Shown here piece after piece: positions 1 through 48,381 of a DNA stretch of 48,381 nt. The DNA is taken from contig SKYG01000123.1 in the NCBI GenBank assembly GCA_007128045.1, positions 1 to 48,381 of the forward strand. Direction: 5' to 3'. The notes below the pieces were generated by a model. That model had not been told where the DNA came from. It did no database searches and saw only the letters and a program-made list of their open reading frames with translations. Position 1 is the stretch's first letter. Every line of letters starts with the position of its first letter. This DNA comes from Bacteroidales bacterium. Its GTDB lineage: Bacteria; Bacteroidota; Bacteroidia; Bacteroidales; UBA7960. A program made the translations under genes and the position numbers.

Positions 1-170
1 AAAACGTTTATCTCAGAGGTTTTGGCAGCTTCATTATTAAAGAGCGCGCTGAAAAAACCGGCAGAAACATCTCAAAAAACACCACGATCATTATTCCAGC
101 TCATTGTATTCCGGCATTTAAACCTGCTAAAGAATTTGTTGGTGAAGTAAAAGAGTCAGTAAAAGCTTAA
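1..170 (+). CDS. HU family DNA-binding protein, C-terminal part (5' end lies outside the window)
   Basis: The frame is open from the window edge (codons from nt 3) to TAA at 168-170. The translation NVYLRGFGSFIIKERAEKTGRNISKNTTIIIPAHCIPAFKPAKEF fits the HU/IHF arm pattern GFGxF...R...GRN...P...FKP. Confidence 0.7.
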   Translation, partial: NVYLRGFGSFIIKERAEKTGRNISKNTTIIIPAHCIPAFKPAKEFVGEVKESVKA

Positions 171-180
171 TCATATCAAG

Positions 181-270
181 ATGCCAAGCGGAAAAAAAAG
201 AAAAAGACACAAAATGGCTACCCATAAGCGCAAAAAGCGTCTGAGAAAGAACAGACATAAGAAGAAATAA
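181..270 (+). CDS. 29-aa extremely basic peptide, candidate small ribosomal protein (bS22-like)
   Basis: ATG 181 to TAA 268-270 gives MPSGKKRKRHKMATHKRKKRLRKNRHKKK. It is too short for the ORF track. It is about 70% Lys/Arg/His and resembles the KKRRKRMSKKKHRKLL core of actinobacterial bS22 as I recall it. It lies 10 nt after the HU gene and before a strong hairpin. Confidence 0.5.
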   Translation: MPSGKKRKRHKMATHKRKKRLRKNRHKKK

Positions 271-309
271 TGTGCTTTACCTGGTGGCTCTACCCTCTCT
301 TATGATTTC

Positions 310-347
310 AAAATTACATAATACCGCAAATGGTATTATGTAATTTT
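310..347 (+). terminator. Perfect 16-bp hairpin after the HU and basic-peptide genes, a likely terminator
   Basis: AAAATTACATAATACC (310-325), loop GCAAAT, GGTATTATGTAATTTT (332-347). The arms are perfectly complementary and the 3' arm ends in TTTT. Confidence 0.55.
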
Positions 348-440
348 ATATGCATTTATCCGTATTACGGAAGTTTGTACCCTCCTCCATTCATACAAAA
401 AACCTGAATGAATGATGAACCTTTATAAAGTATCTCTATT

Positions 441-1991
441 GTGAACAAAGAGTTAATTATTGATTCCAATGCATCGGAAGTTGTAATGGCTCTGCTTGAA
501 GAGAAGCTTCTCGTGGAGCTTCACAAAGAGCGAAAAAATAACAACTATTCCGTTGGCGACATTTACCTCGGCAAGGTCAAAAAGATCATTTCCGGACTGA
601 ATGCTGCCTTTGTTGATGTAGGATACGAAAAGGATGCCTTTTTACACTATTTAGACCTGGGAAGCCAGGTAAACTCATTAAACAAGTACACAAAGCTGGC
701 TATGGCCGGTAAGACCCGGGTCTTACCCATGGAGCATTTTATCCTAGAAAAAGAAATTGAGAAAACAGGTAAGATATCCAGTGTGCTTACGACCAACCAG
801 CCCGCCCTTGTTCAGATTGCCAAAGAACCCATTTCTACCAAAGGGCCCAGGATCACCAGTGAAATATCCCTCGCAGGCAGGTACCTGGTACTCGTTCCTT
901 TTTCAGACCGTATATCTGTTTCTCAAAAGATTCAAAGTGCAGAAGAAAAAAACCGCCTGAAAAGACTTGTTCAAAGCATTAAACCAAAGAATTTTGGGGT
1001 GATCATTCGTACCATCGCAGAAGGCAAAATGGTAGCAGATCTGGATGCTGACCTGAACAGTCTGGTTTCAAAGTGGTACAGCATAGCTGAAAAGCTCTCA
1101 AGTGCTAAACCCCCAAGGATCATATTGGGCGAGCTAAACCGGTCTTCAGCTATGTTGCGCGACCTGCTTAATGAATCATTCAACAACATTCATGTAAACG
1201 ACCCAACCATTTATGATGAATTAAGGGACTACATCCGCACCATTGCCCCCGAAAAAATAGATATCTTAAAACTCTATAAGGGGAAAATGCCCATCTTTGA
1301 CCATTTTGGTGTTGAGAAACAAATAAAAAGTTCCTTCGGAAAGATTGTTTCTATTAAAAGTGGTGCTTATGTGATTATTGAACACACCGAAGCTTTACAT
1401 GTTATTGATGTTAATAGTGGCCACAGAATCAGTTCTGAAAACAGCCAGGAAGATAACGCACTGGATGTTAACCTGGAAGCAGCAGCAGAAATTGCACGTC
1501 AGTTACGGCTACGCGACATGGGCGGAATTATTGTGGTAGACTTCATTGACATGACAAACCCGGCAAACCGCCGTAAGCTTTATGAGCGCATGAAGGATGA
1601 AATGCAAAAGGACAGGGCAAAGCATAATGTCCTGCCTCCCAGTAAATTTGGACTGGTTCAGATCACCCGTCAACGCGTTCGTTCTGAGACCAATGTAGAG
1701 ATTCTTGAAAAATGTCCCTCATGCGGAGGATCGGGAAAGATTAAACCCAGCGTTATTCTCCTTGATGAGATTGAAAGCAATCTAAGATACCTGATTCAGG
1801 AACAAAACGAAAAGACCCTTTCGTTAAAAGTGCATCCATTTATATATGCTTATTTAACCAAAGGTCTCTTTTCTATCAGAATGAAATGGTTCTTTGCATA
1901 CAAAAAGTGGATTAAGTTATCACCATCCTATTCGTATCATTTCCTCGAATACCGGTTTTATAATAAACTGGATGATGAAATCAAGCTTTAA
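441..1991 (+). CDS. rng: Ribonuclease G/E family (Rne/Rng) endoribonuclease
   Basis: 516-aa ORF with a GTG start. The N-terminus NKELIIDSNASEVVMALLEE plus an S1-like segment (GDIYLGKVKKIISGLNAAFVDVG) and a catalytic-core segment (HVIDVNSG...GGIIVVDFIDM) are typical of RNase G. Confidence 0.85.
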   Translation: MNKELIIDSNASEVVMALLEEKLLVELHKERKNNNYSVGDIYLGKVKKIISGLNAAFVDVGYEKDAFLHYLDLGSQVNSLNKYTKLAMAGKTRVLPMEHFILEKEIEKTGKISSVLTTNQPALVQIAKEPISTKGPRITSEISLAGRYLVLVPFSDRISVSQKIQSAEEKNRLKRLVQSIKPKNFGVIIRTIAEGKMVADLDADLNSLVSKWYSIAEKLSSAKPPRIILGELNRSSAMLRDLLNESFNNIHVNDPTIYDELRDYIRTIAPEKIDILKLYKGKMPIFDHFGVEKQIKSSFGKIVSIKSGAYVIIEHTEALHVIDVNSGHRISSENSQEDNALDVNLEAAAEIARQLRLRDMGGIIVVDFIDMTNPANRRKLYERMKDEMQKDRAKHNVLPPSKFGLVQITRQRVRSETNVEILEKCPSCGGSGKIKPSVILLDEIESNLRYLIQEQNEKTLSLKVHPFIYAYLTKGLFSIRMKWFFAYKKWIKLSPSYSYHFLEYRFYNKLDDEIKL

Positions 1992-2003
1992 TGCTTGATA
2001 AAA

Positions 2004-2065
2004 AACAGCGGGCATCTCGTATTCGTTCACCGAAAACAGAAAGAGACATGCCCGCTGTTTTTTTA
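2004..2065 (+). terminator. Rho-independent-type terminator after rng
   Basis: AACAGCGGGCAT (2004-2015) is perfectly complementary to ATGCCCGCTGTT (2048-2059). The loop is 32 nt. The stem runs into a T-run (2058-2064). Confidence 0.55.
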
Positions 2066-2129
2066 TTTTAAGCTTTATGCTAACTTTGACCATGGTTTTC
2101 AAAACTCAGGTCAACAAACGCATACCAGG

Positions 2130-2618
2130 ATGACTGCAGAAGGAGACTCAATTAGTTCACAAACAGCTGAACTGATCAGACAGGCCAAATATTTTTGCGC
2201 GTATCAGGAACGTTGCTCAAGCGAAGTACTTCAAAAACTCACCAGCCTCGGCGCTGACAAGCAACAACAGCAAATAGTAATGGATATCCTGATACAGGAA
2301 GCCTTTCTGGATGACCGACGCTTTGCAAATGCTTATGCACAAGGTAAATACAAAAACAACCACTGGGGAAGAATAAAGATATTTTTGGAACTTACACGCC
2401 GGGGCATCCCAAACAACATCATCGAACAGGCGATAGAGGGCATAGATAACGATGAATATATCCAAATTCTTCAACATCTGATTACAAAAAAAATCCAAAC
2501 AATAAAAAACAAAAATCAGCAGCAAACCATGGAAAAAACAGCATACTTTTGCACAGGAAAAGGTTTTGAACCCGAACTGGTATGGCAGCTGATAAAGAAA
2601 CAACACTTTGATAGTTAG
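2130..2618 (+). CDS. recX: Recombination regulator RecX
   Basis: The ORF 1995-2618 contains the rng terminator in its first 45 codons, so I call the start at the internal ATG 2130 (MTAEGDS...). The three-repeat helical pattern (AKYFCAYQERCSSEV..., FLDDRRFANAYAQGKYKNNHWGRIKIFLELTRRGI) is RecX-like. Confidence 0.7.
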   Translation: MTAEGDSISSQTAELIRQAKYFCAYQERCSSEVLQKLTSLGADKQQQQIVMDILIQEAFLDDRRFANAYAQGKYKNNHWGRIKIFLELTRRGIPNNIIEQAIEGIDNDEYIQILQHLITKKIQTIKNKNQQQTMEKTAYFCTGKGFEPELVWQLIKKQHFDS

Positions 2619-2664
2619 ATTACAAAAATAATTTAGAACACCCACTTACAAAGAGCTACTAAAC

Positions 2665-3748
2665 ATGATATATAACGACAACATAAAAGAACTTGACAAG
2701 AGGCTCGATGCCCTAAGGAGGTTTCTTTGACATTGATTCAAGAAACAAACAAATAGAAGACTTACAAGGCCTCACTGAGTCTGCCGACTTTTGGAATGAG
2801 TCCAGAGAGGCAGAAAAAATTCTTAAAGAAATATCAGAGCTCAAAAAATGGACTGGTGATTATGAAGAAGCATGCCAGCTATTAGAAGACCTCAAGGTGT
2901 TATTTGAGTTCTTTGAGGCTGGAGAGGGCAGTGAAGAAGAAGTAACCAAAACCTATGACAAGGTTATTAAAGCCATCGACAAGCTCGAGTTTCGGAAGAT
3001 GTTAAGTAAGGATGAGGACAGACTGAATGCCATTGTAAATATCAACTCCGGAGCTGGTGGCACCGAAAGTCAGGACTGGGCAGAAATGCTGATGCGTATG
3101 TACCTTCGATGGAGCGAGCGTAACAATTATAAATCAAATGTGCTTGACATTCAGGAAGGTGATGGTGCAGGTATAAAGAGCGCCTCTATCGAGATTGAAG
3201 GTGAAAATGCCTTCGGGTATCTTAAAGGAGAAAGTGGGGTGCACAGGCTCGTCAGGTTATCACCATTTGATGCCAACCATAAACGCCATACATCATTTGC
3301 TTCTGTATATACCTATCCAGTAGTAGACGATAGCATTGAAATAGAAATTAATCCGGCTGATTTAAGCTGGGACACCTTCAGGTCTAGCGGACCCGGCGGA
3401 CAGAACGTGAACAAAGTTGAAAGCGCTGTCAGGGTACGCCACGCCCCATCCGGCCTCATCGTTGAATGTCAGGAAACAAGATCCCAGGGTCAAAACAGGG
3501 AAAAAGCCCTCACCATGCTGAAATCTCAATTGTATGAGCTTGAGTTGAGAAAGAAGAGAGAAAAACTGCAGGCATTGGAAAGCTCCAAGAAAAAAATTGA
3601 ATGGGGATCACAAATCAGAAGCTATGTGTTTCACCCCTACAAAATGGTCAAAGACTTACGAACTGGTGTTGAAACATCAAATGTGCAACATGTGATGGAT
3701 GGAGAAATTGATGAGTTCATCAAAGCATTCCTCATTGAGTTTGCCTGA
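2665..3748 (+). CDS. prfB: Peptide chain release factor 2, requiring a programmed +1 frameshift at 2725-2731
   Basis: Frame 1 runs ATG 2665 ... AGG AGG TTT CTT TGA (stop at 2728-2730). Frame 2 continues from GAC 2729 into the tracked ORF 2897-3748, which carries SPF and GGQ (SGPGGQNVNK) motifs. The 21-codon N-terminal piece MIYNDNIKELDKRLDALRRFL is RF2-like. Confidence 0.9.
2716..2731 (+). promoter_or_regulatory. prfB +1 frameshift cassette (internal SD-like AGGAGG, 3-nt spacer, CTT TGA C slippery/stop site)
   Basis: The sequence AGGAGG-TTT-CTTTGAC has the same spacing and slippery site as the classical E. coli prfB recoding signal. Confidence 0.9.
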
Positions 3749-4047
3749 AATATTTAACAGATAGTAATTCAATCAATTACATTGCCCAATAATCCTATCT
3801 ATCTGTTTACCATCATGTTAACAAACAGTTAACCAATTACTTCTAACAACTTTTCGTATCAGTTTTTCAGTCAACCAGTTACTCCTTCCTGGTTAATAAC
3901 TTTCAGGCTTTGTTAATAAACTTGGTTTTTACCTGTCAATTTTGTTTTCTATCTTCGTTCTTCGGTTCGCCCATAACAGACATTAACATCTTGTTTCTTC
4001 CGTTTCCCCTGGCGCGCTACACCCAACATTAAAAAAATACATGAAGC

Positions 4048-6696
4048 ATGGACAACAAGCCAGCATTGCAGGATGCGCTCAAAGACGCAGAAAAGAAAAA
4101 GGAACATGACAACCTTTACAACCAGGTTATTGATAAACGGTCGCGACCAGAGCCAGCCCTTTACACTAAGCCTGCAACCTATGAGTATCATGAGGCGGTA
4201 AAAAAGGCAACGGAATACTTTGAAGGCGATAGTCTCGCTGCTGGAGTGTGGGTTAACAAATATGCATTGAAAGATTCAGATGGCAACTTGTATGAGCTCA
4301 CACCCGACGATATGCACAGAAGGATTGCCAAAGAGATAGCGCGCATTGAGAAGCGTTATCCCAATCCCATGAATGAGAATACCGTATTTAACTTGCTTAA
4401 AGGGTTCAAATATATTGTACCCCAAGGTAGTCCGATGGCCGGTATTGGCAACCCTTTTCAGATCGGATCATTATCCAACTGCTTTGTTATTGGCAACAAA
4501 GGTGAAGCCGACTCATACGGTGGCATTATGAAGGTTGATGAAGAACAGGTACAGTTGATGAAAAGACGGGGTGGCGTAGGGCACGACCTGTCACACATCC
4601 GACCAAAAGGTAGCCCCGTAAAAAATAGCGCATTGACCTCCACTGGCCTGGTTCCTTTCATGGAGAGGTACTCCAATTCAACCCGTGAAGTAGCCCAGGA
4701 TGGCCGCCGGGGGGCATTAATGCTTACCGTGTCTATAAAACACCCCGATGCAGAAGGATTTATTAACGCCAAACTCGAACAGGGAAAAGTTACCGGAGCA
4801 AACGTATCGGTGAAAATCACTGACGACTTTATGCAAGCCGTTATTGACAACCATGAGTTTAACCAGCAATACCCTGTCAACTCTGACAATCCCAAGTACA
4901 AAAAACAAATCAATGCCAGGGAGTTATGGAAGAAAATCGTACATAATGCCTGGAAATCAGCTGAGCCAGGGATTCTTTTCTGGGATACCATTATTAAAGA
5001 ATCTGTCCCCGATTCTTACGCAGACCTGGGTTTTACAACCGTATCTACAAACCCTTGTGGTGAAATACCCCTTTGCCCTTACGACAGCTGTCGCCTTCTT
5101 GCCATTAACCTATACAGCTACGTAAAGGATCCTTTTACATCAAAGGCCACATTCGACATGCCTCTCTTTAAAGAACATGTTGGTTATGCACAGAAAATAA
5201 TGGACGATATCATCGACCTGGAACTGGAAAAGATTGATGCCATCCTGAAAAAAATATCATCAGACCCGGAAGATGTTGAAGTAAAAAGCGTGGAAATACA
5301 ATTGTGGGAAAAGATTCGCGAGAAATGTATTCAGGGGCGTAGAACTGGTATTGGGATCACCGCCGAAGGCGATATGCTTGCTGCCCTTGGCTACCGTTAT
5401 GGTACTGAGGAAGCCACAGTATTTTCTGTGAATATTCACAAGACACTGGCCATCGAAGCATACCGGTCATCAACCATTTTGGCAGGAGAAAGGGGCGCAT
5501 TTCCTGTTTATGACTCTCAAAGGGAGGCCAACAACCCGTTTATTCAGAGATTAAAATATGCCGACCCAGAACTATATGAACAGATGAGCAATCATGGTCG
5601 CCGCAACATTGCACTGCTAACCATAGCACCAACCGGAAGTGTTTCTTTGATGACACAAACTACCTCAGGCATTGAGCCTGTTTTCATGGTAGCCTATAAA
5701 AGACGCAAAAAAGTCAATCCCAATGATAAAAATGTGCGTGTCGACTTCGTTGATGAGGTGGGAGATCACTGGGAAGAATATAATGTATTCCACCATAAAT
5801 TTATCACATGGCTGAATGCCAATGGATATAATGTTGATGATGTAAAGAAGATGAAGGATGATGCCCTTGGTGAGATCATCCAACAGTCGCCATTTTATAA
5901 GGCCACTGCAAACGATGTTGATTGGGTAGCCAAAGTGAATATGCAGGGAGCCGTTCAAAAATGGGTTGATCACTCCATTAGTGTAACGGTCAATGTTCCT
6001 GAAAATGTAACCGAAGAGCTTGTTGCCAACATTTATGAGACAGGGTGGAAAAGCGGATGCAAAGGAATTACCGTATACCGCGACGGATCCCGATCCGGAG
6101 TGCTTGTCAAGGATAACACCAAAAAAGAAACAGCCGACGAGGAGTTCAAAGAAACCAGGGCACCAAAACGTCCTAAAGAACTTGAGGCCGAGGTGGTACG
6201 GTTTAATAATGACTCCGAAAAATGGATGGCGGTGGTTGGCACGCTTCATGACCGGCCTTATGAAGTCTTTACTGGCAAAGCCGATGGATTTTACCTCCCT
6301 GCCTTTGTTGAAAAAGGCTGGGTTATTAAAAACCGAACCGAAACAGGCGAAAAACGCTACGACTTTTCATTTCTTGATCGCGATGGATACAAGGTTACCA
6401 TCGAAGGTTTATCCCGTTCCTTTCACAAGGAATACTGGAATTATGCCAAACTGATATCCGGCGTACTTCGTCATGGAATGCCACTTCCCTCGGTGGTAGA
6501 CGTTGTTGAAGACCTGAATCTCGACAGTGACAGGCTGCATACCTGGAGAAATGGCGTCTTAAGAGCCCTTAAGAAGTTTATTCCCAATGGTACCAAAGCC
6601 CAGGGACGAATATGCAGCAATTGCAAAGAAGATGCTGTCATATACCAGGAGGGGTGTCTTACGTGTTCCAGTTGCGGAGAAAGCAAATGCGGGTAA
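4048..6696 (+). CDS. nrdJ: Class II (adenosylcobalamin-dependent) ribonucleoside-diphosphate/triphosphate reductase
   Basis: 882-aa ORF. The active-site finger-loop motif TNPCGEIPL, its length and overall architecture, and a C-terminal Cys cluster (CSNC...CLTCSSCGESKC) are typical of class II RNR tails. Confidence 0.85.
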   Translation: MDNKPALQDALKDAEKKKEHDNLYNQVIDKRSRPEPALYTKPATYEYHEAVKKATEYFEGDSLAAGVWVNKYALKDSDGNLYELTPDDMHRRIAKEIARIEKRYPNPMNENTVFNLLKGFKYIVPQGSPMAGIGNPFQIGSLSNCFVIGNKGEADSYGGIMKVDEEQVQLMKRRGGVGHDLSHIRPKGSPVKNSALTSTGLVPFMERYSNSTREVAQDGRRGALMLTVSIKHPDAEGFINAKLEQGKVTGANVSVKITDDFMQAVIDNHEFNQQYPVNSDNPKYKKQINARELWKKIVHNAWKSAEPGILFWDTIIKESVPDSYADLGFTTVSTNPCGEIPLCPYDSCRLLAINLYSYVKDPFTSKATFDMPLFKEHVGYAQKIMDDIIDLELEKIDAILKKISSDPEDVEVKSVEIQLWEKIREKCIQGRRTGIGITAEGDMLAALGYRYGTEEATVFSVNIHKTLAIEAYRSSTILAGERGAFPVYDSQREANNPFIQRLKYADPELYEQMSNHGRRNIALLTIAPTGSVSLMTQTTSGIEPVFMVAYKRRKKVNPNDKNVRVDFVDEVGDHWEEYNVFHHKFITWLNANGYNVDDVKKMKDDALGEIIQQSPFYKATANDVDWVAKVNMQGAVQKWVDHSISVTVNVPENVTEELVANIYETGWKSGCKGITVYRDGSRSGVLVKDNTKKETADEEFKETRAPKRPKELEAEVVRFNNDSEKWMAVVGTLHDRPYEVFTGKADGFYLPAFVEKGWVIKNRTETGEKRYDFSFLDRDGYKVTIEGLSRSFHKEYWNYAKLISGVLRHGMPLPSVVDVVEDLNLDSDRLHTWRNGVLRALKKFIPNGTKAQGRICSNCKEDAVIYQEGCLTCSSCGESKCG

Positions 6697-6698
6697 AT

Positions 6699-6746
6699 GG
6701 AGTTGAGGAGTTGAGGAGTTGAGGAGTTGAGGAGTTTATGAGTTTA
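6699..6746. repeat. Phased 8-nt tandem array (GGAGTTGA x4, then GGAGTTTA, TGAGTTTA)
   Basis: Read directly from the sequence. It fills the whole convergent spacer between the nrdJ stop (6696) and the AbgT stop (6736), and runs into the last 3 codons of the AbgT gene. Confidence 0.95.
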
Positions 6747-8265
6747 TGTATATCCCCTCGCCAACACCTATTGGCAGGCCCAGTCCGTACCACACAAACA
6801 GCAACACAACCCACATGACAAAAAGGATAACGGCATATGGAATGAGCAATGAAATAATGGTGCCTATGCCTATAGTTTTGTTGTATTTATGTACCCATCC
6901 CAGCAGCAATGGGAAATAGACATAGAGCGGACTGACACAGTTTGTGATGGAGTCTCCGACACGGTACATAAGTTGAACGAACGCCGGGTTATAATTCAGC
7001 TGTGCCAGCATGGGAATAAAAATGGGCGCAAATATGGCCCATTTTGCTGATCCGCTTCCCAGAAATATATTCAACACGGCAATCAGGATCATAAACAGGG
7101 TAAACATGACTGGTCCGGTGAGGCCGGTCGACTTAAGCACTTCAGCGCCTCCAATAGCCAGTATGGTATCCAGGTTTGACCAGCTAAACAAATTGATAAA
7201 CTGCGCTACAACAAGCATCAGAACGATATAGCCCGATAATTCCTTCATCCCGTGTTCCATCTGACGGAGCACATCATTGGGAGCTTTAATGGCCCCGGTG
7301 GCCTTCCCATAAAAATAGCCGGGAATGGCAAAAAAGAAGAATAGTATAGGTATCAGACCACGAAGGAATGGAGATGGAACAATCCCCCCAGTAACCTGAT
7401 TTCTTAGCGGGGCTCCTTCAGGGGCTACCAGCAAAATGATCAATACAGAATATATAAGCAGAGAGAGTCCGGCATGTTTCAAGCCCTTTCTCTCCGATGG
7501 GCTTAGGGAGCCATCACTTACCTGGATGTCGGTACCGGCAGATAATAGTTCAAATTTTTGACATCGTGGGATGGTAAAGCGGTACACGATGAAAGCACCT
7601 CCTATTCCAAGTAAAAAAGTAGAGGCAATCATAAAATACCAGTTTGCCGTAGCGCTTACCTCAATGGCCTGCGGCATTTGTTGGGTTACCTGGGTGCTGA
7701 TACCAGCCAGAAGCACATCGGTTCCTGCGATAAAGAAGTTGGCTGTAAACCCGGCGGTGGCACCGGCATATCCGGCAATCAACCCGGCAATTGGATTCAG
7801 CCCCATCTGTGTAAATATCAGGGCAGCGATGGGAGGAACAATAACAATGCCGGCATCCGAACCAATATTCCCACAAGCACCAATGATAAAGATCACGGGC
7901 ATAACTATTTTTTTGGGGACAGAGAATGCTACCGTTCGTAAGGCTACTGCCAATAAGCCACTTTGCTCGGCTATTGATACACCCATAAGCATGACCAGAA
8001 CCAATCCGAAAGGGGCAAAATGAGCAAAGTTGGTTACCATCTCCTCCACAAATCGTCGCAGCCCATCGCCGGAGATCAGGTTTTGTGCTTTCACCAGCTG
8101 ACCGGTATCGGGATGTAATGCACTCACCCCCATCATGGCAGTAACGGCACTCAGAACAACGATAAAAACACAGATCCAGACAAACATCCAGAACGGATGT
8201 GGGAGCTTATTACCTGCTACTTCGATCCAACGCAGCAATCCTTTTGATTCACCATTAATCTTCAT
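6736..8265 (-). CDS. AbgT family (p-aminobenzoyl-glutamate-type) transporter
   Basis: Polytopic membrane ORF with an AbgT-like N-terminus (LLRWIEVAGNKLPHPFWMFVW). I call the start at the internal ATG 8265 (MKINGESKG...), because the longer ORF to 8337 would run 83 nt into the upstream gene. Confidence 0.75.
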   Translation of the reverse strand: MKINGESKGLLRWIEVAGNKLPHPFWMFVWICVFIVVLSAVTAMMGVSALHPDTGQLVKAQNLISGDGLRRFVEEMVTNFAHFAPFGLVLVMLMGVSIAEQSGLLAVALRTVAFSVPKKIVMPVIFIIGACGNIGSDAGIVIVPPIAALIFTQMGLNPIAGLIAGYAGATAGFTANFFIAGTDVLLAGISTQVTQQMPQAIEVSATANWYFMIASTFLLGIGGAFIVYRFTIPRCQKFELLSAGTDIQVSDGSLSPSERKGLKHAGLSLLIYSVLIILLVAPEGAPLRNQVTGGIVPSPFLRGLIPILFFFFAIPGYFYGKATGAIKAPNDVLRQMEHGMKELSGYIVLMLVVAQFINLFSWSNLDTILAIGGAEVLKSTGLTGPVMFTLFMILIAVLNIFLGSGSAKWAIFAPIFIPMLAQLNYNPAFVQLMYRVGDSITNCVSPLYVYFPLLLGWVHKYNKTIGIGTIISLLIPYAVILFVMWVVLLFVWYGLGLPIGVGEGIYINS

Positions 8266-10390
8266 CCTTCTCTTCTTCTTCGTAGGCTTTAAGAAGTTGA
8301 TCTTGCACATCAGACGGAACCTGCTGATACTCTGCATACTTCATCGCATAAGTGGCACGTCCGCTGGTTAATGAACTCAGGCTGGTGGAATAGCGATTCA
8401 TTTCTGCCAATGGCACTTTTGCTTTGATAATCTGATAACCACCTTCGCTATCCATACCCATAATCAAGGCACGACGTCCCTGCAGATCAGTCATCACGTC
8501 GCCCATTTTATCTTCCGGCACCATTACCTCCACATCGTATATAGGCTCGAGAATCTTGGGAGCTGCATTTTTAAACGCCTCTCTGAAAGCATTACGGCCT
8601 GCCAGTTTAAAAGAAATTTCGTTGGAATCGACAGGGTGCATTTTTCCGTCATACACATTTACAATGATGTCTCGGGCATATGAGCCTGTAAGTGGGCCTT
8701 CCTCCATTTTTTCCATAATTCCTTTGAGAATAGCCGGCAAAAAACGGGCGTCGATAGCACCACCTACGATACAGTTATGGAATATCAACTTGCCACCCCA
8801 TGCCAGGGCGACCTCATCCTTACCACGAATGGGAAACTCAGTCTGGTCGGGTCTGCCTTCAATATGTGGTTCTATCATCATGTGAACCTCCCCGAACTGT
8901 CCGGCACCACCTGATTGTTTTTTATGACGGTATGTGGATTTTGCAGACTTGGTTATGGTTTCCCTGTAAGGAATCTTGGGAGCATAATATTCGACCTCAA
9001 CCTTGTTAAGGTTCTCGATCATCCATTTGGCAACATTCAGGTGCATCTCACCCTGACCAGAGAAAATGACCTGCTTCAGTTCTTTTGAATGTTCAAAAAC
9101 CAAAGTAGGATCAATATTATTCAAATCTTTAAGAAGTGTAGCCAGTTTTTCATCGTCTGAAGAACTCTTGGCCTTGACAGCAGTACGGTATTTGGGGTCT
9201 GGATAGTCGATCGGAGAGACCTTAACACCCTGGTTTTTGGAGGATGTAAGGGTGTTGTTGGTATTCGTATCTTTAAGTTTTATTGTGGCTGCAATATCAC
9301 CCGGACATACTTTCTCCACCTTCTGACGGTTCTTACCTGCAACGGCAAACAACTGAGATAGTCTCTCCTTGGATCCTGTATTTGCATTTAGCAGGTCAAT
9401 AGCTTCTGTTATGATTCCATCATACACTTTGAAAAATGAGATCTCACCCAGGTGAGGTTCAACAGCAGTTTTGAACACAAAAGCCACCTGAGGATTATTT
9501 TCTTGCATAGCAAGATCATTGCCTTCTGCAGTTTTCGTGGAAGCAACTTCAAGTGGCGACGGAAGGTTCTCAATAACGAATTCCATGAAACGGTTTACAC
9601 CCTGGTTGTGTTTCCCTGACACACACAATATCGGGAACATGGTGCGTGTTGCAATCCCTTGATTGATACCTTTAGCCAGTTCTTCATCAGACAAAGTGCC
9701 ATTTTCGAAAAACGCTTCCATCAAGGCCTCTTCACTTTCGGCAGCTGCTTCGATGATCGCATTGCGGTACTCTTCCGCCTTTTCCATTTCAGCCTCAGGA
9801 ATATCAAGAATCTGGGGGGTTCCGCCACCGGAAGGAAACTTAAACATCTTCATTTTTAACACATCAACAATGCTATCGAAACCTATACCCGGATTTAATG
9901 GATACTGGGCAATAATCGCTTTTTCGCCAAACTGAGTTTTTATCTGGCGAACCGATTCATCAAAATTTGCCTTCTCGTGCTCTACCTGATTAATAAGGAA
10001 GACAGCAGGCTTTTCCAATCGGGTAATGCTCCTCCAGGTGATCTCCGTTCCTACCTCAACACCATTCTGGGCATTAATCATCATAATCATTGTGTCGGCA
10101 ACCTTCATCCCGGCAAGTACCTCTCCGATAAAATCATCAAAACCCGGGCAATCAATAATATTGATCTTCTTTCCGGCATATTCGGCATACAAAACAGTAG
10201 AAAAAACGGATGCCTGTCGCTCCAGTTCAATCTCACGGTAATCTGACACAGAATTCTTATCGTCAACAGATCCGCGCCTGTTTATCACTCCTCCTTCAAA
10301 CAACATGGCTTCAGCAAGCGTGGTTTTTCCGGATTTTGCCCCCCCAATCAGGGCAATGTTCTTAATTTCATTCGTTTGGTATACTTTCAT
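8255..10390 (-). CDS. Elongation factor G paralog with degenerate GTPase motifs (EF-G2-like)
   Basis: 711-aa ORF with five-domain EF-G architecture. G1 is GGAKSGKT (canonical AHIDAGKT). G3 is DCPGFDDF (canonical DTPGHVDF). G4 is NQVE (canonical NKMD). Confidence 0.8.
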   Translation of the reverse strand: MKVYQTNEIKNIALIGGAKSGKTTLAEAMLFEGGVINRRGSVDDKNSVSDYREIELERQASVFSTVLYAEYAGKKINIIDCPGFDDFIGEVLAGMKVADTMIMMINAQNGVEVGTEITWRSITRLEKPAVFLINQVEHEKANFDESVRQIKTQFGEKAIIAQYPLNPGIGFDSIVDVLKMKMFKFPSGGGTPQILDIPEAEMEKAEEYRNAIIEAAAESEEALMEAFFENGTLSDEELAKGINQGIATRTMFPILCVSGKHNQGVNRFMEFVIENLPSPLEVASTKTAEGNDLAMQENNPQVAFVFKTAVEPHLGEISFFKVYDGIITEAIDLLNANTGSKERLSQLFAVAGKNRQKVEKVCPGDIAATIKLKDTNTNNTLTSSKNQGVKVSPIDYPDPKYRTAVKAKSSSDDEKLATLLKDLNNIDPTLVFEHSKELKQVIFSGQGEMHLNVAKWMIENLNKVEVEYYAPKIPYRETITKSAKSTYRHKKQSGGAGQFGEVHMMIEPHIEGRPDQTEFPIRGKDEVALAWGGKLIFHNCIVGGAIDARFLPAILKGIMEKMEEGPLTGSYARDIIVNVYDGKMHPVDSNEISFKLAGRNAFREAFKNAAPKILEPIYDVEVMVPEDKMGDVMTDLQGRRALIMGMDSEGGYQIIKAKVPLAEMNRYSTSLSSLTSGRATYAMKYAEYQQVPSDVQDQLLKAYEEEEKDED

Positions 10391-10497
10391 AGCTACAAGT
10401 TCAAGTTTTGGCGTACATAATTTTAAGGTGGCTAAATTATAAAAAAAACTGCCACATGACGATAAAAATCAATCTAAATTTATAAAAATGAAGTGGT

Positions 10498-11412
10498 TTA
10501 ATCAGAAAAGCGTATCATCTTCATGAAAACCTCCCGTCTTGCTTCAATATCCTGGCTGTTTATCTCCAGCAAACTTTGCGTTCCGAAATTCCCAACTGTG
10601 AAACTGGCTGCCACCGTGCCGTAAACCAGCGCCCTTTTCAGTGTTTCGAATGAGGTATCATCTGCCTTTGACACGTACCCCATAAAGCCACCCGCGAAGG
10701 TATCACCGGCCCCGGTAGGGTCTACCACATTCTCCAACAATAATGCCGGAGCGTAAAACACCTCATTCTCTGAAAAAAGTATGGCACCGTGCTCTCCCTT
10801 TTTCACGATCAAAAAACGGGGGCCCATCTTCATAATCTTAGCTGCCGCTTTAACCAGGGAGTATTCACCTGATAGCTGCCGGGCCTCTTCATCATTGATG
10901 GCAAGAATATCCACCATGCCTATAACATCCAGGAGATCATCCATGGCAGTATCCATCCAAAAATTCATGGTATCCATGCAAATCAATGCCGGACGATGTG
11001 GAAGCTGGCCTATCACCTTTCTTTGAATAGACGGGGTAAGGTTGCCCAGCATCAGATAGCGACTATTCAGATATGAGTCAGGCAACACCGGATCAAAACC
11101 GGCCAACACATTCAAATCTGTGGTTAGGGTGTCACGAACATTCATATTTGTATGATACCTGCCTTCCCAAAAAAATGTTTTGCCATCAGGAACCACCTTT
11201 ATCCCTTCAATGTCGATGTGTCTATCCGTAAACAGCTTCAGGTATGAGGCTGGAAAGTCACCGCCTACAACTGAAACAAGCTTAATATCATCCGTGAACA
11301 AACTTGCTGCAAGCCCCACATAAGTACCTGCACCACCAAGAATTTTGTCTGTTTTCCCAAAAGGAGTTTCTATTTTATCGAATGCAACAGAGCCAACTAC
11401 CAATAAACTCAC
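10498..11412 (-). CDS. PfkB family carbohydrate/nucleoside kinase
   Basis: 304-aa ORF with a GTG start. Carries the C-terminal PfkB signature DPTGAGDTFAGGF and an N-terminal GG dipeptide region. Confidence 0.8.
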   Translation of the reverse strand: MSLLVVGSVAFDKIETPFGKTDKILGGAGTYVGLAASLFTDDIKLVSVVGGDFPASYLKLFTDRHIDIEGIKVVPDGKTFFWEGRYHTNMNVRDTLTTDLNVLAGFDPVLPDSYLNSRYLMLGNLTPSIQRKVIGQLPHRPALICMDTMNFWMDTAMDDLLDVIGMVDILAINDEEARQLSGEYSLVKAAAKIMKMGPRFLIVKKGEHGAILFSENEVFYAPALLLENVVDPTGAGDTFAGGFMGYVSKADDTSFETLKRALVYGTVAASFTVGNFGTQSLLEINSQDIEARREVFMKMIRFSD

Positions 11413-11507
11413 AATAAAAAGATTTTAAGTTAACCCCGGAATGGTCATTCGAAAAAATGTTCCGGAGCGAAAATTCCAACAACGAACCTTGGTTAAATAG
11501 TAAATCA

Positions 11508-12080
11508 TTATTTTAGCATGACAGCAAGCCTGGCCACCCGTTCGCCCAGCCCCCTTGCCTTGTCCAAAAAAGCAGAATGAACTCCTTCTTCATTGTCAAA
11601 AGGGTACTCCGACACAATGGCTGATGCGCCAAACGGTGATTTCCAGTCGGGACCTCCCACAACAACCATTCCAAATATAAGCATCGACTGTAAGATGTTC
11701 ATTTGGGTGATCTCCTCACCAGCCGACATCCCACCTGCCGTCACAAACGCTGCGCCGATCTTATCTTTTAATGGCTGTCCCTGAAAAGGCCAATCAGAAA
11801 TAAATTGCTGTACCTCTGGTGAGACATTTGCATTATAGACCGGACTTCCAACAATAATAGCATCTGCAGCAAGCAAGTCAGGAGTCGTGGTCTTATCAAC
11901 CGTTTTCATGATCACAGTAACCCCTTCAACCACCCTTGCACCCTCTGCAACTGCTTCTGCCATAGCCGCGGTATTACCAGTCTTACTGTGATAGGAGATT
12001 AAAACCGTTACCTGACCCACCAAGGCATTATTTGCAAGTAAAGTAACAGCTACTGCGAACAACATTACGGCAACTTTCAT
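11508..12080 (-). CDS. Flavodoxin-like fold protein (WrbA/NAD(P)H-quinone reductase-like) with a hydrophobic N-terminal segment
   Basis: Start called at ATG 12080 (MKVAVMLFAVAVTLLANNALVGQ...). The 30 upstream in-frame codons belong to a repeat element. The segment ISYHSKTGNTAAMAEAVAEG is a flavodoxin-type FMN phosphate-binding loop. Confidence 0.7.
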   Translation of the reverse strand: MKVAVMLFAVAVTLLANNALVGQVTVLISYHSKTGNTAAMAEAVAEGARVVEGVTVIMKTVDKTTTPDLLAADAIIVGSPVYNANVSPEVQQFISDWPFQGQPLKDKIGAAFVTAGGMSAGEEITQMNILQSMLIFGMVVVGGPDWKSPFGASAIVSEYPFDNEEGVHSAFLDKARGLGERVARLAVMLK

Positions 12081-12187
12081 GTGTTTATTTTTTTCCCTTT
12101 GACCTTCGACCTTCGACCTTTGACCCCCATGAAAAACAATCATGCGTCTGTGTGTCAAAGTGTTTGTCATGGGTATTTCATGTGTTT
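12081..12187 (-). repeat. About 100-nt start-codon-abutting repeat element, well-conserved copy
   Basis: In gene orientation it reads AAACACATGAAATACCCATGACAAACACTTTGACACACAGACGCATGATTGTTTTTCATGGGGGTCAAAGGTCGAAGGTCGAAGGTCAAAGGGAAAAAAATAAACAC|ATG. It is near-identical to the copies at 31588, 33222 and 35937. Confidence 0.9.
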
Positions 12188-12291
12188 AAAATTGTCTGAA
12201 TGTCTGAATGTCGAAAAGTCAAAAAAAAGGGGAAATCTTTTAATCATGCGTCTGTGTGTCAATGCGTTTATCATAGACGTGTCATGTGTTT
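12188..12291 (-). repeat. Degenerate tandem second copy of the same element
   Basis: It keeps the core AAACACATGAC..ATGATAAACGCATTGACACACAGACGCATGATT. The heptamer block is replaced by CATTCAGA-type octamers (plus strand GTCTGAAT x2). Confidence 0.75.
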
Positions 12292-12304
12292 GATTATTTA
12301 AATC

Positions 12305-14143
12305 TTATTCTACGGTAACTGACTTAGCCAGGTTTCTGGGCTGGTCAACATTGCAGCCCCTTAATACAGCAATATGATATGACAGTAATTGCAAGGGGAT
12401 GGTAGCAACTATAGGGACAAATATTTCATCAGTTTCAGGAATTTCGATTACATAATCAGCCATTTGGCGAACCGTAGTGTCGCCTTGTGTTATCAGGGCA
12501 ATGATAACCCCTTTACGTGCTTTTACTTCCTGAATGTTACTAACGACCTTTTCGTAACTGCCTTTTTTTGTAGCTATGACCACCACGGGCATATTTTCGT
12601 CGATCAGGGCTATGGGGCCATGTTTCATCTCTGCAGCGGGGTAACCTTCAGCATGGATGTATGAAATCTCCTTTAGTTTCAAAGCACCTTCCAGGGCCAC
12701 AGGGAAATTATATCCCCGTCCAAGATACAAGAAGTTCCTGGCGTTAAAAAAAATGTGTGATAATTCTTCAATCTGTTGATTAACCTCGAGTGTTTTCTCA
12801 AGTTTTTCCGGAATTGATTCAAGCTCATTGATCAGTTGATGAAACCTTGGTTTGGGAATGGTTCCCTTTTTGTCGGCTACCGACAAGGCCATCAGGGCGA
12901 GTACGACCACCTGGGCGGTAAAGGCTTTTGTTGATGCCACGCCAATTTCCGGGCCGGCATGTGTATATGACCCCGCATGAGTTGCCCGCGCTATAGAGGA
13001 GCCAACCACATTGCATATTCCTATAATGATTGCACCCTTGGCTTTGGCAAGCTCAACAGCGGCGAGTGTATCAGCGGTTTCTCCCGACTGGCTGATGGCA
13101 ATAACTATATCACCCTCGTATATGATAGGATTCCGGTACCTGAACTCTGAAGCATATTCTACCTCTACAGGAATCCTTGTCAGGTCTTCAAAAAGACATT
13201 CTCCAACCAGTCCGGCATGCCAGGAAGTACCACATGCCACGATGATAATCCGCCTGGCATTCACAAAAGCCTGCTGATAGTCGATGATGCCTCCGAGCGC
13301 CACAACACCTTTAGATGCATTAAGCCGGCCCCTCATACTATCTTTTACGCTTCTGGGTTGTTCGTATATCTCCTTTAGCATGAAATGGGGAAAGCCTTCT
13401 TTTTCAATGGCAGAGAGCTGCATTTCCAGATGATGAATATATGGTGTTTTCTCCTGGTTTCTGATGGTTTTGATTTTCAAACGACCTTGCCTGGGTATAA
13501 CCGCCATTTCTTCCTCATCAAGGTATACCACGTTTTTCGTATATTCTACTATCGGGGAAGCATCAGAAGCAATAAAGAATTCATTCTTGCCGATGCCAAT
13601 CACCAGCGGACTGCCTTTCTTTGCGGCGATCAACATGTCTGGATTGTCTTTTGATACCAGCACAATGGCATAAGCACCTATCACGTGGTTCAGTGCAATT
13701 CTTACGGCTTCTGTAAGGTCCACACCCTCTTGAAGTTTGGTTTCCTCTATCAAATGGATGAGTACTTCTGTATCGGTATTGCTCCTGAAATGATACCCAC
13801 GATTAATCAGCTCTTTTTTCAGTGAGGCATAATTCTCAATGATCCCATTATGAATTAATGCCATGTTGCCAGAAGTGCTGCAATGAGGATGAGCATTTGA
13901 ATCGTTTGGTTCACCATGGGTTGCCCAGCGCGTATGTCCTATGCCAATGTTTCCTGACAGGTTATTCCCCTTGATCTTGTCTTCCAGATCAGAGACCTTT
14001 CCACTGGTTTTGTACAACCGTAAAGATCCGTCCAACAGAGCAATACCGGCACTGTCATACCCTCGATACTCAAGTCGGTGCAAACCCTTAATTAATATGG
14101 GATATGCTTCCCTGGGCCCTATATAACCAACAATGCCACACAT
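12305..14143 (-). CDS. glmS: Glutamine--fructose-6-phosphate aminotransferase (isomerizing)
   Basis: 612-aa ORF with the N-terminal nucleophile MCGIVGY, two SIS domains and the C-terminal ...NLAKSVTVE, which is diagnostic of GlmS. Confidence 0.95.
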   Translation of the reverse strand: MCGIVGYIGPREAYPILIKGLHRLEYRGYDSAGIALLDGSLRLYKTSGKVSDLEDKIKGNNLSGNIGIGHTRWATHGEPNDSNAHPHCSTSGNMALIHNGIIENYASLKKELINRGYHFRSNTDTEVLIHLIEETKLQEGVDLTEAVRIALNHVIGAYAIVLVSKDNPDMLIAAKKGSPLVIGIGKNEFFIASDASPIVEYTKNVVYLDEEEMAVIPRQGRLKIKTIRNQEKTPYIHHLEMQLSAIEKEGFPHFMLKEIYEQPRSVKDSMRGRLNASKGVVALGGIIDYQQAFVNARRIIIVACGTSWHAGLVGECLFEDLTRIPVEVEYASEFRYRNPIIYEGDIVIAISQSGETADTLAAVELAKAKGAIIIGICNVVGSSIARATHAGSYTHAGPEIGVASTKAFTAQVVVLALMALSVADKKGTIPKPRFHQLINELESIPEKLEKTLEVNQQIEELSHIFFNARNFLYLGRGYNFPVALEGALKLKEISYIHAEGYPAAEMKHGPIALIDENMPVVVIATKKGSYEKVVSNIQEVKARKGVIIALITQGDTTVRQMADYVIEIPETDEIFVPIVATIPLQLLSYHIAVLRGCNVDQPRNLAKSVTVE

Positions 14144-14175
14144 GCTTTTAATACGTTAGATTGAATCAGGATACT

Positions 14176-15570
14176 TTACTCGAAAACAGTGTAAACAATC
14201 TCAAGCCACATGGCGTCATTGGAGCGCCCCGGTCCATTAATAACGACACGTTCTGCTCCTTCAGCACCTCCGGCAACCCTTAACACCATCCCGTAATCTG
14301 AAATTCTTCCGTCAAGCAGACCTTGCAAATAACGGGTAATATTAAACTTATAGTGTTGGTCTGCTTCTGAATAAACACCCCCAAAGTAAGCTTCACCAAG
14401 AAACATGTCAGACAAGAATTCCATTCTCCCTTGCTCATTCAGGCGGTGAAGTATCAACTGTCGGGCTTCCGGAAATAATTCATCGGAAAAATCAGTTGCA
14501 ACAGGCATGATGATACTGGCTTTATTGATGATGAGCCCCGGCAATTTTTTCAGCTCATCCAGATATGGCAAAGTAATTTTCGATCGCAATTTACCCATAG
14601 ACTGTAAAAAAAGCAAACTGTCACCATATTCGGCTGGGTTTTGTGCGCCAAGTTGGTCGAGCAAAAATTGATTTGCTCCCTCAAAACCAAAATCTTTAAA
14701 GTAGCTGAAACGTTTTGCAAATTCACTGATGTAGAAATCATGTTGTGTTGCCGTTTCATCACCATCCCGGTAATACAATCGCAGACGGGTATAAAAGGAG
14801 TACATATTGACATTAAAGATGGATCCAAAGCCGTTAATTTCATCATCTACGCTAATATACAAACCCTTAAAATAATCGAGAAAACTTGGGATATCGCGAA
14901 AAGCGTCCGTTCCGTTGGCATCAATAATTTTTTGTCCGAACACATCATCAAGCCTGATTGAGAAGTGGGGCGCCACAACAACCGAATCAACGAGCACACT
15001 GTCTTGAGGAGCAGGTCTTAACAATTTTTGACCGATATGGTTGTCGTAGTGCGGAACAAACAAATTGGAATGTAAGGTATCATTGTCAGGAATTGATTCA
15101 CTAAGTTCGTATACCCTGAGTGTTTGAATTGTTTGAAGCTGTCCGTAATACTTTCCGGTATAGCCCAGGTATAAAACCACAGAGTCTAACTGAGGATCAG
15201 AACCCAGAGAAAAATCATTTCCTGGCAAGCGAAACTCTGTGAAAATTTCAGACTTAACCTTGCCAAATACCGGATCATTCATTACTCCAAGTATATGTTG
15301 GTTGGAAAAACTCGTGATAACACTATCAGAAAGAGTGGTGTAAGCCTTCAGTGAAATGGTATCGGTGGTACTGAAAGAAGCCTTGTTATTGATCAGGTTT
15401 AAGCCTACTTCATCGGGTTCTGAGCACCCAAAAAATCCGATAAACAAAAAGATGATGATTGACAGGGTGTTCCTCCGTTCTAAAAAACCCCCGTGGAAAC
15501 GGGAGAAGTTGATTGCTTTCAAAATAAATGAAATTTTATACGACAAAACCAATATGATATATGCCTTCAA
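14176..15570 (-). CDS. DUF4270-like lipoprotein (start uncertain)
   Basis: 464-aa ORF. The lipobox-like FIGFFGCSEP lies about 45 residues in. The position between glmS and glycogen synthase is one I recall as typical for DUF4270 in Bacteroidota. No catalytic motif was recognised. Confidence 0.5.
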   Translation of the reverse strand: MKAYIILVLSYKISFILKAINFSRFHGGFLERRNTLSIIIFLFIGFFGCSEPDEVGLNLINNKASFSTTDTISLKAYTTLSDSVITSFSNQHILGVMNDPVFGKVKSEIFTEFRLPGNDFSLGSDPQLDSVVLYLGYTGKYYGQLQTIQTLRVYELSESIPDNDTLHSNLFVPHYDNHIGQKLLRPAPQDSVLVDSVVVAPHFSIRLDDVFGQKIIDANGTDAFRDIPSFLDYFKGLYISVDDEINGFGSIFNVNMYSFYTRLRLYYRDGDETATQHDFYISEFAKRFSYFKDFGFEGANQFLLDQLGAQNPAEYGDSLLFLQSMGKLRSKITLPYLDELKKLPGLIINKASIIMPVATDFSDELFPEARQLILHRLNEQGRMEFLSDMFLGEAYFGGVYSEADQHYKFNITRYLQGLLDGRISDYGMVLRVAGGAEGAERVVINGPGRSNDAMWLEIVYTVFE

Positions 15571-15610
15571 AAAAAACAGGCTTATGAACTGAACGCAAAA
15601 TTAAAAGAAT

Positions 15611-16438
15611 TTATTCTGTAAATACAGATTCCTTGACTAAAACTTCATCATAAAAAACGTTATAGGCATCAACATAGGTTTCTTTATCATGAAATTCGAG
15701 AAATGGTTTGCCGCTTTCCCTGACATATTCTTCCAGCTCAGGATCAATATCACGATCGCCAAAAATGATACCATCTGAATAGTCAACAGCAGCTTTACTG
15801 ATAGACAGATACGATGGGTCTACATATTTTTTCAATGCCTGCTCCGGGATGTCTTTATACTTCATCTTCCTGGCAAGATCTTTGTCTAAAGGCTCAACAA
15901 ACGTGTCATTGTATATGGAGTATACGACCTTTGAGTCTGTGAATAGAGGGTTGTCGCGGAAAGCAACCTTGAGATAAAAAGGCATCAGGCTAGTGAACCA
16001 ACCATTGCAATGCACGATATCGGGAGCCCATCCAAGTTTTTTAACAGTTTCTATAACGCCGCGGACAAAAAATATGGCACGTTCGTCATTATCTGCAAAA
16101 CATTTACCATTCTTCCCGGCTAAAGTAAATTTTCTTTGGAAATAATCTTCGTTATCAATGAAATAAATTTGCATTCGTGCCGATTGAATTGATGCAACCT
16201 TGATAATTAAAGGATGGTCTGCATTGTCTATTACCAGATTCATCCCGGAAAGTCTGATCACTTCGTGCAACTGGTTGCGCCTTTCATTGATACAGCCGTA
16301 ACGGGGCATAAAAGTACGGATTTCCTTTCCCTTTTCCTGAATGCCCTGAGGTAAATATCTCCCAATTTGCCCCATATGTGTTTCTTTCAGATAAGGAGTG
16401 ATCTCTTGCTGAACAAAAAGAACCTTTGGCTTTTCCAT
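15611..16438 (-). CDS. Short Bacteroidota-type glycogen/starch synthase-like protein
   Basis: 275-aa ORF. The N-terminus KVLFVQQEITPY...GQIGRYLPQ resembles the GT5 starch synthase catalytic N-domain. Only one Rossmann half is present. Confidence 0.65.
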   Translation of the reverse strand: MEKPKVLFVQQEITPYLKETHMGQIGRYLPQGIQEKGKEIRTFMPRYGCINERRNQLHEVIRLSGMNLVIDNADHPLIIKVASIQSARMQIYFIDNEDYFQRKFTLAGKNGKCFADNDERAIFFVRGVIETVKKLGWAPDIVHCNGWFTSLMPFYLKVAFRDNPLFTDSKVVYSIYNDTFVEPLDKDLARKMKYKDIPEQALKKYVDPSYLSISKAAVDYSDGIIFGDRDIDPELEEYVRESGKPFLEFHDKETYVDAYNVFYDEVLVKESVFTE

Positions 16439-16489
16439 ATATATAATTTATTGAATATTTTAAAAATAATATGCAAAAGTACGATTTTT

Positions 16490-16522
16490 TTTGCTCATTT
16501 TCAAATATTCATTATAGCTTTG
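16490..16522 (+). promoter_or_regulatory. Candidate Bacteroidota sigma-A promoter (-33 TTTG, 21-nt spacer, -7 TAGCTTTG)
   Basis: TTTG at 16490-16493 and TAGCTTTG at 16515-16522 match the TTTG-N19-21-TAnnTTTG consensus exactly. The site lies about 100 nt upstream of ATG 16624. Confidence 0.4.
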
Positions 16523-16623
16523 CGGATTTGTTTGTCTCTTTTTAAGCCTGATCTTTCATACATATACAGTTAAAAACTAATATCTTATCAAACCAACGAA
16601 AACTAAATCCAGACTAAATCAAA

Positions 16624-17667
16624 ATGGGTAATAACTCTGGCCAGCTTCCGGGAAAACGGTCTTATCGTTATTTGAAGGTTATACTATCATTGGCGTTTGG
16701 AATCTTCCTGCTGTGGTTGATAAGCAGGGATCAGGACTTTGAATTGATATTCAATGAGGTACGTGAGGCAAACTATTTTTGGATCATACTTGCAGCAGTT
16801 TTTGCAGCCATGAGCCATCTTTTACGTGCCCTCAGGTGGAATGTCCTTGTAAACTCTCTCGGATATAATGCCAACACCTGGCAATCATTTAACGCGGTGA
16901 TGATCGGCTATCTCTCAAACCTGGCAGTCCCCAGACTAGGCGAAATAACCCGTTGCGTAATGCTGGGAAGGCTTACCAAAGCACCCATAAATTCACTCTT
17001 TGGAACCGTAGTAGCAGAAAGGGTGTTCGACATGTTCACCCTAATGGCAATCCTCGCCCTGACCATAGCTTTTCAGTATGAATTTCTTAAAAGTTTCCTG
17101 TATCGATTCTTTGTCTCTCCTCTGATGATTATGGAAACCAAAGGCTGGTGGTACCTGATGGTCATTCTGTTTATGGCCATCATCTTGCTAACTGCTGCTT
17201 TTTTATTTATAAAACGAAAGTTGTCGACTTCCGAATCAGGAGGGTTCTATTACAAGCTCAAACGACAGGTAACCGGATTGAAAAATGGCATGCTTACCAT
17301 CTGGACCATAAAAAGGAAGGTTCTGTTTATCTTCTACAGCATACTTATCTGGATGTGCTATCTGCTTACAGTCTACTTTTGTTTTTTTGCCATCGAGGCC
17401 ACCGCACACCTTTCCATTCAGGCTGCTGTCACCTTATTGGCTGTAGGCAGCCTCGGCATCGTTGCTCCGGTGCCTGGCGGTATAGGCACCTACCATTTCC
17501 TTACCATACTCACCCTTACTGAATTATATGGTATTGTAAGTGAACCTGCTACATCATACGCCTATATCTCTCATGCAATACAAACCCTGGTGATTATCAT
17601 CATTGGTTCTGCGGCCTGGTTTTCAATCTCATTTCAAAAAAAAACCGGCAACATCAGCCATGTATGA
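16624..17667 (+). CDS. Lysylphosphatidylglycerol-synthase-TM-region-like (UPF0104/flippase-like) membrane protein
   Basis: 347-aa polytopic ORF. The motif region LRALRWNVL...PRLGEITRC is typical of the UPF0104 family. Confidence 0.6.
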   Translation: MGNNSGQLPGKRSYRYLKVILSLAFGIFLLWLISRDQDFELIFNEVREANYFWIILAAVFAAMSHLLRALRWNVLVNSLGYNANTWQSFNAVMIGYLSNLAVPRLGEITRCVMLGRLTKAPINSLFGTVVAERVFDMFTLMAILALTIAFQYEFLKSFLYRFFVSPLMIMETKGWWYLMVILFMAIILLTAAFLFIKRKLSTSESGGFYYKLKRQVTGLKNGMLTIWTIKRKVLFIFYSILIWMCYLLTVYFCFFAIEATAHLSIQAAVTLLAVGSLGIVAPVPGGIGTYHFLTILTLTELYGIVSEPATSYAYISHAIQTLVIIIIGSAAWFSISFQKKTGNISHV

Positions 17668-17755
17668 CATACGTTCATGGCTCCTTGATGAACAACATGG
17701 TTTTAATAAACGTTTAACAACAAAATATTCTATTGTGCAAATACGGTAAGTTCCC

Positions 17756-18256
17756 ATGTCAACAAAAGCTGAAATCATACAATCAAAAATATTTGCACCT
17801 GAAGACTATCTGAAGTTTAGAAAAACCTTGAGCTACTGGCAAATTAAAGACAAGAAGCTGGTGTTTACCAACGGCTGTTTCGACATTCTTCATATGGGAC
17901 ATATTGATTATCTGTCTAAAGCGGCAGATTTTGGACATGTTTTGATCGTCGGATTAAACACAGATGCTTCTGTGCGAAAAATCAAAGGAGCCAACAGGCC
18001 GGTCAACGACCAGAATGCCAGAGCTGCTTTGTTGGCATCGCTTTTTTTTGTTGATGCAGTTGTCATGTTCGACCAGGACACCCCTTATGAACTGATTAAG
18101 GAAGTGCAGCCTGATTTTTTGGTAAAGGGGAGCGACTACAAGGAAGAAGAAATAGTTGGATATGACATCGTTCGATCCAAAAACGGTAAGGTTATTGCTA
18201 TAGATTTGCTGGAAGGATACTCCACCACAAGCATCATAAAAAAACTGATTATTTGA
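17756..18256 (+). CDS. D-glycero-beta-D-manno-heptose-1-phosphate adenylyltransferase-like (RfaE domain II) cytidylyltransferase-family protein
   Basis: 166-aa ORF. FTNGCFDILHMGHIDYL is the HxGH nucleotidyltransferase motif, and the length and remaining sequence fit RfaE-II. Confidence 0.75.
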   Translation: MSTKAEIIQSKIFAPEDYLKFRKTLSYWQIKDKKLVFTNGCFDILHMGHIDYLSKAADFGHVLIVGLNTDASVRKIKGANRPVNDQNARAALLASLFFVDAVVMFDQDTPYELIKEVQPDFLVKGSDYKEEEIVGYDIVRSKNGKVIAIDLLEGYSTTSIIKKLII

Positions 18257-18257
18257 T

Positions 18258-19922
18258 ATGACAAAGGCTCCTCATAAATTCCCCTCACTAAAAATTTACC
18301 TTCCGATACTCTTCGCTATCGTGTTGCTTTCAGGAATATACCTGGGCCTGCAGCTTCGTAGTACCCAGAGCGGACAGTCAGAAAAGAGTTTTTTTTCCAT
18401 AGGCTTTGACCGGTATGACAAAATCAATGATATCATCAATTATATTTACGACTCATATGTTGACAGTGTTTCCCGTGTTGAACTGACCGAGGAGGTCATT
18501 CAAACCATGTTGCAGAACCTGGATCCACATTCGGCTTACATCCCAGCTTCAGACTTCAGAGAGTTAAACGACCCCCTGATGGGCAGTTTCGAGGGTATCG
18601 GCATCGAGTTTAACATGATCAACGACACGGTAGTGGTAATCAGCCCTATCGCCGGCGGTCCCAGTGAAAAGGCAGGTATTATGCCCGGCGACCGAATCAT
18701 TTCCGTAGAGTCAGAACCTATAGCAGGGGTTAAGAAATCTACCACAGAGGTTGTTTCATTGTTGAAGGGTAAAAAGGGAACCGAGGTACATGTCGATGTG
18801 ATGCGCAGGGGAGTAAATGAACCGTTGCAATTTAAATTAATTCGCGATAAAATACCATCATATAGTCTTGATATCGCATATATGATTGACGACCAAACAG
18901 GCTATATCAGACTCAACAAATTTGCGGCTACCACCCATCAGGAGTTTCTTTCTGCACTAAACCGACTGAAACAGGAGGGCATGGAACAAATGATTCTGGA
19001 CCTTCGCGATAATGGTGGAGGATTTCTGGAAGCAGCCATTAATATTGCCGACGAACTTCTTGAATCTCAACAGCTAATCGTATATACAGACGGGCGGCAA
19101 CGTCCGCGAACCTATGCCTATGCCAGAAGAAGCGGAGGGTTCGAGAGCCAGCCACTTATCATTCTTATAAACGAGTGGTCGGCGTCAGCCAGTGAAATTA
19201 TTGCAGGAGCGGTGCAGGATAATGACAGAGGCCTGGTAATTGGAAGACGTTCTTTTGGCAAGGGATTGGTTCAGGAGCAGGTTCAACTGGCTGACGGATC
19301 AGCATTGCGCCTCACGGTAGCACGGTATTATACGCCGACCGGCCGGAGTATCCAAAAACCTTATGACAATGGCCAGGAAGAGTATTATGGCGATTTTATG
19401 CAACGGCTCCTTGATGGCGAACTGGAAGATCCGGACAACATTCAATTCAACGACTCCCTGAAATACGAAACCCCCGGAGGCAGGATAGTTTATGGAGGAG
19501 GCGGAATCATGCCCGATATCTTCATCCCATTAGAAACAGGAGGACAAACGACATTTTTTAACCAGACTGCCAATCGCGGACTAATCTATCGATTCGCGTT
19601 TGATCATGCAGATCAGAACAGGTCATTGATAACACAAAGATACAATGATGCCCGGCACTTTGTTAACAGCTTCTCTGTCGACGCAGCACTATACCGCCAG
19701 TTTCTTGACTTCGTCGAGGAACAAGGGATTAACACCCGGACAACCAACCGGTCAGCCAGCGATCCTATGATCAAAAACCACCTAAAAGCATATATTGGCC
19801 GCAACATCTTCGGTGGTGAAGCCTTTTTCCCGGTGTTAAACACCAACGATCCCGCTCTGCAAAGAGCCCTGGAAGCCTTTGAGAACTACCAGGTCATCAC
19901 AACCCACGCCAGCGCAGAATAA
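18258..19922 (+). CDS. S41 family C-terminal processing peptidase
   Basis: 554-aa ORF with an N-terminal TM/signal anchor, a PDZ segment (GIGIEF...GGPSEKAGIMPGDRII) and the catalytic region LINEWSASASEIIAG...GKG. Confidence 0.85.
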   Translation: MTKAPHKFPSLKIYLPILFAIVLLSGIYLGLQLRSTQSGQSEKSFFSIGFDRYDKINDIINYIYDSYVDSVSRVELTEEVIQTMLQNLDPHSAYIPASDFRELNDPLMGSFEGIGIEFNMINDTVVVISPIAGGPSEKAGIMPGDRIISVESEPIAGVKKSTTEVVSLLKGKKGTEVHVDVMRRGVNEPLQFKLIRDKIPSYSLDIAYMIDDQTGYIRLNKFAATTHQEFLSALNRLKQEGMEQMILDLRDNGGGFLEAAINIADELLESQQLIVYTDGRQRPRTYAYARRSGGFESQPLIILINEWSASASEIIAGAVQDNDRGLVIGRRSFGKGLVQEQVQLADGSALRLTVARYYTPTGRSIQKPYDNGQEEYYGDFMQRLLDGELEDPDNIQFNDSLKYETPGGRIVYGGGGIMPDIFIPLETGGQTTFFNQTANRGLIYRFAFDHADQNRSLITQRYNDARHFVNSFSVDAALYRQFLDFVEEQGINTRTTNRSASDPMIKNHLKAYIGRNIFGGEAFFPVLNTNDPALQRALEAFENYQVITTHASAE

Positions 19923-19958
19923 GATGCCGAAATAGAAAACACTTTGTGTAAATGAGAG

Positions 19959-22340
19959 TCATTCCGTTTTTAGGCTGTCGATCGGATTGGCTCTGGACGC
20001 TGCCCAAGCATGGGAAAAGGCAGCCAATGTGCCGATGATGGCAGATAAGGTACCTGCCAGCAGAAACAAATACCAATAATCGGTGATGTTTATTCTGAAG
20101 GCAAAGTTTTCCTGCCAGCGCGTCACAACATATGCAGCCACAGGCCAGGCAATCAGGCAGCCAATGAGTATCAATTGCCACAAGTCACGAAAAAGGATTG
20201 CCATTATCTGGGGCATGGAAGCCCCTAGGGTTTTTCTAATCCCTATTTCCTTTATTCTTTTTTGGATGGTAAAGGAAGTCAGGGCAAACAACCCCATGAA
20301 CGAAATAATGATGGCAATGATGGCCGCAGCAAAGGTGAGTTTATTTATATGTTCCTCACGACGGTACATCTGGGCAAATACGTCATCCACAAAAAAATAC
20401 TCAAATGAATAATTGGGATCAGCCTCTTCCAACCGTTGTTTTATCCAGTCCATGGTTTGACCCGAGTTTTCCGGATACATACGAATATTGATGCGTGAAA
20501 TCCACGGTTCATACATGGTAAATGCCAGGGGATCAATGGCGTTATGCAGGGATTGATAGTTAAAGTCGGCCACCACACCAATTACTTTGCCGGTATGCTG
20601 CCAAACGACAATCTCCTCACCTATGGGGTTCTCCAACCCCAGTTGCCGAACAGCCGTCTCATTAAGGATAATGGCAGCTGTGTCTGTCATCATCTCCGGG
20701 TCAAAGTCACGTCCTTTCACAACGCGTATGCCAAAGGTTTCCAGGTAGCCATGCTGGATGCGGTTCTCATATATCATGATGGACGCTTCCGGGGCATCGG
20801 TCGATCTGCGTCCGTTTTGAAGGCTGAAGCTTTCTCCTGCCACATCCTGAGATGCGCTCACATGCGTGATATTGGGATGCTGCATCAATTCTGACCTTAG
20901 TACCGGATATGCCTGCCTGATATTTTGTGTAATTCCACGCACAGACAAAACATTTTCCCTGTCAAATCCAAGGTCTTTATGCTTCATATAATGCACCTGG
21001 CGGTTTAGCAAAAATACTGCAGTGATAAGGAAGATGGATATGCTAAACTGAAAAATAACCAACACCTTACGAATAAACTGACTGGCATGTGAACTCCGGG
21101 TAAGTCCCTTCAGCACCACAATAGGTTGAAAACCTGACAGGTATAATGCGGGATACATTCCTGCAATGATGCCTGTTAACAGCACGACAAGTATGACGCT
21201 TAACAGCATAAGTGGCTTGTGCCAGTATTCGAGTCTAAGGGTCTCATCCAGAAAAAACGAAAACTCTTTAATTATCAATTCATTGATCATCAAAGAGATC
21301 AGAAATGCAAAGAAAGCAACCAATACAGATTCACCAATAAACTGCAAGATAAGGTCTTTGCGGAATGCACCCAAAACCTTTCGCATGCCTATTTCGCGCA
21401 TGCGTTTCTCTGATTGTGCTGTTACAAGGTTAATAAAGTTAAAAACTGCGATGGCAATAACAGCCAATGCCAGAAACGCAAACACATACACATGCCTGAT
21501 GTCGCCTGTGATGGCTGAATCAAAGCTGAAGTTTGAGTGCAGGTAGATCCGTTTCATAGGCTGAAGGCTATGAGTGCCCGATATTCCCAGTGGCTCAAAC
21601 CGTAATTTCAGATGGTAGTCGGCGGTGGTTATGACTTTTTGATGGAAAAGGTCTGTGTCAGCATCTTCTCGTTTCAAAAGGTAGGTAGGGAAAGAGATTC
21701 CGCTGCGTGTAACAATATTGTAGTCAGGCCTTTCAAGTGTATGGAAGGCGGCCAGTATATCAAAACGAAGATGAGAATTGGCTGGGGGGTCAGGCATCAA
21801 ACCGGTAATCCTGTAATCCTGTCCCCTGATCCTGATGGTTTGATTGAGCGGATCCTGACCTGAAAAATATTTTTCGGCAGTGGTATTGGTGATAATTGCA
21901 CTGTAAGGTTCCGTCAGGGCTAATTGTGGATTTCCCTGTGAAAGACCGAAGGTAAATATGCTAAAAAAATTAGAGTCAACCCAAAGCACCTGGTCGTTTG
22001 TAAAACGACTATCATCAACAATTACCTCTACCACTCCCCAGTTATATACCCGGCACACTTCTTCCACCTCAGGCACCTCTTCGGCAATTCGCGAAGCTAT
22101 CTCTCCTGAGGTAAAGGCAGCAGTGATCCCCTTGCCATCAGCCATTAAACCTTCCAGGGTAAGACGGAAGACCCTGTCGGATTTCTCGTGGAATGTATCA
22201 AAACTCAACTGATGAACCACAAAGATCATCATCAGAACAGACACAGAGAAGCCCATGCCCAGCCCGATAATGTTTATGACCGTATGGGTTCTGTTTTTCA
22301 AAAGAATACGCCAGGCAATCTTAAGATAATTAAAGTTCAT
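19959..22340 (-). CDS. FtsX/MacB-type ABC transporter permease (duplicated FtsX domains)
   Basis: 793-aa ORF. The N-terminus MNFNYLKIAWRILLKNRTHTVINIIGLG and two REIGIRK(V/T)LGA motifs are typical of the Bacteroidota MacB-like permease family. Confidence 0.8.
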   Translation of the reverse strand: MNFNYLKIAWRILLKNRTHTVINIIGLGMGFSVSVLMMIFVVHQLSFDTFHEKSDRVFRLTLEGLMADGKGITAAFTSGEIASRIAEEVPEVEEVCRVYNWGVVEVIVDDSRFTNDQVLWVDSNFFSIFTFGLSQGNPQLALTEPYSAIITNTTAEKYFSGQDPLNQTIRIRGQDYRITGLMPDPPANSHLRFDILAAFHTLERPDYNIVTRSGISFPTYLLKREDADTDLFHQKVITTADYHLKLRFEPLGISGTHSLQPMKRIYLHSNFSFDSAITGDIRHVYVFAFLALAVIAIAVFNFINLVTAQSEKRMREIGMRKVLGAFRKDLILQFIGESVLVAFFAFLISLMINELIIKEFSFFLDETLRLEYWHKPLMLLSVILVVLLTGIIAGMYPALYLSGFQPIVVLKGLTRSSHASQFIRKVLVIFQFSISIFLITAVFLLNRQVHYMKHKDLGFDRENVLSVRGITQNIRQAYPVLRSELMQHPNITHVSASQDVAGESFSLQNGRRSTDAPEASIMIYENRIQHGYLETFGIRVVKGRDFDPEMMTDTAAIILNETAVRQLGLENPIGEEIVVWQHTGKVIGVVADFNYQSLHNAIDPLAFTMYEPWISRINIRMYPENSGQTMDWIKQRLEEADPNYSFEYFFVDDVFAQMYRREEHINKLTFAAAIIAIIISFMGLFALTSFTIQKRIKEIGIRKTLGASMPQIMAILFRDLWQLILIGCLIAWPVAAYVVTRWQENFAFRINITDYWYLFLLAGTLSAIIGTLAAFSHAWAASRANPIDSLKTE

Positions 22341-22540
22341 GGGTTGCGATTTAAGTTCCTTTATCCAAGTTTATGCCATGTTTTCTATTATGTTGATAGT
22401 TAGCTACATTTTGGATTTCATTGCTATATGGGATGATTTTAGGGTGTTCGTATTCGGTCAGTGCAGTGAGCGGAGGCGGACAGTTACCAAGGCCTCCATG
22501 AGCAACAATGAATATACATATTTTATGCTTACTTTTACCA

Positions 22541-23119
22541 ATGGCATCTAATAACGAAACATTTCCCAACTATAAAACCATGCCTCATCCGCTGAGAGAG
22601 GTTATACTAAAAGCACTTTCCTTTTATCCGGAATTGGTTGACATAAAAATCGAGTTTAAAATCAATGATAATATCCGCAAATCTGTCATGCAGGCGCAAC
22701 CCAGATTCACCAGCATGCTTGGAAGACGTAAGTGGAGGTCATATATAATAAAAATCAGTAAATGTTTTGAATTAAAAGGTAAGAAAATACCCATCCATGA
22801 TCTGCCGGAAGATGTGTTGATAGGCTGGATAGGCCATGAACTGGGACACATCATGGATTATATGAGACGGAATACCTGGTCAATGATACTTTTTGGCATC
22901 GGGTACTACACGTCAAAAAGTTTCATCATCGCAGCAGAACGGGTTGCAGATACATATGCCGTAAATCAGGGATTGGGCGACTATATTCTGGCAACTAAAG
23001 ATTTCATACTCCACCAGGCCGGCATGCCTGAACCTTATATTCAACGTATTCTAAAACTATACATGCCTCCGGAAGAAATCATGCTGATGTTAGAGAATAA
23101 ACTACCGGAAAACGGTTAA
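22541..23119 (+). CDS. HExxH zinc-metalloprotease-like protein (start uncertain: 22508, 22541 or 22580)
   Basis: The ORF contains GHELGHIMDY (an HExxH motif). No closer family was recognised. Confidence 0.45.
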   Translation: MASNNETFPNYKTMPHPLREVILKALSFYPELVDIKIEFKINDNIRKSVMQAQPRFTSMLGRRKWRSYIIKISKCFELKGKKIPIHDLPEDVLIGWIGHELGHIMDYMRRNTWSMILFGIGYYTSKSFIIAAERVADTYAVNQGLGDYILATKDFILHQAGMPEPYIQRILKLYMPPEEIMLMLENKLPENG

Positions 23120-24645
23120 GCCAATGTTTCAGCCACAAATTTTTCCCATTCTTTAAAGTCCTGCTCCTTCATTACTTTGGGAAATTTTACCTGGCCACCT
23201 TTTTGTTTGGTTTCTTCTGTCCATTGCTGAAAAACAACATCGGGTACTACTTTTACTTCAACAGATTTAAGGGCTTTGGTCCGGGCAACCTTATAGTTTT
23301 TGTTGTTGCTTTTTAGATTGTCATCCAATTCGCGGGCAATATTTTTTGCATCCAGATCATGATTTCCGTCAACACCCAAATACCAACGATGTAAATATTC
23401 CCCTTCCTCCATAATTGCAGCAACGGTAAACTCTCTAATATTGATGTTATGTTTCCCTGATAATTCTTGAATGGCTTTGTTCATTTGGATTACAGACAGT
23501 TGCGAACCCACAACATTAAGAAAATGCTTGGTTCGCCCCGTTATTTTTATTTCGGCTCTCTGTTTATCAGTAAACATTACCGTATCTCCAATCATATAAC
23601 GCCAGGCTCCTGCAACAGTACTGATAACCAAAACATAATCTATTCCTTCTTCGACCTCTTCAATCTTTAACGCCTTGGCGGTCTGTTTTATACTGCCGTC
23701 ATCATCCATATTTTCGGCAACAAAAGACACAAATTCAAAGTAAATACCATTATCTGAAATCAGCGCCATAGCATCTGTATCCTTACGGATTTGCGTTGCC
23801 AGATATCCTTCGGATGCCAGGTAGGTATCAATTACGGTGATGGGTTTACCACACAACTTTTCGAAGCTTTTTTGATACGGCTCAAATGCAACGCCTCCGG
23901 AGGTAAATACGCTAAAGTTTGGCCATACCTCATGTATATTGCTTACCTTATTAAATTCAATAACCCTTTTTAGCATAAGCTCTATCCAGGATGGAATACC
24001 CGAGATGGTACCAATATTCCATTCTTTGGATTTCCTCGCTAATGCATCGACTTTTTCATCCCAATCATTGATGGAGGCAATGTCCTTCCCGGGCCGGTAT
24101 ATTCCTTCCAGGAAATCGGGAAGCTGGCTAACCGCAATACCGCTGATTTCCCCCTCATAATGATCATTTACCTTTTTCAGGTCTGTTGAACTTCCGAAAG
24201 CCAGAATTTCTGTTTCAAAGAAATCAGCAGGTAAATCAAAATCTGCCACGCCTTTGATTTGTTGTATACCTCCCCTTCTTATAGACGCCAACATATCATT
24301 AGTAACCGGAATGTGCTTTCTGGCACTGGTAGTGCCACTGGAAACAGCAAAATATGTCACTTTCCCCGGCCATGTGATATCCTCTCCGCCTTCAATTACT
24401 TTTTGCCACCAACGCTCCCTCATGCTATCATAACTGTGAAAAGGAACACTTTTGGCAAAAACATCTCTGGGATCAGACAATTGCAGCATTTTATGGAATT
24501 GGTAGTACTTGCCAAAAGCCGTTGGTTCAGCTGTTGCCAGTAAATCTTTCAACACCTTTATTTGCGCCTCCACTGGATCGGGGTTGGCAAAAATTTTGTC
24601 TGCCAGTTCAACAGATTTCTTTAAGATTTCTCCAATTAATGCCAT
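23116..24645 (-). CDS. GH3 (auxin-responsive promoter) family adenylate-forming protein
   Basis: 509-aa ORF. FAVSSGTTSARKHIPVT matches the GH3 P-loop-like motif SSGTT-x-K-x-IP. The overall length is typical of bacterial GH3 homologs. Confidence 0.75.
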   Translation of the reverse strand: MALIGEILKKSVELADKIFANPDPVEAQIKVLKDLLATAEPTAFGKYYQFHKMLQLSDPRDVFAKSVPFHSYDSMRERWWQKVIEGGEDITWPGKVTYFAVSSGTTSARKHIPVTNDMLASIRRGGIQQIKGVADFDLPADFFETEILAFGSSTDLKKVNDHYEGEISGIAVSQLPDFLEGIYRPGKDIASINDWDEKVDALARKSKEWNIGTISGIPSWIELMLKRVIEFNKVSNIHEVWPNFSVFTSGGVAFEPYQKSFEKLCGKPITVIDTYLASEGYLATQIRKDTDAMALISDNGIYFEFVSFVAENMDDDGSIKQTAKALKIEEVEEGIDYVLVISTVAGAWRYMIGDTVMFTDKQRAEIKITGRTKHFLNVVGSQLSVIQMNKAIQELSGKHNINIREFTVAAIMEEGEYLHRWYLGVDGNHDLDAKNIARELDDNLKSNNKNYKVARTKALKSVEVKVVPDVVFQQWTEETKQKGGQVKFPKVMKEQDFKEWEKFVAETLA

Positions 24646-24733
24646 ATCTTAATTTTGATTAAGTTAAGCCAATGTAATATCCTAAAATCTAAAAAGATGA
24701 GACGATATTTTTTGAATTATAAATTTTTTTACC

Positions 24734-25291
24734 CTAAAGGCCAATCTCCGGGCCGATCTTTTTCATGGCACCCAAAGAAATTGTCACAAATTCATCAAGA
24801 CTTAAACCGGCCTTTTCGCATTCCCTGATCGTATCCCGGTTCACAGAAGCGGCAAAAGCCTTTTCTTTCATGCGCTTTGTAATGGACTTGGGTTTTACAC
24901 TGGCAACCTTTTTATCGGGATACACCAGGGCTGTTGCTGTAATCAAGCCCGTGATGGTTTCTCCGGCGGCCAGGGCATGATGAAAAGCAGTATGTCTTCT
25001 CTTCCCGTGGCCGGCAGCTTCATTGTGTAACATAATAGCATCAAGGATCTCCTGGTCAACACCATGCTTCTCTAATATCCTGGCCGTTTCGAGGGCGTGA
25101 TGATGCATATCTCCCTCTGTTATTTCAACATCCAGGTCATGCAGCAGCCCCGCCAGACCCCATTTCTCAACATCTTCTCCCAGCCTGGCAGCCAGGTCGC
25201 GCATCACAGCCTCTGAGGCAAGACAGTGGGCAATCGTACGTTCATTTTTTACATGATCCCTTAATAACTCTATGGCTTTCTCTCTTTGCAT
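24734..25291 (-). CDS. HD/HDIG domain metal-dependent phosphohydrolase
   Basis: 185-aa ORF. H...HD (LLHDLD) and a downstream H...H/D pattern are typical of small HD-domain proteins. Confidence 0.7.
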   Translation of the reverse strand: MQREKAIELLRDHVKNERTIAHCLASEAVMRDLAARLGEDVEKWGLAGLLHDLDVEITEGDMHHHALETARILEKHGVDQEILDAIMLHNEAAGHGKRRHTAFHHALAAGETITGLITATALVYPDKKVASVKPKSITKRMKEKAFAASVNRDTIRECEKAGLSLDEFVTISLGAMKKIGPEIGL

Positions 25292-25386
25292 ATGGGAATT
25301 TTTTTTTCAAATATAATCAGGTTTGACATGTCTGCAAAACTTGTGCTAACCATACCCGCATTGAGCCTGCCTGCACGTCAAAATAA

Positions 25387-26436
25387 TCAATGATCAGGGT
25401 CAGTGGCCTGGTATGGGGTAAGATCATATAGAGAATCCCTGAGTCTGACTGTTTCACGTATTCTGGTGATGCAGCGTCGGGCCTCTGTCAGGTTCAGCGA
25501 CTGGTCGCCGTCAGAAACAGCCCGTTCAGGCACTTCATGTATCTCCATCAGCAGGCCGTCGGCACCCGCCATCACGGCGGCAAGCGCCATGGGTTCAACA
25601 TACGCACGTACACCCACTCCATGCGATGGATCGACAAAAACCGGGAGGTGGCTTTTTTCCTTTAAATACGGAACGGCATTGAGATCGAGGGTGTTTCGGT
25701 ATGCTGTTTCATAGGTTCTGATGCCACGCTCACAAAGAATGACCTTTTCATTGCCGTTAGAAAATATATACTCTGCCGAGGCAAGCAGCTCCTGCAATGT
25801 AGACGACATACCCCTTTTCAGCAACACTGGTTTATTAACTTTGCCAAGCTCATCAAGCAGGTTGAAGTTTTGTGAGTTACGGGTGCCAACCTGATAGATA
25901 TCAATGTAGTCATGCATCTCTTCGACCTGTGATACCTGCATCACTTCACTAACAACCTTTATCCCATTGGCCTGGCAGTGTTTGTAAAAGAACTTTAGCC
26001 CCTCCAATCCGTGACCCCGGAAAGAATAGGGCGAGCTGCGTGGTTTGTACACGCCACCACGCATCAGGGCAACACCATTCTCTTTCAGAAAACCTACTAT
26101 CCGGATTACCTGTTCCTCATCCTCAATAGAGCACGGCCCCATCCCAATGGTCAAATGATCCCTTGATATCACTATCCCATCGCCAAGAGGAATTTCGGTT
26201 GTCTGAACCTTCCACAGGCGCGACACCAGTTTGCTCTGGTCGGCAACCACATGAACATCTTTGATGCCATTCAGGTTTCCAATAATCCGGATGTCTACCT
26301 CCGCAGAGCCTACACAGATAACATAACGGCCATATTGGGTTACAACCTCAGAAGGTTTATATCCCAAGGATTTCACAACAGAAACTATCTCCTGAAAGTC
26401 CTTATCATTGCAATTGTCTTTTAGTTGGATAAGCAT
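25387..26436 (-). CDS. 3-deoxy-7-phosphoheptulonate (DAHP) synthase, type I-beta, with an N-terminal ferredoxin/ACT-like regulatory domain
   Basis: 349-aa ORF. The core (GPCSIE...KPRSSPYSFRG...VDPSH) is KDO8PS-like type I-beta. About 75 extra N-terminal residues resemble the regulatory domain architecture of Thermotoga-type DAH7PS. It starts 14 nt after trpA. Confidence 0.8.
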   Translation of the reverse strand: MLIQLKDNCNDKDFQEIVSVVKSLGYKPSEVVTQYGRYVICVGSAEVDIRIIGNLNGIKDVHVVADQSKLVSRLWKVQTTEIPLGDGIVISRDHLTIGMGPCSIEDEEQVIRIVGFLKENGVALMRGGVYKPRSSPYSFRGHGLEGLKFFYKHCQANGIKVVSEVMQVSQVEEMHDYIDIYQVGTRNSQNFNLLDELGKVNKPVLLKRGMSSTLQELLASAEYIFSNGNEKVILCERGIRTYETAYRNTLDLNAVPYLKEKSHLPVFVDPSHGVGVRAYVEPMALAAVMAGADGLLMEIHEVPERAVSDGDQSLNLTEARRCITRIRETVRLRDSLYDLTPYQATDPDH

Positions 26437-26450
26437 GGCGTATTGTCTGA

Positions 26451-27230
26451 TTATTGTTTGCTGATTGAGTTAATTAATTCGTGGATGGCCTTTTGTTCAT
26501 CACTGGTTTTTGCAAGCAGCTGCAGATAGGCTGTGCCGATAATAGCTCCCGAAGCATGATCCCAGGCATCCTGTAATGTCACCCGGTCATGTATGCCAAA
26601 GCCCACCACCACAGGGTGTGACAGCCGCATTTCCTTTAGCCTCTTTAAATAGGCAAGCTTTTGTTCACGGGCATTATCATTGGCACTACCTGTAGTTGAC
26701 GCCGTACTAACGGCATAGATAAAGGCAGTACTCTCCCGGTCGATTTCACGGATTCTGTCTTCTTTTGTGGATGGGGTAATCAGAAATACAAAATGAAGGC
26801 CATAATCCCTAAATAGCTTTTTATACTGGCTGGTATATTCATGCATAGGCAGGTCAGGCAAGATGACACCCGACACCCCGGCATCCCGGGCCTTCTTGCA
26901 GAAGTCCTCCACACCATATTGCAATACCGGGTTCAGGTAACCCATAAGGATCAAAGGTGTGCGAAGCTTCCCCTTTAGTCTTTCCAGCTGCGTGAAAAGC
27001 AAATCCATAGTCATGCCGTTTCTGATAGCCACCGTGCTGGTTTGTTGTATAACCGGGCCATCTGCCAGGGGGTCTGAATAGGGGATGCCCACCTCTACAA
27101 AATCCACGCCAGCGTCTTGAAAAGATAGTAACACACCAGTGGTACTGTCTAAGGTGGGGAATCCGGCAGTAAAAAATATCGACAATAGGTTGTCTGACTT
27201 TTTGTCAAGTAGTTTTGTAAGTTCATTCAT
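26451..27230 (-). CDS. trpA: Tryptophan synthase alpha chain
   Basis: 259-aa ORF. EVGIPYSDPLADGPVIQ and GFGI motifs. Confidence 0.9.
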   Translation of the reverse strand: MNELTKLLDKKSDNLLSIFFTAGFPTLDSTTGVLLSFQDAGVDFVEVGIPYSDPLADGPVIQQTSTVAIRNGMTMDLLFTQLERLKGKLRTPLILMGYLNPVLQYGVEDFCKKARDAGVSGVILPDLPMHEYTSQYKKLFRDYGLHFVFLITPSTKEDRIREIDRESTAFIYAVSTASTTGSANDNAREQKLAYLKRLKEMRLSHPVVVGFGIHDRVTLQDAWDHASGAIIGTAYLQLLAKTSDEQKAIHELINSISKQ

Positions 27231-27233
27231 TGT

Positions 27234-28412
27234 TCAGGCAAAATAATGTTGAAAGCTAACCATATCTTTGTCGCCTCGTCCAGACAGGCTGATAACGACC
27301 ACATCGGAGGGCTTGAATGTTTGTTTGTCAAGAATCGCCAGTGCGTGTGCCGACTCCAGTGCGGGTATAATGCCTTCCATACGGGTAAGCGACAAGGCGG
27401 CTTGCATGGCTTCATCATCGGTAACAGGCAGGTATAATGCCTGTTTGCTTTTGTGCAGCCACGCATGCAGGGGGCCAATACCCGGATAATCCAGTCCTGC
27501 TGAGATTGAATGAGCCTCCTCCACCTGTCCGTCGGAAGTTTGCATCAATATGGTTCTGGTGCCATGCAATATGCCCTCTGACCCTATCGAGATAGTCGCG
27601 GCGGTTTTTCCGGAATGAATGCCTTCTCCAGAAGCCTCTGCACCTATCAGTTTGGTGGTGCCATTACCGATAAAATGAAAGAAGGCACCAGCAGCATTAC
27701 TGCCTCCGCCTACGCAGGCAATCACATAGTCAGGATCTTTCCGGCCTTCCTTTTCCAAAAGCTGGCTCATCATTTCCTGGCTGATGACAGCCTGTAGCCG
27801 GGCTACCAGATCGGGATAAGGATGAGGTCCAATGGTGGAGCCTATCAGGTAGTACGTATTGTCCGGATGGTTAATCCAATAACGGATGGCGTCATTGGTA
27901 GCATCTTTGAGTGTTTGGCTGCCGGAAGTAACCGGTATAACTTCGGCACCCAGCATATTCATCCGCAACACATTGAGCTCCTGGCGTTGGGTATCCTTTT
28001 TACCCATAAAAACGGTACAGGGAAGCTTTAACAAAGCGCATACCGTTGCGGTGGCCACCCCATGTTGTCCTGCCCCGGTTTCTGCAATGATGTGCTTTTT
28101 GCCCATTCGCTTCGCCAGCAATGCCTGACCAACAACGTTATTCAGCTTATGGGCCCCTGTATGGCAAAGGTCTTCGCGTTTCAGGTAGATCTTTGTCCCG
28201 TACTTTTCCGATAGGTTCGCGGCATAAAACAAAGGTGTAGGCCGTCCTACATAATCTTTTAACAAAGAAGCCAGCTCCGACCGATAGCTGTCGGTTCCCA
28301 TGATTTTCAGGTAGGCATTTCTTAGCTCTTCAACGTTATCGTATAATAACTCTGGGATGTATGCACCTCCAAACGTGCCATAATACCCCAAATTGTCAGG
28401 ATGTGAATTCAT
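27234..28412 (-). CDS. trpB: Tryptophan synthase beta chain
   Basis: 392-aa ORF. The PLP-lysine motif is HTGAHKLNN, with GGGSNA downstream. Confidence 0.95.
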   Translation of the reverse strand: MNSHPDNLGYYGTFGGAYIPELLYDNVEELRNAYLKIMGTDSYRSELASLLKDYVGRPTPLFYAANLSEKYGTKIYLKREDLCHTGAHKLNNVVGQALLAKRMGKKHIIAETGAGQHGVATATVCALLKLPCTVFMGKKDTQRQELNVLRMNMLGAEVIPVTSGSQTLKDATNDAIRYWINHPDNTYYLIGSTIGPHPYPDLVARLQAVISQEMMSQLLEKEGRKDPDYVIACVGGGSNAAGAFFHFIGNGTTKLIGAEASGEGIHSGKTAATISIGSEGILHGTRTILMQTSDGQVEEAHSISAGLDYPGIGPLHAWLHKSKQALYLPVTDDEAMQAALSLTRMEGIIPALESAHALAILDKQTFKPSDVVVISLSGRGDKDMVSFQHYFA

Positions 28413-29032
28413 AATCGTATCTGCTTTATAAAGGTAGAAAGCAGTTCAGGGTCTTTGATCCCTGGTCTGGTTTCAAATCTACTATTAAGGTCTACTCCGG
28501 CAAAGGTCACAATGTTTTCGGCCAAACTGGTAATCAATGATGCATCTGCCGGTGAGATGCCACCACTTAGTATAAAAGGGGTACTTAGCTGATAGGCTTC
28601 CAGTATGGAGTGGTCAAACTTTTCACTGTTTCCCCCACGCTTTTTTCCTGCCTTGTCAAACAGAAACATATCGCACGTTCCCTCGTATTCCGGGAGATCA
28701 TCCGGCAGTTCATCATCAACAGAAAAGGCCTTTATGACCATGCAATAATCTCCAAGTTCACTACAATAGGATGGGGGTTCCTCCCCATGTAACTGTACTG
28801 CCTGAAACCCATATTTATGGATCAGGTGGCGGGCTTGTTTCAGGTCATGATTTACCAATACCGCAACCTTGTCGATAGCTTTTGGCATATCTTTCAGCTT
28901 CAAGTTATCAATCTTAAAAGTGACATCACGAGGTGATGGCTCATAAAAGATGAACCCCATATACTCCGGCTGCAACCAGGCCAGCTTCATCATGTTCGAT
29001 TGATCTGTAATTCCGCAAATTTTTATATGCAT
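28409..29032 (-). CDS. trpF: Phosphoribosylanthranilate isomerase
   Basis: 207-aa ORF starting MHIKICGIT. It overlaps trpB by 4 nt (ATGA-type overlap). Confidence 0.85.
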   Translation of the reverse strand: MHIKICGITDQSNMMKLAWLQPEYMGFIFYEPSPRDVTFKIDNLKLKDMPKAIDKVAVLVNHDLKQARHLIHKYGFQAVQLHGEEPPSYCSELGDYCMVIKAFSVDDELPDDLPEYEGTCDMFLFDKAGKKRGGNSEKFDHSILEAYQLSTPFILSGGISPADASLITSLAENIVTFAGVDLNSRFETRPGIKDPELLSTFIKQIRL

Positions 29033-29823
29033 GGCACATGTTTTTTTAAACCACTGATGAATTGTTCACAAGCTTTTTGGGGACTGGCTTCTCTCATAAA
29101 ATATTCGCCAATTAAAAACCCACAATAACCAGCCTCCCTGAGGGTAGCATAAATTTCAGGCGAGTCGATCCCACTCTCAGCAACTTTTACTACATTTTCT
29201 GGCAATTGCCTCACCAGCGAAATGGCATGTCCGGTATCTACTGAGAAATTTTTCAGGTTTCTGCTGTTAACCCCAACAATCCGGGCATCAGGGGGCAGCC
29301 TGTCAACACCATGTGTGTCATGCACCTCAAACAGCACTTCCATGTCTAATGAACGTGCCAGCCCGAACAATGTTTTTATCTCATTATCAGTAAGCACATC
29401 AACAATCAGTAAGATGGCATCAGCGCCAATGCTGCGCGACTCAATAACCTGGTATTCATCAACGATAAAATCCTTGCGAAGAATAGGGCAATAGTTGTTT
29501 TTTCGTGCCATGATCAGGTCATTTTTTGAGCCTCCAAAATAGGTGGTGTCGGTTAATACCGACAGTGCAGAGGCTCCGGCCTGCATGTATCCCAGGCATA
29601 TCTGACCCGGATTGGCGAATTCATTGATCATCCCCTTAGATGGCGATTTTCTTTTAAACTCAGCGATAATCCCATGGAGATCCGGCCGGAGAATATATTT
29701 CTTCAGTGATACCGGTCTGGCCTGGAAGTAGATACTTCTTTCAAGTAGTTTTACCGGATAGAGTTCTTTTTGTCCGGCAACTTCCTGGCGTTTATGCGCG
29801 ATAATCTTGTCAAGTATTGTCAT
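29023..29823 (-). CDS. trpC: Indole-3-glycerol phosphate synthase
   Basis: 266-aa ORF. IIAEFKRKSPSKG motif. It overlaps trpF by 10 nt. Confidence 0.9.
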   Translation of the reverse strand: MTILDKIIAHKRQEVAGQKELYPVKLLERSIYFQARPVSLKKYILRPDLHGIIAEFKRKSPSKGMINEFANPGQICLGYMQAGASALSVLTDTTYFGGSKNDLIMARKNNYCPILRKDFIVDEYQVIESRSIGADAILLIVDVLTDNEIKTLFGLARSLDMEVLFEVHDTHGVDRLPPDARIVGVNSRNLKNFSVDTGHAISLVRQLPENVVKVAESGIDSPEIYATLREAGYCGFLIGEYFMREASPQKACEQFISGLKKHVPCI

Positions 29824-30815
29824 GACTGATGTTGTATTAAACGTGTAAATGACTCCAGTGCTTTCCCTGACACCAGTGATTCTCTGGCCAAATCAACAGC
29901 ATCTGTGAGGGTCAAATGGTTGTTGTAGCATTGTATTGCCAGGCCTGCATTGGCAAGAACGGCATTGGTCTGTTGAATTGTGCCTTTGTTTTTGAGTACA
30001 TCCATAAACACCTCGGCAGCTTCGGCAACACTTTGTCCGCCGTAAAGCGATTCTGGTTTGTTATATGGCATCCTGAAGCTTTCAGGAGTCAGCAAATCTT
30101 CACCAAGGGGAGTGAACACCTTGATGGGCGAGGTTAATGATACTTCATCATATCCGTCAAGGCTGAATAAAACCACGTATTGCTTGTTTTCCCTTTGCAG
30201 CAGGTAGCTGAAAATACGACCCGCTTCAATACTAAAAACACCACTCATCTGGAATTTCGGACTGGCAGGATTGACCAGTGGTCCCAGTATATTGAAAAAT
30301 GTTTTTACCCCCAGTTGTTTTCGCACACCCCCAACGGCTTTCAGTGCTGGATGAAACAACGGGGCGTGCATAAAACAAATATTGGAGATATCTACCTCAC
30401 GCTTAAGCTTATCGCCGTCATGTGAGAAGCGGTAGCCATAGTATTCCATCACGTTTGATGACCCCGAAGAAGATGATATCCCATAGTTTCCATGCTTGGC
30501 AACAGGTATTCCGGCACCGGCAATTATGAAGGCTGTCAGGGTAGAGATATTGAATGTGTCTTTCCCGTCACCACCTGTCCCACATACGTCAATGGCCTGT
30601 CCGTCGAGGATGTTAACCTTATGTGCAAGTTCAAGTATGGCATCGCGGAAGCCAAGCAACTCTTCCAGACTGATGCTGCGCATAATAAACGCAGACAATA
30701 CCGCTGCTTTCTGTGCGTCATTGACATCACCATTGGCAATTCCATGCATCAGCACCCCTGCTTCAGCCCTGTTTAACTGCTGAGATTCCAACAGCTTGAT
30801 TAGAATTTCTTTCAT
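29820..30815 (-). CDS. trpD: Anthranilate phosphoribosyltransferase
   Basis: 331-aa ORF. DVCGTGGDGKDTFNIST and KHGN motifs. It overlaps trpC by 4 nt. Confidence 0.9.
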   Translation of the reverse strand: MKEILIKLLESQQLNRAEAGVLMHGIANGDVNDAQKAAVLSAFIMRSISLEELLGFRDAILELAHKVNILDGQAIDVCGTGGDGKDTFNISTLTAFIIAGAGIPVAKHGNYGISSSSGSSNVMEYYGYRFSHDGDKLKREVDISNICFMHAPLFHPALKAVGGVRKQLGVKTFFNILGPLVNPASPKFQMSGVFSIEAGRIFSYLLQRENKQYVVLFSLDGYDEVSLTSPIKVFTPLGEDLLTPESFRMPYNKPESLYGGQSVAEAAEVFMDVLKNKGTIQQTNAVLANAGLAIQCYNNHLTLTDAVDLARESLVSGKALESFTRLIQHQS

Positions 30816-30829
30816 ATGTTTATAAATGT

Positions 30830-31012
30830 GTTGATTTGTTGATTTGTTGATCTGTTGATCTGTTGATGAGTTGAGGAGTTGAGGAGTCTGAAGGTCTGAA
30901 AGTTAAATAAATATCCTTCTTCCTCAGTGCTCCTTTCTCAGCGCTCCTTTCTCCTTTTTCAGTGCTCAGTGCTTATAATCATTTCAACTTTTCAACTTCT
31001 CAACTTCTCAAC
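30830..31012. repeat. Composite oligomer-repeat spacer between trpG and trpD
   Basis: Nine 8-nt units lie in a single register at 30830-30901: GTTGATTT x2, GTTGATCT x2, GTTGATGA, GTTGAGGA x2, GTCTGAAG, GTCTGAAA. These are followed by a 15-nt CTCAG(T/C)GCTCCTTTC x2 unit, TCAGTGC x2, and the inverted-orientation array TCAACTT(T/C) x3.6 at 30984-31012. Confidence 0.95.
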
Positions 31013-31587
31013 TAAATTTTAGCCAGCCAATTCATGATCATCCGTTTACCATCGGGGGTAAGTATTGATTCCGGATGAAACTGCACCCCGCAAATATCCC
31101 ATTCTTTATGACTGATCGCCATGATCCTGCCTTCATCATCATAGGCATCAACCTGTAAACAATCCGGGAAGCCGTTCTTGTCTGCAATCCATGAATGATA
31201 CCGTCCGGCCATAAATGTATTGTTCACCCCATCAAACAGGTAATGAACCGGTTCATTAAGATGGATGTTGGTTGCCACACCATGATACACCTTGCTGATA
31301 TTCTTCAGCTTCCCGCCAAATGACTCTGTGATGGCCTGCAGTCCCAGGCAAACGCCCAAAATACGCTTACTACTTTTATACCTGTCTATAACAGCAAGCA
31401 ATAAACCAGCCTCATCAGGAAGACCAGGGCCAGGCGACAAAATGATCCCGTCAAACGCCTCCACCTCATCAAGGGTAAGTTCATCATTACGCTTTACCTC
31501 AACCTGAAATCCTTCTGCTTCACGTACATAGTGAACCAGGTTATACGTGAATGAATCATAATTATCCAGTACAAGAATTTTTTTCAT
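31012..31587 (-). CDS. trpG: Anthranilate synthase component II (glutamine amidotransferase)
   Basis: Start called at ATG 31587 (MKKILVLDNYDSFTYNL). The catalytic triad region is GVCLGLQ...HPES. The 30 upstream in-frame codons belong to the repeat element. Confidence 0.9.
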   Translation of the reverse strand: MKKILVLDNYDSFTYNLVHYVREAEGFQVEVKRNDELTLDEVEAFDGIILSPGPGLPDEAGLLLAVIDRYKSSKRILGVCLGLQAITESFGGKLKNISKVYHGVATNIHLNEPVHYLFDGVNNTFMAGRYHSWIADKNGFPDCLQVDAYDDEGRIMAISHKEWDICGVQFHPESILTPDGKRMIMNWLAKI

Positions 31588-31684
31588 CTGTTTATTTTTT
31601 TTCCCTTCGACTTTCGACCTTTGACCCCCATGAAAAACAATCATGTGTCTGTGTGTCAAAGCGTTTATCATGGGCATTTCATGG
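31588..31684 (-). repeat. About 100-nt start-codon-abutting repeat element inside the trp operon (trpE-trpG spacer)
   Basis: In gene orientation it reads CCATGAAATGCCCATGATAAACGCTTTGACACACAGACACATGATTGTTTTTCATGGGGGTCAAAGGTCGAAAGTCGAAGGGAAAAAAAATAAACAG|ATG. Confidence 0.9.
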
Positions 31685-31708
31685 TATCTTATTCCAATAT
31701 ACTTTTAT

Positions 31709-33121
31709 TCACAAACTAAATTGTTCTGCCAGCTTTATTGCCTTGCGCAAGGCAGATATTTTTCCGTTTACTTCCTTTAACTCACCCTCTTCACTGGAGT
31801 CGATAACCACACCGGCCCCGGCCTGATAAACAAGTTTCCCACGTTTGCTCATAAAGGAACGTATCATAATGGCATGGTTTAGGCTTCCCCCCAGCCCCAG
31901 TATTCCAATGGCGCCACCATAAAAGCCCCTGGCCGTGCCTTCATAACTATCAATCAGTTGGATGGCTTTGTGTTTTGGTGCGCCAGACAAGGTTCCGGCA
32001 GGAAAGGTGTCGGCAAACAACCGGTAGTTGTTGTTGGTGCGAAACATCTTACCTTTAACGGTCGACACCAGGTGAATAACATGTGAGTATGTATGCACCT
32101 CTCTGAATGTTTCAACAGTTACATCATCAGAATGCTTACTTAAGTCATTGCGCGCCAAGTCAACAAGCATACAATGCTCCGCATTTTCTTTCTCGTTCTT
32201 TAGCAGATCAGCTATCAATGCGGCATCCTCGTCCGGACTACCGGTTCTGATGACTGTTCCGGCTATGGGGTTGATAACAGCTATTCCATCACTGATCCGG
32301 AGTTGGGCTTCGGGTGATGAGCCAAACAGCTTGTAGCTCAAGTAGTCGAAGTAAAAAAGATACGGTGACGGATTGATAGAACGAAGAGCCCGGTAAACAT
32401 TAAATTCGTCGCCGGAAAAGTTCTGTTCGAAGCGGCGTGACAAAACAATTTGAAACACATCTCCTCTGGCGCAGTGCCTGATTCCGTTTCTGACCATTTC
32501 CATAAAACGTTCGTCGCTGACGGGGGTAAATTCTTCACCAGTGGCCATAAACGGGAAGCTGGTTGCATTTCTGTTTGCCAGAAGAGACATTACCTTGGAA
32601 ATCATAGACTTTTCACCTTCGGCAATTAACTCCGTGATGCTTAATGTATTGTTAAAGTGGTTGAAGGCAATAACCACCTGGTACAGGTCATACCTGAGTA
32701 AAGGGATGCGATCAGCATCTGCCTCAGGTGATGTGATATTCACATTGTCGAACAAGCTCACTGCATCGTAAGAGGTATAGCCAAACAATCCAGGCATGGT
32801 CTTTTCGCTGAAGTCACCTTCTATTTTGATGGTTCCAAGATACTGGTCAATCAAATTTGATACGGCATGATACCCTTCGAAAGAAAGATGATCATCTGCC
32901 TGGCCCCTTTTTCTGAGGTAAAAATTGTCTGCACTGGCCTCGAAGCCCATGATGGGAGTCAGACAAATATAGGAGTATGAATCATGCCGGGAGCTGTAGT
33001 CTGAACACTCCAGCAATAAACTCTGCGGAAAAGCATCCCGCAAACGAAGGTATATTCCCACAGGCGTGTATGTGTCTGCCTGCAAATGTATTGTCGTTGC
33101 CTTTAATCTGATATCGTTCAT
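31709..33121 (-). CDS. trpE: Anthranilate synthase component I
   Basis: 470-aa ORF. The chorismate-binding C-terminal domain carries GTLSGAPK and GGAIG motifs. Confidence 0.9.
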   Translation of the reverse strand: MNDIRLKATTIHLQADTYTPVGIYLRLRDAFPQSLLLECSDYSSRHDSYSYICLTPIMGFEASADNFYLRKRGQADDHLSFEGYHAVSNLIDQYLGTIKIEGDFSEKTMPGLFGYTSYDAVSLFDNVNITSPEADADRIPLLRYDLYQVVIAFNHFNNTLSITELIAEGEKSMISKVMSLLANRNATSFPFMATGEEFTPVSDERFMEMVRNGIRHCARGDVFQIVLSRRFEQNFSGDEFNVYRALRSINPSPYLFYFDYLSYKLFGSSPEAQLRISDGIAVINPIAGTVIRTGSPDEDAALIADLLKNEKENAEHCMLVDLARNDLSKHSDDVTVETFREVHTYSHVIHLVSTVKGKMFRTNNNYRLFADTFPAGTLSGAPKHKAIQLIDSYEGTARGFYGGAIGILGLGGSLNHAIMIRSFMSKRGKLVYQAGAGVVIDSSEEGELKEVNGKISALRKAIKLAEQFSL

Positions 33122-33221
33122 GTGTTTATATTTTTTCTTTTGACCTTCGACCTTCGACTTTTGACCCCATGAAATATAATCATCCCCATGTGTGTCAAAA
33201 CGTTTGTCATGGGAATTTCAT
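33122..33221 (-). repeat. Repeat element, trpE-proximal copy (divergent)
   Basis: In gene orientation it reads ATGAAATTCCCATGACAAACGTTTTGACACACATGGGGATGATTATATTTCATGGGGTCAAAAGTCGAAGGTCGAAGGTCAAAAGAAAAAATATAAACAC|ATG. Paired substitutions CTTTGAC>TTTTGAC and GTCAAAG>GTCAAAA are present. Confidence 0.9.
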
Positions 33222-33326
33222 CTGTTTATTTTTTTCCCTTTGACCTTCGACCTTCGACCTTTGACCCCCATGAAAAACAATCATGCGTCTGTGTGTCAAA
33301 GCGTTTGTCATGGGTATTTCATGTGT
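33222..33326 (-). repeat. Repeat element, trpE-distal copy (consensus-like), in tandem with the proximal copy
   Basis: It is essentially identical to the copies at 12081-12187 and 35937-36043. Confidence 0.9.
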
Positions 33327-33345
33327 ATATAATTTGCTATAACAG

Positions 33346-33379
33346 CAAGAGCCCACTTAACATGTTAAGCGGGCTCTTG
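33346..33379 (-). terminator. Candidate trp attenuator hairpin (15-bp stem)
   Basis: On the minus strand it reads CAAGAGCCCGCTTAA-CATG-TTAAGTGGGCTCTTG, with one G-U pair. It lies 31 nt downstream of the Trp-leader stop. The trailing CUGUUAU is only moderately U-rich. Confidence 0.55.
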
Positions 33380-33410
33380 TATCAGTTAATATCTAATGAA
33401 AGTAGCTGTA

Positions 33411-33485
33411 TTATAGACCTGAACGCTTAACAACATTGCTGTCGCTGCGCCACCACCAAAAGAATACAGTACTTAAACGGCTCAT
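33411..33485 (-). CDS. trpL: trp operon leader peptide (24 aa, three consecutive Trp codons)
   Basis: ATG 33485 to TAA 33413-33411 gives MSRLSTVFFWWWRSDSNVVKRSGL. TGG TGG TGG lies at 33458-33450. It is not in the ORF track because it is shorter than 60 aa. It lies upstream of trpE on the same strand and is followed by a hairpin with an alternative pairing partner inside the peptide coding region. Confidence 0.75.
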   Translation of the reverse strand: MSRLSTVFFWWWRSDSNVVKRSGL

Positions 33486-33506
33486 TTCTTTGTTCATTTA
33501 CGAATA

Positions 33507-33540
33507 CAATATTACATATTTTTTTTCAGACATCCACAAA
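33507..33540 (-). promoter_or_regulatory. Candidate promoter for the trp leader and operon
   Basis: On the minus strand, TTTG (33540-33537), a 22-nt spacer, and TAATATTG (33514-33507). The -7 box ends about 21 nt before the leader ATG. The spacer is 1 nt longer than the usual 19-21. Confidence 0.35.
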
Positions 33541-33575
33541 CATTTGTTTAATTTTTTTGAATTATTTTTTCAATG

Positions 33576-33607
33576 TTTGTTTTTTAACAAAAAAAAGACT
33601 AATATTG
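33576..33607 (+). promoter_or_regulatory. Candidate promoter for the phe/tyr leader and the pheA operon
   Basis: TTTG (33576-33579), a 20-nt spacer, and TAATATTG (33600-33607). It has one mismatch to TAnnTTTG. The leader ATG lies 29 nt downstream. Confidence 0.4.
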
Positions 33608-33636
33608 CAGTCGATTTTACAACAATACCGATAGTT

Positions 33637-33699
33637 ATGAAATTATTCACTGCTTTTTTTAGCTTTTACTTTTACTTCTTTAGCAACAAAGGGGCGTGA
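33637..33699 (+). CDS. Phe/Tyr-rich leader peptide (20 aa)
   Basis: ATG 33637 to TGA 33697-33699 gives MKLFTAFFSFYFYFFSNKGA, with 7 Phe and 2 Tyr in residues 4-15. It is the C-terminal part of the spurious 87-aa tracked ORF 33436-33699. It is followed by a canonical intrinsic terminator immediately before pheA. Confidence 0.8.
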   Translation: MKLFTAFFSFYFYFFSNKGA

Positions 33700-33742
33700 A
33701 ATTGTGTGTGTTAATTGAAAAAATAAAATACATAAAGAACCA

Positions 33743-33769
33743 GGCCCCGCGATTGCGGGGTTTTTTTTT
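33743..33769 (+). terminator. Intrinsic terminator (attenuator) 9 nt upstream of the pheA start
   Basis: The stem is CCCCGC (33745-33750) with GCGGGG (33755-33760) and the loop is GATT. It is followed by T9 (33761-33769). The pheA ATG is at 33778. Confidence 0.8.
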
Positions 33770-33777
33770 GACTATAT

Positions 33778-34632
33778 ATGACGAAGAAAATTGCGATACA
33801 AGGTATCCGGGGCGCATTCCATCATGAGGCTGCCGCTCTGTATTACAAGAGCCAATTTGACATCTGCGAATGCATGACTTTTCACCACCTTATCGAAGCT
33901 GTTGAGGCAGGCGATGCAGATATAGGTGTGATGGCCATTGAAAACTCTATGGTAGGCAGCATGTTGCCCAACCTTGCCCTGATACGCAAATCAACCCTGC
34001 ATATCGTGGGAGAGGTATATATGCGTATCTCCCAAAATCTGATGGCATTGCCGGGAGAAAGCATCCAAACCTTGCAGGAAGTGCATTCGCATCCGATGGC
34101 CATCATGCAATGCGAAAGCTTTTTTCATAACCTTCAGGATATTAGGATGGTTGAGTCTGTCGACACGGCACTAAGTGCTAAAGAGATCAGCGAGAACCAA
34201 TTAAAAGGTATTGGCGCCATTGCCAGTGAAGCAGCTGCAAAGATCTACGGCCTTGACATTCTGGCGCCATCCATAGAAACAAATAAAAAGAACTACACCC
34301 GGTTTCTTATACTGGGACACAACGGAAACTCAATTGATCCGGCTATCCCGGTCAAGGCAAGCGTGGCATTTGTAGCTCCGCACCTGCCCGGCAGCCTGGC
34401 AGCCGTTTTACAACCCCTGGCAGAGGCAGGTGTAAACCTAAGCATGGTGCAATCACTGCCATTGATTGGCGCCAACTGGGAATATATTTTTCATGCCGAC
34501 ATGATCTTTCAAAATATTGCTTCCGCAAGAAACATCATCAATGACCTGCGAAAAAAGCTACAGGCAACATGGGTGATGGGCATCTACCCATCCAGTCCTG
34601 AAATTCAAGACAACACCAAAATGAAATTGTAA
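33778..34632 (+). CDS. pheA: Prephenate dehydratase (PDT domain plus C-terminal ACT domain)
   Basis: 284-aa ORF. IAIQGIRGAFHHEAA, TRF(L)ILG and ACT-region motifs are present. There is no chorismate mutase domain. Confidence 0.85.
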   Translation: MTKKIAIQGIRGAFHHEAAALYYKSQFDICECMTFHHLIEAVEAGDADIGVMAIENSMVGSMLPNLALIRKSTLHIVGEVYMRISQNLMALPGESIQTLQEVHSHPMAIMQCESFFHNLQDIRMVESVDTALSAKEISENQLKGIGAIASEAAAKIYGLDILAPSIETNKKNYTRFLILGHNGNSIDPAIPVKASVAFVAPHLPGSLAAVLQPLAEAGVNLSMVQSLPLIGANWEYIFHADMIFQNIASARNIINDLRKKLQATWVMGIYPSSPEIQDNTKMKL

Positions 34633-35792
34633 TGATACAAACAGCCGACAGGATAAGCTCTGTGCAGGAATACTATTTTTCGCGAAAGCTCAAAGAGGTA
34701 GAACTCATGAGAAAAGCCGGAGCCAATGTTATAAACCTGGGCATTGGCAGCCCCGACCTGGCACCATCAGAGCAGACCATCAGCAAGCTTGTCGAACAAA
34801 GCAGACTAGACCATAACCATGGCTATCAATCATATGTTGGGATACCGGAACTCCGCACCGCCTTTGCCATGTGGTACCTCAGGTACTTTATGGTAAACCT
34901 GAATCCTGCCAATGAGATCCTGCCACTAATTGGCTCTAAGGAAGGCATCTTTCATATTTCCATGGCTTTCGTCAATCCCGGGGAAGAAGTGCTCATTCCC
35001 AACCCAGGGTATCCCACCTATGAGTCTGCGACAAGGCTGGTAGGCGGAAAGGTGCGGCATTATAACCTGAGCGCTGACTCAGGGTGGTATCCAAACCTCT
35101 ATGAGCTCGAAAAGCAGGATCTGAGCAAGGTAAAACTGATGTGGATCAACTATCCCCATATGCCTACAGGCACAAGGGCTTCGCAGCAAGTATTCAATGA
35201 CATAATCGGTTTTGGCATAAGAAACAATATCCTGATCTGTAACGACAACCCATATAGCTTTATCCTTAACGACAAACCCATCAGTCTGCTTACCGCCAAC
35301 CATGCCAAACAGGTTGGACTGGAGCTGAACTCTTTAAGCAAGTCGCACAATATGGCAGGATGGCGTGTCGGTATGGTGGCAGGACATCATGAGTTTATTA
35401 ACGCCATCCTGAAAGTAAAAAGCAATATGGATTCAGGGATGTTCAAGCCACTTCAGTTAGCCGCTGTTGAAGCACTGAAGAGTCCATCATCATGGTACGA
35501 ACAAATCAACAAAAAATACATGGAGAGAAGGCTGATTGCTTTTGATATCATGAAAACACTGAGATGTTCATACGACCCAGATCAAACGGGAATGTTCGTT
35601 TGGGCAAAGATACCTTCAGTATACCGCGACTCAACAGAGCTGACCGACAAGCTCCTGAATGAAGCGCACGTGTTTATTACCCCTGGGATTATCTTTGGTT
35701 CTAATGGAAAAGATTATATACGCATATCGCTCTGTAGCAACAAAGAATTGTTGCTTGAATCAAAAAACAGAATCATTGAATTTCTAAAATAA
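34632..35792 (+). CDS. Class I/II PLP-dependent aminotransferase (probable aromatic/prephenate aminotransferase)
   Basis: 386-aa ORF. NPGYPTY, NPYS and the PLP-lysine motif SLSKSHNMAGWRVG are present. Its start overlaps the pheA stop (TAATG). The context is between pheA and tyrA. Confidence 0.8.
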   Translation: MIQTADRISSVQEYYFSRKLKEVELMRKAGANVINLGIGSPDLAPSEQTISKLVEQSRLDHNHGYQSYVGIPELRTAFAMWYLRYFMVNLNPANEILPLIGSKEGIFHISMAFVNPGEEVLIPNPGYPTYESATRLVGGKVRHYNLSADSGWYPNLYELEKQDLSKVKLMWINYPHMPTGTRASQQVFNDIIGFGIRNNILICNDNPYSFILNDKPISLLTANHAKQVGLELNSLSKSHNMAGWRVGMVAGHHEFINAILKVKSNMDSGMFKPLQLAAVEALKSPSSWYEQINKKYMERRLIAFDIMKTLRCSYDPDQTGMFVWAKIPSVYRDSTELTDKLLNEAHVFITPGIIFGSNGKDYIRISLCSNKELLLESKNRIIEFLK

Positions 35793-35813
35793 TTGATCTG
35801 ATGAAAACGCCAG

Positions 35814-35936
35814 TCAACATGTTTGACACACCGGCGCATGCTGACAGGCACCGGGTGAGATCCCGAACATGCGTTCGGGACTTCGCTTCGCTCAGCTGTT
35901 CGACATTCAGACTTTCAGACATTTTGACTAAAAAAT
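35814..35936 (+). repeat. Degenerate upstream copy of the start-codon-abutting element
   Basis: It retains CATGTTTGACACACCGGCGCATG, then an 8-bp hairpin TCCCGAAC-ATGC-GTTCGGGA, then CATTCAGA/CTTTCAGA octamers and an A-rich end. Confidence 0.6.
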
Positions 35937-36043
35937 AAACACATGAAATACCCATGACAAACGCTTTGACACACAGACGCATGATTGTTTTTCATGGGGG
36001 TCAAAGGTCGAAGGTCGAAGGTCAAAGGGAAAAAAATAAACAC
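35937..36043 (+). repeat. About 100-nt start-codon-abutting repeat element (reference copy)
   Basis: AAACACATGAAATACCCATGACAAACGCTTTGACACACAGACGCATGATTGTTTTTCATGGGGGTCAAAGGTCGAAGGTCGAAGGTCAAAGGGAAAAAAATAAACAC|ATG (tyrA start at 36044). Confidence 0.9.
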
Positions 36044-36889
36044 ATGAATATTTGTATTGTAGGTATCGGTTTAATCGGGGGATCTATAGCCATTGATTTG
36101 CGCAATAGGGGTTTTGCAAAACAGATCATCGGTGTTGACAGCAATCCGCACCACGCCACCATCGCGAAGCACAGTAAGTTGGTTGACGATATAGACACCC
36201 TGGAGAATGGGATAGAAAGGTCAGACCTCATCATCCTGTCAACCCCCATTGACTCTATCAAAAAACTACTTCCCAGAGCATTGGATTCTGTAACAGGAAC
36301 CAAAAAAGTCATTACCGATATGGGATCTACCAAAGGTGGGATGAGTAGTCTGGTAGAAAATCATCCAAACAGAAAAAACTATGTTGCCGCACATCCTATG
36401 GCCGGGACAGAATATTCCGGACCACTTGCCGCCATCGGCAAACTGTTCGACTATAAATGCGCCATCATATGCGACAAGGAGAAAAGTAGTCCGCAAGCTT
36501 TAAAGGTGGTGAAAAAAATGTTTGATGTTCTGAACATGAAGGTAATTTACATGAATGCCAATGAGCACGATGTAAGTGCAGCCTATGTATCACACATCTC
36601 CCATATTTCGTCATTTGCCCTGTCGTTATGCGTACTGGAAAAGGAAAAGGATCAAAAACGTATACTAAGCCTGGCCAGTGGTGGGTTTGCCTCTACCGTG
36701 AGGCTGGCCAAAAGTTCGGCTGACATGTGGACGCCGGTATTTGAACAAAATTCGATGTATGTACTTGAAGTGTTAGACACCTATATCGAAAAATTGAAGA
36801 TGTTTAAAGCCTATATCGAAAGCAACAACCAGAAAGGCATAACCGATCTTATATTGGAAGCAAATAAAATTCAGAAAATACTTAACTAA
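36044..36889 (+). CDS. tyrA: Prephenate dehydrogenase
   Basis: Start called at ATG 36044, giving MNICIVGIGLIGGSIA (a Rossmann GxGxxG right at the N-terminus). AHPMAG motif. The 30 upstream in-frame codons are repeat-element sequence. Confidence 0.85.
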   Translation: MNICIVGIGLIGGSIAIDLRNRGFAKQIIGVDSNPHHATIAKHSKLVDDIDTLENGIERSDLIILSTPIDSIKKLLPRALDSVTGTKKVITDMGSTKGGMSSLVENHPNRKNYVAAHPMAGTEYSGPLAAIGKLFDYKCAIICDKEKSSPQALKVVKKMFDVLNMKVIYMNANEHDVSAAYVSHISHISSFALSLCVLEKEKDQKRILSLASGGFASTVRLAKSSADMWTPVFEQNSMYVLEVLDTYIEKLKMFKAYIESNNQKGITDLILEANKIQKILN

Positions 36890-36916
36890 GCACTGAACCA
36901 TCAAAATCATATTACA

Positions 36917-38005
36917 ATGAAAAACCTGGCCCCTATTCTTCCCATTGAGAACTGGGAAAATTATAAACAACGCCCGCTCGTTATTGCAGGACCCTGCAGC
37001 GCTGAAACAGAAAAGCAGGTGTTGCAAACAGCCATCGAAATAGCAGAAAGTAAAAAAGTAGATATTTTCAGGGCAGGGCTCTGGAAGCCAAGGACAAGAC
37101 CCGGAACCTTCGAAGGTGTGGGAAGTGTCGGGTTGCCCTGGCTGAAAAGGGTCAAGGAAGAAACGGGCTTGCCTGTTGCTACAGAGGTGGCAAACGCCAA
37201 ACATGCTTATGAAGCACTGAAGTATGGTATCGACTATATCTGGATAGGAGCACGTACAGCCGTCAATCCTTTCGCCGTGCAGGAAATTGCCGACTCATTG
37301 GAAGGGTCAAACGTGGGTGTTATGATCAAAAATCCTATAAATCCAGACCTGGACCTGTGGATGGGCGGTATAGAACGCATCCGAAAAGCAGGAATCTCAA
37401 AGATTGCGGCCATACACCGCGGATTCTCCAACTATGAGAAAACCCAATACAGAAACATCCCCCACTGGCAGCTGGCCGTAGAGCTGAAACAACTGATGCC
37501 CGATTTGCCCGTAATTTGCGACCCAAGTCATATTACAGGCGACTCATCCCTGCTGTATGAAGTTTCCCAAAAAGCGATGGACCTGAACTATGAAGGGCTG
37601 ATGATAGAAACACATATTGACCCCGAGCATGCATTGAGCGATGCCGCACAACAGGTCACCCCCAACGAACTAAAGGAAATACTCAGCAGACTCATTATGA
37701 GAAGTCCGGTTTCGAGCGATAAAGGATTTCTCGATGTGCTGGGCGAGCTGAGAAGCCAGATAGACCTGTTCGACGACCAACTGCTGAATATACTGGAACA
37801 ACGGATGAACGTGGCAAAGACCATCGCCAAGTATAAGAAGGAAAACAATATCACCATCCTTCAAACCAAACGGTGGACAGAGATCATCAAAAAGAGTATT
37901 GCCAAAGGAGAACAGAAAGGACTGAGCAGCGAGTTTATCGACACATTGTTCAAAGCCATTCACCAGGAGTCAATCAACCACCAGACCAAGATAATGAACG
38001 AATAA
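36917..38005 (+). CDS. Bifunctional DAHP synthase (type I-beta) / chorismate mutase (C-terminal AroQ domain)
   Basis: 362-aa ORF. The N-terminal 260 aa are DAH7PS-like (GPCSAE...KPRTRPGTFEG...CDPSH). The C-terminal about 90 aa are AroQ-like (LRSQIDLFDDQLLNILEQRMNVAKTIAKYK...). This fusion type is described for Porphyromonas and Prevotella. Confidence 0.85.
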   Translation: MKNLAPILPIENWENYKQRPLVIAGPCSAETEKQVLQTAIEIAESKKVDIFRAGLWKPRTRPGTFEGVGSVGLPWLKRVKEETGLPVATEVANAKHAYEALKYGIDYIWIGARTAVNPFAVQEIADSLEGSNVGVMIKNPINPDLDLWMGGIERIRKAGISKIAAIHRGFSNYEKTQYRNIPHWQLAVELKQLMPDLPVICDPSHITGDSSLLYEVSQKAMDLNYEGLMIETHIDPEHALSDAAQQVTPNELKEILSRLIMRSPVSSDKGFLDVLGELRSQIDLFDDQLLNILEQRMNVAKTIAKYKKENNITILQTKRWTEIIKKSIAKGEQKGLSSEFIDTLFKAIHQESINHQTKIMNE

Positions 38006-38112
38006 CCCTGTTTGACGATGCATGCAAGATTCAGGCTTATGTTCGTACCTTTAGCACTTGCATGGTTTAGGTGTTGAATTGTTGAATTATTATAATACAC
38101 AACTGAATAGTC

Positions 38113-39135
38113 ATGGAAAGAATTCCTGTAAAAGGACAATTTACCGAGAGTGTAGTTTTGGTGGGCGAAAGTCTTCATAATCTGAAGGAACATTTGCCTG
38201 CTCAAAAAGTGTTTGTAATTACCGACCAAAACATCCATCGTCTCCATGGCCGATCGTGGGACATGTACCCCTGTTATACCCTGGAGGCGGGTGAAAAAAG
38301 TAAGGTGCTGGAGATGGCAGGGTCAATATACCGGTGGTTGATACGCAATGATGCAGACCGTCGCTCATTCATTCTTGCCGTTGGAGGTGGCATGGTTTGC
38401 GACCTTGCAGGCTTTGTAGCTTCCACATTCATGCGTGGCCTGGAGTTTGGGTTTGTGGCTACCTCGCTGCTGGCACAGGTCGATGCCAGCGTGGGCGGAA
38501 AAAATGGTGTCAATATTGATGGATATAAAAATATCGTAGGCACCTTTAACCAACCAAAATTTGTAATCTGCGACACCAACTCCCTGCAAACACTCCCAAC
38601 AAAAGAGTTAAAAAACGGGTTGGCCGAAGTAGTAAAACATGCACTGATCGCTGACGCCGATATGTTTGAACGTATAGAAAACAATTTGTCAGCAATTCTT
38701 GACCTGAACCCTGATATAATCAATTACCTGGTGTCACGCTCCGTACATATAAAAGCCGGCGTTGTAACACGCGATGAACGGGAAACAGGCCTCCGCCGCG
38801 TATTGAACCTGGGCCATACCTGGGGCCATGCAGTAGAAAAAACCGATGGTATTTCGCATGGACAGGCTGTAAGTATAGGTCTGGCCTTCGCCGCTGATCT
38901 GTCAGTAACAAAATCCTACCTAAAGAAGCACGAACGCGACAGACTTGTTCAGTTGTTGCAAAACCTCGGACTCCCTGTAGATACCCAAACACCCCGCAAC
39001 GTGATCTTCGATGCATTGCTGAAAGATAAAAAGAAGGAAGAAGGAATCATGCACTTTGTACTGATGAAAGGCATAGGCGACGTTGTAATAGAGCCTATTC
39101 CAATTCAGGAACTTCGTGAGTTTGCCTGCCTTTAA
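38113..39135 (+). CDS. aroB: 3-dehydroquinate synthase
   Basis: 340-aa ORF. GGGMVCDLAGF, the DASVGGKNG(V)N nucleotide/metal motifs and HTWGHA are present. Confidence 0.9.
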   Translation: MERIPVKGQFTESVVLVGESLHNLKEHLPAQKVFVITDQNIHRLHGRSWDMYPCYTLEAGEKSKVLEMAGSIYRWLIRNDADRRSFILAVGGGMVCDLAGFVASTFMRGLEFGFVATSLLAQVDASVGGKNGVNIDGYKNIVGTFNQPKFVICDTNSLQTLPTKELKNGLAEVVKHALIADADMFERIENNLSAILDLNPDIINYLVSRSVHIKAGVVTRDERETGLRRVLNLGHTWGHAVEKTDGISHGQAVSIGLAFAADLSVTKSYLKKHERDRLVQLLQNLGLPVDTQTPRNVIFDALLKDKKKEEGIMHFVLMKGIGDVVIEPIPIQELREFACL

Positions 39136-39170
39136 CGGTGTACGGTGAAATGAACAGTGTACGGTAAGCT

Positions 39171-39212
39171 TTAAACCATAAACCTTAAACCATAAACCTT
39201 AAACCATAAACC
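39171..39212. repeat. Tandem TTAAACCATAAACC x3 (alternating 7-mers) in the aroB-aroA spacer
   Basis: Read directly from the sequence. It ends 5 nt before the aroA ATG and is preceded by GTGTACGGT x2 (39138-39167). Confidence 0.95.
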
Positions 39213-39217
39213 CACTA

Positions 39218-40462
39218 ATGCAATATGTCGCACATCCATCTTCTGTAAATGGCCGGTTACTGGCTCCCGCATCGAAAAGTGCCGCCCAGCGGGCTATTGC
39301 CATTGCATCCCTGGCAGAAGGAACGTCAGTAATTGTACGTCCTGGCAGCTGCGATGATGTGCAGGCTGCCGTCAGTGTATGCAAACAGCTAGGGGTACAT
39401 ATTGAAGAACATGATCACCAGATGCATATTACCGGCGGCATCAGACCACCCGGTAATGAGCTGAATTGCGGTGAATCAGGCCTGGGAATACGGATGTTTT
39501 CAGGGGTTGCTGCCACACTTAACGAAGAAATAGTACTTACTGGAAAAGGCAGCCTCATGAACAGACCTATGTCGATGGTCGAACAGTCTTTACTCGCCAT
39601 GGGCGTATCATGCCAGACAACTGGGGGGCGGCTGCCCATCTTCATTAAAGGCCCATTTCCGGGAGGCGCTGCTACTATCGATGGATCTCAAAGTTCACAA
39701 GTACTCACAGGCATACTAATCGCCTCACCCATGGCAAACAGCGATGTGGTGTTATCCGTCAATGACCTGAAAAGCCGTGAGTATGTCGACATTACCACCC
39801 GAATCATGAAGCTTTTCGGTGTCAACGTCACCAATAACAATTACAAAGAATTTATTATCCCATCAAGACAACGATATAAAGCCACACAATACCGCGTTGA
39901 AGGCGACTGGAGTGGTGCTTCCTTTCTGTTGGTAGCAGGAGCCATAGCCGGGCAGATATCCATTGAAAACCTGGATTTGTCATCCGCCCAGCCAGATCGT
40001 AAAATTATGGAAGCACTTCAGGATGCAGGAGCCATATGTATAACAGATAATAACACGGTAGAAGTAAAAAAAGGAACAACAGCATTGCAAGCCTTTTCTT
40101 TCGATGCAACACATTGCCCCGACCTATTTCCACCCCTGGCGGCACTGGCAGCCAACTGCAAAGGCAAATCCAGCATCCTGGGTGTTAGCCGTCTGAAATC
40201 AAAGGAAAGCGACAGGGCAGCTACCATCATGGATACATTCGGAAAACTGGGATTAGATATTTCATTGGATAGAGATGCCATGATCATATCAGGTGGTCAG
40301 ATAAAAGGAGCAGACATTCACTCTCACGGCGACCACCGCATCGCCATGGCCGGAGCTATTGCCGCACTGAATGCTGACAGAAAGGTAACTATCGGACATG
40401 CCGATGCCGTAAATAAATCATATCCTGAGTTTTATAAAGACCTGGAAAGCATAACCTCATAA
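39218..40462 (+). CDS. aroA: 3-phosphoshikimate 1-carboxyvinyltransferase (EPSP synthase)
   Basis: 414-aa ORF. LAPASKSAAQRA (KS..R motif), ESDR and HGDHRIAMA motifs are present. Confidence 0.9.
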   Translation: MQYVAHPSSVNGRLLAPASKSAAQRAIAIASLAEGTSVIVRPGSCDDVQAAVSVCKQLGVHIEEHDHQMHITGGIRPPGNELNCGESGLGIRMFSGVAATLNEEIVLTGKGSLMNRPMSMVEQSLLAMGVSCQTTGGRLPIFIKGPFPGGAATIDGSQSSQVLTGILIASPMANSDVVLSVNDLKSREYVDITTRIMKLFGVNVTNNNYKEFIIPSRQRYKATQYRVEGDWSGASFLLVAGAIAGQISIENLDLSSAQPDRKIMEALQDAGAICITDNNTVEVKKGTTALQAFSFDATHCPDLFPPLAALAANCKGKSSILGVSRLKSKESDRAATIMDTFGKLGLDISLDRDAMIISGGQIKGADIHSHGDHRIAMAGAIAALNADRKVTIGHADAVNKSYPEFYKDLESITS

Positions 40463-40464
40463 CT

Positions 40465-40525
40465 CACAACCCATAATAGGGTAACCTGGTAACCTGGCAA
40501 CGCTGGGTTCCCCACAACCCGCAAC
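40465..40525. repeat. Oligomer repeats in the aroA-aroC spacer (CACAACCC ... GTAACCTG x2 ... CACAACCC)
   Basis: Read directly from the sequence: CACAACCC at 40465 and 40513, and GTAACCTGGTAACCTG at 40481-40496. Confidence 0.85.
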
Positions 40526-40535
40526 TAATTATACG

Positions 40536-41519
40536 ATGAACACATTCGGACGAACATACAGGATACATATCTTCGGCGAGTCGCACGGACCACTGGTAGG
40601 AATCACCATCGATGGTTGTCCGCCGGGACTCCCACTAACAGAAGACGATTTTATGGCTGACCTGGAACGCAGAAAGGCAGGGGCTGTAGGAACCACTCCG
40701 CGAAAAGAAGACGACCTCCCGGAAATCGTCACCGGCTGTTTCAACGGGTTTACCACCGGGGCACCACTAACCATTCAGTTTGCCAATAAGAATGTTCGTT
40801 CTGGCGATTACTCCAACCTTATAAAAACGCCAAGGCCAGGGCATTCTGACTTTGTAGCATATAAGCGTTTTGAAGGATTTAACGACCACAGGGGCGGTGG
40901 CCACTTCTCCGGGAGGCTCACCCTGGCACTGGTAGCTGCAGGCGTTGTGGCAAAAAAATTGATCTCACCTGTGGCCATACAAGCCAGGCTGATACAAGCC
41001 GGGGGCAATCCAAATATTGAAGAAGCCGTAAAAAATGCCCTCGAAGCAGGTGACTCTGTTGGAGGCCTGGTTGAATGCAAGGCAAACAACATCCCCTTGG
41101 GATGGGGTGAGCCATTATTTGATTCAGTAGAGTCGGTGATCGCTCACCTGGCATTTGCGGTACCGGCCATCAAAGGGATAGAGTTCGGATCGGGCTTTGC
41201 CGCAGCCGGCATGAAGGGCAGTCAGCACAACGACCCGATACTCGACGACAGCGGTAAAACAGCCAGTAACAATGCAGGCGGGATCACTGGCGGACTGACC
41301 AACGGCAATGAACTGATTTTTAGGGTTGCAGTAAAACCTACCTCCAGCATATCTGTAAAACAGTCGACATTCAGTCTGGAATCAGGAAAAGTCGAAGAGC
41401 TTGAGGTAAAAGGCAGGCACGACGCCTGCATTGCGCTACGTGTTCCGGTTGTCATTGAAGCCATTACAGCCATAGCACTAGCCGACCTCAAGATGCACAT
41501 GCAAGCCAGAATAATATAA
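40536..41519 (+). CDS. aroC: Chorismate synthase
   Basis: 327-aa ORF. FGESHG, RPGHSD and GGGHFSGR motifs are present. Confidence 0.9.
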   Translation: MNTFGRTYRIHIFGESHGPLVGITIDGCPPGLPLTEDDFMADLERRKAGAVGTTPRKEDDLPEIVTGCFNGFTTGAPLTIQFANKNVRSGDYSNLIKTPRPGHSDFVAYKRFEGFNDHRGGGHFSGRLTLALVAAGVVAKKLISPVAIQARLIQAGGNPNIEEAVKNALEAGDSVGGLVECKANNIPLGWGEPLFDSVESVIAHLAFAVPAIKGIEFGSGFAAAGMKGSQHNDPILDDSGKTASNNAGGITGGLTNGNELIFRVAVKPTSSISVKQSTFSLESGKVEELEVKGRHDACIALRVPVVIEAITAIALADLKMHMQARII

Positions 41520-41562
41520 CCCGGCCTATCAGCAGGATTCTACCTTTCATGATATTAATCAA

Positions 41563-41595
41563 CCTTCAGACCTTCAGACCTTCAGACTTACAGAC
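41563..41595. repeat. Tandem CCTTCAGA x3 plus CTTACAGA in the aroC-downstream spacer
   Basis: Read directly from the sequence. It is the reverse complement of the GTCTGAAG units at 30886-30901. Confidence 0.95.
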
Positions 41596-41608
41596 AATTT
41601 AGAAACAA

Positions 41609-42082
41609 ATGAAATTCAACAGTAGAAGTTATTACAAGATCGACATGGCCATCACACAATGGATGGCAGAGAAAGGCTTGTTAATACTGCGAATAAGCAT
41701 AGGAATCATTTTCCTTTGGTTCGGAGGCCTCAAATATTTCACAGGCCTTAGTCCGGCAGAAGACATTGCCATTCAGACCATCAGGACCATCACCTTCGGC
41801 TTCGTTTCTGATCAGCTCATCCTTTACGGACTCGCAACCTGGGAGGTGCTTATTGGTGTTGGGCTTCTGTTCAGAATATTTCTCCGGGAAACTTTATTAC
41901 TGCTTTACCTCCAGATGATCGGCACTTTCATGCCCGTTTTCCTGTTCCCGCAGGAGGTCTTCCATATCTTCCCCTATTCATTGACCATGGAAGGCCAGTA
42001 TATCATAAAAAACGTGGTGGTACTAAGTGCAGGCATCGTGCTGGGTGCTACCGTGAGAGGCGGCCGCCTGGTGCCGGAGTAG
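41609..42082 (+). CDS. DUF417/DoxX-like small membrane protein
   Basis: 157-aa ORF with 4 predicted TM segments. RISIGIIFLWFGGLKYF resembles the YkgB/DUF417 N-terminal motif. Confidence 0.55.
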   Translation: MKFNSRSYYKIDMAITQWMAEKGLLILRISIGIIFLWFGGLKYFTGLSPAEDIAIQTIRTITFGFVSDQLILYGLATWEVLIGVGLLFRIFLRETLLLLYLQMIGTFMPVFLFPQEVFHIFPYSLTMEGQYIIKNVVVLSAGIVLGATVRGGRLVPE

Positions 42083-42094
42083 ATAATCGCAAAG

Positions 42095-42811
42095 CTACCT
42101 GCATCCTTTTAAAAACCCCTGCCGGGTTTCTTCATCGAACTTTTCAATGGCATAGCGGAGCATGGTTCGGGGCATCGTGTGGTAATGCTTCACCAGAAAT
42201 GTGTATTCTACATCATAGTCGCGTTTACCTATCTCGCGCAGCATCCATCCCACGGCCTTGTGAATCAGGTCATGAGGGTGATGGAGCAGGATTTCAGCCA
42301 GACGAAGTGCATCATCGTATTGTCTTTTCGAGATGAAGTGCATGGTGGTGATAACCGCTATGCGCTGTAACCATAAATCTCCGGAAGCAGCAAAGTCATA
42401 CAACAGACTTTTGTCCCTATCAATCAGCCAGGGCCCAAGTATTTTGTGGCAGGATGAGTCTACAATGTCCCAGTTGTTCACCCCCGATATGTTTTCAAGA
42501 TAGCAATCAACCACCGCTTGTTTCTCCTTCTCTGTTTTTGCTTTTTCATACTTCAGCACCAGCAGAAAAACTGCCGTAAGCCGATGCTCATGGATGTTTT
42601 CGTTGAGTAGCAATGCTATTTCATCCAAACTCATTTCCTTATAGAATTTCTTTGATACCGTGCGCTGATCGGGTACTTTTATGCCTAGAAAAGTATCACC
42701 TTCACCATACCCACCGGGAAAAGTCTGGAAAAAACGGGCAAGGTCACCAGCTCTTTTCTTTTGATCGGCATGGGAGAGAAGGGCGGTTTTTATGTTTTGG
42801 ATTTGGGTCAT
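42095..42811 (-). CDS. DNA alkylation repair protein (AlkD/HEAT-like repeat family)
   Basis: 238-aa ORF. The N-terminus ...ADQKKRAGDLARFFQTFPGGYGEGDTFLGIKVPDQR and WxxNWD(I)VD are typical of the DNA_alkylation family. Confidence 0.8.
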   Translation of the reverse strand: MTQIQNIKTALLSHADQKKRAGDLARFFQTFPGGYGEGDTFLGIKVPDQRTVSKKFYKEMSLDEIALLLNENIHEHRLTAVFLLVLKYEKAKTEKEKQAVVDCYLENISGVNNWDIVDSSCHKILGPWLIDRDKSLLYDFAASGDLWLQRIAVITTMHFISKRQYDDALRLAEILLHHPHDLIHKAVGWMLREIGKRDYDVEYTFLVKHYHTMPRTMLRYAIEKFDEETRQGFLKGCR

Positions 42812-43084
42812 GGTTTCAGAAATGAAGTTGCGATGATTATTGATCTTTGGTCATTATCTGCCGGAACTTATAATCCAACCCAAGCAGTATCAGAACAATG
42901 AATGACATGTAAAGATAACGGAATATTTGCCTTTCTCCCCTTTTACTCTGATTGAGTATAGCGCACCAAACGGAGCTACTCGTAGCGCTCTAAACAGAGC
43001 CAACTATAGTTAAGCGAAAATCCAACGAAATATGTTTCCATATATTAGAACTTTTAGCTATCTTTGCGATAATAAAAGCAATTA

Positions 43085-43429
43085 ATGAAACAAAAATTCG
43101 ATATTATTCTGCTGGAAGAAGTGTGGAAGTTCTTTGATACCATGGATGAAAAAGTTAAGGACAAGATTATTTACAATATTGATAAATCAAAGTATATAAA
43201 TGACCCTGAACTTTTTAAGAAATTAGAAACGGATATTTGGGAATTCCGCACAAAATATTCTAATCTAAACTATCGAATTTTAGCTTTCTGGGATAAAGAA
43301 ATTAATATCGAGACCTTAGTTGTCGCTACTCACGGAATTATTAAGAAAACCGACAAAGTGCCGAAGAAAGAAATTGAAAAGGCAAGAGCGATAATGAAAC
43401 GCTATTTTGAACAGATAAATAAAAAATAA
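43085..43429 (+). CDS. Type II toxin, RelE/HigB-like (phage Gp49/DUF891-type)
   Basis: 114-aa ORF. The pattern ...IWEFRTKYSNLNYRILAFWDK...VVATHGIIKKTDKVPKKEIEKA is typical of Gp49-like killer proteins. It is followed 6 nt later by an HTH gene. Confidence 0.7.
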   Translation: MKQKFDIILLEEVWKFFDTMDEKVKDKIIYNIDKSKYINDPELFKKLETDIWEFRTKYSNLNYRILAFWDKEINIETLVVATHGIIKKTDKVPKKEIEKARAIMKRYFEQINKK

Positions 43430-43435
43430 GGACCC

Positions 43436-43765
43436 ATGGAAAAGTCAGAAAGAATAAGAACATACTCCCTTGACCAACTGAAAGACAAGCATCTTGGAAA
43501 AGTCGGAACAGAAAAAAGAGATAAATACGAGTATGAATTAAGACTTGACTTATTAGGTGAAATGATAAGGCAAACACGCAAGGAAAGACATTTAACACAA
43601 TCGGAACTGGGAGAAATGATTGGCGTTCAAAAATCACAAATTTCCAGAATTGAGAGAAACGCTAAAAATGTAACTATTGCCACTATCCTGAAAGTTTTTA
43701 ACGCCTTGAAAGCCAAAGTGAACTTTAACGTTGAATTACAAGACGGGGATTTCAAAATAGCCTGA
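43436..43765 (+). CDS. XRE-family HTH antitoxin (HigA-like)
   Basis: 109-aa ORF. LTQSELGEMIGVQKSQISRIERNAKNVTIATILKV is a Cro/C1-type HTH. Confidence 0.75.
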   Translation: MEKSERIRTYSLDQLKDKHLGKVGTEKRDKYEYELRLDLLGEMIRQTRKERHLTQSELGEMIGVQKSQISRIERNAKNVTIATILKVFNALKAKVNFNVELQDGDFKIA

Positions 43766-44463
43766 AAAACTTTCACCGTCCGCTTTTTCTGATTGTTCAC
43801 CATCGGAACGGTGCTCTCGTCAACCTGATTATATAATTCTGTAAATCTAAAAACGGATTTTCAATAGTAGAAATTACAGACTCATACTCGCTTGCAACAC
43901 CTTTATCGGCTCATTAAGCACCCTCATCTTCTTTCGTTTTTTACCTTTTCATGCCAGGGATACCTTTGTCCTGTCAATTCAAATTTTTTATTCACAGACA
44001 AAGAATAAGTTTGTCCACGCTAAGTGAAGCCTCTTCTGTGGGTTCTTTGGAGAATTACCTTACAATATGGTAAGCCGGAGAATCCACAGATCTTTAATCA
44101 AAAAAGATGCATTTATTTGTTATGTCAATGTCTTTCTGCCCTAAATTTGAAATCAGTTTGAACAGGCATTTTGTGAGTACTCTTAAGCCTTAAACCTTCT
44201 CTGATCATGTTCTTTGAAGAAATCCATAAACAAGATCCTTTCAAAAGTCTGCTAAAAATTCTGAAGCATTGATGCTGATCATTTATTTGATTGGATATGT
44301 ACAAAAAACGTTCATATTGTCCAAATATGGACAATATTTTTATTTGATGGTTTGTTGGATGGGTAATTTTTATCATGCAAGTGATTATTTTCTAGTGCAA
44401 TATTATTGGTGGCATATATTTTGTGAAATATGAAACCGACTCAAAATATTAAAAACAACAACG

Positions 44464-46077
44464 ATGAAAGGGAAAAAAATCTTGTCTGCCATTTGTATGG
44501 TAGTTTTCGCATTGCTTTTTTCAGGCAATAGCAATTTTGTTCATGCTCAATCTTCTTCCCTGCAAAAGGAAGCTGAGGCGAACAAACTTATTGAGGAGTT
44601 CGACAACCCTTCTACCCCGGGTGGTGCTCTTATGGTGATACGTGACGGTAAGGTTATTTATGAGAAATCATTTGGGATGGTCAACCTTACCCACAACATT
44701 CCTTTTGAAATCAACTCACCAACCAATATTGGTTCCACTACCAAACAATTTACGGCCATGGGCATCGCCCTGCTCGAAGAAAAAGGACAAATATCTATTG
44801 ATGACGATATCAGAAAATATATTCCCGAACTGCCAGATTTGGGAGATACCATTCGTTTGAGGCACCTGATGTCGCACACCAGTGGCTACAGGGAGTACAT
44901 CAACTCTTTGTTGATGTCGGGCAGACAAATGGGTGACATTATCAGGCTTGAAGAAGTCATTCCCCTTATACAACATCAGCCTGCCTTGCAAAACAAGCCG
45001 GGAGAATCCTATAATTACAACAATACTGGTTTTGTGCTACTAGCCATGGTTATTGAACGTGTTACCGGTGAAGCATATCCAGATTGGATGAAAAAGAACA
45101 TCTTTCTACCACTGGGAATGACACGGACCCAGGTTCGTACCAATCCCGGTCAGATCATACCGGGCAATGCCCAGGGATATATAAAAACACCTGAAAACAA
45201 TTATATTGAAGCCATGGACATTCCTGCATCTATGGGAGCCGGTGGTATCTATTCAACCCTGATCGATCTCGAAAAGTGGATCAACAATTTTTATAACCCG
45301 GTATTGGGTAATCCCTCGCTGATTCAGAAGCTTCAAACACCCTTTATCCTCAACGATGGCGACACCATGAACTACGCCTACGGGCTCATCATTGGCAATC
45401 TGAATGGACTGAAGATGGTTGAACACGGAGGCGCCGACATTGCACACCGGTCGATGCTGATGATGTTTCCCGATATTGAGGGAGCAGTGATAACCCAAAG
45501 CAACAACAGCAATTTTCCAGGACATATATCCCGGAAGTTGGCTGAGATCTTCTTCGCTGATGTAATGACCATTAAAAAGGAGGGGGAAGAACAAGCTGTT
45601 AAAGCGGGTGAATTTGTTTACGATGTAGAAAAGTTTGATGAACTGGCCGGCAGGTATGAGCTTGAGGTCGCACCGGGCTTTGTGCTGGAATTCAGAAGAG
45701 AGGAAGATAAGTTGTTAACACAAGCTACAGGGCAGGCTGAAGTTGAGGTTTTTGCCAGTTCAGACAGTACCTTCTACCTTAAAGTAGTTGAAGCAAGTGT
45801 TACGTTTCACCGCAATGAAGAAGGGAAGGTAGACCATATAACACTTCATCAAAACGGGAACCACCGGGCAAACAGAATTCTCGAACCTGCCTGGATACCC
45901 ACCGAAGAGGAAATAAATATGTATACCGGAAGGTATTTTAGCAACGAACTGGAGGCCTTCTATACGGTGGCCCTGAACGATGATGGGAATTTGGTGCTGC
46001 AACACCGCCGGATGGATGACCTGCCACTCAAAGCTGAATCAACAGATTTATTTACACCTGCCCCATCCATAGGTTAA
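44464..46077 (+). CDS. Secreted serine hydrolase of the beta-lactamase/PBP (class C-related) family with an extra C-terminal domain
   Basis: 537-aa ORF. The signal peptide is MKGKKILSAICMVVFALLFSGNSNFVHAQ. The SxxK motif is GSTTKQF, with YxN (YNYNN) and a later HGG region. A C-terminal extension of about 170 aa is present. Confidence 0.8.
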   Translation: MKGKKILSAICMVVFALLFSGNSNFVHAQSSSLQKEAEANKLIEEFDNPSTPGGALMVIRDGKVIYEKSFGMVNLTHNIPFEINSPTNIGSTTKQFTAMGIALLEEKGQISIDDDIRKYIPELPDLGDTIRLRHLMSHTSGYREYINSLLMSGRQMGDIIRLEEVIPLIQHQPALQNKPGESYNYNNTGFVLLAMVIERVTGEAYPDWMKKNIFLPLGMTRTQVRTNPGQIIPGNAQGYIKTPENNYIEAMDIPASMGAGGIYSTLIDLEKWINNFYNPVLGNPSLIQKLQTPFILNDGDTMNYAYGLIIGNLNGLKMVEHGGADIAHRSMLMMFPDIEGAVITQSNNSNFPGHISRKLAEIFFADVMTIKKEGEEQAVKAGEFVYDVEKFDELAGRYELEVAPGFVLEFRREEDKLLTQATGQAEVEVFASSDSTFYLKVVEASVTFHRNEEGKVDHITLHQNGNHRANRILEPAWIPTEEEINMYTGRYFSNELEAFYTVALNDDGNLVLQHRRMDDLPLKAESTDLFTPAPSIG

Positions 46078-46218
46078 CATGTAAACCAGGTTCATTTATT
46101 GTATCTTTCGCCAGACTTTACTTCTACATAAATACAATACACAATATATTTATTGTTACTTTTTTTGTATATTATAATATATTACGTAACTTTACATCGA
46201 ATTCGTAACAATACAATC

Positions 46219-46803
46219 ATGGCCAAACCTGGGAAAAAAGTACAAGCATTGATGGATACCGCCCGAGAACTGTTCTGGAAGCACGGGCTTAAAAGGGTTT
46301 CGGTGGAAGAGATATGCAACAAAGCCGGCGTAAGCAAAATGACTTTCTACCGCCATTTCGAAAACAAAACAGACCTTGCCAAAGTCGTTTATAACGATGT
46401 GATAGATGGCTCATTAAAGAAATTCAAGGAAATTATGTCGGATGGAGACACGACTACCGAAGAAAAAATGGAAGCGATGTTAAACCTGAAACTGGAAGGC
46501 ACCCATGAGATCAGCCGGGAATTCCTTCATGACTTTTATGGAAGTCCGGAGCTCGGATTGGTTGATTTTATCAACCGCCGCTCACAGGAAATTTGGCAGG
46601 AAATGATCAGGGATTTTAAAACAGCACAGGACAAGGGCTGGTTTCGCAAAGATTTTAAGCCGGAAGCCTTCTTTATCGTGAGTCAGAAAATGGCTGACTT
46701 GATCAGCGATGAAAAGCTCCTGGCTCTTTATGACACGCCCCAGGATTTGATCATGGAGCTATCAAAACTGTTTACCTATGGAATCATATCCCATAAAAAA
46801 TAA
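46219..46803 (+). CDS. TetR/AcrR family transcriptional regulator
   Basis: Start called at ATG 46219 (MAKPGKK...). The HTH is GLKRVSVEEICNKAGVSKMTFYRHFENK. Confidence 0.85.
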   Translation: MAKPGKKVQALMDTARELFWKHGLKRVSVEEICNKAGVSKMTFYRHFENKTDLAKVVYNDVIDGSLKKFKEIMSDGDTTTEEKMEAMLNLKLEGTHEISREFLHDFYGSPELGLVDFINRRSQEIWQEMIRDFKTAQDKGWFRKDFKPEAFFIVSQKMADLISDEKLLALYDTPQDLIMELSKLFTYGIISHKK

Positions 46804-46908
46804 TTATTATATCATGGCAAAAACCAATCACTATTGATTGTGCAACAACAACCCAGATTATTATATAATGGTTGACTTCACGTACCTGTTTGACCACACT
46901 TATGTTCT

Positions 46909-48045
46909 ATGATCCGAATCCTTCAAATATTGATCATACTTTTCCCAACGACCCTTTGCGGACAATCCGGACAGGCTTTCCAATTTTCCGGACAGGCATC
47001 TGTATGGACTAACATAAACCCCGGCAATCAAAAACCTGTTTGGGCGGGCGTACGCTATATCCCCCAGGCGAACTATGAGATCCCACAAAAGAACTCAAAA
47101 CTTATAGACTTCGAAGTGTCAGCCAATATCTTTGGCAGTACAAATTTTGGTTCTTCGTCTTCCCGGTCAACCGATGGCCAAATAAAACCTTACCGGGTTT
47201 GGGGCCGGTATTCGGGCAACCAGTTCGAAATGCGGCTGGGTTTGCAAAAAATCAATTTTGGCTCAGCGGCCATGCTACGCCCCCTAATGTGGTTTGATCG
47301 AATGGATCCACGCGACCCGCTGCAACTAACCGACGGTGTTTGGGGCATACTGGGCAGGTACTATTTTCTGAACAATGCCAACTTGTGGTTGTGGGGTTTG
47401 TATGGAAATGAGGAGCCCAAAACCTGGGAAGTGGGACCAACTGCCGTCCGCACCCCTGAGTGGGGTGGCCGCCTTCAAATCCCCGTATGGCGGGGTGAAG
47501 CAGCCCTTTCGGCTCATCACCGGCAAGTAGATACCCAGTCGTTTGTACCGTTTTCTACAGGCCTAAGCAAAATACCTGAAACACGTGTAGGGTTCGACAC
47601 AAAGTGGGACCTGGAAGTGGGATTATGGATAGAAGCATCGCTAATCAGCAAACACAGAGATTTCGGAATGCTTACCCATCAGCATATGGTAACTACAGGC
47701 GTGGATTATACGTTTGGAATTGGAAACGGACTCAATGCCATGATCGAACATCTCTGGTTTGCTCCGGGAAGGGAATTGTTCGACTGGGTTGAATCCGTTA
47801 ATTTCTCAGCTTTTTCAGCATCATATCCCCTATCCATATTCGCCAATATCAACGCCATTGTTTATTACGACTGGAAAAACAACCAATCCTACAACTTCAT
47901 CAACATCAAACAGGACTACCGGAAAATCACCTTTTACCTGATGGGGTTCTGGAACCCTGATACTTTTCAGCTTCCACAGCAAACCGGATCGGAAAGCCTG
48001 TTTTCCGGGCGGGGATTGCAAGTAATGCTGGTATATAACCATTAA
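46909..48045 (+). CDS. Secreted protein of unknown function, possibly an outer-membrane beta-barrel
   Basis: 378-aa ORF. The signal-like N-terminus is MIRILQILIILFPTTLCGQ. It is rich in aromatic/Gly alternating segments. No family was recognised. Confidence 0.4.
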   Translation: MIRILQILIILFPTTLCGQSGQAFQFSGQASVWTNINPGNQKPVWAGVRYIPQANYEIPQKNSKLIDFEVSANIFGSTNFGSSSSRSTDGQIKPYRVWGRYSGNQFEMRLGLQKINFGSAAMLRPLMWFDRMDPRDPLQLTDGVWGILGRYYFLNNANLWLWGLYGNEEPKTWEVGPTAVRTPEWGGRLQIPVWRGEAALSAHHRQVDTQSFVPFSTGLSKIPETRVGFDTKWDLEVGLWIEASLISKHRDFGMLTHQHMVTTGVDYTFGIGNGLNAMIEHLWFAPGRELFDWVESVNFSAFSASYPLSIFANINAIVYYDWKNNQSYNFINIKQDYRKITFYLMGFWNPDTFQLPQQTGSESLFSGRGLQVMLVYNH

Positions 48046-48211
48046 TGATATAAGCATGTACACGTTCTTTCATACCCGGGAAAACATTCACAAATGGATT
48101 GGCTTCGCCAAGCTCGCGATCTGCCAGGCTCCCCAGATGAAAAATCAGGGCGACCTTCCGAAAGATCGAAACTTGTTGTTCCGATTCATCGGAAAGCTAT
48201 CTGACCACGGA

Positions 48212-48241
48212 CCTTCGACCTTTGACTTTTGACTTTTGACC
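48212..48241. repeat. CCTTCGA/CTTTTGA heptamer array (partial element-like block) upstream of the ABC ATPase
   Basis: CCTTCGACCTTTGACTTTTGACTTTTGACC. This is the same heptamer family as in the 100-nt elements, but in the opposite orientation relative to the downstream gene. Confidence 0.85.
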
Positions 48242-48268
48242 AATTTTAAAATTTTTTACCACACCATC

Positions 48269-48381
48269 ATGGAAATCATTCATATTGAAAACCTGATCAA
48301 GCGCTTCCCGATGGGCAAGGGGGAGTTTACAGCCCTCAGAGGCATAGACCTTTCGCTTGAACAGGGCGAATTTGCAGGACT
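48269..48381 (+). CDS. ABC transporter ATP-binding protein (MacB/LolD-like), N-terminal fragment; continues beyond the window
   Basis: ATG 48269 gives MEIIHIENLIKRFPMGKGEFTALRGIDLSLEQGEFAG. This is the typical N-terminus leading into Walker A. Confidence 0.75.
   Translation, partial: MEIIHIENLIKRFPMGKGEFTALRGIDLSLEQGEFAG

Follow-up and report, generated by a model that had tools for sequence, protein, structure and literature searches.

The region between positions 33122 and 33326 shows two minus-strand tandem copies of a non-autonomous insertion cassette of about 101 nt, which belongs to a family spread through the order Bacteroidales. The cassette contains two pairs of complementary words, S1 (CCCATGA/TCATGGG) and S2 (CTTTGAC/GTCAAAG), which the earlier note on this DNA had taken together as structure. 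Only the first part stands: cross-genome covariation and sense-strand wobble identify S1 as a genuine, evolutionarily maintained left-end hairpin, kept on the sense strand, whereas comparison of the copies shows that S2 is not maintained. We consider it probable that the units belong to a mobile start-codon cassette with a maintained S1 hairpin, in which S2 is an unmaintained by-product and there is no pseudoknot or switch.

Copies of the cassette and their position at start codons

The window, which is the whole stretch of 48,381 nt that was analysed, is contig C312 of an uncultured Bacteroidales MAG of 3.14 Mb in 389 contigs (G000); its closest TrpE relatives are uncultured Bacteroidales MAGs with identities of 67% or less. 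Positions 33117-33335 form a tandem repeat with a period of 101 and 2.2 copies. The two units and the remaining copies in the window, including the unit upstream of tyrA that serves as reference, are listed in Table 1.

Table 1. Cassette copies in the window and their elements
Feature	Position	Strand	Remarks
Unit 1, trpE-proximal, more divergent	33122..33221	-	nhmmer match 33224-33118, E=6.6e-28
Unit 1, end	33119-33121		complement is the ATG start codon of trpE
Unit 1, S1	33166-72 / 33207-13		CCCATGA / TCATGGG, + strand letters
Unit 1, S2 words	33159-65 / 33194-200		TTTTGAC / GTCAAAA, + strand letters
Unit 2, distal copy	33222..33322	-	~98% identity to the reference copy
Unit 2, old start codon	33320-33322		complement is ATG
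Unit 2, S1	33267-73 / 33308-14		
Unit 2, S2	33259-65 / 33295-301		
Unit 2, core	33279-33299		AATCATGCGTCTGTGTGTCAA
Reference unit, upstream of tyrA	35944..36046	+	similarity match spans 35930-36048
Reference unit, old ATG	35944		
Reference unit, new ATG	36044		start of tyrA
Reference unit, S1	35951-57 / 35992-98		CCCATGA / TCATGGG
Reference unit, S2 words	35964-70 / 36000-06		CTTTGAC / GTCAAAG
Reference unit, invariant core	35966-35986		TTGACACACAGACGCATGATT
Reference unit, heptamer array	36000-36027		followed by the A-rich right end TAAACACATGAA
Copy within the operon, between trpE and trpG	31583..31684	-	ends at the trpG start
Copy with 99% identity to reference	12076..12188	-	ends at the start of a 190-aa ORF
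Partial copy, module A only	12242-12299		
Partial copy	48200-48241		
Degenerate older module-A copy (ATGAAAACGCC...TTTGACACACCGGCGCATGCTGA) with hairpin module and octamer array	35803..35943	+	read directly

Iterated nhmmer searches of the MAG gave 51 near-full copies (E<1e-12) and about 190 partial copies. The partial copies are of two classes, one with module A alone (model positions ~3-57) and the other with the GTCRAAR heptamer array alone (~65-100). These numbers are lower bounds because several contigs end inside repeat copies, which break the assembly (C340:1-112, C330:1-107, C352 and C147). In the sense orientation, the 5' part of the aligned copies reads ...(T)ATAAACAnATGAAAT-ACCCATGAC-AAACGC-TTTGACACACAGACGCATGATT-GTTTT-TCATGGGG(G), and the 3' part continues as (TCAAAGG/TCGAAGG)3-4-GAAAAAAATAAACAnATGAAA.... 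Six contigs (C304, C123, C229, C114, C32 and C351) have copies with an optional nested insert of about 25 nt, GTCGAAGATCCCGATTGTTCGGGG, a small GC hairpin located within the S1 5' arm region, where it separates CCCATG from GACAAACG.

Full copies have the same orientation as the gene, with an orphaned old start, ATGAA, on one side and the present start codon (TAAACAnATGAA) on the other, and nearly all copies with the 3' module terminate at an ATG that opens a long ORF, such as those of tyrA, trpE and trpG. The word TAAACAnATGA occurs 129 times in the genome, where about 11 occurrences are expected; 96 of them precede an ORF that has 80 aa or more or runs off the contig end, and the remaining sites are mostly 5' borders of module A. 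The trp locus shows how the units are placed. Relatives with the same trp leader begin trpE about 20 nt past the attenuator terminator; at this spot the MAG has an orphaned ATGAA, followed by the two units and the trpE body, so the units are insertions at a start codon. Since copies separate the trp attenuator from trpE, and trpE from trpG, the cassette would be transcribed in sense, within the trp mRNA if operon architecture is a guide. The trp leader of the window (33346-33485, minus strand) encodes a WWW peptide (…FWWWRSDS…), contains the attenuator terminator and directly precedes the orphaned trpE start. Upstream of pheA (33638-33770, plus strand) there is a leader peptide rich in Phe and Tyr (MKLFTAFFSFYFYFFSNKGA*) with a terminator, where Rfam gives a sub-threshold match to Phe_leader (34.4 bits, E=0.003). 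At the left border of unit 2, a sigma-70-like TTGTCA-17-TATAAT with 11 of 12 matching positions (33305-33333, plus strand) is antisense and directed away from trpE. It is a match to the consensus and nothing more, and promoters in Bacteroidetes do not follow the sigma-70 consensus. The degenerate copy with its hairpin module (a GC hairpin, GATCCCGAACATGCGTTCGGGA) and octamer array is stacked immediately before the reference unit, in the interval from the aminotransferase gene to tyrA, which suggests serial insertions at successive, then-current start codons.

Across the order, 151 genomes were sampled; 15 contain the core pattern TTGACACAC-N4-7-ATGATT, and none contains the reversed pattern used as control. 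The pattern is multi-copy in G052 (73 copies), G000 (48), G144 (16), G141 (5) and G107 (4), and a separate similarity search gave 25 matches in G008. All 60 loci fetched from the core-bearing genomes show a single architecture. Their left part contains variable native upstream sequence, ATGAA, ACAnCCAyGAC, an A/T-rich stretch and TTGACACACA-N5-ATGATTAT; their right part contains variable modules, AAWWTWTAAACAnATGAA and the gene. Read in sense, the cassette thus has a left half with the native leader, the old start ATGAA, the S1 5' arm and an A/T-rich spacer, a middle with the invariant core TTGACACACA-N5-ATGATT followed by the S1 3' arm, and a right half with variable filler and the A-rich end TAAACAnATGAA, which supplies the present start codon. 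The filler of the window's units is a GTCRAAR heptamer array, and such arrays fill the cassette only in G000.

Coding and promoter readings of the cassette were rejected. Module A is not a coding sequence, since a comparison of genomes shows indels other than multiples of three from ATGAC to TTGAC, and the frames also differ among copies. Translational coupling, with the frame of the old ATG ending at a TGA that overlaps the new ATG, was found by a rough scoring script in only 10 of 71 scored copies from 12 genomes, and the distance between the old and new ATG is not conserved modulo 3. In an 89-nt subfamily of G144 (L144-L147), the old ATG opens a 30-codon frame that ends at a TGA overlapping the new ATG (ATGA); four of 11 copies have this frame, which other genomes do not show as a rule. 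A sense-strand sigma-70 promoter in the core was discarded because only 14 nt separate TTGACA from TAnnnT, a promoter scan of the element gave antisense, chance-level sites only, and the core is by eye a poor match to the Bacteroidetes -33/-7 promoter.

The left-end helix S1, the right-end helix S3 and their possible roles

The S1 words reported in the earlier note are present (Table 1) and enclose a loop of about 34 nt that contains the invariant core. When the 11-nt arms are anchored on their invariant neighbours, seven pairs are found in G000 (AATACCCATGA / TCATGGGGGTC), in G008 (CCGAGCCATGA / TCGTGGCAATG, with the 3' word TCGTGGC) and in G052 (CCGAGCCATGA / TCATGGCGAGC, with the 3' word TCATGGC and the 3' arm 37 nt further away), and 11 pairs are found in both sets of G144 (AACATCCACGA / TTGTGGATGTT and AACATTCACGA / TCGTGGATGTT) and in G036 (AACATCCATGA / TCATGGATGTT). 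Covariation was scored in an alignment (A3) of 21 sequences representing the element subfamilies of five genomes, in which the G144 rows were given a manual loop pad of four N to hold the arms in register. S1 scores 0.281 against 0.165 +/- 0.019 in shuffled alignments, none of 500 shuffles being as high, and the score is 0.092 or less with the partners slid. Pair 14/64 is CG in 10 sequences, UA in five and GC in four, and pair 18/60 is UA in 12, UG in five and CG in four. When the 3' arms are swapped among the six subfamily consensus pairs, the observed pairing is reached in four of 720 permutations; at the level of lineages, of which only about four are independent, the value is one of 24. 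Transition-type mismatches on the sense strand are 15 G.U and one A.C, counted as alignment cells and not as independent events. The stem reaches 10-11 perfect pairs in G144 and G036, and S1 is present in the predicted MFE folds of the G036, G144, G008 and G052 elements, with z down to -3.6.

Within the MAG, S1 shows no covariation above shuffles among 35 distinct copies, which resemble one another too closely for the comparison to be informative. S1 is present in every expanded subfamily. The low-copy subfamilies of G141, G100, G107, G059 and G124 lack its 3' arm, as do about eight G000 module-A copies joined to other fillers; since these keep the 5' arm without its partner, the sequence of the 5' arm is also conserved for another reason.

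Other subfamilies show a second helix, S3, at the right end. The word CCATnTG(A/G)C is located 20-30 nt upstream of the right end AACAn'ATGAA and pairs with CAn'ATG, which includes the new start codon. S3 is found in elements of G052, G144 and G008 (L120-L151 and L170-L178) and in some G000 elements on several contigs, and is absent from the 101-nt heptamer-type units of the window. Of 37 distinct instances, 33 have complementary bases at n and n' (C-G in 14, A-T in 10, G-C in eight and T-A in one), and single genomes contain a mixture of three pair types. The loop is A-rich and of 20-30 nt, and the helix is predicted in MFE folds.

Covarying inverted repeats alone do not discriminate between an RNA helix and a helix in single-stranded DNA, and the sense-specific wobble pairing fits both. 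If S1 is selected, its role may quite possibly be at the DNA level, by analogy with IS200/IS605 or REP logic: S1 would be the left-end recognition hairpin of a strand-specific mobilisation process, joined in other subfamilies by the right-end hairpin S3 pairing with the new start codon. The presence of S1 in all expanded subfamilies argues for this role, as does S3, because an RNA structure that sequesters the functional start codon would hardly be expected to be beneficial. A selected role at the RNA level is possible too, and is suggested by the obligatory sense transcription and by the position of the stem near the orphaned AUG. Since the cassette would be transcribed in sense, the S1 hairpin would also form in the mRNA, where, 2-6 nt past the orphaned AUG, it would hinder initiation at the old start. 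Both roles can be joined in one proposal, which we advance tentatively and regard as doubtful in its full form: S1 and S3 would be the base-pairing structures of a single-strand mobilisation system that recognises and rebuilds ATGAA start codons, and, formed in the mRNA, these hairpins would also mask the orphaned start. The element would then be a mobile leader cassette that targets start codons and recognises its ends through intramolecular pairing. In S3, position n covaries with the base preceding the new AUG.

It is rather unlikely that S1 is selected at the RNA level only, masking the orphaned AUG or stabilising the leader, with ribosomes using the new A-rich leader and AUG and with no part for the hairpin in mobility. 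Such a function would agree with the obligatory transcription in sense, with a 5' arm that begins +5 to +9 from the old AUG in all subfamilies and with the tolerance of G.U on the sense strand only, and S1 would be expected in all expanded subfamilies if it lessens the harm of insertion. However, the companion helix S3 pairs with the functional new start codon, which is hard to see as a benefit for expression, subfamilies lacking the S1 3' arm exist, and no frame is conserved between the old and new ATG.

More improbable still is a functionless S1, an inverted duplication inherited in a few subfamilies whose covariation reflects two or three chance events. The small number of independent lineages with their permutation value of one in 24, the nil covariation within the genome and a 3' arm that is dispensable in several subfamilies agree with this explanation, but it leaves unexplained one position with three different Watson-Crick pairs and a second with two and a wobble, changes that are in every case compensated or sense-strand wobbles, the 15 to 1 asymmetry of G.U to A.C, and the lengthening of the stem in G144 and G036.

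The S2 words and the interleaved arrangement

The S2 words are also where the earlier note had located them, both in the reference unit and in unit 1 (TTTTGAC at 33159 and GTCAAAA at 33194). The interleaved order S1-5', S2-5', S1-3', S2-3' that it described was confirmed, only in the heptamer-type copies of G000. Among 3000 dinucleotide shuffles of one unit, 23% contain at least one 7-bp stem and 0.8% an interleaved pair, under a null that ignores the fact that GTCRAAR heptamers are a genome-wide repeat word. The same note had S2 paired in every well-conserved unit and took the change to U-A in unit 1 as a single, suggestive compensatory event. Neither the first statement nor the weight given to the second is confirmed in the alignment (A2) of 35 distinct G000 copies: the first S2 pair is C-G in 21, U-G in three, U-A in two and unpaired in eight, and the 5' and 3' bases are not significantly associated (Fisher p=0.19), which leaves the two compensated copies within noise. 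In A2, the S1+S2 interleaved structure is 89.3% paired versus 89.1% in the shuffle control, and its covariation within the MAG is 0.104 in both the real and the shuffled alignments, with 227 of 500 shuffles as high. Mismatches in S2 are 11 G.U and 12 A.C, again as cell counts and not independent events, with no strand asymmetry.

Of 70 copies examined in 14 other genomes, none has a 7-mer complement of the S2 5' arm downstream; in G000, 16 of 52 module-A copies do. TTGAC within this arm is invariant in every genome as part of the core, with a partner or with none. The 3' arm is the first unit of the heptamer array, and in the reference unit the last heptamer (36021-27) offers CTTTGAC another perfect partner. 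Unit 1 shows the T variant in both outer heptamers (TTTTGAC at 33138 and 33159). GTCRAAR arrays of at least three units number 160 genome-wide, only 29 of which adjoin module A, and those upstream of start cassettes are found in both orientations (34 versus 22). Because the core contains TTGAC and the MAG fills the cassette with GTCAAAG-type heptamers, S2 is a by-product of features that are unrelated to each other. The original claim is thereby mostly deflated, its single covariation event being noise from a repeat word.

The reference copy has as its MFE fold another, nested structure, which uses the heptamers and the local hairpin and omits S1, and its z of -2.3 is modest; the divergent unit 1 shows no thermodynamic signal (z=-0.1). 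The local CATGA/TCATG hairpin that had been noted as competing for the S1 3' segment is present (35980-84/35992-96); it was rejected as a conserved competitor, being of only 4 bp in G144 and without covariation. Rfam gave no match to the element at the gathering threshold and only chance-level ones at E<=10. Without support for S2 there is none for an H-type pseudoknot or an S1/S2 switch either, S1 being maintained across genomes and S2 not, and on these comparisons the claim of a selected structure of either kind should be dropped. A cis-regulatory RNA switch in the 5' leader, with S1 and S2 as a pseudoknot or as mutually exclusive helices, is very improbable: two interleaved 7-bp complements that are rare in single-unit shuffles, a reference copy that folds somewhat better than shuffles with S2-type pairing and a location in transcribed leaders speak for it, but its S2 3' arm is a generic heptamer found in both orientations upstream of start codons, the invariant TTGAC goes without a partner in other genomes, the first pair is more often broken than compensated, the mismatches have no G.U bias, no Rfam family matches, and about 50 copies with 98-99% identity before unrelated genes fit mobility better than a riboswitch regulon.

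Comparison with known mobile repeats

The ends of the cassette are direct words, ATGAA...TAAACAnATGAA, and ATGA(A) is present at both borders in all genomes, either as a duplication or as a target word next to an identical element end. No terminal inverted repeat was found in the alignments of 51 copies or in other genomes. The searches gave no autonomous element or linked transposase; matches to PF01797, the Y1 transposase (TnpA/RAYT) family sought as cognate, occur equally in genomes with and without the element, and the two Y1 loci of G000 have no element ends nearby. IS200/IS605-derived PATEs and REP/BIME elements resemble the cassette in being small, multi-copy, intergenic and strand-specific, in lacking terminal inverted repeats, in having hairpins near their ends and in inserting beside a short specific word. 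In IS608, internal bases reportedly recognise the end and target sequences by base pairing, which the n/n' covariation of S3 resembles. In contrast to PATEs and REP elements, the cassette shows an S1 loop of about 34 nt with an invariant 21-nt core and left and right hairpins unlike each other, ends exactly at the start codon, replaces the leader and has no linked Y1 transposase; the 101-nt units of the window carry the left-end S1 without a right-end hairpin.

Correia (CREE) and ERIC elements are likewise mobile repeats of small size that share transcripts with their neighbours, and their RNA hairpins can alter mRNA processing or stability. The cassette is like them in its small size, mobility, internal complementarity and transcription with neighbouring genes, but their hairpin is made of the terminal inverted repeats of a TA-duplicating MITE, whereas S1 is subterminal at the left end and has no matching right end.

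BrickBuilt, a MITE of Porphyromonas gingivalis, has a 23-nt minisatellite and small inverted-repeat ends, is located 49-591 nt from coding sequences and shows bidirectional promoter activity (PMC4596501). It is like the cassette a multi-copy, modular intergenic repeat of Bacteroidales, with leader and tail modules around an internal tandem array, and it affects neighbouring transcription; the cassette differs in its 7-nt array units, its direct ATGAA ends, its start codon as right end and the lack of sequence similarity. The TAACTGA repeats, tandem 7-nt arrays a few nt from the start codons of unrelated genes, are also found in some Bacteroidetes, and no RNA structure is predicted for the arrays themselves (PMC4679880). 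For the GTCRAAR filler, the source of the S2 3' arm, they are the best precedent, although the GTCRAAR word is different, occurs in both orientations and is embedded in a larger cassette. The element is thus neither a terminal-inverted-repeat MITE nor BrickBuilt. Hairpins in small mobile repeats are already known; what is new is a covarying left-end hairpin around an invariant core in a start-codon cassette.

The analysis points to a small cassette that has spread through several Bacteroidales families and always ends at a start codon. Its S1 and S3 structures offer handles on how the element is mobilised, and they also bear on how genes tolerate the replacement of their leaders in a phylum that initiates translation without Shine-Dalgarno pairing.

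Follow-up and report, generated by a model that had tools for sequence, protein, structure and literature searches.

The 656-nt spacer between the divergent trpE and pheA genes of the window (the whole stretch of Bacteroidales DNA analysed here, 48,381 nt long) houses a leader ORF and a hairpin that very probably, at roughly 85%, constitute a tryptophan-sensing, ribosome-mediated transcription attenuator of the Bacteroid-trp (RF01692) kind. This attenuator type has already been published for Bacteroidetes and is not new; the part that may be new is a ~100-nt repeat situated between the attenuator and trpE.

On the minus strand, positions 26451-33121 hold seven genes assigned by Pfam to TrpE, G, D, C, F, B and A, and a divergent plus-strand operon carries pheA (33778-34632), an aminotransferase and tyrA. 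The leader had been described as unannotated, and public gene calls on a same-species contig indeed show no gene between pheA and trpE. The closest TrpE relatives are Bacteroidales MAGs with 60-67% identity; scans of species-representative genomes and metagenomes returned no TrpE relative above 67% identity, and an exact-protein look-up of TrpE returned no record. Same-species contigs were retrieved via TrpB, whose amino-acid sequence is identical in them. For wider comparison, 160 Bacteroidota trpE loci were fetched, 150 of which were usable for counting Trp-run (W-run) ORFs upstream. The coordinates originally predicted for the ORF, the hairpin and the complementary segment all proved correct on re-checking. 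The elements of the locus are as follows:

31709-33121, minus strand: trpE (anthranilate synthase I; Pfam Chorismate_bind and Anth_synt_I_N), heading trpEGDCFBA
33507-33514, minus strand: promoter-like -7 box TAATATTG, 9 nt upstream of ATG 33497
33411-33497, minus strand: trp leader ORF MNKEMSRLSTVFFWWWRSDSNVVKRSGL, 28 codons from ATG 33497 or 24 codons from ATG 33485
33450-33458, minus strand: three consecutive UGG (Trp) codons, the putative sensing site and core of segment 1
33440-33456, minus strand: segment 1, comprising UGG codons and following codons, partner of segment 2 in the 1:2 hairpin
33424-33433, minus strand: segment 2, (U)UGUUAAGCG, inside codons V-V-K-R, partner of segment 1 or segment 3
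33400-33474, minus strand: outer helix around the 1:2 hairpin, 33474-33463 pairing with 33412-33400 in the minimum free energy (MFE) structure
33371-33363, minus strand: segment 3, the distal 5' arm plus loop, bound by segment 2
33346-33379, minus strand: attenuator hairpin (segments 3:4), with 5' arm 33379-33365, loop 33364-33361 and 3' arm 33360-33346
33336-33345, minus strand: degenerate U-tract region, CUGUUAUAGC once the full stem ends

The frame predicted as a 24-codon ORF with three TGG codons reads MSRLSTVFFWWWRSDSNVVKRSGL, from ATG 33485 to the stop codon at 33413-33411. It also opens four codons earlier, at ATG 33497 (MNKEM...), a type of start shared with the closest relative, L001 (MNKDM...), under the common pattern MNK[ED]M. 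To our knowledge, a Shine-Dalgarno sequence is not expected in Bacteroidota. Within the 48-kb window, TGGTGGTGG has just two occurrences. Comparison of trpE upstream regions in relatives revealed that the W-run ORF is conserved phylum-wide and that, within an 8-sequence clade, the terminator and the hairpin between the UGG codons and segment 2 covary. A short ORF of this type was found no more than 300 nt upstream of trpE at 134 of the 150 loci, compared with 0/150 in the reverse complement and 2/150 after shuffling of the same stretches; a further count gave 147 of 154 loci. Typical encoded peptides include MKMLQSNNWWWKSLNLR (Tenacibaculum), MKLIRTNWWWLSCFRKSGA (Bacteroidales) and MKNNTVNKYWWWHTNSNRGL (Chitinophagaceae). 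When the relatives were folded, the UGG codons lay on the 5' side of an imperfect hairpin, and a GC-rich stem with a U-tract followed the leader ORF shortly before trpE.

The leaders vary in several respects across the phylum. In Prolixibacteraceae-type loci (L061, L012, L026, L030, L048 and L051), trpE is preceded by two trp leaders in tandem, the first encoding ...NTIWLPWWGLLT and possessing its own terminator, the second encoding the usual ...NIWWWQ... and followed by a second terminator; at L061, which is Maribellus maritimus, the tandem leaders lie at 2195-2500 with a fold z of -8.1. Some loci scored as having no W-run in fact carry an alternating W/H leader, ...HNWHWHHSNLS..., ~150-200 nt upstream of trpE (L022, Carboxylicivirga; L058, a Marinilabiliaceae MAG). 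Furthermore, WWWH occurs in many leaders of the phylum, in which codons for His are frequent beside the Trp run, and the Rfam seed file likewise remarks on CAY codons. The His codons next to the Trp run may reflect RNA pairing (UGGCAC with GUGUU) or dual sensing.

The 15-bp hairpin placed 31 nt past the leader stop by the original prediction is confirmed, with a 4-nt loop, one G-U pair and a folding energy of -24.3 kcal/mol. Among the nearest relatives (60-67% TrpE identity), recognisably homologous leaders were found at L001-L005, L081 and L082, and their alignment (A1) matches the window well over the region that begins with the UGG codons and ends with the terminator tail. Herein, the UGG-codon columns are invariant, the hairpin of the window is homologous to the hairpins of all these loci, and the terminator covaries, with 6 compensatory pairs and a score reached by 0/500 shuffles. 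RNAalifold on the resulting 8-sequence clade returned two helices, namely the terminator and a hairpin between the UGG codons and segment 2. In this clade consensus, 33456-33447 (UGG plus the next codon) pairs with 33433-33425, with 95% of cells paired; segment 1 therefore consists of the sensing codons, as in the classical model. The MFE structure of the window itself pairs 33452-33440 with 33435-33420, and the 1:2 region by itself has a folding energy of -11.2 kcal/mol. Considered jointly, the 1:2 and terminator helices show 7 pairs changed on both sides and 94.6% of cells paired, compared with 34-53% when the helices are slid, and 0/500 shuffles reach their covariation.

The third pairing, between segments 2 and 3, was part of the original prediction. 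As stated there, TGTTAAGCG (33432-33424) is 100% complementary to 33371-33363 over 9 bp, and the stop codon is positioned 10 nt past segment 2. The antiterminator 2:3 has 92.9% of cells paired in the clade, compared with 24-43% when slid. Its only compensatory change turns U-A into C-G in L081, and in L003-L005 two positions are wobble-compatible with the 1:2 pairs kept too. Taken alone, the 2:3 helix varies little within the clade and its shuffle control is not significant, which counts against it. Across 108 loci (39 others having been excluded by a strict terminator finder), the duplex between the post-W region and the terminator 5' arm plus loop has a mean z of -1.7, with 42 loci below -2; in the window, the duplex of segment 2 with the 5' arm has z = -2.5, beating 198/200 shuffles with 2/200 as good. 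Altogether, the comparative and folding tests support alternative pairing of the Yanofsky type. Segment 2, the 5' arm and the hairpin stand as previously proposed, and the scheme is completed by segment 1, which had been left unnamed and corresponds to the UGG codons and the next codons. Relatives, when folded, show outer helices analogous to that of the window, as does the Rfam seed alignment; the outer helix corresponds to the hairpin of the published motif, and it could possibly serve as a pause hairpin.

Folding with and without masking of the ribosome-covered positions reproduced the expected switch. In the absence of a ribosome and before synthesis of the 3' arm, segment 2 sits in the 1:2 hairpin. 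When a ribosome with its A site on the second or third UGG was simulated (mask to 33441 or 33438) on a transcript ending at the loop, the MFE structure changed from 1:2 to the 9-bp 2:3 helix at -14.4 kcal/mol. With its A site on the stop codon (33413-33411), a ribosome would cover ~33428-33399 and so occupy segment 2 in its 3' half, having unwound 1:2 on its way. Once the 3' arm is transcribed, the terminator (-24.3 kcal/mol) is thermodynamically favoured in every ribosome state, which counts against the attenuator reading; antitermination must therefore be kinetic, and 2:3 must form first.

On these grounds the following course of events is proposed. Transcription would begin a few nt ahead of the leader ORF, and a ribosome would translate the 24- or 28-codon leader. 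When charged tRNA-Trp is scarce, we infer that the ribosome stalls at the run of three UGG codons (33458-33450), thereby covering segment 1, whereupon the freed segment 2 (33433-33424) would pair with 33371-33363 before the 3' arm is made, allowing read-through into trpEGDCFBA. When Trp is plentiful, the ribosome would cross segment 2 to the stop 10 nt further on; after its release, segment 2 would re-pair with segment 1, the hairpin 33379-33346 would form and transcription would stop.

The placement of a candidate promoter is compatible with this course. The Bacteroidetes -7 consensus is TAnnTTTG, and TAATATTG at 33514-33507 is the sole TAnn[AT]TTG on the minus strand in the whole pheA-trpE spacer. 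A -7-like motif occurs at similar spacing before the leaders of L001, L002 and L081. The box at 33507-33514 may thus act as a promoter, and its position suggests a transcription start just upstream of the leader; ATG 33497 would then be near-leaderless, and ATG 33485 would have an A-rich 5' UTR of ~15 nt. Between the hairpin and trpE, repeat included, no TAnn[AT]TTG was found; on this evidence there is therefore no separate trpE promoter, and expression would need read-through.

A second candidate attenuator lies on the opposite strand of the spacer:

33600-33607, plus strand: -7-like TAATATTG before the phe leader, a mirror copy of the trp box
33637-33699, plus strand: phe leader peptide MKLFTAFFSFYFYFFSNKGA, with 8 Phe and 2 Tyr in 20 codons
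33742-33763 plus T9, plus strand: canonical phe terminator, ending 5 nt before pheA ATG 33778

The Rfam Phe_leader model (RF01859) scores 34.4 bits on this leader (E = 0.0012; gathering threshold 55 bits), and a putative attenuator ahead of pheA has been listed for B. thetaiotaomicron (PMC1173090, Table 7). Since the neighbouring pheA operon has an F/Y-rich leader and a terminator, leader-peptide attenuation seems to be in use at this locus. The Bacteroides sRNA model BTnc231 of Rfam overlaps the phe leader at 33640-33768 on the plus strand with 16.6 bits against a threshold of 80 bits, an overlap that is probably due to chance. It also prompts one to ask whether terminated leader transcripts account for some of the Bacteroides "intergenic sRNAs" that have a transcription start site and a terminator.

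Downstream of the attenuator, the two ~100-nt repeats noted previously before trpE occupy 33322-33122 and take up most of the 224-nt distance from the hairpin to ATG 33121. They belong to a dispersed set:

33322-33222 and 33221-33122, minus strand: tandem repeat copies before trpE, ending exactly at the trpE ATG and supplying an A-rich stretch
31586-31684, minus strand: full copy before the likely real trpG ATG
12083-12182, minus strand: full copy before a secreted-protein gene at 12 kb
35944-36045, plus strand: full copy before the likely real tyrA ATG
12183-12285, minus strand, and ~35800-35943, plus strand: variant-type repeats stacked upstream of full copies
3002-3190 and 4626-4831 of contig L161, and 220-319 of contig L165: copies in other contigs

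Every copy seen is in sense orientation, starts with ATGAAAxxCCCATGA and abuts a start codon. The repeat ends in AAAAAATAAACAC, every copy closing with AAAAAATAAACA(C/G) directly before the ATG of the gene; the translation-initiation region of the gene is therefore replaced by that of the repeat. Two variants were distinguished, with (GTCRAAG)n or (YTTCAGAC)n arrays and often in tandem, and one copy shows a compensatory change from CUUUGAC/GUCAAAG to UUUUGAC/GUCAAAA. A protein search with the repeat reading frame recovered one further copy, in an unrelated metagenome contig and again abutting a start codon. No copies were found in the 160 related loci, nor in viral contigs or plasmids; Rfam holds no family for the repeat, and no -7-box-like motif was found inside it. 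A frame relay, in which the repeat ORF is in frame with the downstream gene or overlaps it by ATGA, was seen in both trpE copies and in the trpG and tyrA copies and was set aside as statistically unconvincing.

Strain comparison separates this repeat from the attenuator. From pheA to nucleotide 44 of the repeat, leader and hairpin included, L161 is identical to the window; before trpE it has one variant element, (YTTCAGAC)x8, instead of two type-A copies, and before trpG two copies compared with one in the window. Two strain contigs besides the window carry the attenuator unchanged base for base, whereas their downstream spacer differs. Because the spacer varies between strains and the attenuator is invariant, the repeat was inserted recently, varies from strain to strain and does not belong to the attenuator; it is lineage-specific and external to the ancestral element. 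It also affects gene annotation: mechanical ORF calls start trpG at 31677 and tyrA at 35954, both ATGs lying inside the repeat, and public gene calls on L161 give equal lengths (221-aa TrpG and 311-aa TyrA). The real starts are most likely 31585 for trpG (MKKILVLDNYDSF...) and 36046 for tyrA (MNICIVGIGLIGG...), where the Pfam domains begin. A tentative idea, which we regard as possible and not as likely, is that the repeat represents a "5'-UTR cassette", spread by mobility or by recombination, whose targets are the surroundings of start codons in a bacterium without Shine-Dalgarno sequences and which would modulate expression beyond the attenuator.

A feature of the element that fits less well is the tail of the hairpin. 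It had been remarked that the hairpin lacks a clean U-tract, and this observation holds: the tail UUGCUGUUAU, read from 33348 by counting the last three stem pairs as tail, has 5 U in its first 8 positions. At the aligned tail position the window reads CUCUUGCUGUUAUAGC, where relatives have CUCUUUUUAUUU, UUCUUUUUUUU, CCUUUUUUUGUU and similar clean U-tracts. The U-poor tail of the window is thus unlike that of every aligned relative and counts against intrinsic termination; because of it, the hairpin was missed on the minus strand by a consensus terminator scan. In the phe-leader terminator, ~400 nt distant, the tract is U9; canonical terminators are therefore in use in this organism, which makes the trp tail a genuine local deviation. 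In addition, the stem of the window is longer than those of its relatives by UUAAC/GUUAA, which turns the loop of the relatives into stem, and this is also why the 3' arm resembles segment 2. Judged from the alignment, the lengthened stem and the degraded U-tract are derived, lineage-specific features.

The degraded U-tract gives room for two other readings of the locus. The leader could sense Trp while the block is imposed by Rho or polarity on the ~290-nt untranslated stretch, or by a pause or roadblock hairpin that needs a NusA/NusG-like factor, and the distance from the leader stop to trpE, ~290 nt in the window versus mostly 75-130 nt in relatives, also fits such a block. This reading is nevertheless unlikely: the hairpin is homologous to canonical terminators of relatives and is stronger here, and a spacer that varies between strains is hard to square with an essential role. 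G-rich RNA is a poor site for Rho loading (rut), and the sense strand of the spacer is G-rich (GGGGGUCAAAGGUCGAAGG...). Alternatively, loss of the U-tract could have weakened or abolished termination, leaving a decaying relic and a trpE no longer tightly attenuated in this lineage; the adjacent mobile-repeat insertions, which show that the region tolerates disruption, would agree with this. Such decay is likewise unlikely, given an intact ORF, the preservation of all three alternative pairings, a terminator stem that has been lengthened and not eroded, 100% identity in independent strain contigs despite a differing adjacent spacer, and no alternative promoter-like motif between the hairpin and trpE.

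A chance short ORF beside an unrelated palindrome, whether REP-like or serving to terminate some other transcript, has in its favour only that short ORFs and palindromes arise by chance in AT-rich spacers. The comparative data effectively refute it: the W-run ORF is found at 134/150 loci against 0/150 reverse complements, the hairpin is orthologous and covarying, with the duplex z at -2.5, and the flanking operons are divergent, so no upstream gene needs a terminator here. A Trp-sensing, ribosome-mediated attenuator, at which termination would take place despite the U-poor tail, hence remains the preferred reading.

For this genome, the attenuator would account for the predicted control of the trp operon, and the ancestral attenuator can be set apart from the strain-variable repeat insertion that causes the false trpG and tyrA start calls. 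More broadly, leader conservation suggests that classical ribosome-mediated trp attenuation is near-universal in Bacteroidota.

Among known systems, the element shares its logic with E. coli trpL, from which it differs in detail. In E. coli, trpL encodes a 14-codon peptide with two Trp codons, and the terminator exceeds the antiterminator in stability, which makes the choice kinetic. The window likewise has tandem Trp codons in segment 1, three mutually exclusive pairings, a stop codon that would let the terminating ribosome block segment 2, and a terminator that outranks the antiterminator in stability, with a kinetic choice; in contrast, it has three Trp codons, a 24/28-codon peptide and a segment 2 that is itself translated. 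No sequence or model similarity to E. coli trpL was detected, as the Trp_leader model (RF00513) gave no match on the minus strand at E<=10; on the plus strand only, it scored 19.3 bits over the phe-leader terminator and, as a truncated match, 13.3 bits over the trp hairpin region. The phe leader of the divergent transcript follows the same regulatory logic and differs in the amino acid sensed and in strand (33637-33772, plus). TRAP (Bacillus) and T-box trp attenuation also involve a choice between antiterminator and terminator in a trp leader, but they sense via a protein or uncharged tRNA and not via a translating ribosome; a TRAP-type array of 11 (G/U)AG triplets is absent from the leader, and no T-box, riboswitch or other Rfam cis-regulatory family matched at E<=10. 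The best Rfam match was AbsR25 (25 bits, E = 0.013, threshold 47 bits), judged a terminator-driven chance similarity.

Attenuators in Bacteroidetes were reportedly predicted by Vitreschak et al. in 2004. According to one paper from 2010, only Proteobacteria and Actinobacteria had by then been shown to have leader-peptide systems, and our literature search found no experimental test of such a leader in Bacteroidota. The closest counterpart is Bacteroid-trp (RF01692), a cis-regulatory motif of Bacteroidetes (Weinberg et al., 2010, Genome Biol 11:R31, PMC2864571), which was described as a "loosely conserved hairpin" and presumed to be a peptide-leader attenuator, with no antiterminator model given (PMC2864571). 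Its seed, which includes Bacteroides, Parabacteroides, Flavobacterium, Cytophaga and others, has the layout of an ATG, a UGG run, a hairpin and the start of a terminator. The window resembles it in that its ORF has at least two UGG codons (three consecutive), that it lies upstream of trpE in a member of the Bacteroidetes at the orthologous position, and that the UGG codons are in the 5' strand of a hairpin (MFE helices of 33474-33440 with 33435-33400). The RF01692 model, whose gathering threshold is 49 bits, gave no match to the window at E<=10, whether 1.2 kb or 211 nt were searched. Of 20 related loci, a single one, L006 (49.7 bits), reached the gathering score, and its layout matches that of the window. 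The element thus appears to be a Bacteroid-trp member by defining features and orthologous position, not by curated model score. It differs from other members in its longer terminator stem, its degraded U-tract and the repeat-filled spacer of ~224 nt before trpE. The current Rfam model misses most members (1/20 loci at threshold versus ~90% with the ORF), and a rebuilt model would therefore improve annotation. Compared with the original description, a family published as a loose hairpin is here given an explicit scheme of 1:2, 2:3 and 3:4 pairings, supported by covariation.

Follow-up and report, generated by a model that had tools for sequence, protein, structure and literature searches.

Back-to-back tryptophan and phenylalanine/tyrosine leaders with probable attenuator function in a divergent control region of an uncultured Bacteroidales bacterium

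How might a bacterium regulate aromatic amino acid biosynthesis when the operons for tryptophan and for phenylalanine/tyrosine diverge from a single short spacer? This question is raised by a 48,381-nt stretch of DNA (referred to as the window) from the metagenome-assembled genome (MAG; 3.1 Mb, 84 % complete) of an uncultured Bacteroidales bacterium, the nearest pheA relatives of which are sediment MAGs (ca. 62 % identity). On the minus strand, trpE (31709-33121, ATG at 33121) heads the gene order trpE-trpG-trpD-trpC-trpF-trpB-trpA, followed by a type I-beta DAHP synthase; on the plus strand, pheA (33778-34632, ATG at 33778) is followed by an aminotransferase, tyrA, a DAHP synthase/chorismate mutase fusion, aroB, aroA, and aroC. 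These are the flanking operons that an earlier note on this DNA had implied. Each of the two divergent arms contains its own DAHP synthase, and the gene content as a whole is compatible with control over the Trp, Phe, and Tyr branches. The analysis described below suggests that positions 33346-33769 most likely form a divergent control region in which each of two promoters is followed by a classical leader-peptide transcription attenuator.

The Trp leader is encoded on the minus strand by a small ORF (33411-33485; ATG at 33485, stop at 33411) for the peptide MSRLSTVFFWWWRSDSNVVKRSGL, with three consecutive UGG codons at 33458-33450. Its start codon is separated by 151 nt (33486-33636) from the plus-strand ATG at 33637 of the Phe/Tyr leader, and sequence and ORF list hence agree with the earlier description of a WWW leader and an F/Y leader at this distance. 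A further in-frame ATG upstream (33497, minus strand), situated about 5 nt from the predicted transcription start site (TSS) and common only to the loci L111 and L222, would extend the Trp leader by MNKE. A near-leaderless Trp leader starting there was rejected as the main reading, as the ATG at 33485 has the geometry of the family, i.e., it lies 29 nt past the start of the putative promoter box (27-30 nt in family members). Downstream, regions 1 and 2 can form a hairpin (33423-33450, minus strand; -10.3 kcal/mol) whose first nucleotide is the final one of the third Trp codon, with the predicted antiterminator strand GUUAAGCG (33431-33424, minus strand) located in region 2. This is followed by a terminator-type hairpin (33346-33379, minus strand) of 15 bp with a CAUG loop (-23.2 kcal/mol), whose 5' arm, CGCUUAAC, can alternatively pair with region 2 (-14.7 kcal/mol, z = -2.3, 2.5 % of shuffles). 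The helix set on this side follows the logic of E. coli trpL. A clean switch was not obtained when the Trp leader was folded at equilibrium with the ribosome masked.

The Phe/Tyr leader ORF (33637-33699, plus strand) encodes the peptide MKLFTAFFSFYFYFFSNKGA, in which 10 of the 20 codons (8 Phe and 2 Tyr) specify the amino acids made downstream of pheA/tyrA. Its antiterminator strand AGCAACAAAGGGGCGUGA (33682-33699, plus strand) overlaps the last leader codons as well as the stop codon, and the predicted duplex with the 5' arm of the terminator (-18.4 kcal/mol, z = -4.4) was reached by none of 1000 shuffles. The intrinsic terminator itself (33742-33769, plus strand; GGCCCCGCG-AUUG-CGGGGU followed by U9, stem at 33742-33763) is canonical, constitutes the top match of the terminator scan (-15.3 kcal/mol), and ends 8 nt before the pheA ATG at 33778. 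In simulations in which the nascent transcript was folded up to the terminator loop with the ribosome footprint masked, the 5' arm was held by the antiterminator with a probability of about 0.56-0.69 as long as the ribosome was placed at codons 1-15, which include all F/Y codons. With the ribosome at codons 16-20, this pairing fell from about 0.67 to 0.10-0.22, and at the stop codon a value of 0.34 was obtained. At full-length equilibrium, the terminator dominates unless the ribosome sits at codons 9-11, and the switch must therefore be kinetic and co-transcriptional, as in the classical cases.

Are these elements peculiar to one genome? When the control region was compared at the DNA level with 40 relatives, nothing but short matches to AT-rich or terminator sequence came up. 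Because it is too divergent for such a comparison, relatives were recovered via protein-anchored loci on one-genome-per-species contigs. Of the best 80 pheA loci, 78 had enough upstream sequence, and about 74 of these Bacteroidia loci carry an F/Y-rich mini-ORF before pheA, followed by a hairpin and a T run in 71 of the 74. Furthermore, these leaders contain a segment about 20 nt or less from the stop codon that is complementary to the 5' arm of the terminator (median z = -2.7 relative to shuffles). A WW or WWW leader likewise precedes trpE in 73 of 79 loci (among the best 80 trpE loci), spanning Bacteroidia, Flavobacteriia, Chitinophagia, and Cytophagia.

The helices are conserved as well. 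In the Trp family alignment (A2, 17 sequences), all cells of the terminator stem are paired and 5 of its 10 pairs are compensatory. The antiterminator (2:3) is formed by GUGUU(A/G)AGCG, located towards the 3' end of the leader ORF, and by (C/U)GCUU(A/G)ACA of the terminator 5' arm plus loop; it is 97.4 % paired as compared to 29-41 % when the partner is slid. For the 1:2 helix (the segment just after WWW with the antiterminator strand), 77.5 % pairing contrasts with 18-55 % in slid controls. Column 106 covaries with its partner in the leader, i.e., in the antiterminator (column 38; GC 6, AU 5, GU 4), as well as with its terminator partner in the 3' arm (column 123; CG 7, UA 6, UG 4), as is characteristic of two helices that exclude each other. 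A corresponding picture emerges from the Phe family alignment (A3, 12 sequences), in which the antiterminator strand GGGG(C/U)NUGG(U), lying over the last Gly-Ala-Trp or stop codons, pairs with (A)CCAG(G/A)CCCC (88 % paired vs. 23-67 % slid). The Phe terminator stem is 97 % paired in these 12 sequences, and column 96 covaries with both its antiterminator and its terminator partner. Owing to the recurrence in relatives and the covariation of terminator and antiterminator, the comparative sequence data support the view that both leaders are real, conserved leader-peptide attenuators.

Each leader is preceded by a candidate promoter. The consensus described for the phylum comprises TTTG at -33 and TAnnTTTG at -7 (PMC7366714), the latter occupying positions -12 to -5 relative to the TSS (PMC9723704); as criterion, we used TAnnTTTG with TTTG about 19-21 nt upstream. 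On the minus strand, the candidate -7 box TAATATTG of the Trp leader is found at 33507-33514, with TTTG 22 nt upstream (33540-33537), from which we infer a TSS near 33502 and a 5' UTR of about 17 nt. On the plus strand, the candidate box of the Phe/Tyr leader, TAATATTG(CA), lies at 33600-33607, with TTTG 20 nt upstream (33576-33579), predicting a TSS near 33612 and a 5' UTR of about 25 nt. Both boxes deviate from TAnnTTTG by a single mismatch, an A at position 5, and no perfect TAnnTTTG occurs on either strand of 33100-33800. A scan for sigma-70 promoters, which is uninformative for Bacteroidota, gave 30 matches vs. 30.5 expected. In the 3.1-Mb assembly, TAATATTG occurs 179 times, 24 times outside long open frames, and just 5 of these 24 sites have TTTG 17-23 nt upstream; two of the five are the boxes described here, 85 nt apart on opposite strands. 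Their co-occurrence in the spacer thus exceeds what chance would give.

That the same box is present on each strand had been pointed out in the earlier note, and relatives have since revealed its conservation at the leader-promoter position. The boxes recur in L033, L111, and L112, the three other genomes with the divergent arrangement. Within the family, the Phe promoters read TAnnATTG in 11 of 11 cases, 50-64 nt (mostly 55 nt) before the first F/Y triplet. The 19 Trp promoters are more varied: nine have A at position 5 (eight TAATATTG, one TATTATTG), seven have C in the form TATACTTG, which is confined to one genus of the family, and three have the consensus T. Of these Trp boxes, 17 lie 56-61 nt upstream of WWW, and two boxes of consensus form lie at 43 nt and 96 nt. 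In more distant Bacteroidia, the equivalent position is taken by ordinary TAnnTTTG boxes. With box and position conserved in relatives, the TAATATTG boxes very probably serve the leader promoters as their -7 elements.

The simplest alternative would be that the small ORFs and hairpins arose by chance in a spacer rich in A and T. Apart from the small size of the ORFs, nothing speaks for this reading, which is already refuted by the comparative data, i.e., the recurrence of the leader features at about 150 loci, the covariation of the helices in the Trp and Phe families, and the conserved positions of the promoter boxes, and to which we accordingly assign practically no probability. A more substantial doubt concerns the end of the Trp leader. 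The tract following the hairpin is degenerate (CUGUUAUAGC, 33336-33345, minus strand), relatives having U5-U10 instead, and neither of two scans called the hairpin a terminator. In 70 of 75 relatives, T4 or more follows the hairpin as in a canonical terminator; L033, L111, and L112 show U5-U9 at the equivalent site (U9 in L033), and one relative, L234, has an interrupted, similarly imperfect tract. In addition, between the hairpin and the trpE ATG (33121) lie two tandem copies of a dispersed repeat of about 100 nt (33122-33345, minus strand; 81-90 % identical copies), so that about 225 nt of mobile repeat, matched 51 times in the assembly (at least 50 occurrences), separate hairpin and gene. 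The insertion point lies 23 nt past the hairpin, and the repeat itself therefore did not remove the U tract. It is conceivable, though on balance doubtful, that attenuation on the Trp side has been weakened or is decaying in this genome, the leader and both helices being inherited. Termination would then be poor for want of a U tract and the trp operon largely constitutive, or else controlled by other means such as Rho acting on the untranslated stretch of about 290 nt or the inserted repeat cassettes. The missing T run, the silent terminator scans, the two repeat copies, and the imperfect tract of L234 are all in line with such a scenario. Against it, the leader ORF, the WWW codons, GUUAAGCG, and the perfect 15-bp stem are intact, pointing to continued selection, and six U remain in the tail UUGCUGUUAU. 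Strong hairpins with an imperfect U tract can terminate transcription when helped by factors, and the Trp hairpin may do so as well. The intact leader, Trp codons, and helices argue for continued use of the Trp attenuator. The proposal of two attenuators in the earlier note consequently holds with regard to the conserved leaders and covarying helices but has to be qualified for the Trp hairpin, given the absent U tract and the roughly 225 nt of repeat before trpE.

The repeats and the non-consensus boxes invite two further readings, both of which concern initiation. An extra promoter within the trpE-proximal repeat copy might drive trpE independently of the leader. The candidate in question, TATATTTC (33178-33171, minus strand; TTTG 17 nt upstream), is the sole other minus-strand box with one mismatch and a -33 TTTG; since the mismatch costs the box its terminal G, the other repeat copy lacks it, and the box itself is the whole of the support, we consider this promoter very unlikely. 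Less easily set aside, although still unlikely, is the reading that the shared TAATATTG/TAnnATTGCA boxes mark out a promoter class of their own, through which initiation at the two aromatic operons would be controlled jointly in addition to attenuation; the box could be a deliberately sub-optimal housekeeping box, the site of an alternative sigma factor, or an overlapping operator. This would account for the distribution at position 5 (A in all 11 Phe promoters; 9 A, 7 C, and 3 T in the 19 Trp promoters) and for the location of two of only five such sites genome-wide in this very spacer. It also fits the genome-wide counts, in which TAnnATTG does not behave as a promoter form in general use: the consensus TAnnTTTG is three-fold enriched 15-60 nt upstream of long ORFs (246 sense vs. 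83 antisense), whereas TAnnATTG shows no enrichment upstream of genes (48 sense vs. 49 antisense). However, a palindromic operator was not found, the conserved parts being limited to the box and T-rich blocks, and a search of the genome for a wider TAATATTG/TAnnATTGCA regulon revealed no other leader-bearing or amino acid operon among the 27 TAnnATTGC[AC] sites outside long ORFs. Shared ancestry together with a tolerated weak box explains the pattern equally well. The fuller version, in which TAnnATTG(CA), or TATACTTG in one genus, is a conserved non-consensus box under selection that would set a small promoter class apart, one either adjusted to low strength or read by something other than the plain housekeeping sigma factor, with initiation at both operons co-regulated from the common spacer, appears distinctly improbable. 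If true, such co-regulation would add a second layer above both attenuators.

Returning to the preferred reading of two promoters and two leader-peptide attenuators, the following course of events may be envisaged. Two leader promoters, arranged back to back without overlap and each consisting of a TAATATTG -7 box and a -33 TTTG, would presumably be read by the Bacteroidota housekeeping sigma factor. The plus-strand transcript from about 33612 would encode the 20-codon leader with its 10 Phe/Tyr codons, and the ribosome would stall within the F/Y run whenever charged tRNA-Phe or tRNA-Tyr is scarce. With the ribosome stalled, AAAGGGGCGUGA at the end of the ORF would remain accessible and bind CCAGGCCCC, the terminator 5' arm, and RNA polymerase would enter pheA, the aminotransferase gene, tyrA, the DAHP synthase/chorismate mutase gene, and probably aroB-aroA-aroC. 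Under good supply, a ribosome reaching the last codons or the stop codon would cover AAAGGGGCGUGA, and the GC hairpin with its U9 could form, which would end transcription 8 nt before pheA. In the opposite direction, the minus-strand transcript from about 33502 would encode the Trp leader, and a ribosome halted at its three consecutive Trp codons would cover region 1 (CGCAGCGACAG). Region 2 (UGUUGUUAAGCG), thereby set free, would engage CGCUUAACA within the hairpin 5' arm, and this 2:3 pairing would keep the 15-bp hairpin from forming. If no stalling occurs, the hairpin would form ahead of trpE-G-D-C-F-B-A and the DAHP synthase gene. The idea of a hub over all three aromatic branches, likewise put forward in the earlier note, is supported by the gene content and by the separate DAHP synthase of each arm but weakened by the lack of a U tract on the Trp side.

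Checking synteny in related genomes, as the earlier note had suggested, revealed that the hub is shared with a sister genus but confined to two genera. A search of the family (61 genomes including the one under study) detected pheA in 28 and trpE in 25 genomes, and the divergent trpE-pheA adjacency was found in only this genus and the one sister genus, the other genomes with this adjacency being G001, G011, and G018 (apparently identical to L111, L033, and L112). In one further genus, trpE and pheA are situated 4.2 kb apart on the same contig. Outside those genera, the Trp and Phe/Tyr leaders occur separately.

Known attenuators provide a frame for these findings. In the E. coli systems trpL-trpE and pheL-pheA (RF00513, RF01859), regulatory codons are likewise followed by alternative 1:2, 2:3, and 3:4 helices, and the position of the ribosome chooses between terminator and antiterminator. 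Unlike in E. coli, a Shine-Dalgarno sequence is not expected in Bacteroidota, and both attenuators are located within one divergent spacer; moreover, in contrast to pheL, the leader described here mixes Phe and Tyr codons and is predicted to control tyrA as well. As to the phylum itself, Vitreschak et al. reportedly predicted attenuators in Bacteroidetes/Chlorobi as early as 2004. Both attenuator types have already been reported in Bacteroidota, and the novelty implied in the earlier note was overstated in this respect, since Trp and Phe/Tyr leader attenuators had been described in this Shine-Dalgarno-poor phylum (RF01692, PMC2864571; PMC9723704). The new elements are the occurrence in a member of the Bacteroidales, the placement back to back, and the non-consensus box common to both promoters.

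The closest Phe/Tyr counterpart is the pheA-aspC3 leader of Flavobacterium psychrophilum (MNTNNTFYSNNSFYFYWNIGRDCYMVI), reported in the supplement of Guerin et al. 2021 (PMC9723704, SI Appendix D9, Table S7). It resembles the Bacteroidales leader in having a short ORF with tandem Phe/Tyr codons, a GC hairpin and U tract directly before pheA and an aminotransferase gene, and a promoter with a housekeeping-type -7 element, all within the same phylum. The pheA, trpE, and hisG leaders of F. psychrophilum show condition-dependent read-through, and the pheA leader operon is co-expressed with the trpE and hisG operons (PMC9723704); F. psychrophilum is thereby the one precedent in the phylum for the read-through predicted here. 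However, F. psychrophilum belongs to the class Flavobacteriia, peptide and RNA of its leader cannot be aligned with those of the Bacteroidales leader, no trp leader lies back to back with it, and the -7 box of the Bacteroidales leader is the non-consensus TAATATTG.

For the Trp leader, the corresponding reference is the Rfam family RF01692 (Bacteroid-trp), which goes back to Weinberg et al. 2010 (PMC2864571) and similarly comprises a WWW leader ORF and a terminator before trpE in Bacteroidota. The model (gathering threshold 49 bits) matches Polaribacter and Tenacibaculum loci in our set (L152, 56.9 bits; L116, 49.7 bits), whereas no match was obtained on 32900-34000, even at E values up to 10. 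In contrast to RF01692, the Bacteroidales Trp leader has another helix set (GUUAAGCG/CGCUUAAC), and, in this genome, its hairpin lacks a U tract. On the Phe/Tyr leader, RF01859 (Phe_leader) reaches 34.4 bits (E = 0.0011), which is below its gathering score of 55. At the gathering threshold, no Rfam family matched anywhere in the window, nor did any match 20 other Bacteroidia pheA-leader loci. Although nearly universal before pheA in Bacteroidia, the Phe/Tyr leader stays below Rfam gathering scores at these 20 loci and in the window, and the Bacteroidales type of Trp leader escapes the Rfam model; as a result, both leader types are under-reported in genome annotation.

The textbook mechanism of attenuation is left unchanged by these findings. 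Their significance lies rather in the combination of two amino acid sensors in one spacer of about 420 nt, each placed over a branch together with its own DAHP synthase isozyme, so that attenuation would do here what TyrR- and TrpR-controlled isozymes do in E. coli. The -7 box with its conserved departure from consensus and the Trp hairpin lacking a U tract furthermore offer concrete handles on promoter strength and on the requirements of termination in the Bacteroidota, whose transcription and translation signals are unusual.

In 19 of the 29 trpE loci of relatives that carry a perfect match to the Bacteroidota -7 box consensus (TAnnTTTG), just 13-16 nt separate the start of the box from the ATG of the Trp leader, a distance that, as this element spans positions -12 to -5 from the TSS, translates into a predicted 5' UTR of 1-4 nt. 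Judged from sequence, the Trp leader peptide in these 19 loci is thus predicted to be nearly leaderless, while the predicted UTRs of the Phe leaders, by comparison, measure 14-21 nt. The short-distance loci stem mostly from Tenacibaculum and Polaribacter and include L116, L117, L125, L127, L130, L141-L144, L148, L152, L155-L157, L163, L175, L177, and L184, among others.

In L112 (RPRQ01000033.1), one of three relatives with divergent trpE and pheA, the spacer between the two genes holds about 300 nt of additional sequence, and pheA is preceded by two tandem F/Y-rich leaders, each with its own terminator (of the MISHNMNFYASFYYFFFYGSRGLAICVK and MNSQGQSYYFFFYFFYRQNHGD types, respectively). Many Bacteroidia loci (L037-L041, L044, L053, L085, L088, L092, L094, and L098) display a GC hairpin followed by a T run directly 5' of the F/Y leader ATG, where it may either terminate transcription of the preceding gene or act as a second attenuator in tandem. 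In the window, a 13-nt perfect inverted repeat has its first arm (TTATTTTTTCAAT, 33562-33574) in DNA located 5' of the Phe -33 element and its second (ATTGAAAAAATAA, 33714-33726) in the Phe leader transcript, within the loop region. Since the first arm falls outside the predicted plus-strand transcript, this repeat may be a chance occurrence in AT-rich DNA.

A dispersed repeat of approximately 100 nt, with 51 matches across the organism's own assembly, lies immediately 5' of the start codons of trpE, trpG, and tyrA in sense orientation, and its 3' end provides the A-rich stretch and ATGAA found there. Two tandem copies (33122-33345, minus strand) separate the Trp hairpin from trpE; further copies are located at 12075-12193, 31582-31693, and about 48210 on the minus strand and at 35935-36048 on the plus strand.

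Among the 61 family genomes searched (own genome included), some of them incomplete assemblies, only 28 contain a pheA homologue and only 25 trpE. Aromatic amino-acid biosynthesis is therefore patchy within the family, and many of its members may be auxotrophs. In the window, the trp operon ends with a standalone DAHP synthase (25387-26436, minus strand), and the phe/tyr arm contains a DAHP synthase-chorismate mutase fusion (36917-38005, plus strand). With one DAHP synthase per divergent arm, flux entering the common pathway would be divided between two attenuators, one sensing Trp and the other Phe/Tyr.

Follow-up and report, generated by a model that had tools for sequence, protein, structure and literature searches.

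A probable Phe- and Tyr-sensing transcription attenuator upstream of pheA in an uncultured Bacteroidales lineage

The window, by which we mean the whole stretch of 48,381 nucleotides analysed here, carries a run of aromatic amino-acid biosynthesis genes on its plus strand which begins with pheA (33778–34632), encoding a 284-aa prephenate dehydratase (Pfam PDT, 3.9e-55, plus ACT). This is followed by a class I/II aminotransferase gene (34632–35792), the prephenate dehydrogenase gene tyrA (36044–36889), a fusion gene for DAHP synthase and chorismate mutase (36917–38005), aroB (38113–39135), aroA (39218–40462) and aroC (40536–41519), all assigned from Pfam. An earlier reading of the letters without database searches (hereafter the sequence-only reading) had placed tyrA downstream of pheA, and the domains PDH_N and PDH_C were both found there. 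The shared strand and short gaps suggest that pheA to aroC, through 41519, form one presumed operon with pheA as the first regulated gene, and the genes span the Phe branch, the Tyr branch and the common shikimate pathway. The upstream neighbours are all on the minus strand and comprise the divergent trp genes trpE (33121–31709), trpG, trpD, trpC and trpF.

In the spacer between trpE and pheA (33122–33777) lies a short leader ORF of 20 codons on the plus strand (33637–33699 with its stop; ATG at 33637, TGA at 33697–33699), encoding MKLFTAFFSFYFYFFSNKGA, which was recognised from the ORF list and its conservation in relatives. Residues 4–15 hold seven Phe and two Tyr, the F/Y codons taken to be regulatory lying at 33646–33681, and the coordinates and residue counts given for this ORF by the sequence-only reading were exact. 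The peptide was said to be masked by an 87-aa ORF with a TTG start (33436–33699), which is indeed present in the program-made ORF list; the longer call conceals the 20-aa leader, and this annotation artefact is corrected here. Among the 1022 mini-ORFs in the window (ATG start, 8–45 aa, both strands), the leader ORF alone has more than six F/Y in any 12 residues, its nine F/Y in 12 codons providing the cluster of pathway end-product codons characteristic of a classical attenuator. The spacer is T-rich (34% G+C, 37.5% T), and a F/Y score of nine was reached in two of 2000 dinucleotide-preserving shuffles of it. The clustering is not chance. A spacer of this composition does make Phe codons common, which, with the two equalling shuffles, is what could be said for the reading that a F-rich ATG frame merely sits beside an ordinary terminator or a transcript-stabilising hairpin, with no sensing at all; the terminator and the related loci described below bear on this reading.

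Downstream of the leader ORF is a terminator hairpin (AGGCCCCGC-GAUU-GCGGGGUUU, 33742–33763, plus strand) with nine pairs, six of them G-C, a loop of 4 nt and a predicted energy of −14.7 kcal/mol. Its 5′ arm (33742–33750) together with C33741 constitutes segment 3 (33741–33750), which can pair with either segment 2 (see below) or segment 4. From the sequence and hairpin prediction, segment 4 (33755–33769) comprises the 3′ arm (33755–33763) and the T9 tract that it overlaps (33761–33769). The GC hairpin with T9 ending at 33769, just before the pheA ATG, had been proposed by the sequence-only reading, and this 9-bp stem and T9 provide an intrinsic terminator between leader ORF and pheA, as in a classical attenuator. 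The gap between the T-run and the pheA ATG (33778) is only 8 nt, hence pheA has no space for a promoter of its own and must be transcribed by polymerase that reads through from the leader promoter. Furthermore, the plus-strand terminator cannot belong to a preceding gene, as there is no plus-strand gene upstream, and the lack of an upstream gene in need of a terminator counts against coincidence.

A putative Bacteroidota-type promoter was located on the plus strand at 33576–33607, with a −33 element TTTG (33576–33579), a 20-nt spacer and a −7 box TAATATTG (33600–33607). The Bacteroides promoter consensus is −33 TTTG and −7 TAnnTTTG, and the −7 box has one mismatch to the latter. L001, the closest relative, shares the −7 box together with the following bases (TAATATTGCAGTCG), and an exact TAnnTTTG is present up to 70 nt upstream in 30 of 101 related leaders, peaking 16–25 nt before the leader ATG. 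A promoter at this site is plausible and would place the transcription start at about 33613. The 5′ end of such a transcript (33613–33644, plus strand) could also fold into a weak hairpin rich in A-U pairs (GAUUUUA/UGAAAUU), within which the leader AUG lies.

The terminator competes in the predicted structures with two further helices, both of which involve the end of the leader ORF. Segment 2 (AAAGGGGCGUGAA, 33688–33700, plus strand) comprises the last sense codons and the stop, and its core (33691–33698) is the 5′ strand of an antiterminator. Here GGGGCGTG (33691–33698) opposes CAGGCCCC (33741–33748) through four G-C pairs, a C-G pair, a G.G mismatch, a U-A pair and a G-C pair; the sequence-only reading had proposed that the stop-codon segment pairs with the 5′ arm of the terminator, and its base pairs were confirmed, including the one mismatch. 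The resulting helix 2:3 joins GGGGCGUG of segment 2 to segment 3, and is mutually exclusive with the terminator. With seven pairs and the mismatch, the outer 2:3 helix is weaker in the window than in, for example, L001, where there are nine perfect pairs. Constrained folding and the nascent-transcript MFE structure place an inner hairpin (GUGUGUGU... with ...AUACAUAA, 33705–33734, plus strand) within the antiterminator helix. Pairing of the U-rich codons with the A-rich stretch at 33714–33737, as in a Phe_leader-style alignment, was considered and rejected, because MFE folds put this stretch in the inner hairpin.

In the MFE structures without a ribosome, segment 2 pairs instead with segment 1 (UUCAC-U-GCUUUUUU, 33646–33659, plus strand), which covers codons F4 to F8. 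This helix 1:2 (33646–33659 with 33688–33700) has 13 pairs, including three G-U and five A-U, and at −10.6 kcal/mol is the weakest of the three in the window, helix 2:3 with its inner hairpin having −18.3 and helix 3:4 −14.7 kcal/mol. Folding of the leader RNA had been suggested as a check in the sequence-only reading, and predicted the terminator, the antiterminator and also helix 1:2. The latter had been overlooked in the original proposal of a simple ribosome-occludable antiterminator, of which the pairing 2:3 (which covaries, see below) and the occlusion geometry in silico both stood, but not the simplicity, as the leader has more than two states. As helix 1:2 is present and covarying, the leader has the full classical 1:2 / 2:3 / 3:4 design, with pairing and covariation as the evidence for 1:2 and kinetic trapping of this helix as an assumption.

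When the full-length leader was folded at equilibrium, the terminator won at every ribosome position (P(3:4) of at least 0.85), hence the choice of fold must be kinetic. The choice is likewise kinetic in the E. coli trp attenuator. Because full-length equilibrium folding with ribosome masks cannot discriminate between ribosome positions, we folded a nascent transcript that stops short of the 3′ arm, with a ribosome mask from −15 to +12 nt, counted from the first base of the A-site codon. In this model, P(2:3) was ~1 for A-site codons up to F15 (0.79 at F15 itself), 0.006 at S16 and ~0 from N17 to the stop. The last regulatory codon is therefore exactly at the boundary beyond which the modelled ribosome occludes segment 2, a result that depends on the +12 nt assumed for the downstream reach of the footprint. 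With this footprint, the position of the ribosome decides the fold in silico. The same tendency was predicted across 98 leaders, where sequestration of the terminator 5′ arm was 0.76 with a stall at F/Y codons vs 0.50 with a ribosome at the stop (Wilcoxon p = 9e-15).

In the growing untranslated transcript, helix 1:2 was predicted to form earliest (P = 0.6–0.8 up to position 33738), 2:3 took over once segment 3 was out (P = 0.99), and 1:2 together with 3:4 won once segment 4 was out (P(3:4) = 0.96). At equilibrium the nascent untranslated transcript is predicted to favour 2:3 over 1:2, hence termination without translation needs 1:2 to be kinetically trapped. These energies lend some credit to a two-state switch, which would need nothing but the terminator and the stop-codon segment: segment 2 would be occluded by a ribosome at the stop, a ribosome anywhere upstream would permit antitermination, and helix 1:2 would be functionless here. 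Helix 1:2 is, after all, the weakest helix in the window, with its G-U and A-U pairs, and is outcompeted by 2:3 at equilibrium in the nascent transcript, but it is also the first helix predicted to appear during transcript growth, and the related leaders speak further to its role.

We compared the locus with 80 others from Bacteroidota, whose PheA is 42–62% identical to that of the window; most derive from Bacteroidales, Marinilabiliales and Saprospiraceae MAGs, together with cultured Carboxylicivirga and Ancylomarina. A comparative search for F-rich mini-ORFs 5′ of pheA, also suggested by the sequence-only reading, returned the same layout in most of these loci: about 75 of the 80 have a F/Y-rich mini-ORF in the 450 nt that precede pheA, and for 98 of 101 such mini-ORFs a stable hairpin with a T-run comes next. 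Examples of the peptides are MNSTFVTYFYFYFYFFSDKGVW (L001), MHNNSANTFFYFYFYFFGKIE (L004) and MKLFSNAFFYFYFYFISIE (L025). At least three F and at least two Y are found in 95 of the 98 related leaders, while peptide sequence outside the F/Y run is unconserved. Downstream, most loci have the DAHP synthase/chorismate mutase gene, and often an aminotransferase gene and tyrA. Trp codons also occur within the F/Y run in 32 of the 98 related leaders (e.g. FYFWFFYY, FFYFFW), which hints from the sequences that a single leader may respond to Phe, Tyr and Trp in some lineages; the leader in the window is without a Trp codon. Many relatives carry tandem F/Y leader-terminator units 5′ of pheA, where the window has one, for example at L001:2656–2792 and 2810–2958, at L062:2677–2820 and 2844–2986, in L007 to L011, and in L071, L072 and L076.

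The terminator stems vary from locus to locus (GCCCCGC, GUCCCAA, CCCGCCUC, GCCUCGC and GGGUCUUC), and the segments at or just after the stop codon vary to match (in the same order GGGGC, UUGGGA, GAGGUGGG, GCGAGGU and GAAGAC). This gives 2:3 pairs such as GGGGUCUGG/CCAGACCCC in L001, GGGGCUUGG/CCAGGCCCC in L003, AUUGGGA/UCCCAAU in L025 and GAGGUGGG/CCCGCCUC in L046, with a U-A pair of L001 swapped for C-G in L003. The offset of segment 2 from the stop codon varies across loci (−15 to +20 nt) and MAFFT fails to align this segment, hence cross-locus permutation tests were used for 2:3 in place of per-column covariation. For duplexes of the terminator 5′ arm with the sequence surrounding the stop codon, the own-locus mean energy was −12.6 vs a cross-locus mean of −8.5 kcal/mol over 98 leaders, and none of 5000 permutations of the locus labels was as good. 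Helix 1:2 gave the same result in the 98 leaders, with means of −12.7 vs −9.4 kcal/mol and 0 of 5000 permutations as good, and is often longer in relatives, with a near-perfect ACAAACAAAUCC/GGAUUUGUUUGU in L070.

Covariation of 1:2, and its long near-perfect form in several relatives such as L070, argue against a two-state switch, which we regard as improbable. Coincidence is left with a very small chance by the recurrence of ORF and terminator 5′ of pheA in most of the 80 loci, despite the low PheA identity, and by the covariation of two alternative helices.

A covariance model built from 30 related loci with the window excluded (R1) matched the window at 33628–33769 on the plus strand with 72.9 bits (E = 5.8e-11), the sole window match below E = 0.7. 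Over 81 sources, R1 gave 91 matches at E <= 0.01, among which the window ranks 17th; 89 share the strand of pheA, and where the locus coordinates are of the usual kind the match ends just 5′ of pheA. Cultured Carboxylicivirga and Ancylomarina contribute matches to this set (L046, L074 and L055). This placement is relevant to whether the leader is an independent small gene, encoding a F/Y-rich hydrophobic micropeptide or a small RNA that acts in trans, while pheA is controlled otherwise, for example by a protein regulator. Stable short RNAs can build up from leader transcripts, and one leader peptide at least, peTrpL of Sinorhizobium meliloti, is reported to function in trans (PMC7298713). Against this, the peptide here is unconserved outside the F/Y run, the element lies directly 5′ of pheA with its strand kept in nearly all R1 matches, and a separate pheA promoter has no space; a trans role would moreover add to a cis role rather than replace it. 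We consider an independent gene very unlikely, and favour control of pheA in cis by the attenuator.

Rfam release 15 has no family at the gathering threshold in the window or in 20 related loci. Phe_leader (RF01859) aligns over its full length to 33636–33769 with 34.4 bits (E = 0.0012), below the gathering threshold of 55 bits, hence the element is not a Phe_leader member by the Rfam criterion. The layout of that family, a Phe-rich leader ORF followed by a terminator 5′ of pheA, is nevertheless found here. Searches of 33000–34200 at E up to 10 gave no match to a T-box leader or to the Lactococcus Leu/phe leader (RF01743), and Bacteroid-trp (RF01692) matched neither there at E up to 10 nor in the window at gathering. 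Like the E. coli pheA attenuator (pheL; RF01859), the leader has a Phe-rich peptide, three alternative helices and a terminator just before pheA. The E. coli pheL leader uses Phe codons only, whereas the leader in the window mixes Phe and Tyr codons, and E. coli pheA is a single-gene unit, whereas the operon here covers Phe, Tyr and common pathway genes.

Attenuators responding to several amino acids are known from E. coli, where the thr (Thr/Ile) and ilvGMEDA (Leu/Val/Ile) leaders are multivalent. F/Y uORFs adjoining shikimate genes appear in the legend of Fig. 6b of Stav et al. 2019 (PMC6429828). As far as that legend goes, these uORFs and the E. coli leaders resemble the element in combining codons for more than one pathway end product in one leader; they differ in amino acids and taxa, and the comparison is one of design. 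Bacteroid-trp and the Lactococcus Leu/phe leader were both described by Weinberg et al. 2010 (PMC2864571). The former is a leader-peptide attenuator family of the same phylum and of the sister aromatic pathway, but has Trp codons and lies upstream of trpE.

A close counterpart is the pheA-aspC3 leader of Flavobacterium psychrophilum (THC0290_N_0195), for which the start site was mapped and read-through was seen to depend on conditions (Guerin et al. 2021, PMC9723704, Table S7, SI D9). This lends indirect support to the prediction that read-through in the window would rise when Phe or Tyr is limiting. The authors term the element leader peptide attenuation and note that it has no Rfam hit (PMC9723704). 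It belongs to the same phylum and lies directly 5′ of pheA and then an aminotransferase gene, with a mixed F/Y ORF (MNTNNTFYSNNSFYFYWNIGRDCYMVI), a hairpin and a T-run, and a G-rich segment near the ORF end that complements the terminator 5′ arm (GGGAUUGU/ACAAUCCC). The two leaders look homologous in layout and complementarity. The F. psychrophilum leader differs in coming from Flavobacteriia rather than Bacteroidia and in its peptide, which is 27 aa long with a Trp codon and fewer F/Y, and the operon in the window is longer, adding tyrA, DAHP synthase/chorismate mutase, aroB, aroA and aroC. The kind of element described here is textbook and has already been noticed in Bacteroidota, yet it is uncurated. 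Bacteroidetes pheA attenuators may already be listed by Vitreschak et al. 2004 (PubMed 15135544).

Two other features were observed in the window. The divergent trpE operon has a candidate trp attenuator of its own on the minus strand of the same spacer (33497–33345), with a leader ORF MNKEMSRLSTVFFWWWRSDSNVVKRSGL (33497–33411) of 28 aa and three consecutive Trp codons (WWW), and a strong hairpin (33380–33345) with a poor U-tract, GCUGUUAU. Near the ORF end, GUUAAGCG (33431–33424) complements CGCUUAAC in the hairpin 5′ arm (33371–33364), the same antiterminator logic as in the pheA leader. The second feature is a dispersed repeat of 85–120 nt, with copies up to 97% identical, found on the minus strand adjoining trpE (two tandem copies, 33138–33222 and 33239–33323) and trpG (31599–31683), on the plus strand adjoining tyrA (35930–36048), and on the minus strand adjoining an unrelated flavodoxin-like gene (~12082–12180). 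The repeat is always oriented along transcription, ends exactly at the start codon of each of these genes, holds four GGTCRAA heptads (GGTCAAAGGTCGAAGGTCGAAGGTCAAAGG) and yields spurious N-terminal extensions (MTNALTHRRMIVFHGGQRSKVEG...) in ORF calls. The repeat may represent a MITE-like element or else a portable 5′-UTR cassette; a role as an aromatic-pathway regulator was rejected, as the copy before the flavodoxin-like gene argues against it.

Taken with the modelling, the sequence elements and their conservation indicate that the pheA leader is very probably a classical ribosome-mediated transcription attenuator sensing charged tRNA-Phe and tRNA-Tyr. Transcription would start at around 33613, and the leader ORF (33637–33699) would be translated as RNA polymerase advances. 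With Phe and Tyr plentiful, the ribosome would reach the stop codon and cover segment 2 (33688–33700), allowing 3:4 to pair, so that the hairpin and U9 would end the transcript at about 33769 and pheA would stay untranscribed. Were Phe-tRNA or Tyr-tRNA scarce, the ribosome would stall on one of the nine F/Y codons (33646–33681), holding segment 1 and freeing segment 2, and GGGGCGUG of segment 2 would then pair with CAGGCCCC of segment 3 before segment 4 is made. No terminator would form, and polymerase would continue into pheA and the six genes after it, as far as aroC. In the absence of any translation, 1:2 would pair and the terminator would form. As a mechanism, this adds nothing past the classical Yanofsky model.

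The analysis provides a probable mode of regulation for the 7.7-kb operon for aromatic amino acids of this uncultured Bacteroidales lineage, for which the closest PheA found was 62% identical. It also provides a seed for an RNA family, with 30 aligned leaders, 91 matches, and evidence on both alternative helices and on tandem attenuators. To our knowledge, Shine-Dalgarno-led initiation is largely absent from Bacteroidota. We see an even chance that the element belongs to a phylum-wide Bacteroidota family of dual Phe/Tyr attenuators, some with Trp codons and with tandem units in many lineages. With only 8 nt between terminator and pheA start codon in the window, the hairpin might in addition control translation of pheA. 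We know of little study of transcription-translation coupling in Bacteroidota; if such a family is real, then once curated it would be a natural reporter of this coupling across the phylum.

Follow-up and report, generated by a model that had tools for sequence, protein, structure and literature searches.

What are the near-identical sequences of about 100 nucleotides that lie directly upstream of the start codons of four genes in this contig from a Bacteroidales bacterium? The window (the whole stretch of 48,381 nucleotides that was analysed) contains seven repeat units at four gene starts: those of a flavodoxin-like gene (fld), trpG, trpE, and tyrA. The original prediction, made from the sequence alone, had placed a unit 5' of the ATG of each of these genes (two in tandem at trpE), with degenerate second units upstream of those at fld and tyrA. 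It suggested a mobile or duplicating translation-initiation cassette, a MITE- or REP-like element with a preference for start sites, or a shared cis-regulatory RNA. We conclude that the units are very likely an inserted, mobile module that is associated with start codons. A full explanation, with an enzyme that acts in trans and a role for the conserved core, is inferred on both of those points, and we give it only a slight edge.

All of the proposed units are present where the original prediction had put them. We counted unit boundaries from ATG to ATG. The proximal unit at tyrA (35943..36043, plus strand) is a type 1 unit of 101 nt. It runs from a relic ATGAAAT to AAACAC, which abuts the ATG of tyrA at 36044 (prephenate dehydrogenase, 36044..36889, plus strand). 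The distal unit (35801..35942, plus strand) is 142 nt long, belongs to a divergent subfamily, and starts with the ancestral ATGAA of tyrA (35801-35805), which lies 8 nt past the stop codon of an aminotransferase gene (35790-35792). The true start of tyrA, ATGAAT, is based on Pfam and the N-termini of orthologues, and the open reading frame from 35954 is a 30-codon over-extension of the true start at 36044. All four of the downstream gene starts are backed by the N-termini of orthologues.

The units at the other three genes are on the minus strand. At fld (flavodoxin-like / FMN reductase by Pfam, with a signal peptide; 11508..12080), a type 1 unit of 101 nt (12081..12181) abuts the gene start at 12080. 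The distal unit (12182..12285, 104 nt) has the same core and an octamer array of the TTCAGAC/TTCGAC type, and its relic ATG (12285..12283) is 19 nt past the stop codon of glmS. The single unit at trpG (anthranilate synthase component II by Pfam, 31012..31587) is 95 nt long with three heptamers (31588..31682); its relic ATG (31682..31680) is at the ancestral start position of trpG, 26 nt past the stop codon of trpE. Upstream of trpE (anthranilate synthase component I by Pfam, 31709..33121) there is a proximal unit of 100 nt from an older subfamily (33122..33221) and then a young type 1 unit of 101 nt (33222..33322). Both of these sit between the Trp-leader attenuator and the ATG of trpE. The genes 5' of the inserts, as identified by Pfam, are glmS, trpE, and the aminotransferase gene.

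The three type 1 copies (fld proximal, trpE distal, and tyrA proximal), each of 101 nt, are 98-99% identical to each other, as would fit a recent burst. The trpG unit is 87-89% identical to the type 1 copies and the trpE proximal unit is 86-87% identical to them, while the fld distal and tyrA distal units have 51-63% identity to the other units. The claim of degenerate second units held: according to nhmmer, family membership is clear for the fld distal unit (E = 3e-9) and weak for the tyrA distal unit (E = 0.013-0.017). These two share a 30-nt array at 90% identity. A 57-nt core occurs four times in the window at two or fewer mismatches, as compared to zero expected from shuffles; a repeat search of the window found arms of 113-119 nt that are 97-99% complementary between sites; and TRF detected a 101-nt tandem upstream of trpE. 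An assembly artefact, which the original prediction had named as a possible refutation, is excluded, because L015, an ENA assembly made independently from what is essentially the same strain (its Fld is 98% identical), has the identical arrangement at fld.

Read on the gene strand, the tyrA copy consists of the relic ATGAAAT, a core enclosed by a palindrome, a G run, heptamers, an A-rich tail, and the ATGAA of the gene. The core of the unit is TTTGACACACA-N5-NATGATT, flanked by a 12-nt palindrome. In the proximal unit of tyrA, the conserved core TTTGACACACAGACGCATGATTGTTTTTC (35965..35993, plus strand) contains the columns that do not vary across copies: this copy reads TTTGACACACAGACGCATGATT, and the invariant columns over all copies are TTGACACACA and ATGATT. 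The core is bracketed by the imperfect internal palindrome CCCATGACAAAC / GTTTTTCATGGG (35951..35998, plus strand), whose arms are 12 nt long, 92% complementary, and separated by 24 nt. Next is the heptamer array GGTCAAA GGTCGAA GGTCGAA GGTCAAA (35999..36028, plus strand). Family members have from two to six copies of the GGTCRAA heptamer, and the array ends 16-17 nt ahead of the ATG. The heptamer, read as GTCAAAG, is the exact reverse complement of CTTTGAC in the core. The A-rich tail GGAAAAAAATAAACAC (36028..36043, plus strand), as read from the sequence, forms positions -16 to -1 of tyrA; across units the tail reads GGAAAAAAATAAACA(C/G), so that it ends with AAACA(C/G). Sister units keep the core and have different 7-8-nt arrays (CATTCAGAC-type in the fld distal and tyrA distal units, and CTCAAC-type in unit B of L004, one of the relatives), which shows that the family is modular. 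We found no terminal inverted repeats: the ends, ATGAAAT... and ...AAACAC, are not complementary, and the only palindromes are internal. Similarly, a hairpin test found one imperfect 12-nt palindrome near the 5' end of the unit and none at the 3' end, and the DNA fold of the unit is marginal (z = -1.8). The expectation that every unit begins in the same way was only partly met, as AAACACATGAA is present in just some of them; the trpG unit begins with GATACC followed by ATGAA, and the trpE distal unit begins with TATACAC followed by ATGAA.

The original prediction had proposed a comparison to orthologous loci that lack the insert. We used homologues of TyrA to reach the syntenic contigs of relatives, and we found empty sites for both tyrA and trpG. 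The aminotransferase gene and tyrA overlap (at ATGA) in L004 and are at most about 12 nt apart in L006, L008, L010, L011, and L014, as compared to a spacer of 251 nt in the window. L010 is the closest relative (its TyrA is 96% identical), and its tyrA site is empty: it reads TAA CTGCCCTC ATGAATATTTGC, that is, an 8-nt spacer and then directly ATGAATATTTG. The left junction at tyrA in the window reads TAA TTGATCTG ATGAA, which also has an 8-nt spacer, so the distance is as in L010; the right junction is AAACAC ATGAATATTTGT. Similarly, the spacer between trpE and trpG is about 25 nt in L004 and L011 versus 121 nt in the window. The spacer of the empty trpG site in L011 ends with GATACC ATGAAG. 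In the window, the left junction at trpG is 26 nt that end with GATACC ATGAA, and the right junction is AAACAG ATGAAAAAAAT. At both tyrA and trpG, the right-hand ATGAA runs on into the conserved N-terminus of the protein. Each of the dated inserts has a direct ATGAA on both flanks, and the left one is the ancestral start codon. This flanking repeat might be a 5-bp target duplication, an ATGAA that the element carried in beside the start, or the result of microhomology-mediated copying, and it fits these possibilities equally well.

There are also cases in the reverse direction. L004 has two units between pheA and an aminotransferase gene, and those genes overlap in the window; it has another unit after aroC, where the window's site is empty. 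At trpE, the GGATGATTATAT signature of the window's proximal unit recurs in the L004 copy upstream of the gene; in L011 and L020, there is no insert between the attenuator and trpE. Overall, recent insertion has occurred and its junctions are defined. The presence and absence of units at orthologous loci, with ATGAA junctions that are precise to the base, support the idea of a mobile cassette, or of a MITE/REP-like element that prefers start sites, although not of a classical MITE.

Including seven units in relatives, we identified 14 units in all. The orientation is constant: every copy that has a downstream gene is oriented with it (13 of 14 units). When about 0.25 Mb of related DNA was searched with a profile, the family proved to have spread to several lineages (the window and L015, L004, and L002 and L003) and to no others; about 150 kb from other relatives lacked it. 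Our scans of genomes and metagenomes used a strict 21-nt core pattern, which cannot match the variants of the L004 type (CAGGAGC and CATGCGC), so these scans under-count the family and its prevalence was not measured. The 21-nt pattern did identify two full-length copies, L002 and L003, in one JGI metagenome. The L003 copy ends with AAAAAAAAACAG directly before the ATG of a TAT-signal gene; the L002 copy is between a stop codon and a terminator, and hence not at a start codon. In a Flavobacteriales MAG (L001), the match is limited to the core (25-26 nt); it lies between divergent genes, about 70-90 nt upstream of the one that has the same orientation. We expect about 0.5 chance matches to the 21-mer pattern in the 596 Gb collection that was searched, so the L001 match is only probably real. 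In addition to the TAT-signal gene in L003, an aminotransferase gene and an unknown ORF host the element in L004. Three older copies in relatives are about 60-110 nt upstream of the start. Thus, the claim that the units always end at a start codon held for all four sites in the window and failed for relatives (L002 and these three older copies).

The core is conserved over long times. A comparison of the window with L004 gives an identity of 38% (trpE) or 45% (tyrA) at fourfold-degenerate sites, which is essentially saturation. The trpE unit is nevertheless 78% identical, with 52 of 62 positions matching from the core onward, and this is at least as high as for the functional Trp leader/attenuator region (72%). 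Because the unit is conserved despite saturated synonymous sites, the core must be constrained. The constraint could arise because mobility requires the core in cis, with independent arrivals from conserved masters, or it could reflect a service to the host or concerted evolution. If the copies at trpE are orthologous, then a host function would account for their conservation better than a role in mobility would, unless the insertions were independent.

Why are the units at start codons? Of the 40 genes in the window, 15 begin with ATGAA; the pentanucleotide is also found 165 times within genes and at 29 other intergenic positions. If ATGAA is the target and insertions within genes are lost, then about one third of the surviving copies should be at starts. 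Among copies that are young or directly abut a gene, six of six are at starts, which exceeds this prediction and implies that additional specificity or selection is needed. A preference for the A-rich context that the element recreates, or selection for the rebuilt leader, is a likely reason. Tandem pairs are found at 4 of about 10 sites, which would be explained if an inserted unit is an ideal new target. In the literature that we searched, we found no described element with this preference for ATGAA start codons.

We propose that the family comprises non-autonomous insertion modules of about 95-140 nt, which would integrate, in one fixed orientation, at the ATGAA pentanucleotide that begins many genes of this lineage. 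After insertion, the old ATGAA would stay as a relic on the 5' edge of the module, and the gene would keep or regain an ATGAA directly 3' of the tail AAACA(C/G). The gene's entire upstream region would be replaced, and the downstream gene would receive a standard A-rich initiation region without a Shine-Dalgarno sequence. Insertions within genes would be lethal to the gene and hence lost; insertions at start codons would be tolerated because the start and a workable leader are rebuilt. We infer that the modules are mobilised in trans by an enzyme that is encoded elsewhere in the genome: there is no transposase or recombinase gene in the 48-kb window, and the module has no known autonomous partner element. 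The TTTGACACACA-N5-NATGATT core with its flanking palindrome may be the cis-acting site that the mobilising enzyme recognises, which is also an inference, without binding data. Effects on the host are inferred as well, namely uncoupling and possibly a weak internal promoter. A bolder reading, which we offer as a possibility, is that the modules represent an unrecognised class of site-specific mobile DNA that homes to ATGAA starts in Bacteroidota that lack Shine-Dalgarno sequences and carries a ready-made promoter-plus-leader cassette. Under that reading, insertion and decay might also generate the heptamer or octamer arrays and the relic starts in this clade, and perhaps in other phyla.

The main alternative is that the units are portable promoter or regulatory cassettes that are kept by selection on the host, with the core as a sigma-A-type promoter or a regulator binding site. 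In this scenario the heptamer array and the A-rich tail would form a 46-nt 5' UTR, and trpG, tyrA, and fld would gain a transcription start that is independent of upstream attenuators. If T(A/G)nnTTTC is set at -12 to -5, where F. psychrophilum has its sigma-A box (PMC9723704), TTTG comes to lie at -33 to -30, in agreement with the Bacteroides consensus (PMC7366714). In the tyrA copy, TGTTTTTC would be at -12 to -5 and transcription is predicted to start near 35998, in the G run; the UTR would then be about 46 nt long, a length typical of Bacteroides (median 32 nt, mean 52 nt). TTTG is conserved in 10 of 11 copies that have the core, and both it and the TA of the -7 box are among the best-conserved columns in the diverged copies. 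The conservation of the core relative to L004, despite saturated synonymous sites, also favors a promoter, as does the identical 25-26-nt core in L001, since a promoter must be present in that divergent intergenic region. Furthermore, in the operational sense the family qualifies as putative mobile promoters (PMC3575422), and the BrickBuilt MITE of Porphyromonas gingivalis has promoter activity (PMC4596501). On the other hand, the -7 box always lacks the conserved final G (it has C instead), and in the young subfamily (TGTTTTTC) it also lacks the A. The box in the copies is TGTTTTTC, TATTTTTC, TATATTTC, or TATATCTC, so a test for TAnnTTTG is not met, whereas each of the four intergenic matches to the canonical promoter in the window has the full TAnnTTTG box. 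The spacer is 17 nt in all copies, versus 18, 19, 20, and 21 nt in those canonical promoters, and the "spacer" (ACACACA...ATGAT) is conserved as well as the boxes are, which is unlike a promoter. If a constitutive promoter lay between the Trp attenuator and trpE, attenuation would be defeated. Finally, the single match in L001 is near the chance number (about 0.5), and only its extension of 4-5 nt argues otherwise. We consider this alternative to be unlikely. Readings of the core as a sigma-54, ECF, or sigma-70 promoter were dropped after inspection by eye, as the spacing was wrong or key bases were missing.

Two other explanations fare worse. The units might have spread without any transposase, if the leader from ATGAA to ATGAA was copied by microhomology-mediated template switching or by ectopic gene conversion between similar A-rich initiation regions, with replication slippage changing the number of heptamers. 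The donor and the empty target share only ATGAA and an AT-rich upstream context, all four sites in the window are within 24 kb, the window has no transposase gene, and the units have no terminal repeats. Also, unrelated cassettes in the clade are organised alike, with a variable 5' segment, an array of 7-8-nt repeats, and a tail (for instance, TTTTAAACAC followed by ATGAA), and L004 has short ATGAATAAC duplications before trpE with no element body between them. But 5 nt of microhomology is very short for repeated, precise events of constant orientation at many sites in several lineages, and the presence of the family in genomes whose synonymous sites are saturated suggests an actively maintained element with a constrained sequence. 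We view this explanation as very unlikely. As for a shared cis-regulatory RNA (a riboswitch, a protein-binding leader, or an attenuator) that coordinates aromatic amino acid genes, three of the four sites in the window are at such genes, the relic mini-ORF encodes MK(Y/C/F)P-stop, and CTTTGAC in the core can pair with the GTCAAAG heptamers. However, the units have no match in Rfam at the gathering threshold or at E <= 1, they fold no better than shuffles on either strand (z = -1.0 and -1.2), and the arms of the palindrome are conserved or lost without compensatory changes. The units are missing from the same genes in close relatives, and the other host genes are unrelated (the flavodoxin-like gene; the TAT-signal gene in L003; the aminotransferase gene and the unknown ORF in L004). 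Genuine leader-peptide attenuators, for Trp (FFWWW) and Phe, already control these operons: a Trp leader peptide (MNKEMSRLSTVFFWWWRSD...) and a terminator hairpin lie upstream of the trpE units, and a Phe-rich leader and a terminator precede pheA, where there is a sub-threshold match to Rfam's Phe_leader (E = 0.0045). Because the true Trp and Phe leaders are elsewhere in these loci, and because the units are absent from orthologous loci, we rejected an aromatic amino acid attenuator. The RNA alternative from the original prediction is not supported and can be all but ruled out.

Returning to the insertion module, is it an instance of a known family? The original prediction did not recognise a described family, and neither did we find a match to one in Rfam, in collections of plasmids and phages, or in the literature that we searched. 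(In the plasmid and phage collections, the heptamer array alone was matched, in three proteobacterial plasmids.) The element is most likely a new variant of the small, non-autonomous, intergenic mobile repeats, and it is distinguished by its insertion at start codons and their regeneration. It meets several criteria for a MITE, as it is under 300 bp, is non-coding, has multiple near-identical copies, and has orthologous empty sites, but it fails a defining one: it has no terminal inverted repeats. The most similar MITE is BrickBuilt from P. gingivalis (PMC4596501), which is also small, non-coding, multi-copy, strictly intergenic, and from the Bacteroidota; it too has a leader, an internal tandem array, and a tail, and shows presence/absence polymorphism between strains. 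Its promoter activity has been measured. BrickBuilt differs in having small inverted-repeat ends and 23-nt repeat units and in lying 49-591 nt from coding sequences. In contrast, our units have no terminal inverted repeats, have 7-nt repeats, are co-oriented with the downstream gene, and abut and regenerate its start codon. Correia, ERIC, and RUP repeats (PMC3575422, PMC2229807) are similarly non-autonomous, can bring promoters or change mRNA leaders, and sometimes overlap the starts of ORFs, but their ends are inverted repeats, their targets are TA or other short sequences, and they are not systematically placed at start codons.

The PATEs that derive from IS200/IS605 and the REP/RAYT system (PMC3119063, PMC2817692) resemble the units in lacking terminal inverted repeats, in being small and intergenic, in inserting with a specific orientation beside a fixed sequence of 4-5 nt, and in having a palindrome near one end. 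PATE and REP elements have hairpins at both ends, produce no target duplication, and depend on a Y1 HUH transposase (for the mechanism, see also PMC3597680). Our units instead have one imperfect palindrome and a 3' heptamer array with an A-run, and there is no Y1 HUH transposase in the 48 kb. With a single hairpin, they fail the test for an IS200/IS605-type element; furthermore, the IS200/IS605 family is not known to have ATGAA as a target. Putative mobile promoters (Matus-Garcia, Nijveen and van Passel 2012; PMC3575422) are near-identical sequences upstream of non-homologous genes of a single genome, found across taxa, whose mechanism of mobilisation is unknown. The units at fld, trpG, trpE, and tyrA, which are 86-99% identical over 95-101 nt, satisfy their definition (identity of 80% or more across 50 nt or more upstream). 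That class is purely descriptive and covers -150 to -50; in our case the homology extends to -1, the empty sites fix the insertion at the start codon, and promoter activity is unproven, with an imperfect match to the sequence, so the element does not qualify as a canonical promoter. Finally, the TAACTGA arrays of Beggiatoaceae, cyanobacteria, and a few Bacteroidetes (PMC4679880) are 2-6 forward tandem 7-nt repeats, from a few nt to some tens of nt away from starts that lack Shine-Dalgarno sequences, with indels in 7-nt steps and no functional theme among the downstream genes, all of which is reminiscent of the units. The units differ in sequence (GGTCRAA and others), and their array is just one module of a larger insert with a core and a defined junction, which hints at a way for such arrays to reach start codons. 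The STRR sequences of cyanobacteria are comparable arrays of heptamer direct repeats next to start codons.

We did not find any reported mobile element with surviving insertions positioned exactly at, and rebuilding, start codons. Such insertion shows how selfish DNA can survive where 89% of the genome is coding, and it has rewired operon junctions within trp and aro operons that are otherwise under leader-peptide attenuation. Short tandem arrays that abut starts are on record without an explanation (PMC4679880), and insertion of this kind provides a concrete and testable origin for them. Should the core turn out to be a promoter or recombination site, the unit would offer a compact, portable expression or integration module for Bacteroidota.

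What does a unit do to its gene? The idea that the element supplies the A-rich initiation region held, and in fact the unit supplies the whole region from -1 to about -100 of each gene. Baez et al. reported that, in Flavobacterium, A at -3, -6, -12, and -13 and an A-rich stretch from -14 to -11 favor initiation (PMC6847099). The tail of the unit has A at -6 and at -8 to -14, and C at -3, so its A positions at -6 and -11 to -14 match published positive determinants for initiation in Bacteroidota (PMC6847099). We rejected the possibility that the unit enhances translation by making the start more accessible, as no systematic gain was predicted over other genes or over the empty alleles: the mean pairing probability from -20 to +20 is 0.18, 0.36, 0.37, and 0.58 for the four genes, as compared to a window mean of 0.46 and to 0.33-0.61 for empty alleles. 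Since the predicted accessibility is no better, the leader seems to be adequate or compatible rather than enhancing. Genes that overlapped or nearly did so are now 95-250 nt apart, and they were probably translationally coupled beforehand.

The relic ATG opens a short frame, ATG AAA T(A/G/T)C CCA TGA, whose stop codon overlaps a second ATG. The ORF from the second ATG continues in frame into the gene (tyrA, fld, trpG, and L003), ends at an ATGA overlap with the start (trpE), or ends at a TAA that is 4 nt before the start (L004 and L002). The pattern is striking: at nine of nine sites, the insert is spanned by ATG-initiated ORFs, linked by ATGA overlaps or a gap of 4 nt, that reach from the relic ATG or its vicinity to the true start of the gene. 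We do not take this chain of coupled mini-ORFs as evidence. In 19-73% of trials, a dinucleotide shuffle attains the same maximum frame length, and the antisense strand is just as open. The frame-specific P values are 0.07-0.70; these are not independent, given shared ancestry, and they involve a post hoc choice of frame. The pattern is an observation that is not significant relative to composition-preserving shuffles. A practical consequence of the unit having an ATG in frame with the gene is that the public gene prediction P0121 is over-extended by 30 codons (220 versus 190 amino acids).

Upstream of trpE, on the minus strand of the window, lies a short reading frame for a Trp leader peptide (MNKEMSRLSTVFFWWWRSDSNVVKRSGL, ending in a stop codon; 33411-33497) that contains three Trp codons in a row, followed by the hairpin CAAGAGCCCGCTTAACATGTTAAGTGGGCTCTTG (33346-33379). 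Both the leader peptide and the hairpin are kept in L004, L011, L014, and L020, which are among the contigs that we compared with the window. The arrangement is that of a classical attenuator; Rfam did not detect the trpE Trp attenuator at the gathering score. At pheA, a Phe-rich leader peptide (MKLFTAFFSFYFYFFSNKGA, ending in a stop codon) is encoded on the plus strand (33636-33769 with its downstream elements), and 3' of it, GGCCCCGCGATTGCGGGG and a run of nine T directly adjoin the pheA ATG. The match of this region to the Rfam Phe_leader family is below threshold (34.4 bits, E = 0.0045; the gathering score is 55).

The ATGs within the units at tyrA, fld, and trpG (window positions 35954, 12170, and 31677, respectively) are each in frame with the gene and lie 90 nt 5' of its true start, so ORF callers add 30 spurious codons. 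A public homologue of the flavodoxin-like protein Fld (P0121) is annotated as having 220 amino acids instead of 190.

In L004, two additional copies of ATGAATAAC are found directly 5' of the trpE start ATGAATAAA (5222-5260, minus strand), with no element body between them. These copies might be footprints that past insertion and deletion events left at the start codon.

Besides the unit's own array, there are numerous other tandem arrays of 7-8 nt, every one of which is within an intergenic spacer. In the window, these are at 6699-6744, 30826-31013, 39172-39212, 40450-40506, 41562-41595, and 48210-48241; in related contigs, they are in the trpE-trpG spacer of L014, at 3042-3207 of L004, and at 4388-4541 of L018. 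The repeats are of the types GGAGTTGA, CAAATCAA, TAAACCA, CATAACC, ACCTTCAG, GACCTTT, GTAGGAA, and AATCTGCG, and the arrays occur in both orientations. Such arrays appear to be a general habit in this clade, with the start-codon unit as one family among them. The array GGTCAAAGGTCGAAGGTCGAAGGTCAAAGG by itself matches multiple places (93% over 30 nt) in the Haematobacter and Burkholderia plasmids NZ_CP035511.1, CP000618.1, and NZ_CP053613.1, so heptamer arrays of this kind exist in Proteobacteria as well.

We also noticed a second small repeat family, GTTCCGATTCAYCGGAAAGCTATYYGACC, with a TTCCG/CGGAA hairpin (window 48170-48205; 9850-9885 of contig L016; 8620-8655 of contig L017). In the window and in a relative, it precedes genes that are unrelated to each other, and in both it is followed by GACC/GGTC-type arrays.

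The NCBI assembly that L004 and L019 come from (GCA_036681025.1) has two distinct tyrA alleles, P0002 and P0005, each on its own contig, and the contig names bear numbers in the millions. It behaves as the assembly of a metagenome would, not as one genome. The window encodes a Gp49/HigB-like toxin and then an HTH (HigA-like) antitoxin (43085-43765, plus strand); this pair is absent at the corresponding position of L004, which has a nucleotidyltransferase/HepT-like pair in its place.

Finally, prfB (RF2; 2665-3748, plus strand) has a classical programmed +1 frameshift site, AGGAGG TTT CTT TGA C (2716-2731). The site includes a Shine-Dalgarno-like element; apart from this, the genes of the genome have no Shine-Dalgarno sequences.
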